A DNA stretch of 64,000 nucleotides from Ascoidea asiatica JCM 7603 (GCA_001600695.1 BCKQ01000001.1:1343950-1407949); one strand, 5' to 3'. Positions 1 through 64,000 are shown, counted from the first letter of the stretch. Made by a program: numbers and translations. Notes: generated by a model not told the origin, from the sequence alone.

Positions 1-225
1 ATATCTTCTTAGTAATAATTAGATATTTCGTTCGAACTACAATCAATATCGAACTTTACTTCAAGGTTCAGAGAACGGGAACTCAGCTGCAGCTCCAAAA
101 AAATTTTTTTTGTTCAAAATATTCATAAAGCTCAGATATTCAAATATTTCTGATCTAGGATTTAAATAAGTATTTTAGATACTTGATTGATAGGAAAACA
201 AAGAAAGAAGCAAATCATAGTAAAT

Positions 226-1022
226 ATGGCAGCTAAGAGTAAAAACAATAATATCAGCAAAAATAGCAGGCGAAGAAAGAAAAGAAGAACTGAAGGTATG
301 TGTTATTTATAATAACTCTAAATATATTGGATTTAAATTTTCATTGCTTTTTATAGATCTAATTTACTAACAAACCATTTCATTTCATAATAGATTTTTC
401 TTCAAGTTCTGAATCTGATAGTAGTTCCTCTGATGATGATAATGACAATGATGATGAAATTAATAAAACCAAAAATATTGATATTGATAATGATATTGAT
501 ATGGAATCTGTTATAAAACAATCCAATAATGAGAATATAGAAAATATACGGTCTGATAAAACTGAATTTAAACTTGATATTTCTCAAGAAGATAGAAAAA
601 AATTTCACATAAATTCATCAATTGGAGATCAATTACCTATAAAAGCCAAAAATCAATTAAATAAAATAAAACTTACTCATTATGATTCTATAAGTAAATC
701 ATCTTTCAATACAGCATCTTTTAAAGCTTTCATGAATGATCAAAATAAAAATTTCAAAACTGAAGTTGATAATTATCTTGATAACAATTATAATGAAAAT
801 GAAGAAGATAATAATGACAAAGAAGAAATAAATTCAAGTAAAAAAGAAGAATTATTAGAACAATACTTAGAACTTGTTATTAATAATTATGCTGATGATT
901 TAGATACTCTAAGACAAAAAAATGATTTTGATAATGATTCAATTACTGTTTTAGCTCAATTATTAAAAGATGGTGGAAATATTTTTAGTTATAAAAATTT
1001 ACAAACTTTAATGCAAAAATGA
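226..1022 (+). CDS. RSA3: Ribosome assembly protein 3; 2 exons (226-295, 394-1022), 232 aa
   Basis: ATG at 226 gives MAAKSKNNNISKNSRRRKKRRTE. The intron splices in frame into the 501..1022 ORF. The RRRKKRRT plus Ser/Asp tract and the C-terminal YADDLDTLRQKNDF...LAQLLKDGGNIF match Rsa3. Confidence 0.85.
296..393 (+). other. Spliceosomal intron of RSA3
   Basis: GTATGT donor at 296, TACTAAC branch at 365-371, TAG acceptor at 391-393; phase-1 join restores the frame. Confidence 0.92.
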
Positions 1023-1188
1023 TATCAATATCTTTTAACTTTAGTAAATATTTATTAAAATCATATATAAAAACTATATAATAATCCATGATTATATAAA
1101 AATGCATATAAAGAACTATATAAAATGAAAGAAAATATGATACAAACCAATAAAATTCAATTAAAACAAAACTAATACCAAAACAAAT

Positions 1189-1212
1189 AAACAAACAAAC
1201 AAACAAACAAAC
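1189..1212. repeat. (AAAC)6 microsatellite
   Basis: Read directly, between convergent RSA3 and URA2. Confidence 0.9.
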
Positions 1213-1688
1213 AATACAAACAATATAAACAAGACAGCAAAAATAGAAAGAAATAATTTACAAAAACGAAATGAAAATCTAATAAAATAACTATATAAAA
1301 AATAATGACATATAATATATGAAAAAAAAATGAAATAAATTACCTTGTTTTTACGTATTTACTACGCACAATTTAAAAAAGAAATACACAATAATTTTTT
1401 TTTTTTTCACCGGTTCTTCAAAGTAATTCTGGGTTTAATTTAAAGTCAATTCACATAAAAATGAACCTTATTAAACTCTAGAATAATCATAAAAAAGACA
1501 AAAAAAAAGGAAAAAAAAAATAAGACAGAAAACAAAAAAGAAATTAAAAATTCAAAGGAGGTTCTGATAAACTTGATACGATATAACAACAGAATAATAA
1601 TAATTTTTGAAACTGCTCTTTTCAAAAGATTTTAATTAAAACTGAATGATTATCCAAAATTTAACAATTTAACAAAAAATTAAACATT

Positions 1689-4600
1689 TCACCAAAAATC
1701 AATTCCAATAACCATAGCTAATAATGCCATTCTAACATATAAACCATACTTCATTTGTCTAAAATATGCTGCCCTTTGATCAAAATCAACTTCTTCTTTG
1801 ATTTCATTAACTCTTGGTAATGGATGCATTATACACATATGTTGTTTAGCATATGATAATAATTTATTATCAATCACATATGAATCTTTGAATTTGGCAT
1901 AATCTGCTTTATTTTCAAATCTTTCTTCCTGAACTCTAGTAATATATAATACATCAGATTCTGCAATAATTGATGGTGTTAATTCTTCTGTTTCTCCAAT
2001 TAAAAGATGCGATGATTCTAATTTATCTTTAATTTTTTCAGGAAGTGCTAATTCTTTTGGTGAAACTAATTGTACTCTAACTTGATAATGTCTTAAAAGT
2101 TGACATAATGAATGAACTGGTCTTCCATATTTAAGATCTCCAACAAATGTAATTGTTAAACCATTAACAGTACCTAATTCTTCTCTAATGGTAAATAAAT
2201 CTAAAAATGCTTGAGTTGGATGTTCTCTTGAACCATTTCCACAATTAATTATAGGAACAGGTGAATATTTAACTGCAATATCAGCAGATTCTTCATCAGG
2301 ATGACGAAGAGCAATTGCATCAGAATATGCAGCTAAAGTTCTAATTGTATCTTGTAATGTTTCTCCTTTCTTAACAGAAGATGAAGCAGCTTTGACTGAA
2401 ACAACCTCTCCTCCTAATCTTTTCATTGCGGCTTCTGTAGAAGTACATGTTCTAGTTGAAGGTTCATAAAACATTGTTGTTAATAATCTTCCTTTTAATA
2501 AATCTAAACATCCTACTCTTTGAACTGATAGTTTCATTTCTTGAGCAACTGAAAATAAAATATGCAAATCAGCTCTATTAAATTGTTTCACGGAAAGAAT
2601 AGATTTTTTCAAAAATGGATTATTACCACGAATAAATGATTGTATTGCACCTGGAGCTGATAACTCATGAGGTAAAGGTAAATATAATAAATCTTTAACA
2701 TCCTTGGTATCATCTTCAAGAATAGCACTATCATCTTCCAAAGAAAATGGCTTACCAAGACCTTCTCTGGGACTAGAAAATGAAAATCTAGATAGTCTTG
2801 GAGATTTGAGGATATCACTCTTGCTCAAACTGACATGCTCGTCTTTCTTAGGATCCATTCTTAAACAATCTGTATCAGTTACTGAAAGATCAATATTCAT
2901 TGCTAATGCCTCTATCAATAACTTAGCACATTTAACATTGGTAACTAATGGAACAGCAAAATCGATCGCCATTCTTCTAGTTCTATAACCTTGCGAAACA
3001 TAATTAGCAGGTCTTCTGAATCTATTAGAAGAAGGTAAATTGATATACAAATCAATAAGGTTATTACCTAAATGATCTGTTAATGAATATTCCGAAACAT
3101 CATTTTCAATTTCAAGGAAATTAATAGGTATTTCATGTTCATGGTAAAAATTGTATGTACCGGCAGTACCAAATAGTTTGTAACCTAATTTAGCCAAAGT
3201 TTTAATAAAAGGTAATAATTCGGTTTTTTCTTTATAGGAACCAATACTTAAAAGAATATTCTTCTTTGGAAGAGATAAACCAGAGGCAACAAAAGCTTTA
3301 AGATATGCTTCATATTGATTTTTAGCAATTGAAGCAACTTCACCAGTTGAGGCCATTTCAACACCCAAAATTGGATCTGCTCCAGACAATCTGGAAAAGG
3401 AGAATTGAGGAACTTTAATACCAACATAATCATCTGGAAGTTTTTTATTTGGATAAGCTTTTACAGGTAAACCAACAATTGCTTTAGTAGCCATTTCAAT
3501 TAAATCAGTTCCAACAATTTTGGAAACAAAAGGAAAAGATCTTGCAGCTCTAACATTACATTCAATAACCTTAATAACATCGTCTTTTGCAATAAATTGA
3601 ATATTCATTGGACCTGTAATTTGTAATGCCTCAGCAATTTTGGCAGTTGCAACAACAATTTTTGCGACAGTATGTTTGGATAAATCTTGAGGAGGACATA
3701 CTAAAGTAGCATCACCAGAATGAACACCTGCATTTTCAACATGCTCGGAAACAACATGCATAATCAATTTACCATCATTAGCAACTGCATCCATTTCAAT
3801 TTCTTTGGCATTTTCAATAAATTTGGTTATAACAACTGGATAATCACGATTTATAGCAGCTGCTTCCTGTAAGAAAGTAGCTAATTGTTCTGGGGAATAA
3901 GAAACATTCATAGCTGCACCACTAAGAACATAAGAAGGTCTAACTAAGACTGGATAACTAACTTTTGCAGCAAATCCTTTTGCCTCTTCCACAGAAGTAA
4001 GTTCTTTCCACAGAGGTTGATCAACTCCAATTGAATCAAGCATACGACTAAACTTATAACGATTTTCAGCAGAATCAATGTTTTCAGGATTAGTACCCAA
4101 AATTTTAACATTTTGTCTATATAAGGTTAAAGCGATATTGTTTGAGGTTTGACCTCCCATAGAAATAACAACACCAGAAGAGTGTTCTAACTCGTAAATA
4201 TCAAGAACTCTTTCTAAATTGATTGTTTCGAAATATAATCTATCAGCTTCATCATAATCGGTAGAAACAGTTTCTGGATTATAGTTAATCATAACTGTTT
4301 TAAAACCTTGATCTCTTAAAGTTCTTATAGCTCTTACTGCACACCAATCAAATTCAACTGAAGAACCGATTCTGTAAACACCACTTCCTAAAACAATTAC
4401 TCCATTATCATTAAATTTAAGATCACTAGTGTTAGCATTATAAGTGATATAAAGATAATTGGTATGACATGGAAATTCCGCAGCAACAGTGTCAATTTGC
4501 TTAACAAATGGGGTAATTCCTAATTCTTTTCTTAATGTTCTGATAAAAATTTCATTTGAATTTAAAAATTTTGCAATTTGTCTATCTTCGAAACCTAATT

Positions 4601-7367
4601 GTTTAGCTGCTCTGAAAATACCTACTGGTAAATTTTCTTTGATTTTATAAGAGGCGATCTTATTACCAAACTTAATTAAAAAATCAAGTTTATTCAAAAA
4701 CCATTTATCTATTTTTGTTAATTCCCAAATTTTATTAACAGAGTATCCTGTTGATAATGCATTTGCAATTGCAAATAATCTCTGATCAGAAGGTGTTTGC
4801 AATTCAGTGTCTATATCAATTGACATCAAAGCTTGAGTTTGGTTAAAACCAATATTATGTTCATCTGTTGATCTGATAGCTTTCTGTATGGCTTCTTCAA
4901 ATGTACGACCAATAGCCATAACTTCACCAACTGATTTCATCGAACTACTTAAAGAACTTGAGACTCGAGTAAATTTTTTCAAATCCCATCTTGGAATTTT
5001 CACAACAAGATAATCAAGAGAAGGTTCAAAACAGGAATATGTGGATTGAGTAACAGAATTTTTAATTGAGGTTAAAGGAATATTAAGACCAAGTTTAGCA
5101 GCAGTATATGCTAAAGGATAACCAGTGGCTTTTGAAGCTAAAGCAGATGAACGAGATAAACGAGCATTAACTTCAATAATACAATATTCTTTTGAAAATG
5201 GATTTAAAGCATATTGAATATTACATTCACCTACAACCCCCAAATGTCTAATAACATTGACAGCTGTTCTTCTAAGCATCATATAATCATCATTCGATAA
5301 GGTTTGAGAAGGTGCAACGACAATTGAATCACCTGTATGGATACCTAATGGATCAAAATTTTCCATGTTACAAACAGTAATACAGTTATCAAAAGCATCT
5401 CTAACTACTTCATATTCAATTTCTTTCCAACCTTTCATGGATCTTTCAACTAAAACTTGAGGAGAAGTGGCAAATGCCTTTTCACATAAATCAGTTAATT
5501 CTTTTTCATTTTCAGCAAAACCTGAACCTAAACCACCAAGAGCATAAGCAGCTCTGACAATAACAGGAAATCCTATATCTCTTACAGCATCCAAAGCTTC
5601 TTGAATAGATGAAGCTGTAGATGAACGAGCACATTTTTCTCCAATTGAATCCATAGATCTAGCAAATAATTCACGATCTTCAGTGGTAATAATAGTATCA
5701 ATTGGTGTACCAAGAACCTTAACACCTAAGGATTCAAATTCGTCTTTCAATTGAACACCTACATTAAGAGCAGTTTGACCACCAAATGTGCAATAAATCG
5801 AATCTGGTTTTTCTTTAAGGATAACCTTTCTTACAAACTCTGGAGTGACAGGTAAAAAGTAAACTTTATCTGCTAAACCTTGAGAAGTTTGAATAGTTGC
5901 AATATTTGGATTTATAAGGATGGTATAAATACCTTCTTCTTTTAAAGCCTTAATAGCTTGAGAACCAGAATAATCAAATTCACCAGCTTGGCCAATAGAT
6001 AAACCACCAGATCCAAGAACTAAACATTTTTTGGTTTTAACTAAAGGATGTTTCAAAGTATTTTCTACTAAATTTCCACCTGGAAATTCAACAGCTTTCT
6101 TGATTCCATTGATTGAAGATAATATAGAATCAATAAAAACATCAAATAAAAATTCGGCATCAGTTGGACCTGGAGCAGATTCAGGATGAAATTGAACAGA
6201 AAAAAATGGTTTACTTTTATGATAAATACCTTCGTTTGACCCATCATTACTATTAACAAATAATTCTTCCCATCCATTGATTAAAGTTGATTTGTCAACT
6301 GCAAAACCATGATTTTGAGAGGTAATATAACATTTTCCAGAAATTGTTGAAGTACAAGGAATATTTTGACCTCTATTACCAAATTTTAACTTAAGAGTTT
6401 TAGCACCAGCAGCTCTAGCAATTAATTGATGACCAAGACAAATACCAAATATTGGAGTCTTTTCTTCTTTTAAAGCTTGAGACAAATTGGATATAGTTTC
6501 GTTTAAAAATTGAGGATCACCTGGTCCATTGGAAACAAATAAACCATCATAATTTTCACTTAAGAAATCATAATCATAAGGTACAACTTTTAATTCGATA
6601 CCTCTTTTAACAAAACATCTAATTTGATTATATTTCATACCTGTGTCAATAGCTAAAACTCTAATAGGTTTTTGAGTTCTTGGGTTTTTTAAAACAGAAA
6701 CTGAACTTGGAGGATAATAAGTTTTAGGCTCCTTGATTGAAACTTTTGCAACAAGATTTTGAAGATTTGGATCAATCCAATCCGGAATATTATAAGAAGA
6801 TCTCCAACTTTCGTTTAAAGCTATTGGAATTTCAATATTATCAATTGGATAATTGATTCTACCTAGCATTGAACCAGAATCTCTAATATGTTTAGTTAAA
6901 GCTCTAGTATCAATACCATAGATTGCGGGAACATTTTGTTCTTTTAACCATTGACCTAGAGAAGAAGAAGCTAAATAATGAGAATAATCTTCAGTATAAT
7001 GAGCAACAACTAAACCTGCTACATGAATTCTATTTGATTCAAAATACTTGGGTAATGAATTCACTATATCATCTAATTTTTTTCTATCAGGAACACCATA
7101 ATTACCAATTAATGGATAAGTGAATACTAAAATTTGACCTTCATAAGATGGATCTGTTAATGCTTCTGGGTAACCAACCATATTTGTTGAGAAAACCAAC
7201 TCACCAGCAGCTGGCTTTGGTGCACCGAATGAATAACCAGATAAAGTTGTACCATCTTTTAATTCAAGAACCGTCAACTTATCTTGCTCATGTAATTGTG
7301 GACTTATAACATTAGATGGAATATCAGCGTCTGTGGCGAGAGATGAAGAAGAAGCAGATTTGGACAT
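1689..7367 (-). CDS. URA2: Multifunctional glutamine amidotransferase / carbamoyl-phosphate synthetase / aspartate transcarbamylase, lacking the pseudo-DHOase domain; 1892 aa
   Basis: GATase FGICLGHQ and QFHPE; [20 protein letters not shown] and [16 protein letters not shown]; MGS domain; ATCase EPSTRT, HPTQ and HPLP. Confidence 0.97.
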
Positions 7368-8573
7368 TTTATAATTTTTTTTTTTATTATTTTTGTTTAT
7401 TTTTAATATATTTTTGTTAGAATATTGGTATTAATCAAAAAAGATAAAAAAATGAATATGAAATTTTGAAAAAAAGTATTTAAGTAAACAAATTTTCTCT
7501 TTTTGGAATATTAATTATTAACCTGTTTAAAAATTGAGCAGTAATTTTTCAGCAGGTAAGCAGTTTATTATAACAGTATTTCTAAAGTTTTTTTTGATTA
7601 TATCAGTAAGAAACAATAATTCTAACAAAATTAACAAAAAAATAAACAAAAAAAATAAATAAAATAAAGAAAAAAATAAAATAAAGATATTCAAAATCAA
7701 ATAAAGGTAGGAAAATTTTTCTCTTTTTATCAAGATAAATGAGTTGTCGAGCTTTTGAAATTTTTTTGGGTTTTCTAAATTTTTGGTGAGGAGCTATGAT
7801 GTGATCTTGTAGGGTAACGGTCAGCTCATTGCTTGCTTAATAGAACAGAATATTAAATAAACCGAAATACGGCAGATTGAAATTGTCAGCCATTGAAAAA
7901 AAAAATTGCTAAAAAATCGTAAAAAAAAATGTGGATTGAGTAATAAAATGGGCCAAAAAGTCTGGAATTGAAAAAAAATTAAATAAAATTATCTTCTCGT
8001 ACAAGATTTTATGATTTCGACTAAATCTCAGTGAAACAATGCAAGACATGTTACTTAATAGGAATCATATTCTGTAAACAACACAATTTATTGTGGGGCT
8101 TTATTTTTTCCATATTATATCCCCTGGGTATTGAAATATTTTCTTTTGGATTAAATCACTGCGTTGTCTTTAGTTGATATTGCAGATAAAAATATTGGGT
8201 GTGGTGTTTAGCAAGTTTCGCCCCAATAATCTTACAAGCACACGTCTGTAATCAAATGCATTTAGCCGTATATGGCTTTGCGTCAAGTGTTTTATTTTGA
8301 ACCCGCAGATTTGTTTGTACCCCGAATATATCGCTGGGACCTTTTTGGCATCTGACGTTGTCCTAGACCCCTACAGTTCCTAAAACCTTTGTATTATTGT
8401 GTACAGTAACGTTACTGTATTTGCAAGTGAAACTACTCTCAATAACTAAAAACTTAACGTTATGGAAATAAAATCTGATTATTTTAACTATTAGATTTAT
8501 TATAGATTTTTCAAATCATTTTTATATAGAATTCCATTTTTAAGTCTTTCTTTGAACAATCTCATTATTGAAT

Positions 8574-8939
8574 ATGGCTTTCAAATCAAGATATCAAAAA
8601 ACTGCCAATTCTTCATTGAAATTTTGTTTTTCAGAGCTATGTAAATACCTTTTCTTAACTATAGTGGTGGTCATAATTTTAAAAGAATTTACAATACATG
8701 ATGATTTCAACTTAATGCAAATTTCAAGCTTTCAAAGGTTTTTGGCATCTCTTTCAAGAAATTTTTCTCTTGGCTTCAATAACTTTGAAAAAAATGATAT
8801 ACTTGATAATGTCAATGGGAAAATTTTTTTAAAAACTACTCAAAAGCCACCTAGCAATTTTCAAATGGAGTTCAAAACAAGTGCTTTTATACTAGCTAGT
8901 ATAGCTATCGGCTTCTCAGTTTTACTATCTATAACGTGA
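8574..8939 (+). CDS. Candidate orphan small membrane protein, 121 aa
   Basis: ATG in AATATGG context; two hydrophobic segments (YLFLTIVVVIIL; AFILASIAIGFSVLLSIT); ends about 90 bp from the SAS2 stop. No recognisable homology. Confidence 0.35.
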   Translation: MAFKSRYQKTANSSLKFCFSELCKYLFLTIVVVIILKEFTIHDDFNLMQISSFQRFLASLSRNFSLGFNNFEKNDILDNVNGKIFLKTTQKPPSNFQMEFKTSAFILASIAIGFSVLLSIT

Positions 8940-9026
8940 ATTTTACAATATAATTGGTAAACTTCTTTTCTTCATACTTCACAATATTAATTTACAATAG
9001 TATTATACATTACATATCAATTATAA

Positions 9027-10637
9027 TTAGTCTAGAATTAAACAACTTTCGTCTAAAATTTTATCCATATCAATATTATTTTCTTTCACCCATTCGCCAA
9101 TATTTCCTTTCATAATAGTTATAGTACTTGTTAATTTTGTACTTAAGTTTTTCTCATTTTCATTATTACTATTTTCTGATTTTCTTTCAGAAATTTTAGA
9201 ATAATTTTTAACTAGGCAATTCATAAACTCTAATGTTATTAATATATCATCACTCCTAAAGCCTGTAAATCTTGATATCTCATTTATTGATATATCTTCA
9301 ACGTTAGAAAACCTTCCAGTTAAAAATTCCCTGGCTAATACGCTTGACCAATATTTTATGTAACCGATTTTACCGAATGAACTTAATGGATGTTCAGGTC
9401 CGCTAATAATCCCTTGAAATTTGGATAATGCATATGAAAAAGAAATAAGCAAAGTGCCTAATTTTTTTCTTTGATATAGTGGAAAGACACAAATACAAGC
9501 TAAATTATTTTCATCCCACGATATGAGCTCTTTGGAAAAAAATCCCATTGGTCGCCATTTTCCATCTTGCAATTTTGAATAAACAACATAGAACTCAAAT
9601 TGTTCAACATGGAAAAAAATTGATTTAGTATCTAAAAATAATTTTCCAAATAAGCAAAGACATTGGCAAAACAAAGGATATTTGGAACCTCTTACTTTTC
9701 GTATAACACAGTTTCTCTTATCATCTTTATACTTAATTTTCCCAGGTAAATTTTTTTGAAAAGTACATATTTCTCTGTGCTTTGATAGAAATTCTTCGTT
9801 ATTTGTATACTTAAAGCAATAATCGCATACATATAAAGTATCAAGCCAATAACTAATATCATTTGCATTTTGTTTTGTATTTTTATAATCGCCAGCACTT
9901 CCATTAGCACCATTTTCAATTAAATTTTCTTTATGTTTAGTACAACTATTTTCATCCATTGGGTCTTGGATATCAATCAGTTCATCTACAGATTTGTTAA
10001 TCTGAACCATACCGCCAATTTCACCACCTGAAGCATTTTGCAATTTTTTATCTACAATTTTGTTTTCAATAGCCGCGTCATCTTTTTCATTATTTTCTTT
10101 TGCAATGGACTTATTTTCTAAAACAGAATCATTTAATTTTTTATCATCTTTGCTATTTTCATTATTTTCATCAACAACCAATTTATTGCTTTTATCAATT
10201 TTTTCTTGATTACTTCCATCATCAGTAGCCTCAAGTCTTTTATTTGCAATCGCTGGAAGTGCTTTCAGCCCATTTCTTCTTAGATACTTTTTGATTTTCT
10301 TTTTACTTTTACTTCTATTCCGCGTATTCTTTGTGTTTTTAGGAATCTGAAGCTTATTATCTGATTGAGCAGAGTGTAATCTATTTTCACCAATATCACT
10401 ACTATTTTGATTACTCCCAAAAGCATTACAATTTCCATTATTCTGCTTTACTAGCTCGTATCTATAAACATAATCATATCCAAGAGTTTTTTTGTCTTTA
10501 CCAAAGTACATTGAACAACCATACCATGTATCAAACTGATTGTCACCAAAAACCACACTTCTTATATTTCGATGCTGTAAAACCCCATATAAATCTTCTT
10601 CTTCTTCTTCCTCACTCTCCCGCTCCCGTTTAACCAT
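9027..10637 (-). CDS. SAS2: MYST-family histone acetyltransferase, 536 aa (ATG at 10637)
   Basis: C2HC finger CDYCFKY...H...C; CQCLCLFGKLFLDTKS; GFFSKE; NNLACICVFPLYQRKKLG; SGPEHPLS. Divergent from ECM16 as in S. cerevisiae. Confidence 0.9.
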   Translation of the reverse strand: MVKRERESEEEEEEDLYGVLQHRNIRSVVFGDNQFDTWYGCSMYFGKDKKTLGYDYVYRYELVKQNNGNCNAFGSNQNSSDIGENRLHSAQSDNKLQIPKNTKNTRNRSKSKKKIKKYLRRNGLKALPAIANKRLEATDDGSNQEKIDKSNKLVVDENNENSKDDKKLNDSVLENKSIAKENNEKDDAAIENKIVDKKLQNASGGEIGGMVQINKSVDELIDIQDPMDENSCTKHKENLIENGANGSAGDYKNTKQNANDISYWLDTLYVCDYCFKYTNNEEFLSKHREICTFQKNLPGKIKYKDDKRNCVIRKVRGSKYPLFCQCLCLFGKLFLDTKSIFFHVEQFEFYVVYSKLQDGKWRPMGFFSKELISWDENNLACICVFPLYQRKKLGTLLISFSYALSKFQGIISGPEHPLSSFGKIGYIKYWSSVLAREFLTGRFSNVEDISINEISRFTGFRSDDILITLEFMNCLVKNYSKISERKSENSNNENEKNLSTKLTSTITIMKGNIGEWVKENNIDMDKILDESCLILD

Positions 10638-11027
10638 TGTAAAAAAAAATATCAATTAGAAGTAATTATTTTTATATCATTATTATTTTTTGCATTTCGG
10701 TGTCTAGGCTACTACCAAAACTTGAATTAAATGGTGTCTTATTATGAATTTTTGCTTTAAATAAAGCGTTTGATAATGTTTATAGCTTTTTTACCGGTTA
10801 ACAATATTGACATTTGCAAATGTCATCTGAAGTGATTGAATGCATTAAAAAAAACAGACCCGCATCACTGGCTTTCAACGAATTTTTTTATTTTTCAGTT
10901 TAAAATCTATAAAATTTATTTTTAAATTTTGTTGACTTGAAATATTTCAATTTCAATTTTTGTATACTTGATTAATTATAAAATTAAAATATATTTCAAA
11001 GCAATATAATTAAATCATAAATCAATT

Positions 11028-14000
11028 ATGGGTAAAAAGGAAAACAAAAGAAAAGTTTCTGATATCCACATTGAGACTCAGACTACAGAAATTTTAAAGA
11101 AGCAACAAACAGAATCTTTATTACCTAAAAGTAAAAAATTAACCAAGAAATTAAGAAAACAGGTTAGAGAAGATATTAAAAAGCAAAAGATAAGCTCTAA
11201 AAAAAAAAAAAGATTTGCAAAATATGTGGAGCATCAATTACATAGAGAAGAATCTAAAAAAGTTTTAAGTAAATTGGTAGATCAACAAAATGAACTCCAA
11301 AAATTACAGGAACAGCATAAAAAATCAAATCAACTAGAGGAGACGCTACCCGAAAATATTGAAGAACCTAAAGAAAGTAGATCCAGACGTAGGCGATTGA
11401 AGAAGAAATCGTTAAATCTTGAAGAGGAACCAGGCAACGAATTTGAAGATAATTCTTCATTTATTGATTTTAGACCCCCCAAAGGTGGGTTTTCATTTCA
11501 GAATTTAGAAAAAGTGCAAAAAAGTTCAAAACCTAAAATCACATGGAGAGAACGTCTTGAGTCAGGAGGAATAAAATCGAAAAGTAATTCACTTTCCAAA
11601 GATATTTTATCTGGGCAAAATTTGAAGGGTAAAAGGCAAAAGAGTATAGAAGAAGAAGAAGAAGATATTGATGATGATACTTATAATGTTGACGATGACG
11701 ATGACGATAGTGATAGTGATAGTGATGATGAAGAAGATAGTGATTGTGATGAAATGCTGAATATTGACAGGAAAGATAAAAAACAACTAAAAGTAGATTT
11801 AAAGTTGGAATCAGAATCGGAATTGAGTTCAAGTAGTGATAATAGTGATAGTGAAAATGAGATGCAAGAAGATGATGATGAATCCAAAAAAAAAGAAATT
11901 TCAATCAATAAGAAAAAAACGCAGTTCAAAGAGTTTATTGAATCTGTTACAGGACCCAAAACTTCGAATATTGAACAATTACCTGCTGTAACGGCAGAAA
12001 AAGTTGAGAATTTGACTCACAACGATCCCAAGCTTGACTTCTCTGATGATGAAAAGGATATTAAACCCGAATCAGAACCTGAAACTGCTAAATTTCAAAA
12101 GAAAAAATTTATAACAGTGGAAAGAAATCCAGACATACAAGAAATAAGAGAGAGCTTACCAGTATATGAAATTGAAATGGAAATAATGGATAAAATCAAT
12201 AAAAGTGATTGTGTTGTACTTTCTGGCTCAACAGGTTCGGGTAAAACAACACAACTTCCTCAGTTTTTGTATGAAAGTGGTTATGGAATGAAAGCCATGA
12301 TAGGTATCACCCAGCCTAGGAGGGTTGCCACAATATCAATGTCTAATAGAGTTGCAGAGGAATTAGGGAAACAGCATGGAAAACATGTTGGTTACCAGAT
12401 AAGATTTGACTCGAAAGTTTCCAATTTGACAAAAATCAAATTTATGACAGATGGTGTTCTTTTAAGAGAAATGATGAAAGATTTTTTACTTACCAAATAT
12501 TCAGTCATAGTTATTGACGAAGCTCATGAAAGAAATATAAATACTGATATTTTAATTGGAATGCTTAGTAGGGTTATAAAGCTAAGAAGAAAAAAATATT
12601 TGTCTGATCCTGTCAACTTTTTTCCTTTGAAATTAATTATCATGTCAGCTACCCTTAGAGTTTCGGATTTTACTGAAAATAGAAAATTGTTCAAATTGCC
12701 TCCTCCAACTATAAACGTGGATTCCAGAACATTTCCTGTAGCCATTCATTTTAATAAAAGAACGGCATTCAACTATATTGATGAAACATTTAGAAAAGTA
12801 TGTAAAATTCATCGAAAACTTCCAAAGGGAGGAATTTTAGTTTTTATGACCGGACAGCAAGAAATAAGAGAATTGGTTAAAAGATTGAAAAAAGAATTCT
12901 CTGAAAAAAGTGAAAAAAAAAAATTAACAGCAAAACATACAGTAGAAGTTGAACCAGAGGTTCGAGTAAGTGCAAAATATGCTGACACTGAAATCGAAGA
13001 AGTTGATTTTGGGGTTTCAAATAATTATCTTAAAGTTTTAGAAATTGAAACAGGTGATGACTATAATGAATCCGACTCTGAAAGCGAAGAAGAGGGGTTT
13101 GAAGAAACGTTGGATGATGATCAGACCAATAACGATCCCCTTTGTGTCCTACCTTTATATTCACTTCTTCCTGCCTCAGAACAAATGAAAGTATTTCAAG
13201 CTCCTCCGGATGGTACGAGATTATGTATAGTCGCTACAAATATTGCAGAAACTTCGATTACAATTCCTAATATAAAATATGTTGTAGATTGTGGGAGAGA
13301 AAAACAGCTTAATTATAATGAAGAAACTGATGTTATTAGTTATGATGTTGGTTTCATAAGTAAAGCCAGTTGCGAACAAAGATCTGGAAGAGCAGGTCGT
13401 ACAGGTCCTGGTCATTGCTATAGATTATATTCTTCAGCTTTATATGAAAATGAATTTGAGAAATTTTCAAAGCCTGAAATCTTGCGAATTCCAGTTGTGA
13501 GTACAATTCTTCAAATGAAAAGTATGGGAATTGATAATATTTTGAATTTTCCTTTTCCCACACCAATTTCTCATACTTCTCTATTCAAGGCGGAAAACTT
13601 GCTAAAATATCTTGGTGCAATTGATAAAAAAAATGGCATGATAACAAGTCTAGGAAAGCAAATAAGTTTATTTCCACTTAGTCCACGTTTTGCAAAGATG
13701 CTTATCTTGTCTAATCAATTAAACTGCATGCCTTATATTGTTGCAATTGCTAGTGGTTTAACAACAGGAAACCCTTTTTTGAGCGAAGTTGAGTTGGGAA
13801 TTCATCAAGAAAGAGAGGAAAAGACTGATGATACAACAAATAGAGATGACTATGACGAAGACACAAAAAGAAAACCTCAAAGTATAGATAACAATTCATT
13901 TAATCAGGGAAACATAAATAAAATTAGATCTGAATATCATAAATCCATGAGAATATTTTCTAAATGGGACAAAAACTCCGATGTTTTCAAGCTTCTTTCC

Positions 14001-14756
14001 GCAATTTGTGCAAGTGATCATATTCAAAAATCAAAAAAATCTGGCTTTTACAAAAAGCATTTTTTAAGGGAAAAAACTATGGAAGAAATAGCAAAATTAA
14101 GATCGCAATTGCTCTATATTGTCAAATCTTTAACTTTAAAAGAAGATATAGCTGTTCGCGTGGATTTATCACCAGACTCCAAGGAATTAAAATTGCCCCC
14201 TCCTTCTGAAAAACAAATAATGGCTATGAAGCAAATGATAACCTCTGGTTTTGTTGACCAAATAAGTGTTAGAGCTGACTTGGTTTCTACTGAAGTTAAA
14301 TTCAGTAATAAAACAAATATCATGAATATTCCCTATAAGACTTTGTTTTCTACCAAATTTGACGAAGATGATAATCCATATGTTTATATCCATCCCTCAA
14401 GTATTATAATGAATTGTGGGCGGATGCCTCCCTCATATATTGTTTATCAGTCAATTAATTTGTCTTCATCATCTTCGGAGAATGAAATGTCACAAAGAAA
14501 AAAAAGATTACGAGCTTTGTGTGATATATCTCCTAAGGCTCTAACCAATATTGCAAAAAGTAGTAGTTTAATTACTTACTCAAAACCTTTAGGTCCACCT
14601 TATGAGCCAAAATTATTAGATGGTAACGTAAATAAGCGAACTTGTTATGTTATACCAAGATTTGGTGCCGATATTGGAAGTGGTGGAGTTGGCTGGGATC
14701 TCCCCGTTATAAAAGTAATTCAAGAACGAATCAATGGTCAATGGGCAATAGTCTAG
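11028..14756 (+). CDS. ECM16: DEAH-box RNA helicase Dhr1 (U3 snoRNP), 1242 aa
   Basis: GSTGSGKTTQ, TQPRRVA, DEAH, MSAT and QRSGRAGRTGPGHCYRLY motifs; Dhr1-type C-terminus YSKPLGPP and GWDLP. Confidence 0.93.
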   Translation: MGKKENKRKVSDIHIETQTTEILKKQQTESLLPKSKKLTKKLRKQVREDIKKQKISSKKKKRFAKYVEHQLHREESKKVLSKLVDQQNELQKLQEQHKKSNQLEETLPENIEEPKESRSRRRRLKKKSLNLEEEPGNEFEDNSSFIDFRPPKGGFSFQNLEKVQKSSKPKITWRERLESGGIKSKSNSLSKDILSGQNLKGKRQKSIEEEEEDIDDDTYNVDDDDDDSDSDSDDEEDSDCDEMLNIDRKDKKQLKVDLKLESESELSSSSDNSDSENEMQEDDDESKKKEISINKKKTQFKEFIESVTGPKTSNIEQLPAVTAEKVENLTHNDPKLDFSDDEKDIKPESEPETAKFQKKKFITVERNPDIQEIRESLPVYEIEMEIMDKINKSDCVVLSGSTGSGKTTQLPQFLYESGYGMKAMIGITQPRRVATISMSNRVAEELGKQHGKHVGYQIRFDSKVSNLTKIKFMTDGVLLREMMKDFLLTKYSVIVIDEAHERNINTDILIGMLSRVIKLRRKKYLSDPVNFFPLKLIIMSATLRVSDFTENRKLFKLPPPTINVDSRTFPVAIHFNKRTAFNYIDETFRKVCKIHRKLPKGGILVFMTGQQEIRELVKRLKKEFSEKSEKKKLTAKHTVEVEPEVRVSAKYADTEIEEVDFGVSNNYLKVLEIETGDDYNESDSESEEEGFEETLDDDQTNNDPLCVLPLYSLLPASEQMKVFQAPPDGTRLCIVATNIAETSITIPNIKYVVDCGREKQLNYNEETDVISYDVGFISKASCEQRSGRAGRTGPGHCYRLYSSALYENEFEKFSKPEILRIPVVSTILQMKSMGIDNILNFPFPTPISHTSLFKAENLLKYLGAIDKKNGMITSLGKQISLFPLSPRFAKMLILSNQLNCMPYIVAIASGLTTGNPFLSEVELGIHQEREEKTDDTTNRDDYDEDTKRKPQSIDNNSFNQGNINKIRSEYHKSMRIFSKWDKNSDVFKLLSAICASDHIQKSKKSGFYKKHFLREKTMEEIAKLRSQLLYIVKSLTLKEDIAVRVDLSPDSKELKLPPPSEKQIMAMKQMITSGFVDQISVRADLVSTEVKFSNKTNIMNIPYKTLFSTKFDEDDNPYVYIHPSSIIMNCGRMPPSYIVYQSINLSSSSSENEMSQRKKRLRALCDISPKALTNIAKSSSLITYSKPLGPPYEPKLLDGNVNKRTCYVIPRFGADIGSGGVGWDLPVIKVIQERINGQWAIV

Positions 14757-15009
14757 ACCTCAAAAGCGAATTTTTCCTCTCTGCATTCACATTTTTTTCT
14801 ATTGCATGAAAACAAAATTTATTCTCAAATCAATATGAGCTCATTGTATTTTTAAATTCGAAATTTTTTGCAAATTTATAACCTAATAAATAATTTTCAG
14901 CTCAGAAAGCTAAATATGCTTTTGTAAAAACTGCTCAAACGTTAAAGCGAAGTTCTAAAATTTACTAGCCTAATGAAAATAGCATGCAAAACCTTAAAAA
15001 ACCTTAAAT

Positions 15010-15037
15010 CAGGGCTAGGCTTTTATAAAAGCCCTAT
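15010..15037. promoter_or_regulatory. Inverted Tbf1-like pair (CAGGGCTA...AAGCCCTA) upstream of RPL42
   Basis: AGGGCT at 15011-15016 and AGCCCT at 15030-15035, about 290 bp upstream of the ATG; resembles the paired TTAGGGCTA element of Candida ribosomal-protein promoters. Confidence 0.5.
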
Positions 15038-15316
15038 ATACTTTCACGTTACTTATGACTTAAGTTCATAACCATTTTCAGATTTGTGAGCCCGTGTGCA
15101 TTCTGAAATTCAAAATTTTATAAGATTAAGAACTCGGATGGAAAAATATCCGTGAATATTCCGCATAACGGCTGCCCTGTATATTATTTGCTGGTTCAGT
15201 CGTAACAATTACTTTCCAATAAGAGAATTTGGAGAAGCAAAATAAGAATAAATTAAATATTAATAATATTGAAATTTTCAGTAACATTCAATAAATTAAG
15301 GCAAAATATAATAAAG

Positions 15317-16157
15317 ATGGGTATGTTAAATCTCAATAAGTAGATTAAATCAAAATAGCAAAATTATAAAAGGTTGAACTCTTAATAAATACATAGGTCA
15401 GAAACCAGATTTTTAAAACATAGAAATTGTTTTCAAAAAACCATAGTTCATAAATTCCAAAAAGTTCCAGAAAGTTATCTTAAATGATTTGTCAAAGCTT
15501 AGAATTTTGAATTAAATATCAATAACCATGAAACTAGATAATATCCTTTATCAAAGAATGTTTGTATAGTTGGATTTATAATTTAAACTTAACTCAAATG
15601 AAATATTCTAATTATGAATTCCTCAATAACAGTCAGCAAAACCCAGATATGGAGTTCTGCAAATTTTCCAATATTAACCTTAACGAAGTTCTGACAAAAA
15701 GTTTCAATTAAAGTGATTGTAAATTTTTTAAGTAATTGTATATGCTTTATAAAATTAAAATCCAGCTATTTTCCATTTTTTTTTACTTCTTCTCTTATTT
15801 CTGGGATCTTTCGAATTACTAATATTTTCTTTTATTTCAGTTAACGTTCCAAAAACAAGAAAAACCTATTGTAAAGGTAAAAATTGCAAAAAACACACCC
15901 AGCATAAAGTTACTCAATATAAAGCTGGTAAAGCCTCATTATTTGCTCAAGGTAAACGTCGTTATGACCGTAAACAATCTGGTTTCGGTGGTCAAACTAA
16001 ACCTGTTTTCCACAAAAAAGCTAAAACAACAAAAAAAATTGTTTTACGTTTAGAATGTGTTGTTTGCAAAACCAAAGCTCAACTTGCTATTAAACGTTGT
16101 AAACATTTCGAATTAGGTGGTGATAAAAAACAAAAGGGTCAAGCTTTACAATTTTAG
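15317..16157 (+). CDS. RPL42: 60S ribosomal protein eL42; 2 exons (15317-15320, 15841-16157), 106 aa
   Basis: Spliced product [63 protein letters not shown]...KQKGQALQF. Absent from the ORF track. Confidence 0.97.
15321..15840 (+). other. Spliceosomal intron of RPL42 (520 nt)
   Basis: ATGG|GTATGT donor, TACTAAT branch at 15817-15823, CAG acceptor at 15838-15840. Confidence 0.93.
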
Positions 16158-16345
16158 ATGTAATTGTATCTAATTTATCAAGTCTAAAGGTGTTATACTT
16201 AAATTGTAATGTTATATCTATGTTTTAATACTTAATTGATCATAATCTGTAGAATTTTTGCTTAAAAAAATTAAAAAACTAACTATTTATTGGGTTTGGT
16301 TAAACAAAAAATTATTTGAAATGTTATTTATTATTGTAATGCAAC

Positions 16346-17677
16346 TTATATTACAGCTAAAGTGTAAGTTAAAATGCAGGAACAAAAAGTTGTAATCAAG
16401 ATGAAATATATTGAATTGTATTGTCTTTCGATTACTCTTAATGATCCATTTTGACTTGAAGTCTGTCCTAGAGTGTCAATATTTGCAATAAATTCAGTTC
16501 TAATAATATCTGCATATTTTGTAAATGGCGACTCTGAAGTTGATTTTTCTGAGTCTATATTAGATGCGTTGAAACTATGGTGAGTTACTTCCCTATCTTT
16601 TCCATCCAAAATATCTTTAATAATACTTGCATATGAGGAATTTTGAATATCTTTATTTTTGAAACTATCAGTAGCTTCCCAAAGCATTATTCCGCCAAAA
16701 TTATTTGAATTACGTGCAATTGTTATTTTTTCCTCTAGGATCTCTAAATCTGAAATATATCCTGAACGAGCTGAATCTTTAGAAGCAGGTAGACCAACAA
16801 ATAATTTGATATCTTTATTAGGCGAAACTTCTTCAGCATAATTTACCCATGTATCCCAATTAAACTTTTCTCCATCTGCATTACAATTCTCTTCATTATT
16901 ATAAAATTGAATAAACAGATAATCTAACTCGGCTTGTTCTAACAACTCTGAAAGTCCATCATTAGGATAAGGACATTGAGGAGCTGCGGTTAAATAAAAT
17001 TCTTTGTCACTTTTAGCAAATTTTTTTCTCAAGTCTTTGGCCAATCTTGCATATCCAGTTGGATCATCACTTTCAATATCAAAATCGAATCCATTAAGAG
17101 TTGCATTTCCAAATGGCCTATCAAGAAAATCAGGGTTTTCTTCTACAGGGCCAAACATTTTCCACAAGGTGTCTGCAAATTTTGTTGCTTCTTTGTCATT
17201 TTTGAATCCATAATCTCCCGACTCTCCACCAAGGGATAAAAGGACAGGCTTTTTATAGACATCTTGGCAAATTTGAATATCATTTGCTATGTTTTTTTTG
17301 AGAACTTCTGAATCCTTATATTTTGAAGAAAATTCGGAAGAAGATATTAAAATTTTTGGAACTAAATCAATATTAGGAAAACATTTCATGAATGCCAATA
17401 AAACAATATCAACTTCATCTCTTGAACAAAATTTTGCTAATGATTGATCGAATTCATCACTTTTACTTTTTTTTTGATAAGCGCTTGAATGCTGACCCCA
17501 ATAAACAGCTACTTTATTTGTAATATCGTTTCTAGATGAATTATCTTTATCGTTACTTCGCTTGAAAACCATATGTTCATTATTTGATGGTGGTATACCA
17601 GATATACTGCAATAGCCAAAGTAGCTTAAAAGCCCGAATATCAAAATTGCTTTAAAAAAAAAATTATACCCCAGCAT
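16346..17677 (-). CDS. GH18 class III (Cts1/Cht-like) chitinase, secreted and probably GPI- or membrane-anchored; 443 aa
   Basis: Signal peptide; VAVYWGQ; LLSLGG; NGFDFDIE (catalytic DxDxE intact); TAAPQCPYP; FIQFYNN; FGGIMLW; hydrophobic C-terminus; no CBM19. Confidence 0.9.
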   Translation of the reverse strand: MLGYNFFFKAILIFGLLSYFGYCSISGIPPSNNEHMVFKRSNDKDNSSRNDITNKVAVYWGQHSSAYQKKSKSDEFDQSLAKFCSRDEVDIVLLAFMKCFPNIDLVPKILISSSEFSSKYKDSEVLKKNIANDIQICQDVYKKPVLLSLGGESGDYGFKNDKEATKFADTLWKMFGPVEENPDFLDRPFGNATLNGFDFDIESDDPTGYARLAKDLRKKFAKSDKEFYLTAAPQCPYPNDGLSELLEQAELDYLFIQFYNNEENCNADGEKFNWDTWVNYAEEVSPNKDIKLFVGLPASKDSARSGYISDLEILEEKITIARNSNNFGGIMLWEATDSFKNKDIQNSSYASIIKDILDGKDREVTHHSFNASNIDSEKSTSESPFTKYADIIRTEFIANIDTLGQTSSQNGSLRVIERQYNSIYFILITTFCSCILTYTLAVI

Positions 17678-18196
17678 CTTTTAAAAATTAATTTCAAACA
17701 ACTGATATTTTTATGGTGAAGAAAAAAATAAAATAATTTATAAATTTTTTAGTGACTAGGTTTTATATATAAAACGATTTTCAATATAGACATATTATAA
17801 TTATGATAACTAAAATTGAGTCACTTTACTTCTAACTATATTGCTATCAATTATTCCATTTTAAAACTGTCTATTTTCATTGATTATACTTTTATTTATT
17901 CTATTTTAATTCTATTTCAAATCGTGGTTGGATTTTTCTGAAAAAAAAAATACCCCAGTTAAATATTTTAAAATGCTTCATTTGTTTATATATTTACAGT
18001 TTTATTAGAAATAATGTTCGATTGCTTATATTGCAAACAAAAGTCAAAGTCGAACAATACAAATAACATTTATTAAGGTTTGCCTTGTTTTAATAGCAAG
18101 GTTTAGGAATACATTGGCATACATTAAAAATTGATCCTAGCTTTGAGCCTGTGATTTCTGTATACTATATAGGCTAATTTTATTTTCATAATGCAA

Positions 18197-18269
18197 GGTC
18201 CGTTGGTCAAGTGGTTACGACGCTTCGTTTACACCGAAGAGATCGCGAGTTCGAACCTCGCATGGATCA
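18197..18269 (+). tRNA. tRNA-Val, anticodon TAC, intronless
   Basis: Acceptor GGTCCGT/ATGGATC-A; anticodon stem CTTCG/CGAAG with loop TTTACAC; T-arm GCGAG-TTCGAAC-CTCGC; downstream T-run terminator. Confidence 0.96.
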
Positions 18270-18504
18270 TTTTCTTTTTTTAAAGATGTCTGGATTTTTT
18301 TATAGAAGAAATATATTTAAAATCTCAGAATTCTTTACAGTTCAATAAAAAGAATTAATCATCATTAAAGATGATTTCTAATTGAAAAATGATTAAGCAA
18401 AGTCAAAGAAAACCTTTCAATTAGAAAATTTTAAGTTTTATAAAATAAATAGCAGACTGACTATATTACCATAGCTAGTTAAAAAGAGCTATCAATAAGG
18501 GAAT

Positions 18505-19155
18505 TTATATACAATAATAACGATCGCCAAAATCTCCAACACCAGGAATAATATATTTATCATCATTCAAAGCAGTATCTATGGCACCTGTTATTACTTT
18601 TATTTGTGGGAACTTTTCAGTATAAGCTTTAATTCCTTCTGGGGCAGCAACTAAATTTAAAAAATATATTCTTTCTGGTTTAACTCCTTTTTCTAAAAGA
18701 ACTTGAGTAGCCATAATAGCAGAACCACCTGTTGCTAACATTGGATCTAAAAGAAAAATATGTCTTTCAGATATGTCAGAAGGTAATTTTTGATAGAATA
18801 ATTTTGGTAAAGCTGTTTCCTCATCTCTTTGAATCAATATTTTTCCAATTCTAACACTTCTACAGCAATCTCTTAAACCCTTTTCCATTGATTCACCTGC
18901 CCTGACGATTGAGACACCAGCAATCTTGCCTGCCCATTTAACACCGGTAAAAATTTCATTAGTGGGAGTTCTAATATTTGTTTTTTCAACCGGTAAATGA
19001 TTCAAGCCTTCTTCAACCAAAAGACGAATAATTCTATCGGAATAAAATACAAAATCTGATCTATTTGTGTCTTCATTTCGAATAATAGAATATAAACCTA
19101 ACAATTGGTTAGATTGAGGTAATAGTGTTACTTGTTCTGGAATTTCGTAGGCCAT
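18505..19155 (-). CDS. FUR1: Uracil phosphoribosyltransferase, 216 aa
   Basis: VSIVRAGESM, LLDPMLATGGS and PGVGDFGDRYY motifs. Confidence 0.97.
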   Translation of the reverse strand: MAYEIPEQVTLLPQSNQLLGLYSIIRNEDTNRSDFVFYSDRIIRLLVEEGLNHLPVEKTNIRTPTNEIFTGVKWAGKIAGVSIVRAGESMEKGLRDCCRSVRIGKILIQRDEETALPKLFYQKLPSDISERHIFLLDPMLATGGSAIMATQVLLEKGVKPERIYFLNLVAAPEGIKAYTEKFPQIKVITGAIDTALNDDKYIIPGVGDFGDRYYCI

Positions 19156-20635
19156 TTTGATTCAATTTTTACTTTAAAAAGGGTGTGAATGTTAAAACTA
19201 ATACTCACAAAATGATCCCTTAAATTTATTTTCAAGTGTTTTTGGAACAATTTTCAAAAAACGACTTGGAACAACATTTATTGTGGGTTCAACACTGAGG
19301 ACATGTCTTGTGCTTTAAATTCGAAACCATATTTATGGTAATTCTTAGCCTTATCTAACTGCGAAACAGTTTGAGATATCAACTTTCAACAGTTGATTTC
19401 TAACAGTTAGCCGCGGCTTTCTTTTGTTAATTAAATTTAGGGAAAAAGTTATTTAGGGCTTCCGCTGACAAATAGCACGTGCTTTATGTGAGTATTTTAT
19501 CCCACATATCTGAATCAACAGAGATTATCACGCACATTTTCACGCACAAAGGGTAAGCTGATAACAAATCAAAAATGCAACCACCCCTCTCGCCACACGC
19601 TTAAAGCAACCAGCTAGAACGTCAGTGGGGTTTCCCCCAGAAATATTTTTGCTAGAATAATGTTCCACTTCTTTAAACAAAAGTAATAATAAAAAGTGCG
19701 CAAAAAAGAATATTGCGCTGCTTAAAAGCTACAAAGCAAAAGACTTGCTCTTTAACGCTTCTTTATTAATGTTACAAAATAGTGCTAGAAACATAATGTG
19801 TTTGAAAATGCATAAAAAAACCAAATATATTTTGTATGTTTAGTACTAGTCAGGTGTTATGTTGAAAAAAAGAGGTACTAATAAGTAAAATACGTGGTGT
19901 GAGATACTATCTGAATAACCAATTATGCAGCAATATCCAAATGTAACCCTGACTCACGGAGCCGCACTTCCTAAAACAAACCGAATTAAGCTGAAGGTTA
20001 AATAAAAGCAGCCGAAATGGTATTTTTCCCCGTGATCACGGAGAAGAGAACGTGATAGTTTTTGGTTGCTCCTTGAGACCAGAAAGAAAGCAAAGAAAAT
20101 TTTCAACTGTTGTTCTTCACGCAACTTTTTCAGATAAATAAAAAAAAAACAAGTATTGTGCGGTTCCGCCTCCTAACTTCTGGTTTTCTTAACACTTTGT
20201 AAAGTCAAGCAAATTTGTAAGTATATTTTATGGCCTCCTTAAAATCAAAGATATTTAGCCCATTTCAAAAGTATTTTTTATCAAAAAAAAAATGAAATCC
20301 ATCTATTAGATTAATCAAAGAATAATTATATTAACATTTTATTTTAGAATAGCTATTTAATTTGGTGCTTTTTCGTCTTTTCCATGCTCAAAAACTCCAA
20401 GATTTGGTGGTTTTAACTAGGTGGCAAATTTTACTGCATACATTTTTCGTTAGAACACCGTGGTGAATTCCATCAGTTTTTCTAACATTTTTGCGCGCAT
20501 TTTCTACAATTTTATATTTTGCGTTCACAGTACCATATACTTGGATTCAATCAATTTTTCAAAATAATATTCACAATCGAAAAAGATAAGATAAGATAAG
20601 ATAACAAAATAAGAGAGAGAGGAAAAAAACTTATA

Positions 20636-23533
20636 ATGGTAGCACCACCAGTGTCTGCAGGTGCAAGATTCAGACAGAGGAAAATCTCTGTTAGGCAGAC
20701 CCTTCAAGTATTAAGGCAAACTGATTTACCAGACCTTGAAAAAGATGAACAACAAAGAGATTTCCAACGTATAGAAACTGGTGTTGAAAAAGGTGAAGAG
20801 GAGGAAGAACATTTACAAAAAGCTATAAATGCTGCTCATGCAATTGCGATTGGTTCAAAAAATGTTGCTAAAGAAGAAATTTATATTCCAACCCCGGATG
20901 CTTCAAAAATTTGGAAAGACGCTTCAAAATATTATCAAGGTGATTTTCTTGTGCCTTCCTCTTACATCAAGTTTTCTGCAACTGTTGAAGATACTTTTGG
21001 TGTAGATTATAATATGGATGAAAAAGATGAAATTTTTTTAAATATTATGAATAAAAAATTAAAATTATCTAATAAAATTATTCCACTATGTTCAGAAGCT
21101 GAATTCGAAATGGTTTGTTATAAATACGAAAAAGCCGTCAGTGAAAAGCAACCTTTTTTAACAATGGACCCTCAGGATATAATGTCTTACAAAGAAATTG
21201 TATCGTATTCTTTAATTGATGATAAAACTTCCCCTGAATATATAAAACTCCAATTACAAAAAGAACTAAATTCAGATAATCCTGTAGTAACATTATTTGA
21301 TAAATTGTCCCATGATAGAACTTCTGTTTCAAAAAGTAGAAAATTGACTGAATTATTCATACTTTATGGTGAGAAGATTTATGAACATTGGAAAAATAGA
21401 AAACTTCAAAAAGGTGGTAGAGCAATAGCTCCAATACTAAAATTTGAAGATAGATCTGATAAAGATGATTCTGACCCATATGTTTGTTTTAGAAGAAGAG
21501 AATTTAGACAACAAAGAAAAACAAGAAGAGCCGATTTACATTCTTCCGAAAAATTAAGAAAATTACATCAAGAGCTCAAAAATGCTAGAGAGTTAGTTTT
21601 ACTTGTTGCCAAAAGAGAAATTGAAAAACAGAAATCCATACAGCTAGAACAAAAAGTATTTCAAGAACGATGTGCAGTTAAACGATTAAGAAAAGAATTG
21701 AATATCAAAAGCGATGATTATGAAGATATATTACCCATCAAGAAAAAGAAAATTGTGTCTCAAGTTGAACAGCCAAAAGTTGATAATAAAGAAAATATTA
21801 ATACACTTGTTACTAAGTCTATTAAAGTTAATAACTCGATTGAAAATGGTGATATAATTAAACCTACAACACCAACTATATCCAATCCAAAACCTAAGAA
21901 AGAATCGAACAGAGAAAAGAAACAGAGTAAATCTAATAGGAATAATAAGGAAAGTGCAAATGGTTCTCTGAGCCATTCTAAAAGTAGAAAATATGGGTTG
22001 GGTCATACTGGCCAAGCGTATGTTAAACTTCCTGCTTCAAAAATTCCTGATATGCAATTGGTGACTGTTGAAAATATATTGAAAAGTAAAGAAAATGATT
22101 TATCCAAAGCTGTTACTGAACGACTCAAGAAGAATCGTGAAGATGACAAAGGTTGGGTCAATCTTACTTCTGATCCATATAATCCTTTTGTTTCTATTTC
22201 TCTTCCTGGTGAGCCTGTCTGTGATCCAAATCAAGTTCCTTACTCATGCTTAGCAAGTTCATTATTTGAATTGAAAACCTCTAATTTTATAAATGAGTCA
22301 AGCAGTAAATTATTTAGTAATGAAAGACATTTAAGAGATTCAATTTTGCCAATAGATGGTTTAGACGGTCAGATATATGACAAAGAAGAAATCAAACCTG
22401 AATTTTATAATCCTGTAACCGATTTTGATTTAGTTCATGAAAAGATATCTGAACCAATTTTTAGATTAAGAAAACGTATAGGACGATGTGGAAGAATAAT
22501 GATTGATAGAAAAGGTATGGTAACTAAGCAAGATCCGGTAGATGAATTTTTAAATTTTGATGAAGATAATTCTGCTGACAATGATATTGAAAAGAAAGAC
22601 ATTTCCAAACCTAGTATCAATACTTACGATTCTTCCTCGGAAAAACAGTTTAGACATGATAGTAGATGGATGTTTGACAATGATTTGACAGAATCTATGG
22701 CAGCTAAATTGAACCCTCTTTCAAGAGATCCCGGAACATTAAATGGTATAGAAAATGATACTCAAGTTACAAGATTTGGTTCAATGTTATACACAAAGGT
22801 CAATGATTTTCACAAAGAATTAGGTCTACAATACCATCGCCACAAACAACAACAGCATAAACAACTTCTTCAACAAGCATTGCAGCAGCATCAAAAGCAA
22901 CTTCAACAGCAACAGCAGCAACAACAACAAAAACTTCAACAACAACAGCAACAACAAAAGCTACAACAGCAACAACAACAACAGAAGCTTCAACAATTCA
23001 ATGGTGGAAAAAATGGCAAACATAAACAAAATCAACTTGCAAATGCTCAAAAACAACAGCAGAATAATCGTCAACAACAACAGCATCAGCAGCAACAACG
23101 TCAATTACAACAACAGCAACAATTGATGAATCAGCAATCAAGCCAGCAAATTAATCTTTTGAATTCTCCTAGACCTCAGTCCAATTCGCAACTACAACAA
23201 CAACAACAACAACAACAACAGCAACAGTCCAATAATACAATCCAACAATCCAATCAACAATCTCAAAAATCTAATCAGCGTATGTCGCCAGCAAATCAAC
23301 AACTTCAACAATCCAATCATCAAATGCCACAAATCAGTCAACAAATACAACAATCTCAGAAACAAAAAGCTTTACAACAGCGTCAGCTTTTGCAAAAGCA
23401 ATTCCAGCAAAAAAAACATCAACAGCTGCCTCAACAAAGAGTACAGTCAGATTCAATAATGCGCACTCCTACTCCCCAAATTCAGAATGCTCAAATTCAA
23501 AAACAACAAATGCATAAACAACAGCTTGTATGA
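20636..23533 (+). CDS. EPL1: Enhancer of polycomb-like NuA4 subunit, 965 aa
   Basis: ARFRQRKIS, IETGVEKGEEEEEHLQ, YIPTPDAS, YNMDEKDE and DPYVCFRRRE motifs; poly-Q C-terminus. Confidence 0.94.
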   Translation: MVAPPVSAGARFRQRKISVRQTLQVLRQTDLPDLEKDEQQRDFQRIETGVEKGEEEEEHLQKAINAAHAIAIGSKNVAKEEIYIPTPDASKIWKDASKYYQGDFLVPSSYIKFSATVEDTFGVDYNMDEKDEIFLNIMNKKLKLSNKIIPLCSEAEFEMVCYKYEKAVSEKQPFLTMDPQDIMSYKEIVSYSLIDDKTSPEYIKLQLQKELNSDNPVVTLFDKLSHDRTSVSKSRKLTELFILYGEKIYEHWKNRKLQKGGRAIAPILKFEDRSDKDDSDPYVCFRRREFRQQRKTRRADLHSSEKLRKLHQELKNARELVLLVAKREIEKQKSIQLEQKVFQERCAVKRLRKELNIKSDDYEDILPIKKKKIVSQVEQPKVDNKENINTLVTKSIKVNNSIENGDIIKPTTPTISNPKPKKESNREKKQSKSNRNNKESANGSLSHSKSRKYGLGHTGQAYVKLPASKIPDMQLVTVENILKSKENDLSKAVTERLKKNREDDKGWVNLTSDPYNPFVSISLPGEPVCDPNQVPYSCLASSLFELKTSNFINESSSKLFSNERHLRDSILPIDGLDGQIYDKEEIKPEFYNPVTDFDLVHEKISEPIFRLRKRIGRCGRIMIDRKGMVTKQDPVDEFLNFDEDNSADNDIEKKDISKPSINTYDSSSEKQFRHDSRWMFDNDLTESMAAKLNPLSRDPGTLNGIENDTQVTRFGSMLYTKVNDFHKELGLQYHRHKQQQHKQLLQQALQQHQKQLQQQQQQQQQKLQQQQQQQKLQQQQQQQKLQQFNGGKNGKHKQNQLANAQKQQQNNRQQQQHQQQQRQLQQQQQLMNQQSSQQINLLNSPRPQSNSQLQQQQQQQQQQQSNNTIQQSNQQSQKSNQRMSPANQQLQQSNHQMPQISQQIQQSQKQKALQQRQLLQKQFQQKKHQQLPQQRVQSDSIMRTPTPQIQNAQIQKQQMHKQQLV
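22845..23525 (+). repeat. Imperfect CAA/CAG poly-glutamine region of EPL1
   Basis: Read directly. Confidence 0.9.
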
Positions 23534-23961
23534 TTTGCTTTCAATTCTTGTTAAATTTTTTTTTTATTCGCAATTATTCAAAATTCAAGATGCTTTGAAG
23601 ATATGATATTTAATTTATAACATCTCCAAATTGTACAAATAGACGCTATGAATTTATCATTACTTTTTTATATTCATTTTTTTTTTCCTTTTCATGATAT
23701 TTTTTTTCTTATTTTTAATGCTCGTTGGTTCAAATTATTTAATATTTTTTCATTCTTATCTGTTATTTTATTGTTTATTTTTTTCTAATTTTTTTTTTTT
23801 CTTTTTCTTTTTTCTTCCTTATAATATTTTTTATCTTAATAAGTTAATTTCGGTTTCTTTGAGCAAACGAGATTAAATAAAAAAGTCATGTAAATTTTCA
23901 TAGAATTTAAAAAAAAATAAATAAAATTGCAAATTCAATATGTATTGTAGAAATTTATTTA

Positions 23962-25200
23962 TTAATCTTTAGATTCAACCTGATTCGTTTCTTTTTTTAA
24001 AACATTATCTATATTTATTTCACTTTTTTCTTTTGATATTGAGTTATTATTTATAGTAATAATTTCTGATTCATCAATATTATCATCAATATGATTTTCT
24101 TCATCATCTTCATCATGTCCAAGTTTTCTCTCAGGAAGAATTTCTTCAAAAGCAATTTTCCAATTTTTGCAATCAAACCATTTTAATAATAAAGCAACAA
24201 CATGATAAGTTGTTAAAACTTTTCTTCCATGTAATTTAATAAATTCATCAATAGGTAATTTTGCAGTTCTTATTCCTAATTTTTTTGCTTTATCATAACA
24301 TAAATTTTTATAACGACCTTTATCAACAATTCCTCCAATAATATAAGTTTCTCCATTATTTAAAGTTTCAAGTTTATTATTTTCATCAGCATCTGCAGTT
24401 AAATAAATATATTTTGAAAAATCTTTTGAAAAATCTTTTGAAAAATCTTTTGAAAAATCTTTTGTTAAATTATTTGTTTTATTATTTGTTTTATTAATTA
24501 CATCAATTTCAGAAAAATCATTTTGAATAAATTCAATATTTTTATTCCAAAATTTATATTGAAATAATACAGTTTCAAATCTTTTTTTTAATAATTTATT
24601 AAAAGAAGTTATTTTCATATTAACAAATTGATTTGATTTTCTATTTTCTGCATAACATCTTGTAAGTTGAGTACCTAAAGAAATTCTTTCTTTATCATTC
24701 ATTAAATCATCAAAACTACAATCAAGAATTATATTACAACCTGAGAAAATTTGATTTAAATTATTTTTTGATTTTGAAGATCTACTAACAGGTTTTAAAG
24801 AATTTAATAAATTTGAATCAATTTTTTCACCATTTGCTTGTTTTTGTAATAATTCATCTCTAATTTGTTTATTATTTGATTGTTTTAATTTTCTTTTTTG
24901 TTTTTTAATTTGTTTAACTTCTTCTTTTCTTTCATCCCATTTTTTTTGTCTTTGTAATTTTTTCCATTGAGATCTTGACATTCCTTCAGGAAGAGTTACT
25001 CTTGGTTGTAATCTTTGTCTTTTGATAAATTCTTCTTTTGTTTCACCTTCTAATCTTCTTTTATTGTTTATTTTAGAATCTTTATTTTCTGAATTTAATT
25101 TTTTTATTATTCCTATCGAAACTTCAACATCTTTAGGAATATTAGAAACTTGATTTGACTGATTTTCATCTTTTGAATTTTCTGAAGTTATTGAATTCAT
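23962..25200 (-). CDS. TRM10: tRNA (guanine-N1)-methyltransferase (m1G9), 412 aa
   Basis: PEGMSRSQWKK, ILDCSFDDLM, YLTAD, YIIGGIVDKGRYKNLC and GRKVLTT motifs. Confidence 0.94.
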   Translation of the reverse strand: MNSITSENSKDENQSNQVSNIPKDVEVSIGIIKKLNSENKDSKINNKRRLEGETKEEFIKRQRLQPRVTLPEGMSRSQWKKLQRQKKWDERKEEVKQIKKQKRKLKQSNNKQIRDELLQKQANGEKIDSNLLNSLKPVSRSSKSKNNLNQIFSGCNIILDCSFDDLMNDKERISLGTQLTRCYAENRKSNQFVNMKITSFNKLLKKRFETVLFQYKFWNKNIEFIQNDFSEIDVINKTNNKTNNLTKDFSKDFSKDFSKDFSKYIYLTADADENNKLETLNNGETYIIGGIVDKGRYKNLCYDKAKKLGIRTAKLPIDEFIKLHGRKVLTTYHVVALLLKWFDCKNWKIAFEEILPERKLGHDEDDEENHIDDNIDESEIITINNNSISKEKSEINIDNVLKKETNQVESKD

Positions 25201-25558
25201 TTTATATTCAAATAATTCTTTGATTGTATTATTTTATAAGAAATAAAAAGAAGAAAAAGGTCAAGAAACAGAGTAACTTATATTTAAATAATATTTTTTT
25301 TTTTTTTTTAGCGGTAGTTCAAATCGATTTTTAATTTACAGTTTTTATTGTCTGTATGTTGGAGGTTGTAACCATATTAATAATTTTTTCTTTTTTAAAA
25401 TTTTTTTTTCAAATTTCAATTTTCAAATTTCAACAAACTTTTAAAAGTTCCAAGTTAAAAAAAAACTCCAAGAGAAAAAACTTGAAAGAAAGAAAAAAAA
25501 TATCAGTTTTATTTATTGTTTTTGATAAATAATAATATATAAGAATAGAATAATAATA

Positions 25559-27160
25559 ATGGGAAAGGGAAAAAAGAATAAATCTAAAAAAAATGAAGGT
25601 ATTCAAATAAGAAAAGATCTTTTTCCATTATTTGAAATAAATCATAATGTTGAAAATCCATTATTTTCAATGGCATCACATCCTTCAAAACCATTAATTT
25701 TAACAGGATTAGGTAGTGGACATGTTTATATGTATAAATATAATGAAGAAGAATTAAAAGATTATTCAATAAAACAATTGAATGAAAATTATAAAGGATA
25801 TATAAATAAAGTTACAAAAGATATTATAAAACCATTTTGGAATAATTTTGAAAATAATGGAAATAAAAATAATGAAATTAAAAATAATGAAATTAAAAAT
25901 AATGGAATTGAAATTGGATGGAAAACTAAAAGACATAAAAAAAGTTGTAGATCAGTATGTTTTGATAAAAGTGGAGATTTAATTTATACAGTTGGAACAG
26001 ATAATGTTATAAAAAAATCATTATCAGAAACTGGAAAAGTGATTGATAAGATAAAATTAAGTGATGAAGATATTAAAGAAGATGGAAATATTAATACAAT
26101 TTTAATTTCAAATACAGAACCATTTTTAATCACAGGTACAGAAAATGGAAATATAAATATTTATGATTATAAAAATTCATTTAAAAAAATTTATTCAATT
26201 AAAAAAGTTCATGAAGATATGGTGAATTCAATTATTAAAATTCCAAATACATCAAAATTTCAATTTATTTCAGTTGGATCTATAACATTAGCACAAATTG
26301 ATTTAAGAAAAGGAATTTTAAATTTAAGTGATGATCAATCAGATGAAATTATGGATATTTCATTTCCAAATCCAGAAAGTAATAAAATTGCAATTTGTGG
26401 TATGTCAGAAGGTATAGTTACAGTTTGGAATAAAAAAAGAAATTATCAAGATCAAATGAATAGAATTAAATTAAGTAAAGATAATAGTGTTGATTGTGTA
26501 ATAAGTACAATGGAAGATGATGGAGAATGTTGTTGGTGTGGAACATCAGATGGTAAAGTTAGTAAAGTTAATGGAAGAATTGGAAAAATTCAAGAAATTA
26601 GAATTCATGATGATATTGATGAAGCAAATAATTTAGATATTGATTATGATTATAAATTAGTTTCTGGTGGTTTAGAAAAATTGAAACTTTGGAATTCAGA
26701 TCCAATTCTTGAAGAACTTGATATTGAAATTGGAAATGAGAGTGAAAATGATAGTGAAAGTGAGAATGAAAAAGAAAATGATAATAAAAATGGTTCAGAT
26801 TTTGGCTCAGACTCTGATTCAAGAGAAGTAAGTACAAATTCTGATTCTGATTCTGATTCAGATTCAGATTCTGATTCTGAAGCCAACATGGACTCAGAAG
26901 CAGAAGAAGCAGAAGAAATGGACGAGAAAACTCTCAGGGCCAATCTCAAACGAGCCATTCAGCGAAGAGACGAGCTTGGAGCAAGCGACGCCAGCAACGA
27001 CAGCGAGCAGGACGACGAGAAGCCCAGGAAGAAGAAGACACAAAAGCAGCAGAAGCAGCAGAGGCAGCAGAAACAGCAGAAACAGCTGCGTGAGAAATCC
27101 CAGCCGGTGAAGCGCGACAAGGCCCGTGATTCTGGCGTCATGTTTTTCGGGGACTTGTGA
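25559..27160 (+). CDS. JIP5: WD-repeat ribosome biogenesis protein (WDR55 family), 533 aa
   Basis: MGKGKK start; WKTKRHKKSCRSVCF; VGTDNVIKK; SDDQSDEI; acidic tail; terminal FFGDL. Confidence 0.88.
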   Translation: MGKGKKNKSKKNEGIQIRKDLFPLFEINHNVENPLFSMASHPSKPLILTGLGSGHVYMYKYNEEELKDYSIKQLNENYKGYINKVTKDIIKPFWNNFENNGNKNNEIKNNEIKNNGIEIGWKTKRHKKSCRSVCFDKSGDLIYTVGTDNVIKKSLSETGKVIDKIKLSDEDIKEDGNINTILISNTEPFLITGTENGNINIYDYKNSFKKIYSIKKVHEDMVNSIIKIPNTSKFQFISVGSITLAQIDLRKGILNLSDDQSDEIMDISFPNPESNKIAICGMSEGIVTVWNKKRNYQDQMNRIKLSKDNSVDCVISTMEDDGECCWCGTSDGKVSKVNGRIGKIQEIRIHDDIDEANNLDIDYDYKLVSGGLEKLKLWNSDPILEELDIEIGNESENDSESENEKENDNKNGSDFGSDSDSREVSTNSDSDSDSDSDSDSEANMDSEAEEAEEMDEKTLRANLKRAIQRRDELGASDASNDSEQDDEKPRKKKTQKQQKQQRQQKQQKQLREKSQPVKRDKARDSGVMFFGDL

Positions 27161-27429
27161 ACCAGCGGTGTGGGTGTGCGAAGTGCATTCAACACTCTCT
27201 GTTAACGTTGACATCTTGTTAATATCTGCTCAAGTCTTTGTTTATCTCTTAAAAGCTTAATCAGATTTAAACTTGTTTGAAATATTGAATATATCAGTAT
27301 CAGTATCAGTAAAATTTCATATTATCCATAAATACTAAATAATATAGAAATAAATAAATGAAAATTATCTTAAATCAATAGCATAACTAATGAAGTACTC
27401 TTCTTTTATCATAAAAATTACTATTTATA

Positions 27430-28290
27430 ATGTTCAAAGGTGTTAAATTCTGTTGCACTTCTGTAGCAAGTGATGTTCGAGTATGTATATATATATACTG
27501 TATATATATTTTTTTTTTTTTTTTTTCTTTTTTTTTTCTTAAAATATTTCAAATATAGAGACTTATTTTTATAAAATTATAAAATTATTAACAAAATAAT
27601 AAAATTTCATAATCTTTATTTCTTCAAGGTTGATATGTCAAGTAAAATTAAAGCAATGGGTGGTAGTTATTGTAATAATTTAATGTCTGATGTAAATATT
27701 TTAATTGTTGGTGATAGAAATACAGAAAAATATAAATTTTGTACTCAAAAAAGATATGATATAAAATTTATGACTCCAAATTCAATTTTTAAAATTTATG
27801 ATATTTGGATTCAAGGTGAAGAAAATATACCAATTAATAATTATTATTTATCAATATTTGAAAATATTTATATATGTGTTTCAAGAATAAAAAAATTAAA
27901 AATAAATATTTCAAATAATAATATTTCAAATAAATTTCAAATTTCTGAACTTATAACCTCAAATGGTGGTAAATCAAGTGATAGTTTAACAACAAATAAT
28001 TCATGTATTGTAACTACTGAAATTTCTGGAATGAGATATGAAAAAGCAAAAGAATGGGGTATACCTGTTCTTCATCCACTTTGGGTTATTCATTCAATTA
28101 AAAGAGGTGCAATGTTAGATATGAAATATTATTTACTTGATGAAATTTTTGAAAAAAATTTAAATCTTAATCAAATTGGTAAAGGTTCATGTTTAATTTG
28201 GTCTGAACTAAAGAATTTAAAAAATTTAAAAAATTTAAAAAATTTAAAAAATCAAAGTAAAAAAAGAAAATTTTCCTCTGATGATAATTT

Positions 28291-28335
<45 letters not shown>

Positions 28336-29986
28336 TAATGATGAAACTTTAAGAGTTATAAAAAAACCAACTGTGAATTCATCTGCTCTTTGGTCTTCTA
28401 TTATGAATCATAAAACTTCAAGTAGAGATGGTCAAACTCCAAAAAATACTTCTTTAATAATAAATTCTATAATATCTTCAGATACAACTAAAGAAACAAT
28501 AATATCAGATAAAAATATTCAATTAATTTCAAATTTCAATAATAATAAATCAAGACTCTCTTTAGCAAATAATACAGCTAATTTAACTTCAAATACCATT
28601 AATAATAATAATAATACTGTAGGAAATAATACAATAGATTATACTTTAAATAATCAATCAATTGATTTAAAAGGTCCTAATTTATTCTTAAATGCTTCTT
28701 TCTCATTCTATGGTTTCACAAATCAACAATATAAAACTTTAATACGTGTAATAAATTCTCATGGTGGTGATATAATGAGTATAGATGATGAATCTTCATT
28801 ACCAGATTATATAATTTTACCTTCATATAAAAAAATTAATCATTTACCAAATTTTAATAAAAAAAATTCAATTTTAATTACTGAAATGTTTATTGAAAGA
28901 TGTTTACAATATGATAAAATTAAATTAGATAAATGGGGTTTACCATTTAAAAATATTAATATTTTTAATTCAATAAATTTTAAAAATAAATTAAATATAT
29001 GTTTAACTGGATTTTCTGGTATTGAATTATTACATATTCCAAAATTAATTAATTTAATTGGTTTTAATTATTCTGATACTTTAAATTCAAAAAAAGATAT
29101 ATTAATTTTAAATACTTCAATTTTAGGTTTATCAATATCTTCAACACCAAATTTATTTTTAACATCATATTCTAAAGATGTTTTAAATTGTGAAATTAAT
29201 CAAAATTCAATAACTTCAACAAAAAGTAAAATTTTATTTGCAAAAAAAAATAATATTCCAATTTTAACAAATGTTTTTTTATTTGAAATTTTACAAAGAG
29301 GTGAATTAGTTAAATATAATGATATAAAATGGTGTATATTTAATCCAAAAGCTGATTTAATTCCTAGAAATTTAAAAGAAATTTATGAAACTATTGAAAA
29401 AAGTAAATTAAATAATTCAAAAAATACTTTTAATTTTAATTTAAATCTGAAAAATGTAAATTTAAATATTCATAATACTAATGGAAGTAATAATAATAGA
29501 CCTTTATTAAATAAACGACATGAAAATTCAATTGAAATACCTGGGAAAATAAAATTACCTTCACCAAGAACAGATATTAATAGATTTACAAGAATACGAG
29601 GGAAAGCATCAGAATCTGCATTATCAACAAATTCCAATATTCCTTTAAAAAGTGATAATGAAAATGAAAATGAAAATGACAATGAAAATGACAATGATAA
29701 TGATAATAATGAAAGTGAAATTTTAAATAATGAAAATATTAATCAAGATAGAAATGAAATTGGAAATGGAATTGGAAATTTAAATGAAAAATTTTTTGCA
29801 ACACAAGTTGTTTATGCAGATAAAGAAGAAAATATACTAAATGAAGAAAATAATGAATCATTTAAAACTACAATTAATAATTCAAAAATTGATATAAATA
29901 TATCTAGTTCTAATAATAAAAATATTAAAAGGAAATATAATAAAAGAGGTAGACCAAGAAAGAAAATTATAGAAAATGAGATATAA
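27430..29986 (+). CDS. DPB11: BRCT-repeat replication/checkpoint protein; 2 exons (27430-27480, 27629-29986), 802 aa
   Basis: Exon 1 MFKGVKFCCTSVASDVR supplies the first BRCT strand; MGG..., TEKYKF, WGIPVLHPLWVIHSIKRGA and ICLTGFSGIELLHI motifs. Confidence 0.87.
27481..27628 (+). other. Spliceosomal intron of DPB11
   Basis: GTATGT donor at 27481; TATTAAC branch at 27586-27592; AAG acceptor at 27626-27628; phase 0, in frame with the ATG at 27635. Confidence 0.82.
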
Positions 29987-30141
29987 TTAATAAAATTTTA
30001 TTAATATAAATTTTAGGTACATTTAATTCAATAATTTTATAGAACATTTATATAGTTTTTTTTTTATAATTATAATAATTATTTTTATGAAAAATAGTTA
30101 ATGAACATTAATTTATATTATATATTTAACCATTATTTTTG

Positions 30142-30191
30142 GAAAAGAAAAGAAAAGAAAAGAAAAGAAAAGAAAAGAAAAGAAAAGAAAA
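30142..30191. repeat. (GAAAA)10 microsatellite
   Basis: Read directly, just past the PAF1 stop codon. Confidence 0.92.
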
Positions 30192-30258
30192 GAGAAAAGT
30201 AAATTAGATTAGAAAAAAATATAAAAGAAAGGTAAGTAAGAATGAGAATTGAGAGATA

Positions 30259-31956
30259 TTAAACTTCACCTTCAGATACTTCACTTTCTAATTCATCATC
30301 AATATTTGCATCTGTAGTTTCTTGAATATTTTCATTTTTAATTTCATTTTCAATTTCATTTTCATCTTTAATATCTTGATCATTTAAATTTCTAATATCG
30401 CCAATATCAAATTCAGAATCAAAATAACTTTTTAAATTATCTCTTTGAGATAATTCATCATTTGTTGGTTCTCTAATTTTTAAATTTATAATATCAGTAT
30501 TTGAAGATCTTGCAGTTTCAATTAATTGAGGATTAACTCTTCTTCTTTTTAAATCAATTTTTTTATCATCTAAAGGTATAAAATAAGCCTTATTATCTAA
30601 TTTTGAAAAAGATAATTTAATTGCAGGAAATTTTTTATTTCTTAAATTTTTTCTTTTATTTAAATTATTATTTAAATTATTATTATTTAAATTATTATTA
30701 TTTGATTGAGTTATATTTGATAAATCATAATCTCTAATTCTATTAAATTTATAAATTTGATCATTTTCTAAATTAAGATAATTTGAATTTGTTGAATTTA
30801 ATAAATTATTTAAATTTTTTGAATTTTTTAAATTATTTAAAGTGAAAAAAGACATCCATTCATCACCATCTTGTAAAGTAACAGGTTTAAAAATAGAAGT
30901 ATTTAAAATTGGATTATTATTAATATTATTGTTATTGTTGTTGTTGGAGTTATTATTAATTGATCTTGAGATTGAAGAAGAACCAGTAAATTTTATATGA
31001 ATATATGGTTGATCTAATGAATTTATATCAGGTAAAATTTCCCAAATTTTTTTTGGTTTTAATCTTTTTTTAGTTGGATGTTTTAAAATTTTAAAATTAT
31101 TTGATAAATTTGAAGAAATTTCAAAAGTTTTTTCAACTGAATTTAAAATTGAAATTGGATCAGTTTTTTCAATATCATCATTAATAATTTTTGAAATAGA
31201 TAAATTATTTCTTTTATTTTTATTTAAAGATTTATTTAAAGATTTATTTAAAGATTTATTTTTATTAATAATAATTTGATTTTGATTATTAAGTTTAATT
31301 TTATTTTTATTTATGAATAAATTTTTAACACTTGAAGTATATTCAGTTCTTCTTAAGAAACTTACTGGTTTTATAGGTTTTAATTTATTATTATTATTAA
31401 TGTTATTAAAATCTATTGAAGTTAAAGTTGAATTTGAATTTGAATTAGAATTGGAGATATTATTATTAGATATTGATAAATCATTATTATTATTAATATT
31501 ACTTTCATTTGATATTTCATTTGACATTTCATTTATCATTGATTGTTGTTTAATAATTTCATCATCAATTAATAAAGAAATATTTGGATCTCTTAAAAGA
31601 GCTTTATCTTTTGGATGTAAAGGAAAAGAATGAAGATTATTATTATTATTATTTGACAGATTATTATCAATTGGAATTGGAGGTAATGGAAATAAAGAAT
31701 CATAATTATTATTTAAATTTTCAGTAAATGAACCTGGACATAAAGTTAAATCTAAAGGTAAATTTATATTTGAATCAATTGGTATTAAATTTGTGAAATT
31801 TTTTCTTCTAAATATTGAAGTTAAAATATTATCAGAAGTTAATATTGAAAGATTTGATTTTGAAGAATAATTTAATAATTTTGGTGGACATGGTGGTGGT
31901 GGTAAATCATTTTGATATCTAATTTTTGCAATATAATCTTGTCTTTGTCTTGACAT
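30259..31956 (-). CDS. PAF1: RNA polymerase II-associated factor 1, 565 aa
   Basis: RQDYIAKIRYQNDLPPPPCPPKLL, LHPKDKALLRDP, VSFLRRTEY and KHPTKKRLK motifs. Confidence 0.94.
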   Translation of the reverse strand: MSRQRQDYIAKIRYQNDLPPPPCPPKLLNYSSKSNLSILTSDNILTSIFRRKNFTNLIPIDSNINLPLDLTLCPGSFTENLNNNYDSLFPLPPIPIDNNLSNNNNNNLHSFPLHPKDKALLRDPNISLLIDDEIIKQQSMINEMSNEISNESNINNNNDLSISNNNISNSNSNSNSTLTSIDFNNINNNNKLKPIKPVSFLRRTEYTSSVKNLFINKNKIKLNNQNQIIINKNKSLNKSLNKSLNKNKRNNLSISKIINDDIEKTDPISILNSVEKTFEISSNLSNNFKILKHPTKKRLKPKKIWEILPDINSLDQPYIHIKFTGSSSISRSINNNSNNNNNNNINNNPILNTSIFKPVTLQDGDEWMSFFTLNNLKNSKNLNNLLNSTNSNYLNLENDQIYKFNRIRDYDLSNITQSNNNNLNNNNLNNNLNKRKNLRNKKFPAIKLSFSKLDNKAYFIPLDDKKIDLKRRRVNPQLIETARSSNTDIINLKIREPTNDELSQRDNLKSYFDSEFDIGDIRNLNDQDIKDENEIENEIKNENIQETTDANIDDELESEVSEGEV

Positions 31957-32083
31957 TATGAATTGAAGATAATATTTATTGATATTAATTGAGAATGATT
32001 GAAATATTGATGATTGTTATATAATCTTATTGATGTTATTATCTTTAAGTTATTATTATTGTTTATATAAGTGAAAATACTCC

Positions 32084-32460
32084 CAGGGCAGGTTTGAAAT
32101 TGAAAATAATAAAACGTGACACGTGATGCCGCACCTGACCTGCGCGGAAGTATGAAAAAAGGCCTTGGTACACTAATTCAATAAAGAGCGTTGTTTCAGC
32201 GCGATGAGACAAAAGTGCTCGTACCGTGCTGGAAGTGTCAGGTGCGCTGTACGAGAGTCGGAAGTAGGAAAACAAGAAGTTGGCCGTGGCACGTGACTTG
32301 GCAAGATGAGTGTTCGTGTGGCCAGCTTGTTGTTCTTTCTTTTCTGCTACAACGATAAAATAGAACTTGATAACGGCTTTGATAATAGCTTAGATAATTG
32401 CCTGTGTAAAGTGCCTGTGTAAAGTGCCTGTCGTTTCTTCTTCTGTTTGCCTTCCGTGGA
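32084..32460. promoter_or_regulatory. GC-rich divergent promoter PAF1/PHO88 with CACGTG E-boxes
   Basis: CACGTG at 32120-32125 and 32290-32295 (the latter reads GTCACGTG on the minus strand, Cbf1 type); CACCTGAC/GTCAGGTG pair. Confidence 0.6.
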
Positions 32461-32709
32461 TTCTCTGCAAATACTTTTCATATTCTATTTTATTCATTTT
32501 ATTTCATTCATTTTATTTCATTCATTTTATTTCATTATTTTATTTCATTATTTTATTTCATTATTTTATATTTCATTATTGTATATTTCATTATCTATTT
32601 AGTTCTAAATACTTGATAAAGATATATAAATAACTATATTCACTCTTCAAAGAAATTAAGCCATATACAATATATTTCTTTGCTTATATATATAATATAA
32701 TATTTCAAA

Positions 32710-33276
32710 ATGAATCCAGCTATAACAAATTTAGTAATGATGCTTGGTATGATGCAAGTATCAAAAAGATTAGATTGGGAAAATCCAGATACTATATTAT
32801 ATGTTAGAATTTTATATACATCATGTACATTATTAACATTTTCAATTTATTTATTTACAAGATTAAAAATTATTAAAAAAAATGATTTAACAACTTTAAA
32901 ATATTTTACAGAACCAAATAAAATGTCTGGAGAAACTGAAGGTAAATTAATTATTACTACAATTAAAGAATATGATTTAGAACAAATTAATTCTCAAATT
33001 AAAGGAATTTTTACTGGTTTAGCAATGATGGCTTTTATGCATTTATATATGAAATATGCAAATCCATTATTAATGCAAAGTATTTCTCCAGTTAAATCTG
33101 CTTTAGAATCAAATATTGTTAAAATTCATTTATTTAATAAACCTGCAATTGGTGATTTATCAAGACCTTTTAAAACTGCTGGAATGTTTGGTATGGGTTC
33201 TGATTCAATTAAAACTGATAAAGAAACAATTACAAAAGCTGAAACTTCTGGTTCTGGTGGTGTCAAAGAAGAATAA
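32710..33276 (+). CDS. PHO88: SRP-independent ER targeting protein Snd3/Pho88, 188 aa
   Basis: MNPAITNLVMMLGMMQVSKRLD, KIIKKNDLTTLKY and MHLYMKYANPLLMQSI motifs. Confidence 0.95.
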   Translation: MNPAITNLVMMLGMMQVSKRLDWENPDTILYVRILYTSCTLLTFSIYLFTRLKIIKKNDLTTLKYFTEPNKMSGETEGKLIITTIKEYDLEQINSQIKGIFTGLAMMAFMHLYMKYANPLLMQSISPVKSALESNIVKIHLFNKPAIGDLSRPFKTAGMFGMGSDSIKTDKETITKAETSGSGGVKEE

Positions 33277-33389
33277 TTACCTACCTACTTACTACTCTTT
33301 AATAAACAATAATCATCAATCAATTAATCAATTAATCAATTAATCAATTAATCAATTAATTATTATTTCTTTTTGTAAAATTCAAACCT

Positions 33390-33411
33390 GCTGACTCAGC
33401 GCTGACTCAGC
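33390..33411. promoter_or_regulatory. Tandem GCTGACTCAGC x2 (Gcn4/AP-1 core TGACTCA)
   Basis: Perfect 11-bp direct duplication about 310 bp upstream of the ATG at 33720. Confidence 0.55.
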
Positions 33412-33719
33412 CATTTCTTTTCTTTTTTTACTTTTCACTTCCGACCGTTCCGAGCAACAACATTCCGAGCGTCACCTGACCACACCGCCTGTGGATAGGA
33501 GCAAGTCATTTCGACCAGCAACTGTCCAAATCAAGCCACTTTCTTATATTCATTCACATTCATTCACATTCATTCATATTTATACCCTTTTTATACCCTT
33601 TTTATTTACTTCTTTATTTATTTCTTATTCATTCAATCAATCAATTAATCAATCAATCAATCAATTATTATCTTATTAATCAATTCATTCAAATATATCA
33701 ATTCATTCATATCACAAAA

Positions 33720-36647
33720 ATGAATTTGGATTCTTGGACTTCAAAAAATATTACAAATGATTTATCTAATAACTTATCAAATAACTTATCAAATAACTTA
33801 TCAAATAATATTACAAATTTAAATTTTATAAAAAATTTTGATAAATTATCAACAATTATCAATTCAACAAATTCAATTAATAAATTAATTGAAAAAAATA
33901 ATTTAAATAATTTAAATTTAATTAATATTAAAGATTATTCAAATGATCAAATTTTAATAAAATTAATTCATCTTTTAATTAATAAAAATTTTATTGAATT
34001 TAAAAAAATTTTATCATATTTAAATAATTATTCAAATATTTTAAAATTTAATATTAATGATTATGATTCAAATAATTTAACTTTATTAATATATTTAATA
34101 TATTTTTTAAAAATTTTAAATTTAAATTATCAAATTAATAAAAATAATGAAAATAATGAAATTTCAATTGATTTATTAAAATTAATTTTAAATTTTAAAA
34201 ATATTGATATTAATAAACCTGATAAAATTTTAAATATAAATTTTACTCCATTAATGTGGTCAATATATTTAAATGATTCATATTTAGTTAATCAATTAAT
34301 TACTTTAAGTAATAATAAACTTAATATAAATTATAAAAATATATATAATAAATCTGCTTTTGATTTAATTAAACCAGATTCTGAAATTTATGATTTAATT
34401 ATACCTTTTAAACAACAATCAATTACTCAATCCATTTCTCAATCCATTTCTCAATCCATTTCTCAATCCATTTCTCAATCTGAATTTCAATTTAATGAAT
34501 TCAATGATAATAATGTCAATAATGTCAATAATATCAATAATATCAATAGTAATTCAAAGAGTAGTCATTTTAGAACTCAATCTGAAACTTCATTTTTAGA
34601 TGATATAAATTATTCAGATTTTAATGATAAATTAAAATTACAAACTGTTTCTATAAAAACTTCATTATTAAATAATATTAATTTAAATATAAATGATGAT
34701 GATGATTTATTTAAATCTTCAAATTTAAATAATTTAAATAATAATTTAAATAATAATTTATTATTTGATTTTATAAATACATTACCAAATGAATTTATAA
34801 AATTTAATGTTTATAATATTCCAAATTTTTTAGATTTAATATTTAAAATTAAATATATTAATTCAAAATATTCTTATAATTCAATTATTCCAGCTTCAAT
34901 TTTTTTTCAATTAATTAGATATAGTTGGAATAAATTAAATAATTATTCATTAACTGAAAATATAATAAAATTATTTATAAATAGATTATATTTAATTATT
35001 AATCCAAAACAAAATGATATAGTTTTAATAAGTTATTGGTTAAGTTGTATAAATTTTTTATATTATTATTTATTAAAAGATAATTCAAATTTTTTTAAAT
35101 TTAATCCTAATTTCTTACAAAATTTTATTAATATTATTCAAAAATTAATTCAACAATTAAGTTTATCAATTAATAATAGATTATTAAATATTTTAGATTC
35201 ATGTTTATTAGATTATAATTCAATTCCAATTTTAAATAAAAAAAAAATAATTTTTAAAGATGAATGGAATTTTTTTTTAAATAATAATAATAATAATGAT
35301 AAAGAGAAAGAAAAAGAAAAAGAAAAAGAAAAAAAAGAAAATTTTCAAGAAATTTTAAATTTTTTATATCCACCAAATATTAATGAACAAATTAAACCAT
35401 CACCAATAAAAATTATTGAAATTTTAGAAGCTTTAATTTATGTATTTAAATTACATAATTTAAATAATTTATTTTTAAAAAAAACTTTAGAAATAATTTT
35501 TAATTTTATAAATTGTAAAATTTTTAATAAAATTTTAATTAATAAAAAAAAAAAATATTTAAATAGATCAATTGCAATTCAAATTAGATTAAATTTTAGT
35601 TATATTGAAGATTGGATAAGAAATATAAGTTTAAAATTAGATAAAGAAGATAAAGAAATTTTAAATAATAATCAAATTTATAATTTTAATGAATTTAAAA
35701 AAGATATTTTAATTAATAATCCAGATAATTTAATAAATTATGAAATTAAATTAAATAATATTACTAGATTTAAAGATAGTAAGATTATTAAAGAGAAAGA
35801 GCTTATTGAAAAAGAAGCAAATTATTATTCAGATTTTTATTATTTAAGTTTAAATGAAATTTCTAGATATAATTTTAAGAATTTATTTAATTTATTAGAA
35901 TTTTTACAAGTTTTAACAATGAATATTAAAGATGAAAATGAATTAATGAGTATAATAAATGAAATGAGAAATTTAAGTTATAAAGAAATAATAAGAATAA
36001 TTAAGAATTATAGATATGAAATAAATGAAGATAAAATTTGTAAGAAATTAATTAAAAAAATTATTGAATTAAGTGAAATTTTTGAATTAAATTATAAAAG
36101 GAATAAATTTATTCATTTTAAAAATAATAATAATAATTATGATAATAATAATAAAATTGAAGAAAAAAATGAAATTTATTTAGATGAATATTATAAAATT
36201 AATGAAATTTTAATTTGTTTACCAAGTAAAAGTGAATTAATTAATAAATATGGAGCTGGAATTGGAGGTATAAATAAAGAAAATTTAATAAAATTTCAAC
36301 CAAATATACCAATTGATATAAGAGATTTAATTGATGAAATTTATGATAAAGAGAATGAAAGATTAAATGATGGAGAATATAATGATAATGAAGATTATGA
36401 TATTGGAAATGATATTGGAAATGAAAATGAAAATGAAAATGAAATTGAAATTGATAATAATCGAAATGATAATAAATTGAATGAAAAATTAAATGGAAAT
36501 GAAAATTTATTTAATGATCTTAAAGAACCAGATTCTGCAGCTTATAAAACATGGAATGGTAAATATGAAAATGATAATAATGATAATAATGGTAATAATA
36601 CTGGTAATAAGAAAAGTAATGAAGAATTTGATTTCAATCCATGGTAA
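33720..36647 (+). CDS. Ankyrin-repeat plus Dilute (DIL) domain protein, YPR089W-like; 975 aa
   Basis: Ankyrin-like FTPLMWSI...; DIVLISYWLS; YPP..EQIKPSP; DIL motif YLNRSIAIQIRLNFSYIEDW; YRYEINE; extremely N/I/K/L-rich. Confidence 0.75.
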   Translation: MNLDSWTSKNITNDLSNNLSNNLSNNLSNNITNLNFIKNFDKLSTIINSTNSINKLIEKNNLNNLNLINIKDYSNDQILIKLIHLLINKNFIEFKKILSYLNNYSNILKFNINDYDSNNLTLLIYLIYFLKILNLNYQINKNNENNEISIDLLKLILNFKNIDINKPDKILNINFTPLMWSIYLNDSYLVNQLITLSNNKLNINYKNIYNKSAFDLIKPDSEIYDLIIPFKQQSITQSISQSISQSISQSISQSEFQFNEFNDNNVNNVNNINNINSNSKSSHFRTQSETSFLDDINYSDFNDKLKLQTVSIKTSLLNNINLNINDDDDLFKSSNLNNLNNNLNNNLLFDFINTLPNEFIKFNVYNIPNFLDLIFKIKYINSKYSYNSIIPASIFFQLIRYSWNKLNNYSLTENIIKLFINRLYLIINPKQNDIVLISYWLSCINFLYYYLLKDNSNFFKFNPNFLQNFINIIQKLIQQLSLSINNRLLNILDSCLLDYNSIPILNKKKIIFKDEWNFFLNNNNNNDKEKEKEKEKEKKENFQEILNFLYPPNINEQIKPSPIKIIEILEALIYVFKLHNLNNLFLKKTLEIIFNFINCKIFNKILINKKKKYLNRSIAIQIRLNFSYIEDWIRNISLKLDKEDKEILNNNQIYNFNEFKKDILINNPDNLINYEIKLNNITRFKDSKIIKEKELIEKEANYYSDFYYLSLNEISRYNFKNLFNLLEFLQVLTMNIKDENELMSIINEMRNLSYKEIIRIIKNYRYEINEDKICKKLIKKIIELSEIFELNYKRNKFIHFKNNNNNYDNNNKIEEKNEIYLDEYYKINEILICLPSKSELINKYGAGIGGINKENLIKFQPNIPIDIRDLIDEIYDKENERLNDGEYNDNEDYDIGNDIGNENENENEIEIDNNRNDNKLNEKLNGNENLFNDLKEPDSAAYKTWNGKYENDNNDNNGNNTGNKKSNEEFDFNPW

Positions 36648-36900
36648 ATTAACATAATAATATAAAGAAGATACAGAAGATACAGAAGATACAGAATATA
36701 CTACCAGTAGTATATGGTTAAAGTATGGTTAATAGTCTATAATAATTAATGTTATTCTTATATTTATTTGACACATTCTGCAATCCATTGATCCGAAGCG
36801 AAAGAGGAAGAAAAGAAAGAATTTGAAAAAGAAGTTGAAAAAGAAGTTGAAAAGAGAATAAAGAATAAAGAATAAAGAATCTGATAATACTAGTAAGTAA

Positions 36901-36927
36901 TACAAGTAATACAAGTAATACAAGTAA
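36901..36927. repeat. (TACAAGTAA)3 tandem repeat
   Basis: Read directly. Confidence 0.85.
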
Positions 36928-38145
36928 GTAATTGAGTGATGTTACCCCAAATTATATTCTCTAAGGATTAAGTCTCTGAGGGTGTTAGCACTCTGCGCTC
37001 TTATCCGTGGATAATAATGATTTATTTCCTTTGAAGAAGAGTAATAACACGCTTTCCCCAGATTATACAGTATAAATCACTACTGTATCAATTACAAAAG
37101 TGACAGGTCAGGTGACGGTGACCGGCTGGCGAGTGGTTGGAGTTGACACGCGCTGTCACTGGCTGACGGGCACACGGAGTCCCTCCAAAGCATACAAAGC
37201 AAGCACGGTCCGAGCATCTCGGATCAAAACTATCCATGGCAACCAATTTTAATTACTGGTAATTTAATCAATGGGTAATCCTGCAACAAGGATTTAAAAC
37301 CATGGTTTCCCGGTCTCACTCCAGTAACCATAATTGCACTATAGACTCTTTTTTTTTTTTTTTAATTTTAGAAAATGATAAACTTTTTGTAAAAAATGGC
37401 TGCAAGTAACGCACATGCTAAGTTGTGGGGTACGTCACCAGACATGCTTTGGGTGGTATTGGTGTACGCTCCAAAGCCGCGATGCACGTGTGGACACATG
37501 CCAAGCTGGCTCCTCCACAAAGTTAAAGTTAAACTCCACAGCCCGGAGGCAGTCCAATCAGCGTGCAGTATTACTCACTGACACCAAATCAAATTTAATA
37601 TTACTCAAGATTCTATTACTACATTTGAGATTTCGTACTGCAGTCTTTGTTCTTGTGTTACTGCAACTAGTTGAAGTTCGAATCAGACCATGATTGAATG
37701 CAGTGATCTCTGATTTTGAGTCTGAAGAGAGATTTAATGTTGAGTCTCAGTTCTGGTGTTTGAGTCAGTTTTGTTCAGTTTCCTCCTGCCAGTCCGCCAA
37801 TGATGGCAGTTCCTTCACTCTTTCACTCTTTCACTCTTTTATTACTGTATTAACTAAAACGTTTTTATTCTTTTACAAATCTCTTATAAGTCTAATTTAT
37901 TCCAATCTTGTTTTTATCTTATTTTTATCTTATTTTTATCTTATTTTTATCTTACTTCATATAATCTCAATTGAGTACAATTCATATTAACTACTGTTGT
38001 ATATAAACCATCAATATTCCTTCTGATTTTAAATATTTCTTATTATCTTATTTTCTAAGTTACTAATAATATTTTCATTTTTTACTTAACCGCCGATACA
38101 ATCTTTGATTCAATTTATTATTACTTATTTATTCACTTATTTATA

Positions 38146-40599
38146 ATGAGTCTTGAATCAATTCAAAATAATGATAATCATATAGATAATCATATAGATA
38201 ATCATATAGATAATCATGTAGATCATCATATAAATATTCATATTCAAAATCAAAAGGATATCAATGATATAAATGAAAATGATGAAATAGAAGAAACAAA
38301 AGTAATTATAAATAAAACAGATAATATTAATAATAATGAAAAATCAAATAAAGAAATTCAAATTTCAAAAAAATTAAATTTAAAATTAAAAACAAAACAA
38401 AAATCATTAAAATTAAAACAATCATCAAATTGGAAATTAATTAAAAATCCAAAAAATGGTACTTCAAGAACAAGTCAAGCTTGTGATCGTTGTAGAATTA
38501 AAAAAATTAAATGTGATGGTAATTTACCTTCATGTTCAAATTGTTCAAAAATTGGTTTTAATTGTAAAACTTCTGATAAATTAACAAGAAGATCATTTCC
38601 AAAAGGTTATACTGAAAATTTAGAAAAAAATTTAATTTTCTTACAAAATCAAAATTTAAAATTAATTAATTTTATTAATCAAAATTTTCAATTAAATAAT
38701 GATAATTTAATTAATTATAATTCTACCAATAACAATATTAATAACAATAACAATAACAATGACAATAACAATGACAATGAAATTGATAATGAAATTGATA
38801 ATGAAATTGATAATGATAATGATTTAGAAAATAATTTAGAAAATAATTTATCTTCTTCTTCTATAATTAAAGATATTTTAAATGGTAATTTCACTAATAT
38901 CATACCTTTATCTGATCCTTTAATTAATAAAATTCATAATTCTTCAATTAATAATACTCAAACTATTAATTCTTGTAATAATAATAATAATAATAATACA
39001 ATATCAAATTCATATTCAATAATAAAATCTGATTTAAATAAACTTATTTTACCTGTATTTATAAAAAATAATACTATTCTTGGTAAAAATTTATTAAATT
39101 TTAAATTAAATACAATCTTATCAAATATTACTAAAAATTTTCAAAAAATTAATAATAATTCATCATCTTCATCATCTTCAATAACTAAAATAAATTCTTC
39201 AAATTATAATACTATTTTTACTTCTTCATATATTTATAATAATAATTTAAGAATAATCTTAGATTCAATTATTTTTAATTTATTCATCATTGCAAATGAT
39301 AATTCTCCAATTCCAAATCAATTTTTATTTAATAATACAAATTTATTAATTATTAATAAATTAATTTTAAATTTTTTTAATAAAATTAATAAAAATTTTA
39401 TACCTTTAATTGATGAATTAAATTGGTTTAAAGTTTTTAAAAATTTTATAGAATTTATAAAAAATTTAAATTTTAATTCTTTTAATAAATTTTCAAAATT
39501 TTTAATTAAATTTTCTTTAACTTTTAAATTAAAATTTTTATTAATTTTATATCTTGGTAATATAAATTATAAAATTATCACAAATTCAAATCAAAATATT
39601 AATAATAATGATAATATTAATAATAATGATAATGATAATGATTTACCATATAAAAAACCATTTAAATTACCTTTTAATTTTAATATTTTATCTCAAATTA
39701 TTTTAAATAAATTAAATTTAATTAAATCTCCTTCTTTATCAAAATTACAAATCTTATTATTATTTTTTTATTCTTCTTTATCTTATGATGGTAATGATCA
39801 AAATTTAATTATAAAAAATTTTAATAATAATGATTTTAATGATCTTAATAATATTAATAATCTTGAAAATAATATTGATGATGAAGATAAAAATATGATG
39901 GAATTTAAAGAATTTGATGAATTTGAATCTGATCAATTTAATAATAACAACAACAACAACAATAATAATAGTAATTTTAAAAAAAATAATAATTATTTAT
40001 CTAAAATTTTCTTAAAATCAACTTCAAATTGGTCTTCATTCTTAATTAAAATTTCAAATTTAATTTCAAATTATGTTTTAACTTTAGGTCTTCACTTAAA
40101 TTATAATAATAAATTAATAAATTTTAATTCAAATAATTTCATAAATAAAAATTTTAATCAAATTTTATTTGAAAATAATTTCACAAATAATTTAAATAAT
40201 TCTCCAAATTCAATTAATAATATTACTAATAATAATAATAATAATAATAATTATAATAATAATAATAATAATAATAATGAATTTAAAAATTTAAATAATT
40301 TCTCAACTTTAGGTAATTCAATTAATATTGATTCAAATTTTTCAAAAAATTTTAATGATTCAAATTTAAGATTAAAATTATATTGGTCTTGTTATATTTT
40401 ATTTTCTTTTTTAAATTTATCAATTGGTAATTATAATAATAATTTAAATTTTTTATCAATTCATTATTCAAATGGTATTAAAACTTGTAAAGTACCTGAA
40501 TTAAATTCAATTTTAGTTACAAATAAAAATTTAATTGGTACTATTGAATTAATTAAATTTTTTAAAATTATCAACGAGTTTTTATTTTTTCAATCTTCA

Positions 40600-40643
<44 letters not shown>

Positions 40644-42684
40644 TTTAAATGCAGAGGATTCAAATAATACAACAACCACAAATAATAATAATAATAATAA
40701 TATTTTACCTAATTTCAATAATGAAATTTTATTATTATCCTCAATTAACCTTAAAAAATTAGATTCAAAATTATTAAATTGGAAAAAAAGTTTAAAAAAT
40801 TTAAATTTAGATCATAAAATTCCTGCTGGTGAAATTCCTGATTTTAAAAATTTATTTTTAAATAGTAATGCATTCAATAATTCTTCAATTTCAAAATTTA
40901 AAAGATTTAATTCAATTTCTTCAAATGGTTCAAAAAAAGATCCAATTCAAGAAAGTTTTGAAAATATTCAAGCAATGGATATGAGAAGATCTGTTACTGA
41001 TGTTTATGATTATAATTTTGGTGGTAAAAGAAAACATAATGATTTAGAAGATCAAAATCAAATTAAAAATCAATCAATTAAAAAACGTTCAAAATCAATT
41101 AAAAAAAATGATTCTGATGAAAAAGATGCAAATGCAATCAGTTTACCTGCAATTCAATTAAATTTAATTTATCTTTATGTTCGTACTATAATTCATTTAA
41201 AAAATATAAGTTTTGATAATGATGGTAAAATATTTAATGAAAATTATAATAAAAATGGTATAACAAATTCAAATATAATTCTAGGAAATTTAGCAAGAGA
41301 ATTTTTATCTTATACAGTTTTACTTGATTTTATTGAAAATGATTTTAATAATATAATATTTGATAATAGTATTAATCATATTAATAATTTAACAAATAAA
41401 GGTAATAATAGTTTAATTAATTCTTCAACTTTATCAAAAAAATATACTTTTAAAAAAAATTCAATAATTGGTGCAAAAAGAAGAAAATCTATTAGTACTG
41501 TTTCTTCAAATTTTAATTTATCTCCAACTTCAACTTGTAAAAATGATAATCTATTTTTATCAAATAATTTAAATGATTCAAGCTCCTTTGATTTTGTTTT
41601 AGATAATAAAATTGAAAGAAATGATGATTTATTTAAAAATGGATTTAAACTTTTACCAATAAATTTTCTTCAAATCATGATGTGTCAAGTTTTAAATTTA
41701 GTTTTAATAAGTGATAATTTTTATAAAAAAAATGGTGCCCTTCATCAAGATAGTAAAGTGATTATTGGAAACTCTTTTGATTGCTTATTGAAAAATTATA
41801 ATTATTATTTTTATGAAGATGAAAACTGTATTTATAAAACTATTCATGATTATATTAGTACAGATTTTGAAGTCAAAAATTCTTATGAGCAAATCCAATT
41901 TCCTAATTCATTCAAAGATTTACAATCAAAAAATTATTTACCTGCTACACCTTCAACAGAATTATTTCCTTCTTCTTCATCAACAATGGCAAGATCATAT
42001 TCAATGCCGAATGAACCTTCATCAACTACTCAAGTATTAGGTAATCTGATGTATAGCAGTGGTAGTACTGATTTACATTCTTCAGTTTCTAGTACTGGAA
42101 ATCAGTATTATAATATAAAGAACTTAGTTAATGATAATCATTGCGATAGAAACAATACAGGATATTCTAATTTTAATGATTATAGCAATGATAATATGAC
42201 TTTTCTATCAAATTCAAATATTCCATCAAATCATAGATATAGATCAAATTCAGATTCAATAAGTCCACCATCCAGTTTGTTTTCAAATAATTCTGGATCA
42301 GTTTACCCTCCAAATCACACAGAAGATATGATTAGATCTTTATCCAGTGAAACAAGTGTTAGCTCTAATAATTATAGTCTGTTTCAACATCATCGCCCAA
42401 TTAATAATTCTGATTTAGGAAAATCAAAAGATGATATAAATAAGAGGCCTTTTATAGATAATAATCTGTCTGGATATTATAAAAAATATTCTAAATCTTC
42501 TTCAAATCAATATGGTAAGGGTCCAGTTTTACCCACTATTCCAAGTCTTTCAAATTTATTTGCTACTTTAGATGAGCATAGTCGCAATGATGTAAATGAG
42601 GATCAAGATGATTATGATGGAAAAAATCTTGGTTCTTTTTCCTCCTTCACCATCGATAAGAACAATAACTTTAATCCGATATAA
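38146..42684 (+). CDS. SIP4: Zn(II)2Cys6 transcription factor, Sip4/Cat8 family; 1512 aa with poly-N tracts
   Basis: [49 protein letters not shown] is closer to Sip4 than Cat8. It lies near DPB11, and the two are adjacent in S. cerevisiae (YJL090C/YJL089W). Confidence 0.72.
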
Positions 42685-43333
42685 TGAATTATGACCTTGT
42701 ATATTTTTTTTCAATTTTATTTTATTATTTATTACTTATTTTTTTTTTTAGTGTACTTTTAGAACTTTGAAAATTATATATATTCTTTAATCAAATATAC
42801 AATTTATAACATTCATGCCCGTAGTTCTTTATCAACCTCCATTTGAGCTCATTTTTAAGTTCGGCTCTGAAACCCTTTTTAGAAATTTGCCTAAAGATAT
42901 TTTGCAAAAAAAAAGGCCTTTCGGACGAACGCACAAAACTTTCTCAGACAACCTAAAACATAAGTGGAATCAAGTGAATATTATTTTTGAAGTCGTTTTC
43001 AGAAAAGGGAAATCTTGGCTGATGGGACTCACAGAAAACATTGAATAAAAAAATCCTCGTTTGAAAACTAACATTGTTAAATAGGGCAAAGCTGAAAATA
43101 TGATAATAAGAAGATAAAAAATAAATGGAAAAGTTTTGGTTGATTCATTTCATCCGAATTTCGACAAACAACGAAATACAAGTTTTGTAAAGCTGATTAC
43201 TAACATTTAAAGAAGTCTTTATTAAAGTGGTCTCGAAATTAACTAAATTTTTTCAAAAAGAGTAAAACATTTGCTGAATTAAAAAACTCAAAGAAAAACT
43301 GCTGGTTGGTTTATAAAAATCCACATAAGGATT

Positions 43334-45781
43334 TTAAAATATTCCTCCTCCAAAAATAAACAATCTTTCTTCATTTCTCTTGCACCAATTAACAATCTTT
43401 TTAGCACTTTGTATCAAAAATTCATTATTTACTGAGCCACCACTGATTAGATATATTTCATACTTCTCACTTATTAAAGAAAATCCAACAAAGTCATTAT
43501 TCTTTGTGGAACCTTTCCACCTTATTTGAAAACCTTGATACTTCAAATTTTTTTGTTTGTTATTATTAGTTTCTTTTTGTTTTTTCTTCAGCTTATCTTT
43601 ATGACCAAATAATACAAATTCATCTTCTTCCTCTATTATAGGTTTATTATAATTGGTGGCCATATTTTCCTTATTACTTTTACGAACCTTTCCAAAAAGC
43701 TCTGAGTATAAAACCATTAATTTTTTCTGCAATAATTCAGTTGGAAAATGAGGATTAAATGAAGCCATTACATACTGAAGATGCTTTCTTGATCTGAAAA
43801 TAAAATGATAAATTAAAGGAACTGGTATATCAATAACAGATATTCTACCTCTATTCAATGAATTGGAAAGATCTTTCAAGATTACGTGATTATTTTTATC
43901 CTTTATTAGTGAACTTATGATATTGGAAGAAGTTTTTCTTAACTCAAAAAATGAATTTTTGTCAGCACTGAGGAGAACCATAGCAATTCTTCCCGAATCA
44001 TTATTATTTTCCAAAGAATTTCGTAGATTATTATACATTGGATTATTATTATTATTATTATTATTATTATTGTTGTTGTTGTTGTTGTTGTTGTTTTTTG
44101 TTTGGTTCAAATTTTCATTGCCTGGAATGGCAGATAAAAGTTGATTTATATCAATATAGTTTATAAAAGCGTATAAAAACCCATTAGAATTGAATTTTGG
44201 CAAACAAATAGGAATCCAAAATTCTTCTTCGGTAGTTGAAAGCATTATTGAATTTTTATTTAATATATATGTTGAACCTGTAAATGAAGTGGCATCTGAA
44301 TTCAAAGAGTCATTCTCTGATGAGAATCTACTAGATATTCCATTTGATTTGAAAGTTCCAGAATTAAAAACGATGTTGAAAATCAATTGTAGATCAGATG
44401 TATGTAAAGAATGTCTCTTGGGTCTGACTATTGTTATTAATCTTTCTTTAGGAGCAACCAATAAACCATATAGCAAACTTTTATTTTTATGTTCCAAAAA
44501 TAAATGATCTATTTTATCTCGAACATGTTTTTTCAAATAAATTGCTTCAAGGCCACCAATAAGAAAACTTGGATTCAAATAATAATTCATAGAAAATTCA
44601 TTACATAAACAATCCAATCTGGATAAGTCAGTTTTTCCCAAATGTTTTCTTAGATCAAAATTATCTCTATTTTTAAAAGATCTTATAATATGAGGTTTTG
44701 ACAAAACTGATAAAAGAAAATCATACAAAAAATTTAGCTGATATAAAAGATCAGTTTCAGTTTCTGTAGGATACATTGAGGATATAGCAACTAATATTAT
44801 AGGTGATTTATTCAAAAAAACAAAATTAGTTTCACCAGCTGTAAATGATTTTATTGAATCTCTTTGAGTATTTGGATCAATATCTTCATTTGAATTTTCA
44901 CTCAGATCAAGATTAGAATGTTCAAAAAAAGATACTATAGTCTGTATTAAACCCATGTAACCAGTAACAAGGTCATCAGAACCATGCATTGAATATATTG
45001 GTTTACCAGCTGAAGATAAAATAAAAAAATGTTTTTTTCTTTTATGAAAAATATCTATGTCATCATCATCATCTGGATCCTCTTCTTCAACCAATGAGTT
45101 ATCAATATTGAACCCGTTTTCAATACTGATAAGGTTTGAATTTTCTATGATATTTGAACCGGATGATTCTTCGGATATCATTTCGCCTAATAAACTTTCT
45201 ATAGATTGATTTCCTGAGTATAATGTCATTGTTGGAATATGAGTTACTTGAGTTGACCAAGTATGAGAAGTGTTGGTTGAGTCAATTGAATTGACTGAAG
45301 GACTGTTTTCCATCGTAGTTGTTAATATGGGTGATTCAAGAATAGAATTTGCTAAAGAAGATCTCATACCACTTAATAATATAGAATCAGCATCAGAATA
45401 TTGCCTACTCTCAGCTATCAAGTTATTTTCAGGCAGTCCATCCATTCTAGCACTTTCAAACGATACAGCAGCTATAGGCTCTGCTGTTAATTTTGGACCA
45501 TTTAAAGAATTATTTCTTGATACTGTCAATCCTTTTGAATCAGAATTTAATCTCAAAGAACTTCGATTTATACCATGACTTTGCTTATTGTATTTGAAAT
45601 CAGGAATTGGACTAAGATGATTAATTTCTGGACTGGAATCAGAAGTAGCTTTATTGTCAATTAATTCGCTTTCTGAATTTGATATTTTTGATTGCTGAAG
45701 ATTTGGATCGGATTTCGATTGATCTTTATATCCTGAAAACTTGACAAAAAGAGATGAAGATGGACTCCATTTTGATGCCAT
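43334..45781 (-). CDS. MON1: Vacuolar fusion protein, Mon1-Ccz1 GEF subunit; 815 aa
   Basis: KHFFILSSAGKPIYSMHG, NFDLRKHL, RPKRHSLHTSDLQL, FWIPICLPKFNSNGFLY and EERLFIFGGGIF motifs. Confidence 0.95.
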   Translation of the reverse strand: MASKWSPSSSLFVKFSGYKDQSKSDPNLQQSKISNSESELIDNKATSDSSPEINHLSPIPDFKYNKQSHGINRSSLRLNSDSKGLTVSRNNSLNGPKLTAEPIAAVSFESARMDGLPENNLIAESRQYSDADSILLSGMRSSLANSILESPILTTTMENSPSVNSIDSTNTSHTWSTQVTHIPTMTLYSGNQSIESLLGEMISEESSGSNIIENSNLISIENGFNIDNSLVEEEDPDDDDDIDIFHKRKKHFFILSSAGKPIYSMHGSDDLVTGYMGLIQTIVSFFEHSNLDLSENSNEDIDPNTQRDSIKSFTAGETNFVFLNKSPIILVAISSMYPTETETDLLYQLNFLYDFLLSVLSKPHIIRSFKNRDNFDLRKHLGKTDLSRLDCLCNEFSMNYYLNPSFLIGGLEAIYLKKHVRDKIDHLFLEHKNKSLLYGLLVAPKERLITIVRPKRHSLHTSDLQLIFNIVFNSGTFKSNGISSRFSSENDSLNSDATSFTGSTYILNKNSIMLSTTEEEFWIPICLPKFNSNGFLYAFINYIDINQLLSAIPGNENLNQTKNNNNNNNNNNNNNNNNNNPMYNNLRNSLENNNDSGRIAMVLLSADKNSFFELRKTSSNIISSLIKDKNNHVILKDLSNSLNRGRISVIDIPVPLIYHFIFRSRKHLQYVMASFNPHFPTELLQKKLMVLYSELFGKVRKSNKENMATNYNKPIIEEEDEFVLFGHKDKLKKKQKETNNNKQKNLKYQGFQIRWKGSTKNNDFVGFSLISEKYEIYLISGGSVNNEFLIQSAKKIVNWCKRNEERLFIFGGGIF

Positions 45782-46351
45782 CAGATTTGTTTATTTTTTA
45801 GGTATTATTGTGAAAGAATTAAAAAATATAATTGTGGTGTTTATTTCGAAAACAATATAAGTGTTTATAATTATTTCTGTAGTATTTTCCAATGCTTTGA
45901 TATTTGAGCTTAGTTCCTATTACAATTCCTTTTAATAATCGGCAATGTATGTATGCCTTCCAAATCCCTTCAACTATTCTTAGCTTATTCTTCCAATAAC
46001 TCATAGTCAAGGCCTAAAAAGGTCTCGTGACTTTTGGTTTCGGCTGTGAACTTGTTGAAATTATTTTTAAAAATTTAGGAGAACCAAAGACAGTATTAAA
46101 ATTCGTTTAATTTCTAATTTAAAAATCTCTTCTCAGAAAGTGCTCAAAAAAAAATAAAAGAGGAATTCGAAAAAAAATGCTTTTCTTTTCCCAAATAAAA
46201 CTGCTTCAGAAATCAAACTTGTGAAGCTGTTATTACCTGTATATTATTTTTAGGGACATCGAAAAAATATGATGTCCTATATTTTTGCTGTAGGCTTTAG
46301 TTTAGGGCATGGACATGTCCTGTAATTTCTATTTTTTTTAATAGTATTTTG

Positions 46352-46436
46352 ATCACGTGTGTTATCCTCTTTAATTTTAAAAAAAATTATTTTGCTTAAA
46401 CATTTTCAAAATTTTGTTGATGCTTGAAATTTTTCC
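46352..46436 (+). promoter_or_regulatory. RRP6 promoter elements: ATCACGTG (Cbf1-like) and RRPE-like TGAAATTTTT
   Basis: ATCACGTG at 46352-46359; TGAAATTTTT at 46425-46434. Confidence 0.45.
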
Positions 46437-46544
46437 AGACTGGTTTAATTATTCAGATGAAATTATCTTCTACAGATACTTTATTTCATTTATTAATTGA
46501 AACTATTAAGAGATTGTATTATATTGGGTGTACTAGGTTTTTAA

Positions 46545-48944
46545 ATGAGTTCTTCAGGTGATAATTCTGTTGATCTTTTAGATTTGGTTCTAAATGATGT
46601 AAAGAAGGTAACTGAAGCTACAAACAAATTAGCTGATCAAGATATTAATTTTTATAAAACAATTGATTCTAAGTTCTCCAATGCAGTGGAAAAATCAGGA
46701 TCTCATTTACTTGAGATTATAAATACAGTTCTTCAAAGTATAGATGAAAATAATAAAAATTCAAAAATCACTGAATATGGTGCTGATGGTCTAAAGGAAA
46801 GTTGGAAAAATGTTTCCGAAGTACTAGACAGTGCTTTTGAAAAATCAGATATCGCTTTTGATCAACATTCTAAAATGAAAGCAAAATCGCAATCCGGCAA
46901 TTTCAAGAATTCATCTCCTATTAATATAGATCATAATGACTCAAAATTAACATATTTAGATGACGATAATACACCAGTAAGGGGTAATGGTATACAGATG
47001 AAAAGAGTTGGAAAACCACAAAATCGTTTTAGAATTCCTATTGATAATTCGGAGCAATCTCCTTTCAAACCCAAATTAACAACTAAACCAAATGCATTAA
47101 AATCATTTGAAGAAGTTTCTGCTTTAATTCAATATGATTATAAAAAAGAAGAAAATCAAGATGATGAGGTAGACAATCCTTTTCATTATGATCATCCATA
47201 TAAATTTGAAATTTCACATCAACCATATCCAGAATCTATATTGCAAATCAAAAAGCCAATAGAAAGCAAGCCTTGGGATTCCACCGAAGCTATATGGGTT
47301 GACTCGATCGAATCCTTAAATAAAATGGTGGAAGAGTTAAAGAGTTCAACAGAAATAGCAGTTGATCTTGAACATCATGATTATAGAACATATTATGGTT
47401 TAGTATGTTTAATGCAAATTTCTTCCAGGGAACATGATTGGATCGTTGATACTTTATCCTTAAGAGATGATTTAGAGATTTTAAATATAATATTTACTAA
47501 TCCTTTAATTGTTAAAATATTTCATGGTGCATTTATGGATATAATTTGGCTTCAGCGAGACTTAGGCTTGTATATTGTTAGTTTATTTGATACTTATCAT
47601 GCTTCGAAATTATTAGGATTTCCAAGACATGGTCTAGCCTATCTTTTAGAGCATTTTGCAAGTTTCAAAACATCTAAAAAATATCAATTGGCTGACTGGA
47701 GAGTAAGGCCCTTGACAAACATAATGATGCAATATGCCAGATCAGATACTCATTTTCTTTTAAACATTTTTGATCAACTAAGAAATCAATTGATTGAAAA
47801 AAATCTTTTGAAAGAAGTTTTACATGAATCCCGAAAAGTCTCTAAAAGAAAATTTGAATATAATAATTTTAGACCTATAGAATATGATCCATATATTGTT
47901 TCTCCTAATTCAGGTAAAAGTTTTGATAAAAATACCCCTTGGGAAAATATAGTTAATCAATATAATATTCCACCTTCAAAAGAAAAAATTTTAATAGCTC
48001 TTTTTAATTGGAGAGATCAATTGGCAAGAAAAGAAGATGAATCTCCTGTTTATGTTATGCCAAATAATTTACTTGTTTCTTTAACTATAGGTTCACCTAT
48101 TGATGCTCCAGGTGTTTTAGCTTGTTCAAATAATATTACAGATTCAGTCCGAGTTCATGCTAAAGAAATTAGTAAGATCATAGAAAACGCAAAAGATTTA
48201 GCAGATATGGAGCAATCTCAAAAAATAAGTAATATTTTAACCTCACATTCAGTTGATAGTAATAATGATAACGATGTTATTTCTGAACAATCAGTAAATC
48301 AAATAACCTCAAATTTTGCTAAACTCATGAAGAGTTCAAACTATAGAGAAGATTTAGAGAATAATTTAATAAAATCCCATGGAAGTATATTCTCTAGTAA
48401 TTCATTTCTTACAAAAGCCAATGTTAAAACATATCAATGGTGTGTTGCATTTGAAATTGGTAAAAAACCGTCTTTCAAAAATATTGGTGATTTGATTTCA
48501 CGAAAGAATATTATTGATGAGAAATTGGGAAGCGGTACAAATATGCTAGAAACTAAATTTATACCTTCAGAAATAATATCCGATGATGAGGAAGAACAAG
48601 AGATTGAAACTCCTCCCGAAAAGATTGAGTCCGATGAATTGGTAGAAGAGATAGCTCAAGAACCAAAATATGATAAAAGAGAAGTTATAGTGCTACGAAA
48701 AAATAACCCAAAAAAGAGAAAAAATAAAGATTCTGTAAATGTTGATATAAGTAAAGCAATTGATTATGCAAACTCTTCTAAAAGTATATTAAATAATAAA
48801 GAAGAACGGGAAAAAGAAAAAAATAAAAGAAGAAAAAAACCTTGGAATCCTTACAATGTACCTTTAGTTGGACCAGAGCCTGCTAAAAAGATGCCAAGGC
48901 AAAGTAAAGGTGGTAAGTCTGTTTCATATAGAAATAAAAGATAA
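46545..48944 (+). CDS. RRP6: Nuclear exosome 3'-5' exonuclease, 799 aa
   Basis: EIAVDLEHHDYRTYYGLVCLMQIS, KKYQLADWRVRPL, YARSDTHFLL and HRDC WRDQLARKEDESP motifs. Confidence 0.96.
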   Translation: MSSSGDNSVDLLDLVLNDVKKVTEATNKLADQDINFYKTIDSKFSNAVEKSGSHLLEIINTVLQSIDENNKNSKITEYGADGLKESWKNVSEVLDSAFEKSDIAFDQHSKMKAKSQSGNFKNSSPINIDHNDSKLTYLDDDNTPVRGNGIQMKRVGKPQNRFRIPIDNSEQSPFKPKLTTKPNALKSFEEVSALIQYDYKKEENQDDEVDNPFHYDHPYKFEISHQPYPESILQIKKPIESKPWDSTEAIWVDSIESLNKMVEELKSSTEIAVDLEHHDYRTYYGLVCLMQISSREHDWIVDTLSLRDDLEILNIIFTNPLIVKIFHGAFMDIIWLQRDLGLYIVSLFDTYHASKLLGFPRHGLAYLLEHFASFKTSKKYQLADWRVRPLTNIMMQYARSDTHFLLNIFDQLRNQLIEKNLLKEVLHESRKVSKRKFEYNNFRPIEYDPYIVSPNSGKSFDKNTPWENIVNQYNIPPSKEKILIALFNWRDQLARKEDESPVYVMPNNLLVSLTIGSPIDAPGVLACSNNITDSVRVHAKEISKIIENAKDLADMEQSQKISNILTSHSVDSNNDNDVISEQSVNQITSNFAKLMKSSNYREDLENNLIKSHGSIFSSNSFLTKANVKTYQWCVAFEIGKKPSFKNIGDLISRKNIIDEKLGSGTNMLETKFIPSEIISDDEEEQEIETPPEKIESDELVEEIAQEPKYDKREVIVLRKNNPKKRKNKDSVNVDISKAIDYANSSKSILNNKEEREKEKNKRRKKPWNPYNVPLVGPEPAKKMPRQSKGGKSVSYRNKR

Positions 48945-49052
48945 ATATTTTCTCTTTAAAAATAAAGTAATGAATGATTTATTAAAAACTTTTTAAAATA
49001 TACAAAATTGTTAAAAAAACTATAATAATATGTAAATACTGTAATACAAATT

Positions 49053-52000
49053 TTATTTGACTTCCCAACTAGCGAAAACACACCATGAAACACCTCCATC
49101 AGCGACAGTTAATCCTTTCCAAATCCCATTTTCATTCAAAGTTATGCTTTTTTCCCATCCGGTATAGGTCATCGAAGATTCCTTTTTGTTTAATGGTATG
49201 ACCCTTCCTCTAGGACTTTGAATAGCTATTTTTCCTTGAATATAAGCACCCTTTGATTGATTATCCTCCGATAAATACTGATCAACTTTGTAAATATATG
49301 TAGAATTCAAAGGTAGGCTTTCCACTTGAGGCTCCTTAACATAAATATCACTATTTTGACAATGAATGGTGGCACATCGATTAACAAATGATAAAGGCTT
49401 GTTTTTTCCTTCATGATAAAGTGGAATTGTGAAAGAAAGGGGATGGATAGATTTAGTTGACCTTTGATATCCTTTAGGACCTGATCGGATTTCTAATAAT
49501 CCTGCTTCTACCATAATAGGTAAAATCGCCTTGATTTTATAAAACTTTAGGTTATGCTTCCAATATGGTTGAGCTAATGTTAATCCCCTTTTATGGAAAG
49601 CATTTCCCACACCTTGTGAGAACTCACTTAAAGGACTCAAATTAGCAAACAATTCAATGTATGTAGGAACATGAATATCCATCTCAAATGCTTCAAGATC
49701 TTTCATTCTAGTGAATATTAAATTTAGTTTATGAATTTTTAAACGATTATTAAAGAAGTTTGGTAGGCAAAGAGGTAAACAAAAAGCTGATTCGGAATCG
49801 ATAGAAGGTTGAATATGCTGCTGCTCTATAATTATAGGAATATGAGTATGAATTAGTTCTAATGGCTTACTTAAAAAGTATAAAAATGATGGTGAAAGAG
49901 AACTATTTTCTTGCGGATCTTTTCCTCTAGAAATTGCTAATTTTCCGAAAGAATCTGTAATCTCTATTGAAGAATCCTTATTATATTCTGAAACTAGAAC
50001 TTTTTTCAATGGATTAGTAGAATTGGCCAAAAAACAGTCAATAAATAGCCATTCGAATTGTTCATTATCATTATTTATATCAATCAACACAGAACTCCAG
50101 ATATGATCAGCTACAGGATTTGAATTGTCACCAAATGGATCTTTGAAAACTCCTAGTATGATTTCATTTTTGATACCCAAAAGATCTAGAAAATACTTGA
50201 ATAACCATGATAATTCATATTTATTTGCAATTTTGTTTTTAAACACCTGGTTTAGATTATTTGGTTGAACCCTTATATCTGTCTGAGTCTGCAAATTTGG
50301 ATTATTCACCAATTCTATCCTTTCTGTACAAAAAATATAAATAGCTCTTATTTGTTCGAGCACAGCATTATATCTGATACCAATATCGTTTAATATAAAG
50401 GACTTGGGTGTTAAATATTGAGTCTTTAAATTTCTAATATAAGAGTCAACAAGGTTAAATTTCTCGGGATTGAAATTTAAATGATCTGACTGATGTCTAT
50501 TATTTTGTTTTGGTAAAGGAGGTAAATCTTTATCTTTTATACTGGAATAAGTATGGTAATTTGATCTTAATCTAACAATTTCATTAATATTAACCTTAGT
50601 CAATATTTTTTGAGGCTCAGTTATTAAAAATCTTTCCGATTCTATACCTCTTTTGATTCTTTCTTTTTTTTCCTTTGTTGTTAATGAAGAAGATCTATTT
50701 AAGTTTAATCTACCTTCAATATAAGAAACTTCTGTATCAGACTTATCTAAATTAAAGTCATTTAATTTATTTGTTAAAACTTTTGGAGTATTATATTTAT
50801 TTGCAACTTGGTATTTTTGATTTTGAGTTCTAAAATTACCGGTTAAATCATCTGAAAATAAATTATTATGATTGTGACCCGAATCTTGTCTATTGAAAGA
50901 AGCATAATCTTCAAACGCATTTGGAATTGATAATAATTTCTTGAAAAAGCTTGATCTCTTTTTTTTTTTTGACATTTGATTTGGGTTAATTTTAATAGTA
51001 CTAAAATCAACATTATCTGGATTTAAGTCTTGATAGTCATGATTTAAATGTTCATTTAGACCAAAGTTTGAATCACTATTATTATTATTACTCAAAGAAT
51101 CATCATTATACACATTATGTTCAAGTTGTTGATTCAAAAGATCCAAACTTAAAACATTATTTTCATTTGAATTATTTTCATAATTTCTTTGAATTTGATT
51201 ACTACTTTCATCATTATCATCATCTACTAATGTTAATTTAGGAGATTTAATTTCCATTCTTTTATAAAATTTATCATTAATTTCATTATTTTTACGAGAT
51301 TTGAAAGACTTTGAAGACTTTGGAGGAGTTTGAAAATTAGAATTAATTGATGGAGAAGTATTTGAAGTTGAGTTACTTTTAATTGATTTATGCCTTGCAA
51401 AACTTTGAGCGCTAAGAGCACTTAAATGAGTATAATTTGTATAATTTGAAGATGTAGAAACTGATGAATCACTAGTATTACTTATTGAAGAATTCAAATA
51501 AGATAAAGTATCAAAGCAACTATTTTTGGAAACAGTTGTTGGAGAATTCAATATTGAATTATTGTTATGATTAGAAGAAGATATATTTGGAGTATTTTGA
51601 GTAATTGTGGAATAATTATTACTTATTAAGTTTGATTCATAGAGAGTATTTGGATCATAAGGTGGAATAAATTCTTCAGATTTTTGTAAATGATATGGAA
51701 TTGCAAAAGATGCAGTTGGTGATAAAAATTTAGAATTGGATTGAAAAACTGGAGAGTTTGAATTGATTGGAGATTTTAAAACAGGTGAAGAATTATGAGA
51801 AAGTTGAGAATTAGGAGAAGTTGAAAATCTATTGTTTTCAAAATTTTGAGATATTGGAGATAAAACTGGTGATAATAAAGATTTATTTTGAAATTGATTT
51901 TGAAAATTATTTTCAATTCGTGAATTATTTCTATCATTATGATTATTGTAATTATGATTAGGATTATGATTTTGATTGTGAGGAGGTGGTGGAGGAGGAG

Positions 52001-52685
52001 AAGGAGTTGAAGTTAAACGATTTTTAAAATTTTGATTATAATCATAGTTATAGCGATCATCAATTTGATCTTCATTTTTAATTATATACTGATTTTCATT
52101 TTCATAATCATACTCATTTTCACTTTCATTTTTGATGAAATTTTTATTATTATTGATTATTGATTGAAAATTGATTGGATTATTTTGAAATTGATTGGAA
52201 TATATACTTGGAGAAGAATCTGTAGTTATGAATGAATTATTACTATTATTATTATATAAAGTTGATTGAAATTTATCAATTTTATTATTTAATCTTTCAA
52301 CTTCTAAAAAACTTGAATTTCTTGAATCTGGAGTTAAAATATTTTTAGTATCAAATTTTATGGTTTTTTGTTGATTAATTATAGAATTTTTTATGAGATT
52401 ATTTGAATTATAATTATTTAAGGTATCATTGATGGTATTATTGATACTGTCATTGGTTGTATCATTTATTGTATCATCAATATTTGTATTGGCGTTTAAA
52501 TTTAAAATTTTTATAAAATTTGATGGAAAATTACCAGTCATTTTATTTCTTTTTGAAGTACCATGCCACCAATTTCCATCACCAAGATCATCAACAATAA
52601 TAATATCACCTTCAATAAACCCAAGATCATTTTCTTCTTCACCACCCCATGAGTAAATTGCTTTTACAGTGAATGGTAAATCCAT
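49053..52685 (-). CDS. CYK3: Cytokinesis protein with SH3 and transglutaminase-like domains, 1210 aa (ATG at 52685)
   Basis: N-terminal SH3 LPFTVKAIYSWGGEEENDLGFIEGD...WWHG...GNFPSNF; HIWSSVL and FIDC; C-terminal WCVFASW. Confidence 0.9.
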   Translation of the reverse strand: MDLPFTVKAIYSWGGEEENDLGFIEGDIIIVDDLGDGNWWHGTSKRNKMTGNFPSNFIKILNLNANTNIDDTINDTTNDSINNTINDTLNNYNSNNLIKNSIINQQKTIKFDTKNILTPDSRNSSFLEVERLNNKIDKFQSTLYNNNSNNSFITTDSSPSIYSNQFQNNPINFQSIINNNKNFIKNESENEYDYENENQYIIKNEDQIDDRYNYDYNQNFKNRLTSTPSPPPPPPHNQNHNPNHNYNNHNDRNNSRIENNFQNQFQNKSLLSPVLSPISQNFENNRFSTSPNSQLSHNSSPVLKSPINSNSPVFQSNSKFLSPTASFAIPYHLQKSEEFIPPYDPNTLYESNLISNNYSTITQNTPNISSSNHNNNSILNSPTTVSKNSCFDTLSYLNSSISNTSDSSVSTSSNYTNYTHLSALSAQSFARHKSIKSNSTSNTSPSINSNFQTPPKSSKSFKSRKNNEINDKFYKRMEIKSPKLTLVDDDNDESSNQIQRNYENNSNENNVLSLDLLNQQLEHNVYNDDSLSNNNNSDSNFGLNEHLNHDYQDLNPDNVDFSTIKINPNQMSKKKKRSSFFKKLLSIPNAFEDYASFNRQDSGHNHNNLFSDDLTGNFRTQNQKYQVANKYNTPKVLTNKLNDFNLDKSDTEVSYIEGRLNLNRSSSLTTKEKKERIKRGIESERFLITEPQKILTKVNINEIVRLRSNYHTYSSIKDKDLPPLPKQNNRHQSDHLNFNPEKFNLVDSYIRNLKTQYLTPKSFILNDIGIRYNAVLEQIRAIYIFCTERIELVNNPNLQTQTDIRVQPNNLNQVFKNKIANKYELSWLFKYFLDLLGIKNEIILGVFKDPFGDNSNPVADHIWSSVLIDINNDNEQFEWLFIDCFLANSTNPLKKVLVSEYNKDSSIEITDSFGKLAISRGKDPQENSSLSPSFLYFLSKPLELIHTHIPIIIEQQHIQPSIDSESAFCLPLCLPNFFNNRLKIHKLNLIFTRMKDLEAFEMDIHVPTYIELFANLSPLSEFSQGVGNAFHKRGLTLAQPYWKHNLKFYKIKAILPIMVEAGLLEIRSGPKGYQRSTKSIHPLSFTIPLYHEGKNKPLSFVNRCATIHCQNSDIYVKEPQVESLPLNSTYIYKVDQYLSEDNQSKGAYIQGKIAIQSPRGRVIPLNKKESSMTYTGWEKSITLNENGIWKGLTVADGGVSWCVFASWEVK

Positions 52686-55600
52686 TTTATTCAATAACTT
52701 TTTATATTTTTATTCTTCTTTTTGTTTGGCAAGATTTTGATGAAAAAAAAAAAATTTATGGAGATTAATCTAATATAAATTGAATTAATATTGATTTCAA
52801 TAATAATAAATTATATGAATATAATTGTGATGAAATTCATCTCATATTTTATTTAATGAATAAAATAATGACCGTTTAGAAAGAAGTCAGTATTGACAAT
52901 TTTTTTCAATAATAATGGTGTAAAACAAATAATATTCAAAATTTTTATTTATTCTAGTTTAATATTTATTCAATTGCAGATCAGTATTTATTATTCTATT
53001 ATTTAGATATTATTTAATTATTTAAATCTTTTGATGGTTAAATTTGTTTACCATTTGCCTAATCAGGATTATTAATTGATAAACCGTTAGTGTTTGGGTG
53101 AAGCCAATATATGGGATCTTCTATGCCAAATAAATAATAAAATAAAAGTGATTCTAAGATGTATTTAATCGAAATTATTGATAATTGATGTGATTTATAT
53201 GATTGAATGAATTGATATAATTTTATAATTGAATAAATTCAATCAGATCAAAGAATTATGGAATATGAACTATATATATATATATATTACTGTCTTTGAA
53301 TTTCATATTTATGTTATATATAATCTAGTCTGCAGATATATAACGTCAATGGAGTGCTATTTATTTATAACTACGTGCTCTGTAGTATTAAGACTAACTT
53401 AGTATGGAAAAGGCTTACATTCGATACAGCATATAATGTAATTCTGTTCAACTCAATTATAACTTCATCTTTTTATTTTTTTGCTATTATATTTAGAAAT
53501 TACTTAGAGATTAAAATAGAAAAGCAAAGATGATAAATTCATTTTTTTAGAGATCTGAGACTTAAAAAAAATTGTGGTTGTATTCACAGTATTTGAAAGT
53601 GAAATAAAATGAGTTCTCATTTACACATCTTTTTCAGTCATGGAAAACTGTTCAATTAGACTCTTTTTTTTGAATTACTTTAAATTATTCAGTCTGGAAG
53701 TTGTATTACAAAATTCAACTTAACCGATAATAACAACGAAGTGAAAACCTAAAATAAACTAGACTGTTCCTTGATCTTTCTAATCATCAATAATTTTCGG
53801 CCATTGATCAACTTGATATTGTTGGGATTCTTGAGACACAATGGAATAAATTAAGTTGTTTTAGTTTAAAAATTATCAGGGTTAATAAAAAAATGATGTC
53901 AATATTATAAATAGATTAATAATAAATATTAAGTATTATTATATGTAAAATAGTAAATATAAAACTCGATAATTTAAAAACTTTATAAAATAAAATAAAT
54001 ATAAGACAAAAACAGACATATTTATATAGTTTTAAAATAATTGAAATAAACAAAAATGAAAAGACTTATTCAAAACTTGTAATATTTAAAATAAAAATTA
54101 TAATGTTGGACACGATTTTGAAAGAGCTTTCAATTACCTTTTTAAAAGCCTCAAACATCTTGAGAACCGCTTCCCACTTAGTTGGAAATAGAAAAACTAA
54201 TGAAAAAGCGGTCGAGATATTTTTATCCAATCATAATGTTTCTATGAAATAACTTGCAACCATTTGAAATAAAAAGTTACTGTGACTATATTGGCTTTTG
54301 AATAATGGACAGTTAACCACTAACATATCTGCAAACACAAAATGTATAATTCAAATAAAATGTGAACATTGGATATTAATTACCAATCAATAGTTAATTA
54401 CTTTATGCCATTAATAGAATTTGCAAACAGCAATTGTAAAATAAAAAGCAACAAAACCCATTTTAAAACAAAACTAAATTTCAGTAGCCGTGTGAGACTT
54501 GATGATTATAGCCACACCCAACTGATGGTTTTGGAAAATGTTTGCAAAAGATAAGTTAATAAATATAATATGCATTATACTTGAAAGGCTTATACGCACA
54601 AAAATGTCTTTAAACAAAAACATATAATAAATAGTGTGATTATAAAAAGTTTGAATAAAAAATAATACTTTAAAGTGTTTCGTAGTAAAAGCAAAAGGAG
54701 CTACATTTAAGATAATTATTAAGAAAGTAAAATATCTTTAATTCATAACTGAAAAAAAATATTACTATCTTATGTAGTAACCAAAAAAGTTGATGATTAA
54801 AATAAATAAAAAAACAAATAAGTCGAACGATTCTAGGCAAATAAATAGTATACAAGCTTCAGTTAATCTGCAAAATTAATAATAAAAAATTATTGACAAC
54901 TAAATGCGGATAAAAATTAAAATAGTAAAAAAAATTAGTAAAATTTGTTGAAAAAGTAAGCCTTTATTATCGGGATTTTGAGGTTAAAAAGGGCGAATTT
55001 TACGGTTATAAAGGGTGTCTTGAATATTTCAAATCTTGCTAACGTCGTAAATTTGATAATTTTGAGAACAAATGCGGCTAAGACAAATATGTCCGGATAG
55101 GGAAGGTGCATATTCTGCGTGATATTTAATTTTGCAGCATAAATTGTAATCCGGGTATTAATTTAAATAAACTTTATTGGCTGGATTTTGTATTTATAAC
55201 TTTAGTTTGTTATTCTGAAATTTCACATGACCTGTGCTTCCCCACAAATTTGGTTTGAGGATATTGTGAATAATGTTGAAGTTGATAATTAATTTTAATA
55301 TGTTAGTTGAAATGAAATTCAATAAAATTGCACAAGTGATAATAATACTGTAGTTTCATAAAAGTGGTCTTATAAGTAGAAAGGTAATAGTAGGGAAAAT
55401 ATAAAAAAAAAAAAAAAAAAGATGTTTGTGCACTTGAATAAAAACGTAAAATCATTGTGATGGTACTTAATTTATAAGTTTGAATGGTTTTAACTGGAAG
55501 GAGCTCGCTTCCGTACAACGGTTAAATATGCTCCAAAAGAATCTACGATATATAGTATAGCAGTAATTTGAAAAAGTTAATTTTGAAAATTTTTTTAATA

Positions 55601-57220
55601 ACGAGTAACAACAACTGACAACAACTGACAACCCATACTAAAACTATTCTGTAGAATTCAAAATCCATGATTAAGTTTTAGAGCAAAGAATAAATTGAAT
55701 TTGTGATAAAAATAAAATGTAAGAAAACCAGTGCCCTGACATGTTTGCACATCCATGGTAGCAGGATGGATAAAAGAAAAGAAGTAATAGGAAAATTTTA
55801 ACAGATATCAATATTTTGTACCTAATTCAAATTCATTGTGCTGGATGAAATTCTTCTTGCCAGCAAAATAATTCTAATGAATTGTTTGATTGATTTATTT
55901 TTCTGTCGATTACTCAATAAACTTTAAATCAATTAAAAAGCAATCATGTAACGAAGAGATATATTGTCCTCTGTGAGTCGAGTCAAAAGCAAAGCATCAA
56001 AAGCAATTGTTAGACGTTCTAGAAACCACTGTAATGGGTCACTGCAGAAAAGAGTTTCTACTACATACACGGGACTTTAGACGCATGCTCTTTCAACAGC
56101 AGCATTTGATCCAGCGCTGTGGGGGGATTTACTGACATTTTAGGACAATCCCAGCAGAAGGAGAAGGAGTCGAACAAAGTTAAATGGACATCATACAAGA
56201 AGTACAATTACTCCTTCTACTTACTATCAACATTTACAGTCTCTGATAAGAATTGATATCATAATGATTACAAAATCAATTCTTTCTATGACTCTCAAAA
56301 GGTTCTTTTGTCTATAAATTTGGTCTTGTCAATAACTCCAGTCATATATCAGTCACTTGATCAAGCCAGAGAACCCGTAGATTTGGCTCCTCTTCTGTTT
56401 TTATCGTGTTTTGATCCTGGGTTTCTGGATTGCCCTGCTCTGGCCACGGGGTTTCTGTTTGTAAAAACAGAACTTTTTTTCAAGTCCATAAAACATGGAA
56501 TGGCTGTTACAGACACATCAAATAGCCCGCTTCAAACTCAATTCCAAAAACATCAGTCACAAAAATAAACAGAACATAACATAAAAACTGAAATATTCTA
56601 CGACCGTGACTTTTAAGAAAGCATTCTCCTGTTTTATAGCTGTGTTAAGCTGTTTTACACGGTATACCGATGTCCAGCTACCACATATCTCCCTGCAACA
56701 CTGAGACAACTGCGGCCACCCCCTTGCTAAAACCTTCTACAAACCACATTCTTTCCATCACATTCTTACCACGTAATTCATATTTCCATACAATTCTTTT
56801 CAATTCTTTTAAATTCTTCGCTCTTTTTTGCAAATTTGCCCATATTTTTACTTTTTTTTAGGAAATTATTAAAATTTCCTAACCTTTTTTGCTAATAAAC
56901 TACAAACAATTTCACTGAATTGCAAATTTTTATTAAACAAACCAAAAATTTTCATTTTAAATTTTTCCTTACTTTTTTTACTAAGGAAAAAATTTTCACC
57001 AATCATCAAAATTTTCTCTCTTTTAGTTTCAATTGTTTCCTAAGTTCAATTTACTATTTATAATCTACTTTCTTCTTGTTTATCTAATTATTATTATTAT
57101 TTATTTTTTTTTCTCTCTTTTCTTCTTTTTCTTTTTCCTTTTTAATTTCTTTATAGTAATATATTTTAATTATCTTAACTTGTTATTTTATATTTGAGTT
57201 TACTTTTATATATATTCAAA

Positions 57221-58597
57221 ATGGGTAAAGCTAAAGCACATATTAATGTTGTCGTTATCGGTCACGTCGATTCCGGTAAATCAACAACCACTGGTCATTT
57301 AATTTATAAATGTGGTGGTATTGATAAACGTACTATTGAAAAATTCGAAAAAGAAGCTGCTGAATTAGGTAAAGGTTCTTTCAAATATGCTTGGGTTTTA
57401 GATAAATTAAAGGCTGAAAGAGAAAGAGGTATTACCATTGATATCGCTTTATGGAAATTCGAAACTCCAAAATATTATGTTACTGTCATTGATGCTCCAG
57501 GTCATAGAGATTTTATTAAAAATATGATTACTGGTACTTCTCAAGCTGATTGTGCCATTTTAATTATTGCTGGTGGTGTAGGTGAATTCGAAGCTGGTAT
57601 TTCAAAAGATGGTCAAACTAGAGAACATGCTTTATTAGCTTATACTTTAGGTGTTAAACAATTAATTGTTGCCGTTAATAAAATGGATTCGGTTAAATGG
57701 TCTCAAGCTAGATTTACTGAAATTAAGAAAGAAGTTTCTAATTTCATTAAAAAAGTTGGTTTCAATCCAAAAACTGTTGCTTTCGTTCCAATCTCTGGTT
57801 GGAATGGTGATAACATGATTGAACCATCAACCAACTGTCCATGGTATAAAGGATGGGAAAGAGAAACCAAACAAGGTAAATACAGTGGTAAAACTTTATT
57901 AGAAGCTATTGATTCTATTGAACCACCAGCCAGACCAACTGATAAACCATTACGTTTACCTTTACAAGATGTTTATAAGATTGGTGGTATTGGAACAGTA
58001 CCAGTTGGTAGAGTTGAAACCGGTACTATTAAAGCTGGTCAAATAGTTACTTTCGCCCCAGTTGGTGTTACCACTGAAGTCAAATCCGTTGAAATGCATC
58101 ATGAAACCTTAACTGCAGGTTTACCTGGTGATAACGTTGGTTTCAATGTTAAAAATGTTTCTGTTAAAGAAATTAGAAGAGGTAATGTTTGTGGTGATGC
58201 TAAACAAGATCCACCAAAAGGTTGTGCTTCTTTTGATGCTCAAGTTATTATCTTAAATCATCCTGGTCAAATTAATGCTGGTTATTCACCAGTTTTAGAT
58301 TGTCATACTGCTCATATTGCTTGTAAATTTTCAGAATTATTAACCAAAATTGATAGAAGATCTGGTAAAAAATTAGAAGAATCTCCAAAAACTATTAAAT
58401 CTGGTGATGCTGCAATTGTTAGAATGGTTCCATCAAAACCAATGTGTGTTGAAGCTTTTACTGATTATCCACCATTAGGTAGATTTGCTGTCAGAGATAT
58501 GAGACAAACTGTTGCTGTCGGTGTTATCAAGAAAGTTGATAAATCTGAAGTTGCTGCTAAAGTTACTAAAGCTGCTGCTAAAGCCGCTAAAAAATAA
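57221..58597 (+). CDS. TEF1: Translation elongation factor EF-1 alpha, 458 aa (ATG at 57221)
   Basis: [18 protein letters not shown] and NKMD motifs; strongly biased codon usage. Confidence 0.99.
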
Positions 58598-58902
58598 GTT
58601 GAAGATTAATTTATTTTTCTATATTTCATTTCTATAATTTTATATTTTTAATGAATTAATTTAATTCTTTTATGAAAAAAAATCATAACTTATTATTAAT
58701 GTATTTCTAGATTATCTTTACCTCTAGTAAATCTCTTTTTTGACTTAGTTTTTATGATTAATTCAATTTAATCAAAAAACCTCAACATCCTTCTGTTAAA
58801 ATATAAATATTTCTATATAAATGTATATATCTACTGCAAATTTATGCAAAAATTATTAAACTTTCTTTTTATTTATTGATATTTATTAATATTTATTAAT
58901 AT

Positions 58903-60176
58903 TTATTCATCAGATTCATCATCATCAACTTCAAAATCCAATTGATCTAAAAGATTATTTTGATCTTGAACATAATTTAAATTTGAAGATGAAGGAAATT
59001 GATTGGTTGTTGAAGATAATGAAACATATTCTCTTCTCTGTTTATATCTAAATAAATTTTTAACCTTACTAGAAATCTAATTTTAAAAAATATAAAATGT
59101 AAATTATAAATTATTAATTAATAATTATTTAAAAAAAAAATTAAGAATATGATGTCAGTGGATAATTCATTTATGAAAAATCTAATTAAAAAAAAAAGAG
59201 TATTATGATTAAAATGCATAATATAATATGTATGCAAGAATTAAAAGAACAAGCAAAAATGATAATGTGAATAAAGCAAGAAAAAAATAAAGATAAAGAA
59301 AAGAAAAATTAATTTATTAATTGATTACTTACGTTATTAAAGAATTTGAAATCATGAGAATTAGTATTATGATGATAATTTGGTAATGGTATACCTTGTC
59401 TCCAAGTACGTCTTTTTGATAAGAATTTTCTATACATAAAACCAGCACCAAAAGAAACAAATAAGAAAGCCAATAATATTAAAAAGAATATTGATAAAGC
59501 AGCTTTATCATCAGCTTTTTGAGCAGTTGCACAAGCATGAATTGTTCTAACTTCAAAAAAATAATCACAATCATTTAAAACACCAACAAAAGATATTGAA
59601 GCTTTTGTTGGAATTTCTCTATCACAAGTAAAACTTAAAATAGTTGACTTTCTTAAATTTGAATTAGGATTTGAATTTGAATTACAATAACTACCATTTG
59701 TATAAGTTAAAGTTAATTTTCTACCTCTAAATACAGGAATTGTTGAAAAATCACCAATTGAAAATTTATTACCATTTAAATCAGTATAAAAAGCTCCAAC
59801 AGTTGAAGAATTATAAATATCTATAATTTCTGAATTTTTTTTTAATGGAGAAGAACAAAATCCAATTGTAAAATTTTTACCATAATCCCAACCTTTTGCA
59901 GCCCAGCCTAAAGGACTTGATACAATTGGAGTATTTGAATTCGGGTTAGTAGAAGATAAAGTATCCTCATTGTTTATATCTGGAGAAAGTTTTAAAATTA
60001 AAGAAGATAAATCAATAAAACCATTAGTTGCAGGATTTACTACGGTACATGGATCTAAAGTTGGAACTGGTTCAGGAGTATCAGTATCTTTCTGATCAGG
60101 ATTTGAATTTGTGTTTGATAAAGTATCTAATACACTACTTTTTGAAGATATATCAGTTGGAGTATCTATATTTTTA

Positions 60177-60237
<61 letters not shown>

Positions 60238-60421
60238 CTATATTTGTTGGTTTATTACCCGTAGAAATGATATTGTTTTGCTCTATTAAATTATCAGATA
60301 TATCAAATGGATTTGAATTTCTTTTATTTAAGATTATATTTGAATTCGATGAAGATACTTTTAGTATGAAATAATTTAAGATTGAAAAAATGATTAAAAT
60401 TGATTTTGAATTAATAATCAT
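58903..60421 (-). CDS. MRL1: Mannose-6-phosphate receptor-like sorting receptor; 2 exons (60421-59333, 59076-58903), 420 aa
   Basis: Signal peptide; MRH domain (PCTVVNP..GFIDLS, GWDYGKNFTIGFC, STILSFTCDRE, CDYFFEVRTIHAC); TM helix; exon 2 supplies an acidic tail. Neighbour of TEF1 as in S. cerevisiae. Confidence 0.85.
59077..59332 (-). other. 3'-located intron of MRL1
   Basis: GTAAGT donor at 59332; TTAG acceptor ending at 59077; phase 0; opens a 57-codon exon. Only degenerate branch candidates (TATTAAT). Confidence 0.75.
60181..60237 (-). repeat. (AAT)n poly-Asn tract in MRL1
   Basis: Read directly. Confidence 0.92.
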
Positions 60422-61656
60422 TTTGAATATAAATTTAATGAAAATGAAATAATTTAACGCTGATTGAATTTATAATTGTTGTTTTTTTTTATTATTAATG
60501 AAATAAAATGTAAATGAAATATGTTAGAAAAGTAATAGATTAATGAATCTCGAGCGCTGGAATTAAGTAAGTTAGTAGATGATGATGATATTAAATCAGG
60601 AGAATATTAAAGGATTTTGAAAGTACTTTGAAAAAATGGAGATTAAAGATGTTATTTCTTTATATTATTTCTTGATGATTTCTAGTTATTAGGGTCTTAT
60701 TGGATAAAATGGATAGGCTGGATCTACTGTAGTTAATATATTCAATAATAATAATTAAAGTACCATAGCTACAGTACTTACTTTAATACTTACTTTAATA
60801 CTTACTGCAGTATCACATTTCAGAGGGTATTGAAATAAAACAGAAGAAAACGAGCAACGCGCAGAGCAGACCCAATCCTCTTGACACAACAGGGCCACCC
60901 GACACGGTGACGCTACCACCCTCACGGTGCGGTAGCTGGCCAGGCGCTATTCTTGAAATTGAATCAGTATCAGTTACGTAATCAGCCGGTGTTCACAGCT
61001 ATCACAGCTATCGGCTATCTGTTAAAAGAGCAAGCACCGCACCACAGCACTCGCTTATATTCCTAATCTGGAAACATACCGAGAATGAATTATAAGCCAA
61101 ATCATTCCGGTGTTAAACCAAAATTCGAAACAATCATGTGAACTGTTTTTTTATATAATTACCCCGGTTTGATTGACACTGTGAAAATGCTGAATTTTTC
61201 TGTTGATTCAAATGCTTTTTATGCTTTTGATGCTTTTGATGTTTTTGCTGCTTTTGGTGTATTTGATGCTTTGAATTTCTTTACTTAAACAAATTTATTT
61301 AAACTTTTGCTCCTGGAAACACAAAAGCTACAATGTATGCGATAACAATCCAGATTCTTAATTTCAATAAAATCAATTAAACATTATGATTTTGGTTGAA
61401 TTTTATACTATTTTAACTAATGTCATTAAGAATGAAAGATAATTATTCAATTATTGATCAAATTATCTATTAAATCACAAATTGCTTCTAAAATATAGCT
61501 TTTGAAAAAAATTTAGGAAATTATAAATCGAAAGTATTTATTATCATTGTTTTTATTATTGTCAATTATTATATCGATCAATTATGAAATTTAAATTTTA
61601 ATATATTATATTATTACAATATTTTCAGTTAAATCATTCAGATTAAGATTAATAAA

Positions 61657-64000
61657 ATGGATGAAATTAATGATACAAATCCAATTGATCAATTGAATCA
61701 AATAAATCAATTTAATAATAATGATCGAGCTACAAGTAAAGGTAGTTATTTTCAAGGAACAATATCTTCAGCTTCTTTATTATCTTTGGATTTAAAAGAA
61801 ATAAATTCAAAATTAAATAATATCAATAATATCCATAATAATATCAATAACGGTGATAATATTAATGAATTTTTACCTAAATCAACATGTAATTTAAATA
61901 TTAATCATAATCTCAATTTAAATCAAAATTTAACTAAAACTGATCAAGTTAATCAAATAAATCAAATTGAATCAATCTCCAATAACTTAAATAATACTAA
62001 TAATATTAATAATAATCAAAATAATTTGAAATATATAGAAAACAATTTTAGCTCTCATGATGATATCAATACTCAAATTTCAAATAAAATTCAAGATAGT
62101 GATGATGATTATAATAAAAGTTTATCCTCTTTTTTAGCTTTACCAACTTCTACTCCTCCTCCAACTCCTGCTCTTGCCCCAATTTTAAATCCAATTTCTG
62201 CTCCAATTTCTATTCAATTGCAAAATTCAAATATTAATACTTCTCAACAAATTAGACAACCTATTTCCCAACCAATTTCACGACCTGTTTCTAATTCAAA
62301 TTCAAATTCCGAAATTATTCTTTCCGGAATGAAGATTAAACCACCAAGATCAACTTCAAAATTATTTTCAAATTTAAAACAATTATTCACTTTAAGTCCA
62401 ATTTCTTCTCCATTAGAAAATTCAAATAAAAAAAGTATTATAAACACTAATAATGCTAGTGCTAAAATGAATATTAATACTAATACTACTAATAATAATA
62501 ATAGTAATACTCTTGAATCTGATAAGATTTCATTAGTTGATAATATTGATTCAAATTTATATTCTAGTTCTAATTCTGTTGATAATGATATTGAGCTAGA
62601 TGAAGCAATGGCTGATTTAAATAATATAAATTTAGAATTATCTTTAGATCGCAATTCCCCTGTATTTGATTCAGAAATGAAACAAAAATTTGGTATTTCA
62701 AGTAATATTTCTTTAAATGATTCATTTCAGAATTCAAATAATAACTATGAATATAATAATTATAATAATTTATATCAATATAAAAGTCCATTTATTAATA
62801 GCTCAAATTCTAATTCAAATTCACATTCTCAAATTTTTGATAACATTCAGCACTCTTTAGATCCTTCACACAATCAATCTAAATATATATATCAACCTCA
62901 ACCTCAACCTCAACCTCAACCTCAATCTCAACCTCAATATAATAATCAATCAAATATCCATTATTATCAATCTTTTCAATCTTTTTCTCAATCCAACTCT
63001 GATATTCAGTCTCAAACTGATAATGATAATGATTTACAAGTAAAAAAACCTTTGAAGGATATTAATGAAAACATTAGCTCTGGAGAAACAATAACTGAAA
63101 TGAAACAAGAAGATTTAAAAGATATAAAAGATGATATTAATGAAAACTGTTTCTCTTCTCAATCTTCCCCAACTTTAAGTGCAGAATCTGAAAATTTAAA
63201 AAATAAAGATTCATTCTCCTCAAATTCAAATGAATTACCAATACAATCTCCATATATACCTCCTCCAATTGAAAGGGGTTTAAGATTAGTTTCTTCTTGT
63301 TCAAATACTGCCTCATTATCTAAAAAACAAACAAATTTATCAAATTCTTCAATTTCAAAATATTCTCAAATTGTACATCATGAAGAATCTAATTCTCAAT
63401 ATTTAAATCAAAAAAGTTCCGTTTCTCAAATTTCTCAAATTTCTACGAATTCTAATAATATAAATTATATCAATACTAATAGTAATATTAATATTGATAG
63501 TAATATTAATAGTGTTGAACCTTATTCTCAGTATTCTTCAAGTAATTATTTACCATCTCAATATTGTAATTATTTTTTTTTATATACTTTTTTAAAAGTT
63601 AAATTAGACAATTGTTTTTTTGAAATTTAAATACTAATTACTTTTTTTTCAAGGAAAAAATTCTGGCTTTTATTCAGAGACTTTTGACTCAGATAATCAG
63701 GTTATATCTGAAGCAGAAAGACCATTAACGGCTCTATCAATCGAAAGATCTAATGATTCTTTAAATCGAAATATTCAATTCAAAAATTCTTTGAAAATTG
63801 CTGATGAACTTGATAAATCTGATACAAATATTAATATTAATATAATGCAAAATGTTTCTAATCCTAATTGGATGGAAAAAAATATTGATTCGGCATTTAA
63901 TATGGGGGAAGATATTTCTGCAGAAATTCGAGAATATGATTCAGATTTTGAATCTAGAATAATGCTAAATAATTTAGGAAAGCCTTATGTTACTGATTCA
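61657..64000 (+). CDS. Unidentified N/S/Q-rich protein; probably spliced (61657-63541, 63654->64000) and running past the window end
   Basis: 657-codon ORF, then TACTAAT at 63632-63638 and AAG at 63651-63653, then 115 open codons to the window edge. Confidence 0.7.
63542..63653 (+). other. Putative intron (GTAATT donor, TACTAAT branch, AAG acceptor)
   Basis: The donor at 63542 joins A+GA = Arg in frame; T-rich intron interior. Confidence 0.6.

What the first reader, a model, noticed from the sequence alone, without database searches (positions are those of the whole stretch)
2640..2900. Ura2 has lost its entire pseudo-dihydroorotase domain: a compact CPS-ATC fusion
Seen: the ORF is 1892 aa. 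After the MGS domain end ([24 protein letters not shown]) only about 55 residues of linker precede [11 protein letters not shown] and the ATCase. There is no intron signal or frameshift at the junction. Known: fungal Ura2/CAD-like proteins (about 2200 aa) keep a catalytically dead DHO-like domain of roughly 300 aa here. That domain dimerises and links ATC trimers into a hexamer, and has been implicated in relaying UTP feedback to ATCase. The linker still has RLSRFS, resembling the RRFS kinase-type site. Inference: this is a natural DHO-less architecture, predicted to be trimeric with altered UTP feedback or channelling.
Basis: partly seen in the sequence, partly recalled or inferred. Interest (0 to 1): 0.85.

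Follow-up and report, generated by a model that had tools for sequence, protein, structure and literature searches.

The report
Yeast Ura2 without its dead-dihydroorotase domain
The first enzyme of pyrimidine synthesis in this Ascoidea-type yeast really does lack the inactive dihydroorotase-like domain that the field treats as the scaffold of the enzyme complex; the loss is old, shared by Ascoidea and Saccharomycopsis, and has happened again independently elsewhere.

Summary
Observation confirmed. Window 1689-7367 (-) is one uninterrupted 1892-aa URA2 ORF with the order GATase, CPSase, MGS-like allosteric domain, 80-aa linker, ATCase. No dihydroorotase-like (pDHO) domain is present.

It is not an assembly artefact. 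Ascoidea rubescens, Saccharomycopsis crataegensis and five further Saccharomycopsis-like assemblies carry the same deletion with the same breakpoints, and they form one clade (SH-aLRT 99-100). About 340 residues are missing. The downstream linker with the conserved R-x-[RK]-F-S-F kinase-type site is kept.

The gene is under strong purifying selection (dN/dS 0.08 against A. rubescens) and is the only ATCase in the 20.3-Mb genome. URA4, DHODH, URA3 and a separate CPA2-like CPSase are present. No stand-alone pDHO was found.

New here:
- There is no compensating insertion.
- All 11 clade-fixed changes at positions otherwise near-invariant in yeasts lie in CPS.B and the allosteric domain (11/367 vs 0/749, p=4e-6). 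Three control clades show no such bias.
- DHO-less GATase-CPSase-ATCase fusions also occur in an uncultured Pezizomycotina-like fungus and on giant-virus MAG contigs.

No paper describing any of these was found. Whether the enzyme is a trimer, and whether UTP feedback is altered, was not tested. A read-level check could not be run.

The parts
1689..7367 (-). URA2 orthologue: single 1892-aa ORF, GATase-CPSase-linker-ATCase, no pDHO domain
   Evidence: 86% aa identity and collinear with A. rubescens Ura2, with conserved neighbours.
6078..7367 (-). Glutaminase part (CPSase small-chain domain plus class-I GATase), residues 1-430
   Evidence: Pfam PF00988 34-171 and PF00117 239-413; TIGR01368 33-415.
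2904..6038 (-). CPSase large part, residues 444-1488: two ATP-grasp halves, oligomerisation domain, MGS-like allosteric domain
   Evidence: TIGR01369 1471 bits, 444-1488; Pfam.
2862..3905 (-). Stretch (residues 1155-1502, CPS.B plus allosteric domain) that holds all 11 substitutions fixed in the DHO-less clade at positions near-invariant in 25 DHO-containing yeasts
   Evidence: 11/367 vs 0/749, Fisher p=4e-6; control clades show no clustering.
2940..3221 (-). MGS-like allosteric domain core, residues 1383-1476
   Evidence: Pfam PF02142; AF2 pLDDT mostly 70-93.
2862..2867 (-). Deletion point: last MGS residue C1501 followed by L1502. Other yeasts continue here with Q-T-S-H and about 340 residues of pDHO.
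   Evidence: Alignment A1; residue counts; coordinates.
2625..2864 (-). 80-aa linker, residues 1502-1581. Residues 1503-1552 and 1560-1564 are predicted disordered.
   Evidence: AF2 with a 63-sequence alignment: pLDDT below 50 and no secondary structure there. dN/dS 0.20 against 0.05-0.09 in the domains.
2781..2798 (-). RLSRFS (1524-1529), aligned with the conserved R-x-[RK]-F-S-F kinase-type site of the pDHO-ATC linker of other yeasts
   Evidence: Alignment A1: S140 invariant and F141 at least 90% conserved across 12 sequences.
1707..2606 (-). ATCase domain, residues 1588-1887, with catalytic motifs S-T-R-T, H-P-T-Q and H-P-L-P-R present
   Evidence: TIGR00670 333 bits; invariant columns; closest solved structure 5NNN, Chaetomium CAD-like ATC, E 1.8e-132; AF2 pLDDT above 90.

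Best explanation
The gene is the URA2 orthologue of an Ascoidea species. An in-frame deletion of about 340 codons removed the whole inactive dihydroorotase-like domain. This happened in the common ancestor of Ascoidea and Saccharomycopsis. The deletion joined the end of the CPSase allosteric (MGS-like) domain to the pre-existing flexible pDHO-ATC linker, which still carries its R-x-R-F-S-F phosphorylation-type site. The product is a working glutaminase-CPSase tethered to ATCase by about 60 disordered residues. It makes carbamoyl phosphate and carbamoyl aspartate, and a separate URA4-type enzyme performs the dihydroorotase step.

Shown: the architecture, its clade-wide conservation, purifying selection, single copy, an otherwise complete pathway, a disordered linker, and a cluster of clade-fixed substitutions in CPS.B and the allosteric domain.

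Inferred: ATC domains still form catalytic trimers, because the motifs are intact and trimerisation is a family property. The two-fold contact that DHO or pDHO dimers provide in the published 'dimer of trimers' model is gone. The particle is therefore either a trimer or is held by new or strengthened CPSase contacts. The substitution cluster may be adaptation of the CPSase surface that used to face pDHO.
For: Architecture: continuous ORF and domain map.

Same breakpoints in window, A. rubescens, S. crataegensis and four further Saccharomycopsis-like assemblies (P0027, P0037, P0082, P0120): 18-27 aa against 359-375 aa between the MGS end and the RFS site.

One clade on protein trees: the tree rows were window, P0001, P0021, P0027, P0037, P0082 and P0124; SH-aLRT 99-100. 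P0124 is a 1871-aa member of the P0120 cluster.

Synteny with A. rubescens.

Selection: dN/dS 0.078 overall, 0.053 for CPS, 0.085 for ATC and 0.196 for the linker.

Genome content: one ATC domain only. URA4-type DHOase scores 441 bits. DHODH and OMP decarboxylase are present. There is a second CPA2-like CPSase.

No pDHO elsewhere: TIGR00857 detects yeast pDHO domains at E 1e-10 to 1e-11. In this genome it hits only an allantoinase and URA4.

No other clade-specific indel. All 11 fixed substitutions fall in residues 1155-1502, p=4e-6, and three control clades show no bias.

AF2: linker pLDDT below 50, flanking domains confident.

Published model of DHO and pDHO as the dimerising scaffold: PMC8442968 and bioRxiv 10.1101/2024.07.30.605799.
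Against: Expression and the exact mRNA are therefore inferred from conservation.

Oligomeric state, channelling and UTP regulation are untested.

The substitution cluster sits on a single branch of the tree. It could reflect a change in allosteric regulation unrelated to pDHO loss.

dS is saturated (about 1.3), so dN/dS values are approximate.

The Saccharomycopsis-like Logan sequences are assigned to that genus only by tree position.
Confidence: 0.85

Rival explanations
1. The enzyme still forms a hexamer or other higher oligomer. The two-fold contact formerly made by pDHO dimers is provided by CPSase-CPSase contacts (oligomerisation or allosteric domains), so loss of pDHO changed little in quaternary structure or regulation.
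For: [quoted passage not shown] The CPSase oligomerisation domain is intact (PF02787 855-934). The 11 clade-fixed substitutions lie in CPS.B and the allosteric domain, which could be a remodelled interface.
Against: In the current AlphaFold-based CAD hexamer model the CPS-2 domains contact only ATC and DHO of their own subunit (bioRxiv 10.1101/2024.07.30.605799). There is no direct evidence here either way.
Confidence: 0.35
2. Assembly or gene-model artefact: about 1 kb encoding pDHO is missing from the assembly or hidden in an unrecognised intron.
For: No reads could be laid on the junction.
Against: The ORF is continuous across the junction. The same architecture and breakpoints occur in at least seven other independent assemblies from two genera: NCBI GCA_001661345.1, GCA_037102585.1 and several Logan run assemblies. 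A continuous ORF leaves no room for a coding exon.
Confidence: 0.02
3. The pDHO module was not lost but moved. It is encoded as a separate gene and joins the complex in trans, as inactive DHO does with ATC in Pseudomonas.
For: Non-covalent DHO-ATC complexes exist in bacteria (PMC8442968).
Against: A yeast pDHO protein and an 11-sequence pDHO profile found nothing in the genome, though without a positive control. TIGR00857, which does recognise yeast pDHO, hits only an allantoinase (TIGR03178 451 bits, above cut-off) and URA4.
Confidence: 0.03
4. URA2 is decaying in this lineage. The deletion is the first step of loss of de novo pyrimidine synthesis, with growth relying on salvage.
For: None beyond the deletion itself.
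Against: dN/dS is 0.08 over 1892 codons. All catalytic motifs are invariant. URA4, DHODH and URA3 are intact ORFs. The architecture is kept across two genera.
Confidence: 0.02

Closest known systems
Fungal CAD-like protein Ura2 (S. cerevisiae URA2; Chaetomium thermophilum CAD-like, PDB 5NNN ATC domain)
   Same: Orthologous by tree and synteny. Same GATase, CPSase, allosteric domain, linker with the R-F-S site and ATCase. Same division of labour with a separate URA4 dihydroorotase.
   Different: [quoted passage not shown] Total length is 1892 aa against about 2200 aa.
Animal and dictyostelid CAD (GLN-CPS2-DHO-ATC)
   Same: Same order of CPS and ATC, a long flexible linker before ATC that carries a regulatory phosphosite, and the ATC trimer as catalytic unit.
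   Different: CAD has an active DHO whose dimerisation is reported to be required for function (M1601E; bioRxiv 10.1101/2024.07.30.605799). Here there is no DHO-fold domain at all.
Giant-virus MAG GATase-CPSase-ATCase fusions (IMG/VR GVMAG contigs; proteins P0233, P0347 and others)
   Same: Same DHO-less domain order: MGS-like domain followed by a linker of about 50-70 aa (a rough count from alignment A3), then ATC, in ORFs of 1741-1873 aa.
   Different: Independent origin. They branch with metagenomic and animal CAD, not with fungi. Their linkers are low-complexity, acidic or N-rich, and lack the R-F-S site.
Free ATCase trimers (plants, Bacillus subtilis)
   Same: If the DHO-less Ura2 is a plain trimer, its ATC core would resemble these unbridged catalytic trimers (PMC4581275).
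   Different: Here each ATC chain is covalently tethered to a 1500-aa glutaminase-CPSase.

Membership tests
Fungal CAD-like Ura2 (GATase-CPSase-pDHO-ATCase) | N-terminal glutaminase (CPSase small-chain plus class-I GATase) | tested here: met
   PF00988, PF00117; TIGR01368 456 bits.
Fungal CAD-like Ura2 (GATase-CPSase-pDHO-ATCase) | Full CPSase large part with two ATP-grasp halves and the MGS-like allosteric domain | tested here: met
   TIGR01369 1471 bits, above cut-off 1027; PF02786 x2, PF02787, PF02142.
Fungal CAD-like Ura2 (GATase-CPSase-pDHO-ATCase) | Inactive dihydroorotase-like domain between CPSase and ATCase | tested here: not met
   24 residues where other yeasts have 359-375. No DHO family appears in the Pfam hits or among the 25 NCBIfam families shown of 91 matched, while yeast pDHO domains do hit NF003271 and TIGR00857.
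Fungal CAD-like Ura2 (GATase-CPSase-pDHO-ATCase) | Linker before ATC with the conserved R-x-[RK]-F-S-F site | tested here: met
   RLSRFSFS aligns with the site in 11 other yeast proteins.
Fungal CAD-like Ura2 (GATase-CPSase-pDHO-ATCase) | C-terminal ATCase with catalytic motifs | tested here: met
   TIGR00670 333 bits, above cut-off 237; invariant S-T-R-T, H-P-T-Q and P-L-P-R columns.
Fungal CAD-like Ura2 (GATase-CPSase-pDHO-ATCase) | Orthology: vertical descent within Saccharomycotina and single copy | tested here: met
   Nested in the yeast clade; only ATC in the genome; synteny with A. rubescens.
Fungal CAD-like Ura2 (GATase-CPSase-pDHO-ATCase) | Hexamer (dimer of trimers), UTP inhibition of CPSase and ATCase, carbamoyl-phosphate channelling | not testable with these tools
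   Needs purified protein.
Animal-type CAD | Active DHO domain (Amidohydro_1 with metal ligands) | tested here: not met
   No PF01979 or DHO model hit (none among the 25 families shown). DHO activity is encoded by a separate URA4-type gene.

The most novel reading that the evidence does not exclude
Ascoideales Ura2 works as a free trimer, or as a particle held by a newly evolved CPSase interface marked by the 11 clustered substitutions. It would still channel carbamoyl phosphate and respond to UTP. That would show the DHO or pDHO scaffold, currently held to be essential for CAD-type enzymes, is dispensable. The repeated natural losses in yeasts, a filamentous ascomycete and giant viruses would then define a minimal CPS-ATC 'pyrimidine starter' module.
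Probability: 0.3. Interest if true: 0.75.

Novelty: new variant of a known kind. Interest (0 to 1): 0.6.

Why it matters
Current structural work on CAD and CAD-like enzymes argues that the DHO fold is kept in fungi, despite being catalytically dead, because its dimer is the central scaffold of the hexamer. It also argues that DHO dimerisation is required for function (PMC8442968; bioRxiv 10.1101/2024.07.30.605799).

A whole yeast order has lived without that domain, under strong purifying selection. The architecture has also arisen independently in another fungus and in giant viruses. Together these form a natural experiment against the strong form of that view.

It gives a smaller, possibly more tractable protein for structural work. 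It also gives a defined set of 11 candidate compensatory substitutions. With these one can ask what the scaffold is for: assembly, channelling of carbamoyl phosphate, or transmission of UTP inhibition to ATCase.

It also matters for annotation. These proteins carry the same name as 2200-aa Ura2, although one domain is absent.

Tried and rejected
- Searches of the genome with one yeast pDHO protein and with an 11-sequence pDHO profile were blank. They had no positive control, so I do not rely on them. I replaced them with TIGR00857, which was shown to recognise yeast pDHO.
- The TIGR00857 hit at G000:C1:2074387-2076084 was considered as a possible stand-alone pDHO. I rejected it: it is an allantoinase (TIGR03178 451 bits).
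- The first AF2 run, with a 12-sequence alignment, gave pLDDT 49 and was discarded. A 63-sequence alignment gave a usable model.
- The 24 residues between the MGS end and the RFS site were placed by MAFFT against an internal pDHO segment (L-x-x-F-P-E against W-P-E-x-K). They are too short to test, so I make no claim of a pDHO remnant.
- A mis-framed reference was corrected.
- Serre et al. 2004 (BMC Biochem 5:6) is not held, so the role of pDHO in UTP signalling could not be checked in a source.
- Literature searches for Ascoidea or Saccharomycopsis with URA2, for DHO-less CPS-ATC wording and for giant-virus CPS/ATC found no description. The library is partial, so this is absence of evidence only.

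Full report
**The observation**

Window 1689-7367 on the minus strand is one ORF of 1892 codons. Pfam and NCBIfam place these domains on it:
- a CPSase small-chain domain and a class-I glutaminase (residues 34-413);
- a complete CPSase large part (444-1488, TIGR01369 1471 bits), which includes the MGS-like allosteric domain (1383-1476);
- an aspartate carbamoyltransferase (1588-1887, TIGR00670 333 bits).

No amidohydrolase or dihydroorotase model matches.

The MGS domain ends at T-D-T-D-C (1497-1501, window 2865-2879). The N-terminal ATC motif N-N-P-F starts at 1582. That leaves 80 residues between them (window 2625-2864). The finding's coordinates, 2640-2900, are therefore the right place. 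The only correction is that 64 residues, not about 55, precede P-H-E-L-S-A-P.

**Is it real?**

The case against an artefact rests on independent assemblies. A search of 5.8 billion proteins with residues 1350-1892 returned six proteins covered end to end:
- Ascoidea rubescens DSM 1968 (1885 aa, 85% identity over this region);
- Saccharomycopsis crataegensis (1884 aa);
- four Logan run-assembly proteins of 1853-1887 aa.

A fifth Logan protein, P0124 (1871 aa), came from the cluster of P0120 and stood in for it in the trees. Every other yeast hit was about 2200 aa and covered only 57-79% of the query, because it has an insert.

In the alignment the short proteins stop and resume at the same columns. 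They stop directly after the last MGS residue. They resume a few residues before the conserved S-P-x-x-R-[RK]-F-S-F segment. Between those anchors they have 18-27 residues, and five DHO-containing yeasts have 359-375. The downstream linker is the same length in both groups, 51-57 against 43-54 residues.

The A. rubescens and S. crataegensis genes are single ORFs on megabase scaffolds. The A. rubescens locus has the same kinds of upstream neighbours reported for this window: an ammonium transporter, a MOZ/SAS acetyltransferase and a DEAH helicase.

**One event, old**

On a maximum-likelihood tree of 36 yeast Ura2 proteins, the seven DHO-less sequences form one clade. SH-aLRT is 100. The clade splits into an Ascoidea pair and a Saccharomycopsis group and needs only one change of state. 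The result holds on a broader tree. The loss therefore dates to the common ancestor of the two genera, the order Ascoideales in current taxonomy (my knowledge, not tested here).

**Is the gene functional?**

- Against A. rubescens, dN/dS is 0.078 overall. By region it is 0.053 for CPS, 0.085 for ATC, 0.096 for GATase and 0.196 for the linker. dS is near saturation, so the ratios are rough, but constraint is evident.
- The catalytic ATC motifs are invariant across 63 sequences that include animals and viruses.
- The 20.3-Mb genome has no second ATC domain, only an OTCase.
- It has a second CPA2-like CPSase (58% identity).
- It has a URA4-type dihydroorotase (TIGR00856 441 bits, above cut-off).
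- It has a DHODH and an OMP decarboxylase.

So the de novo pathway is complete and this ORF is its only entry enzyme.

**Is pDHO encoded elsewhere?**

Searches with one yeast pDHO protein and with a pDHO profile were blank but uncontrolled. TIGR00857 recognises yeast pDHO domains at E 1.9e-10 and 2.8e-11. In this genome it hits only URA4 and a 644-aa ORF at C1:2074387-2076084. That ORF is an allantoinase (TIGR03178 451 bits, cut-off 358). I found no stand-alone pDHO.

**What changed with the loss?**

In a 32-sequence alignment, the only indel that separates the DHO-less clade from 25 DHO-containing yeasts is the pDHO deletion. There is no compensating insertion.

Eleven positions are near-invariant in the 25 other yeasts and fixed to a different residue in all seven DHO-less proteins. 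All eleven lie in residues 1155-1502, which is the second CPSase half plus the allosteric domain. The count is 11 of 367 testable columns there against 0 of 749 elsewhere (Fisher p=4e-6). The same test gives no bias in three control clades:
- Saccharomycetaceae: 13 fixed changes, 4/388 against 9/828;
- Pichiales: 0 fixed changes;
- Serinales: 2 fixed changes.

The clustering is shown. That it reflects re-adaptation of the CPSase surface that used to face pDHO is inference. All the changes sit on one branch, and a change in allosteric regulation would look the same.

**The linker**

With a 63-sequence alignment, AlphaFold2 gives a confident model (mean pLDDT 84.8). The MGS and ATC domains are well defined. 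Residues 1503-1552 and 1560-1564 fall below pLDDT 50 and have no secondary structure. An earlier run with 12 sequences was unusable.

The R-L-S-R-F-S segment (1524-1529) sits in this disordered stretch. It aligns with the conserved site of other yeasts. From memory, this corresponds to the PKA-type site of S. cerevisiae Ura2; I did not verify that in a source.

**Mechanism**

Published work holds that ATC trimers and DHO (or fungal pDHO) dimers together build the hexamer. Mutating the DHO-like interface of a Chaetomium pDHO-ATC construct leaves trimers (PMC8442968). DHO dimerisation is reported to be required for human CAD function (bioRxiv 10.1101/2024.07.30.605799).

By that model the Ascoideales enzyme has lost its two-fold contact. 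It is either a trimer of 210-kDa chains around an ATC core, or it uses CPSase contacts. CPSase contacts were once proposed for Neurospora. I put about 0.35 on a retained higher oligomer. Nothing here tests UTP feedback or channelling.

**How unusual is the architecture?**

A profile-free scan of 1.84 billion representatives, followed by Pfam, turned up further complete GATase-CPSase-ATCase proteins without DHO.

1. *Giant-virus MAG family.* These are proteins of 1784-1842 aa, with ORFs of up to 1873 aa on the IMG/VR loci. They are single ORFs on AT-rich, gene-dense contigs. IMG/VR lists several of these contigs as giant-virus MAGs: GVMAG-M-3300021961-10, GVMAG-M-3300020595-7, GVMAG-S-3300005613-53 and GVMAG-M-3300001348-7. 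Their neighbours include succinate dehydrogenase subunits, NAD-dependent DNA ligase, DNA methyltransferases, HNH endonucleases, deoxynucleoside kinase and many orphan genes. On the tree they fall in a clade of metagenomic CAD-like proteins next to animal CAD, far from fungi.

2. *A fungal metagenome gene.* It is called in four ORF pieces and spans about 1900 aa in total, on contigs of 45% GC with a fungal transcription-factor neighbour. Its last ORF runs without interruption from CPS.B through MGS and an 85-aa linker into ATC. It groups with Pseudogymnoascus (Leotiomycetes), not with Ascoideales.

The DHO-less state has therefore arisen at least three times. My survey cannot be exhaustive, because the protein tools list only the best hits and the representatives are clustered at 50% identity.

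**Literature**

Searches for Ascoidea or Saccharomycopsis with URA2, for DHO-less wording and for giant-virus CPS/ATC found no description. Reviews name two eukaryotic ATC types (a free trimer in plants, and CAD in animals and Dictyostelium) and note that fungal CAD-like proteins carry an inactive DHO domain. One says that fungal ATC 'usually' fuses to CPS2 via a pseudo-DHOase (PMC4581275). The library is partial, and the sequences themselves are public under the ordinary Ura2 name.

**Verdict**

The finding is real and the gene is functional. The loss is clade-wide and appears undescribed in the literature I could search. It is a new variant of a known enzyme, not a new kind of system. Its value is as a natural test of what the DHO scaffold does.

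Noticed in passing
L007:190-5661, L011, L012:6158-11779, L013, L017:6260-11761, L006:10001-15415, L004:3139-8667: Giant-virus MAG contigs (IMG/VR GVMAG names; 22-31% GC) encode single-ORF GATase-CPSase-ATCase fusions of 1741-1873 aa without a DHO domain. Neighbours include SDHA/SDHB, NAD-dependent ligase, methyltransferases, HNH endonucleases and dNK. I found no paper describing them.
   Followed up: partly
L090:4182-10049 (also L091): A fungal metagenome contig (45% GC, gene split into four called ORFs) carries a DHO-less URA2. Its C-terminal part is sister to Pseudogymnoascus, so this is an independent loss in a Pezizomycotina-like fungus, seen in at least three samples.
   Followed up: partly
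window 2436-2459 (-), residues 1637-1644: The carbamoyl-phosphate loop reads S-T-R-T-C-T-S-T in the window and in A. rubescens. Saccharomycopsis and all other yeasts aligned have S-T-R-T-x-x-S-F. This Phe-to-Thr change is specific to Ascoidea.
   Followed up: partly
window 4011-4013 (-), codon 1119: URA2 has a single CTG among 183 Leu codons (TTA 115, CTT 38, TTG 22). This fits the CUG ambiguity reported for Ascoidea (my knowledge).
   Followed up: partly
G000:C1:2074322-2076256 (L089:1322-3256, -): The allantoinase orthologue is 644 aa. The NCBIfam matches fall in two stretches, the best at about residues 370-640. The ORF is roughly 190 residues longer than the 441-position allantoinase model, and I did not work out where the extra residues lie.
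   Followed up: no
L087:1-9000 versus window 7400-15000: Upstream of URA2, A. rubescens has an ammonium transporter, a MOZ/SAS acetyltransferase and a DEAH helicase. The window has ORFs of matching size and order, so the locus looks syntenic. I did not annotate the window ORFs themselves.
   Followed up: partly
L035, L061, L080, L084 and many other viral-contig loci: Many large viral contigs (about 330-370 kb, chlorovirus-sized) carry a stand-alone ATCase gene, matched only over the ATC part of the query.
   Followed up: no
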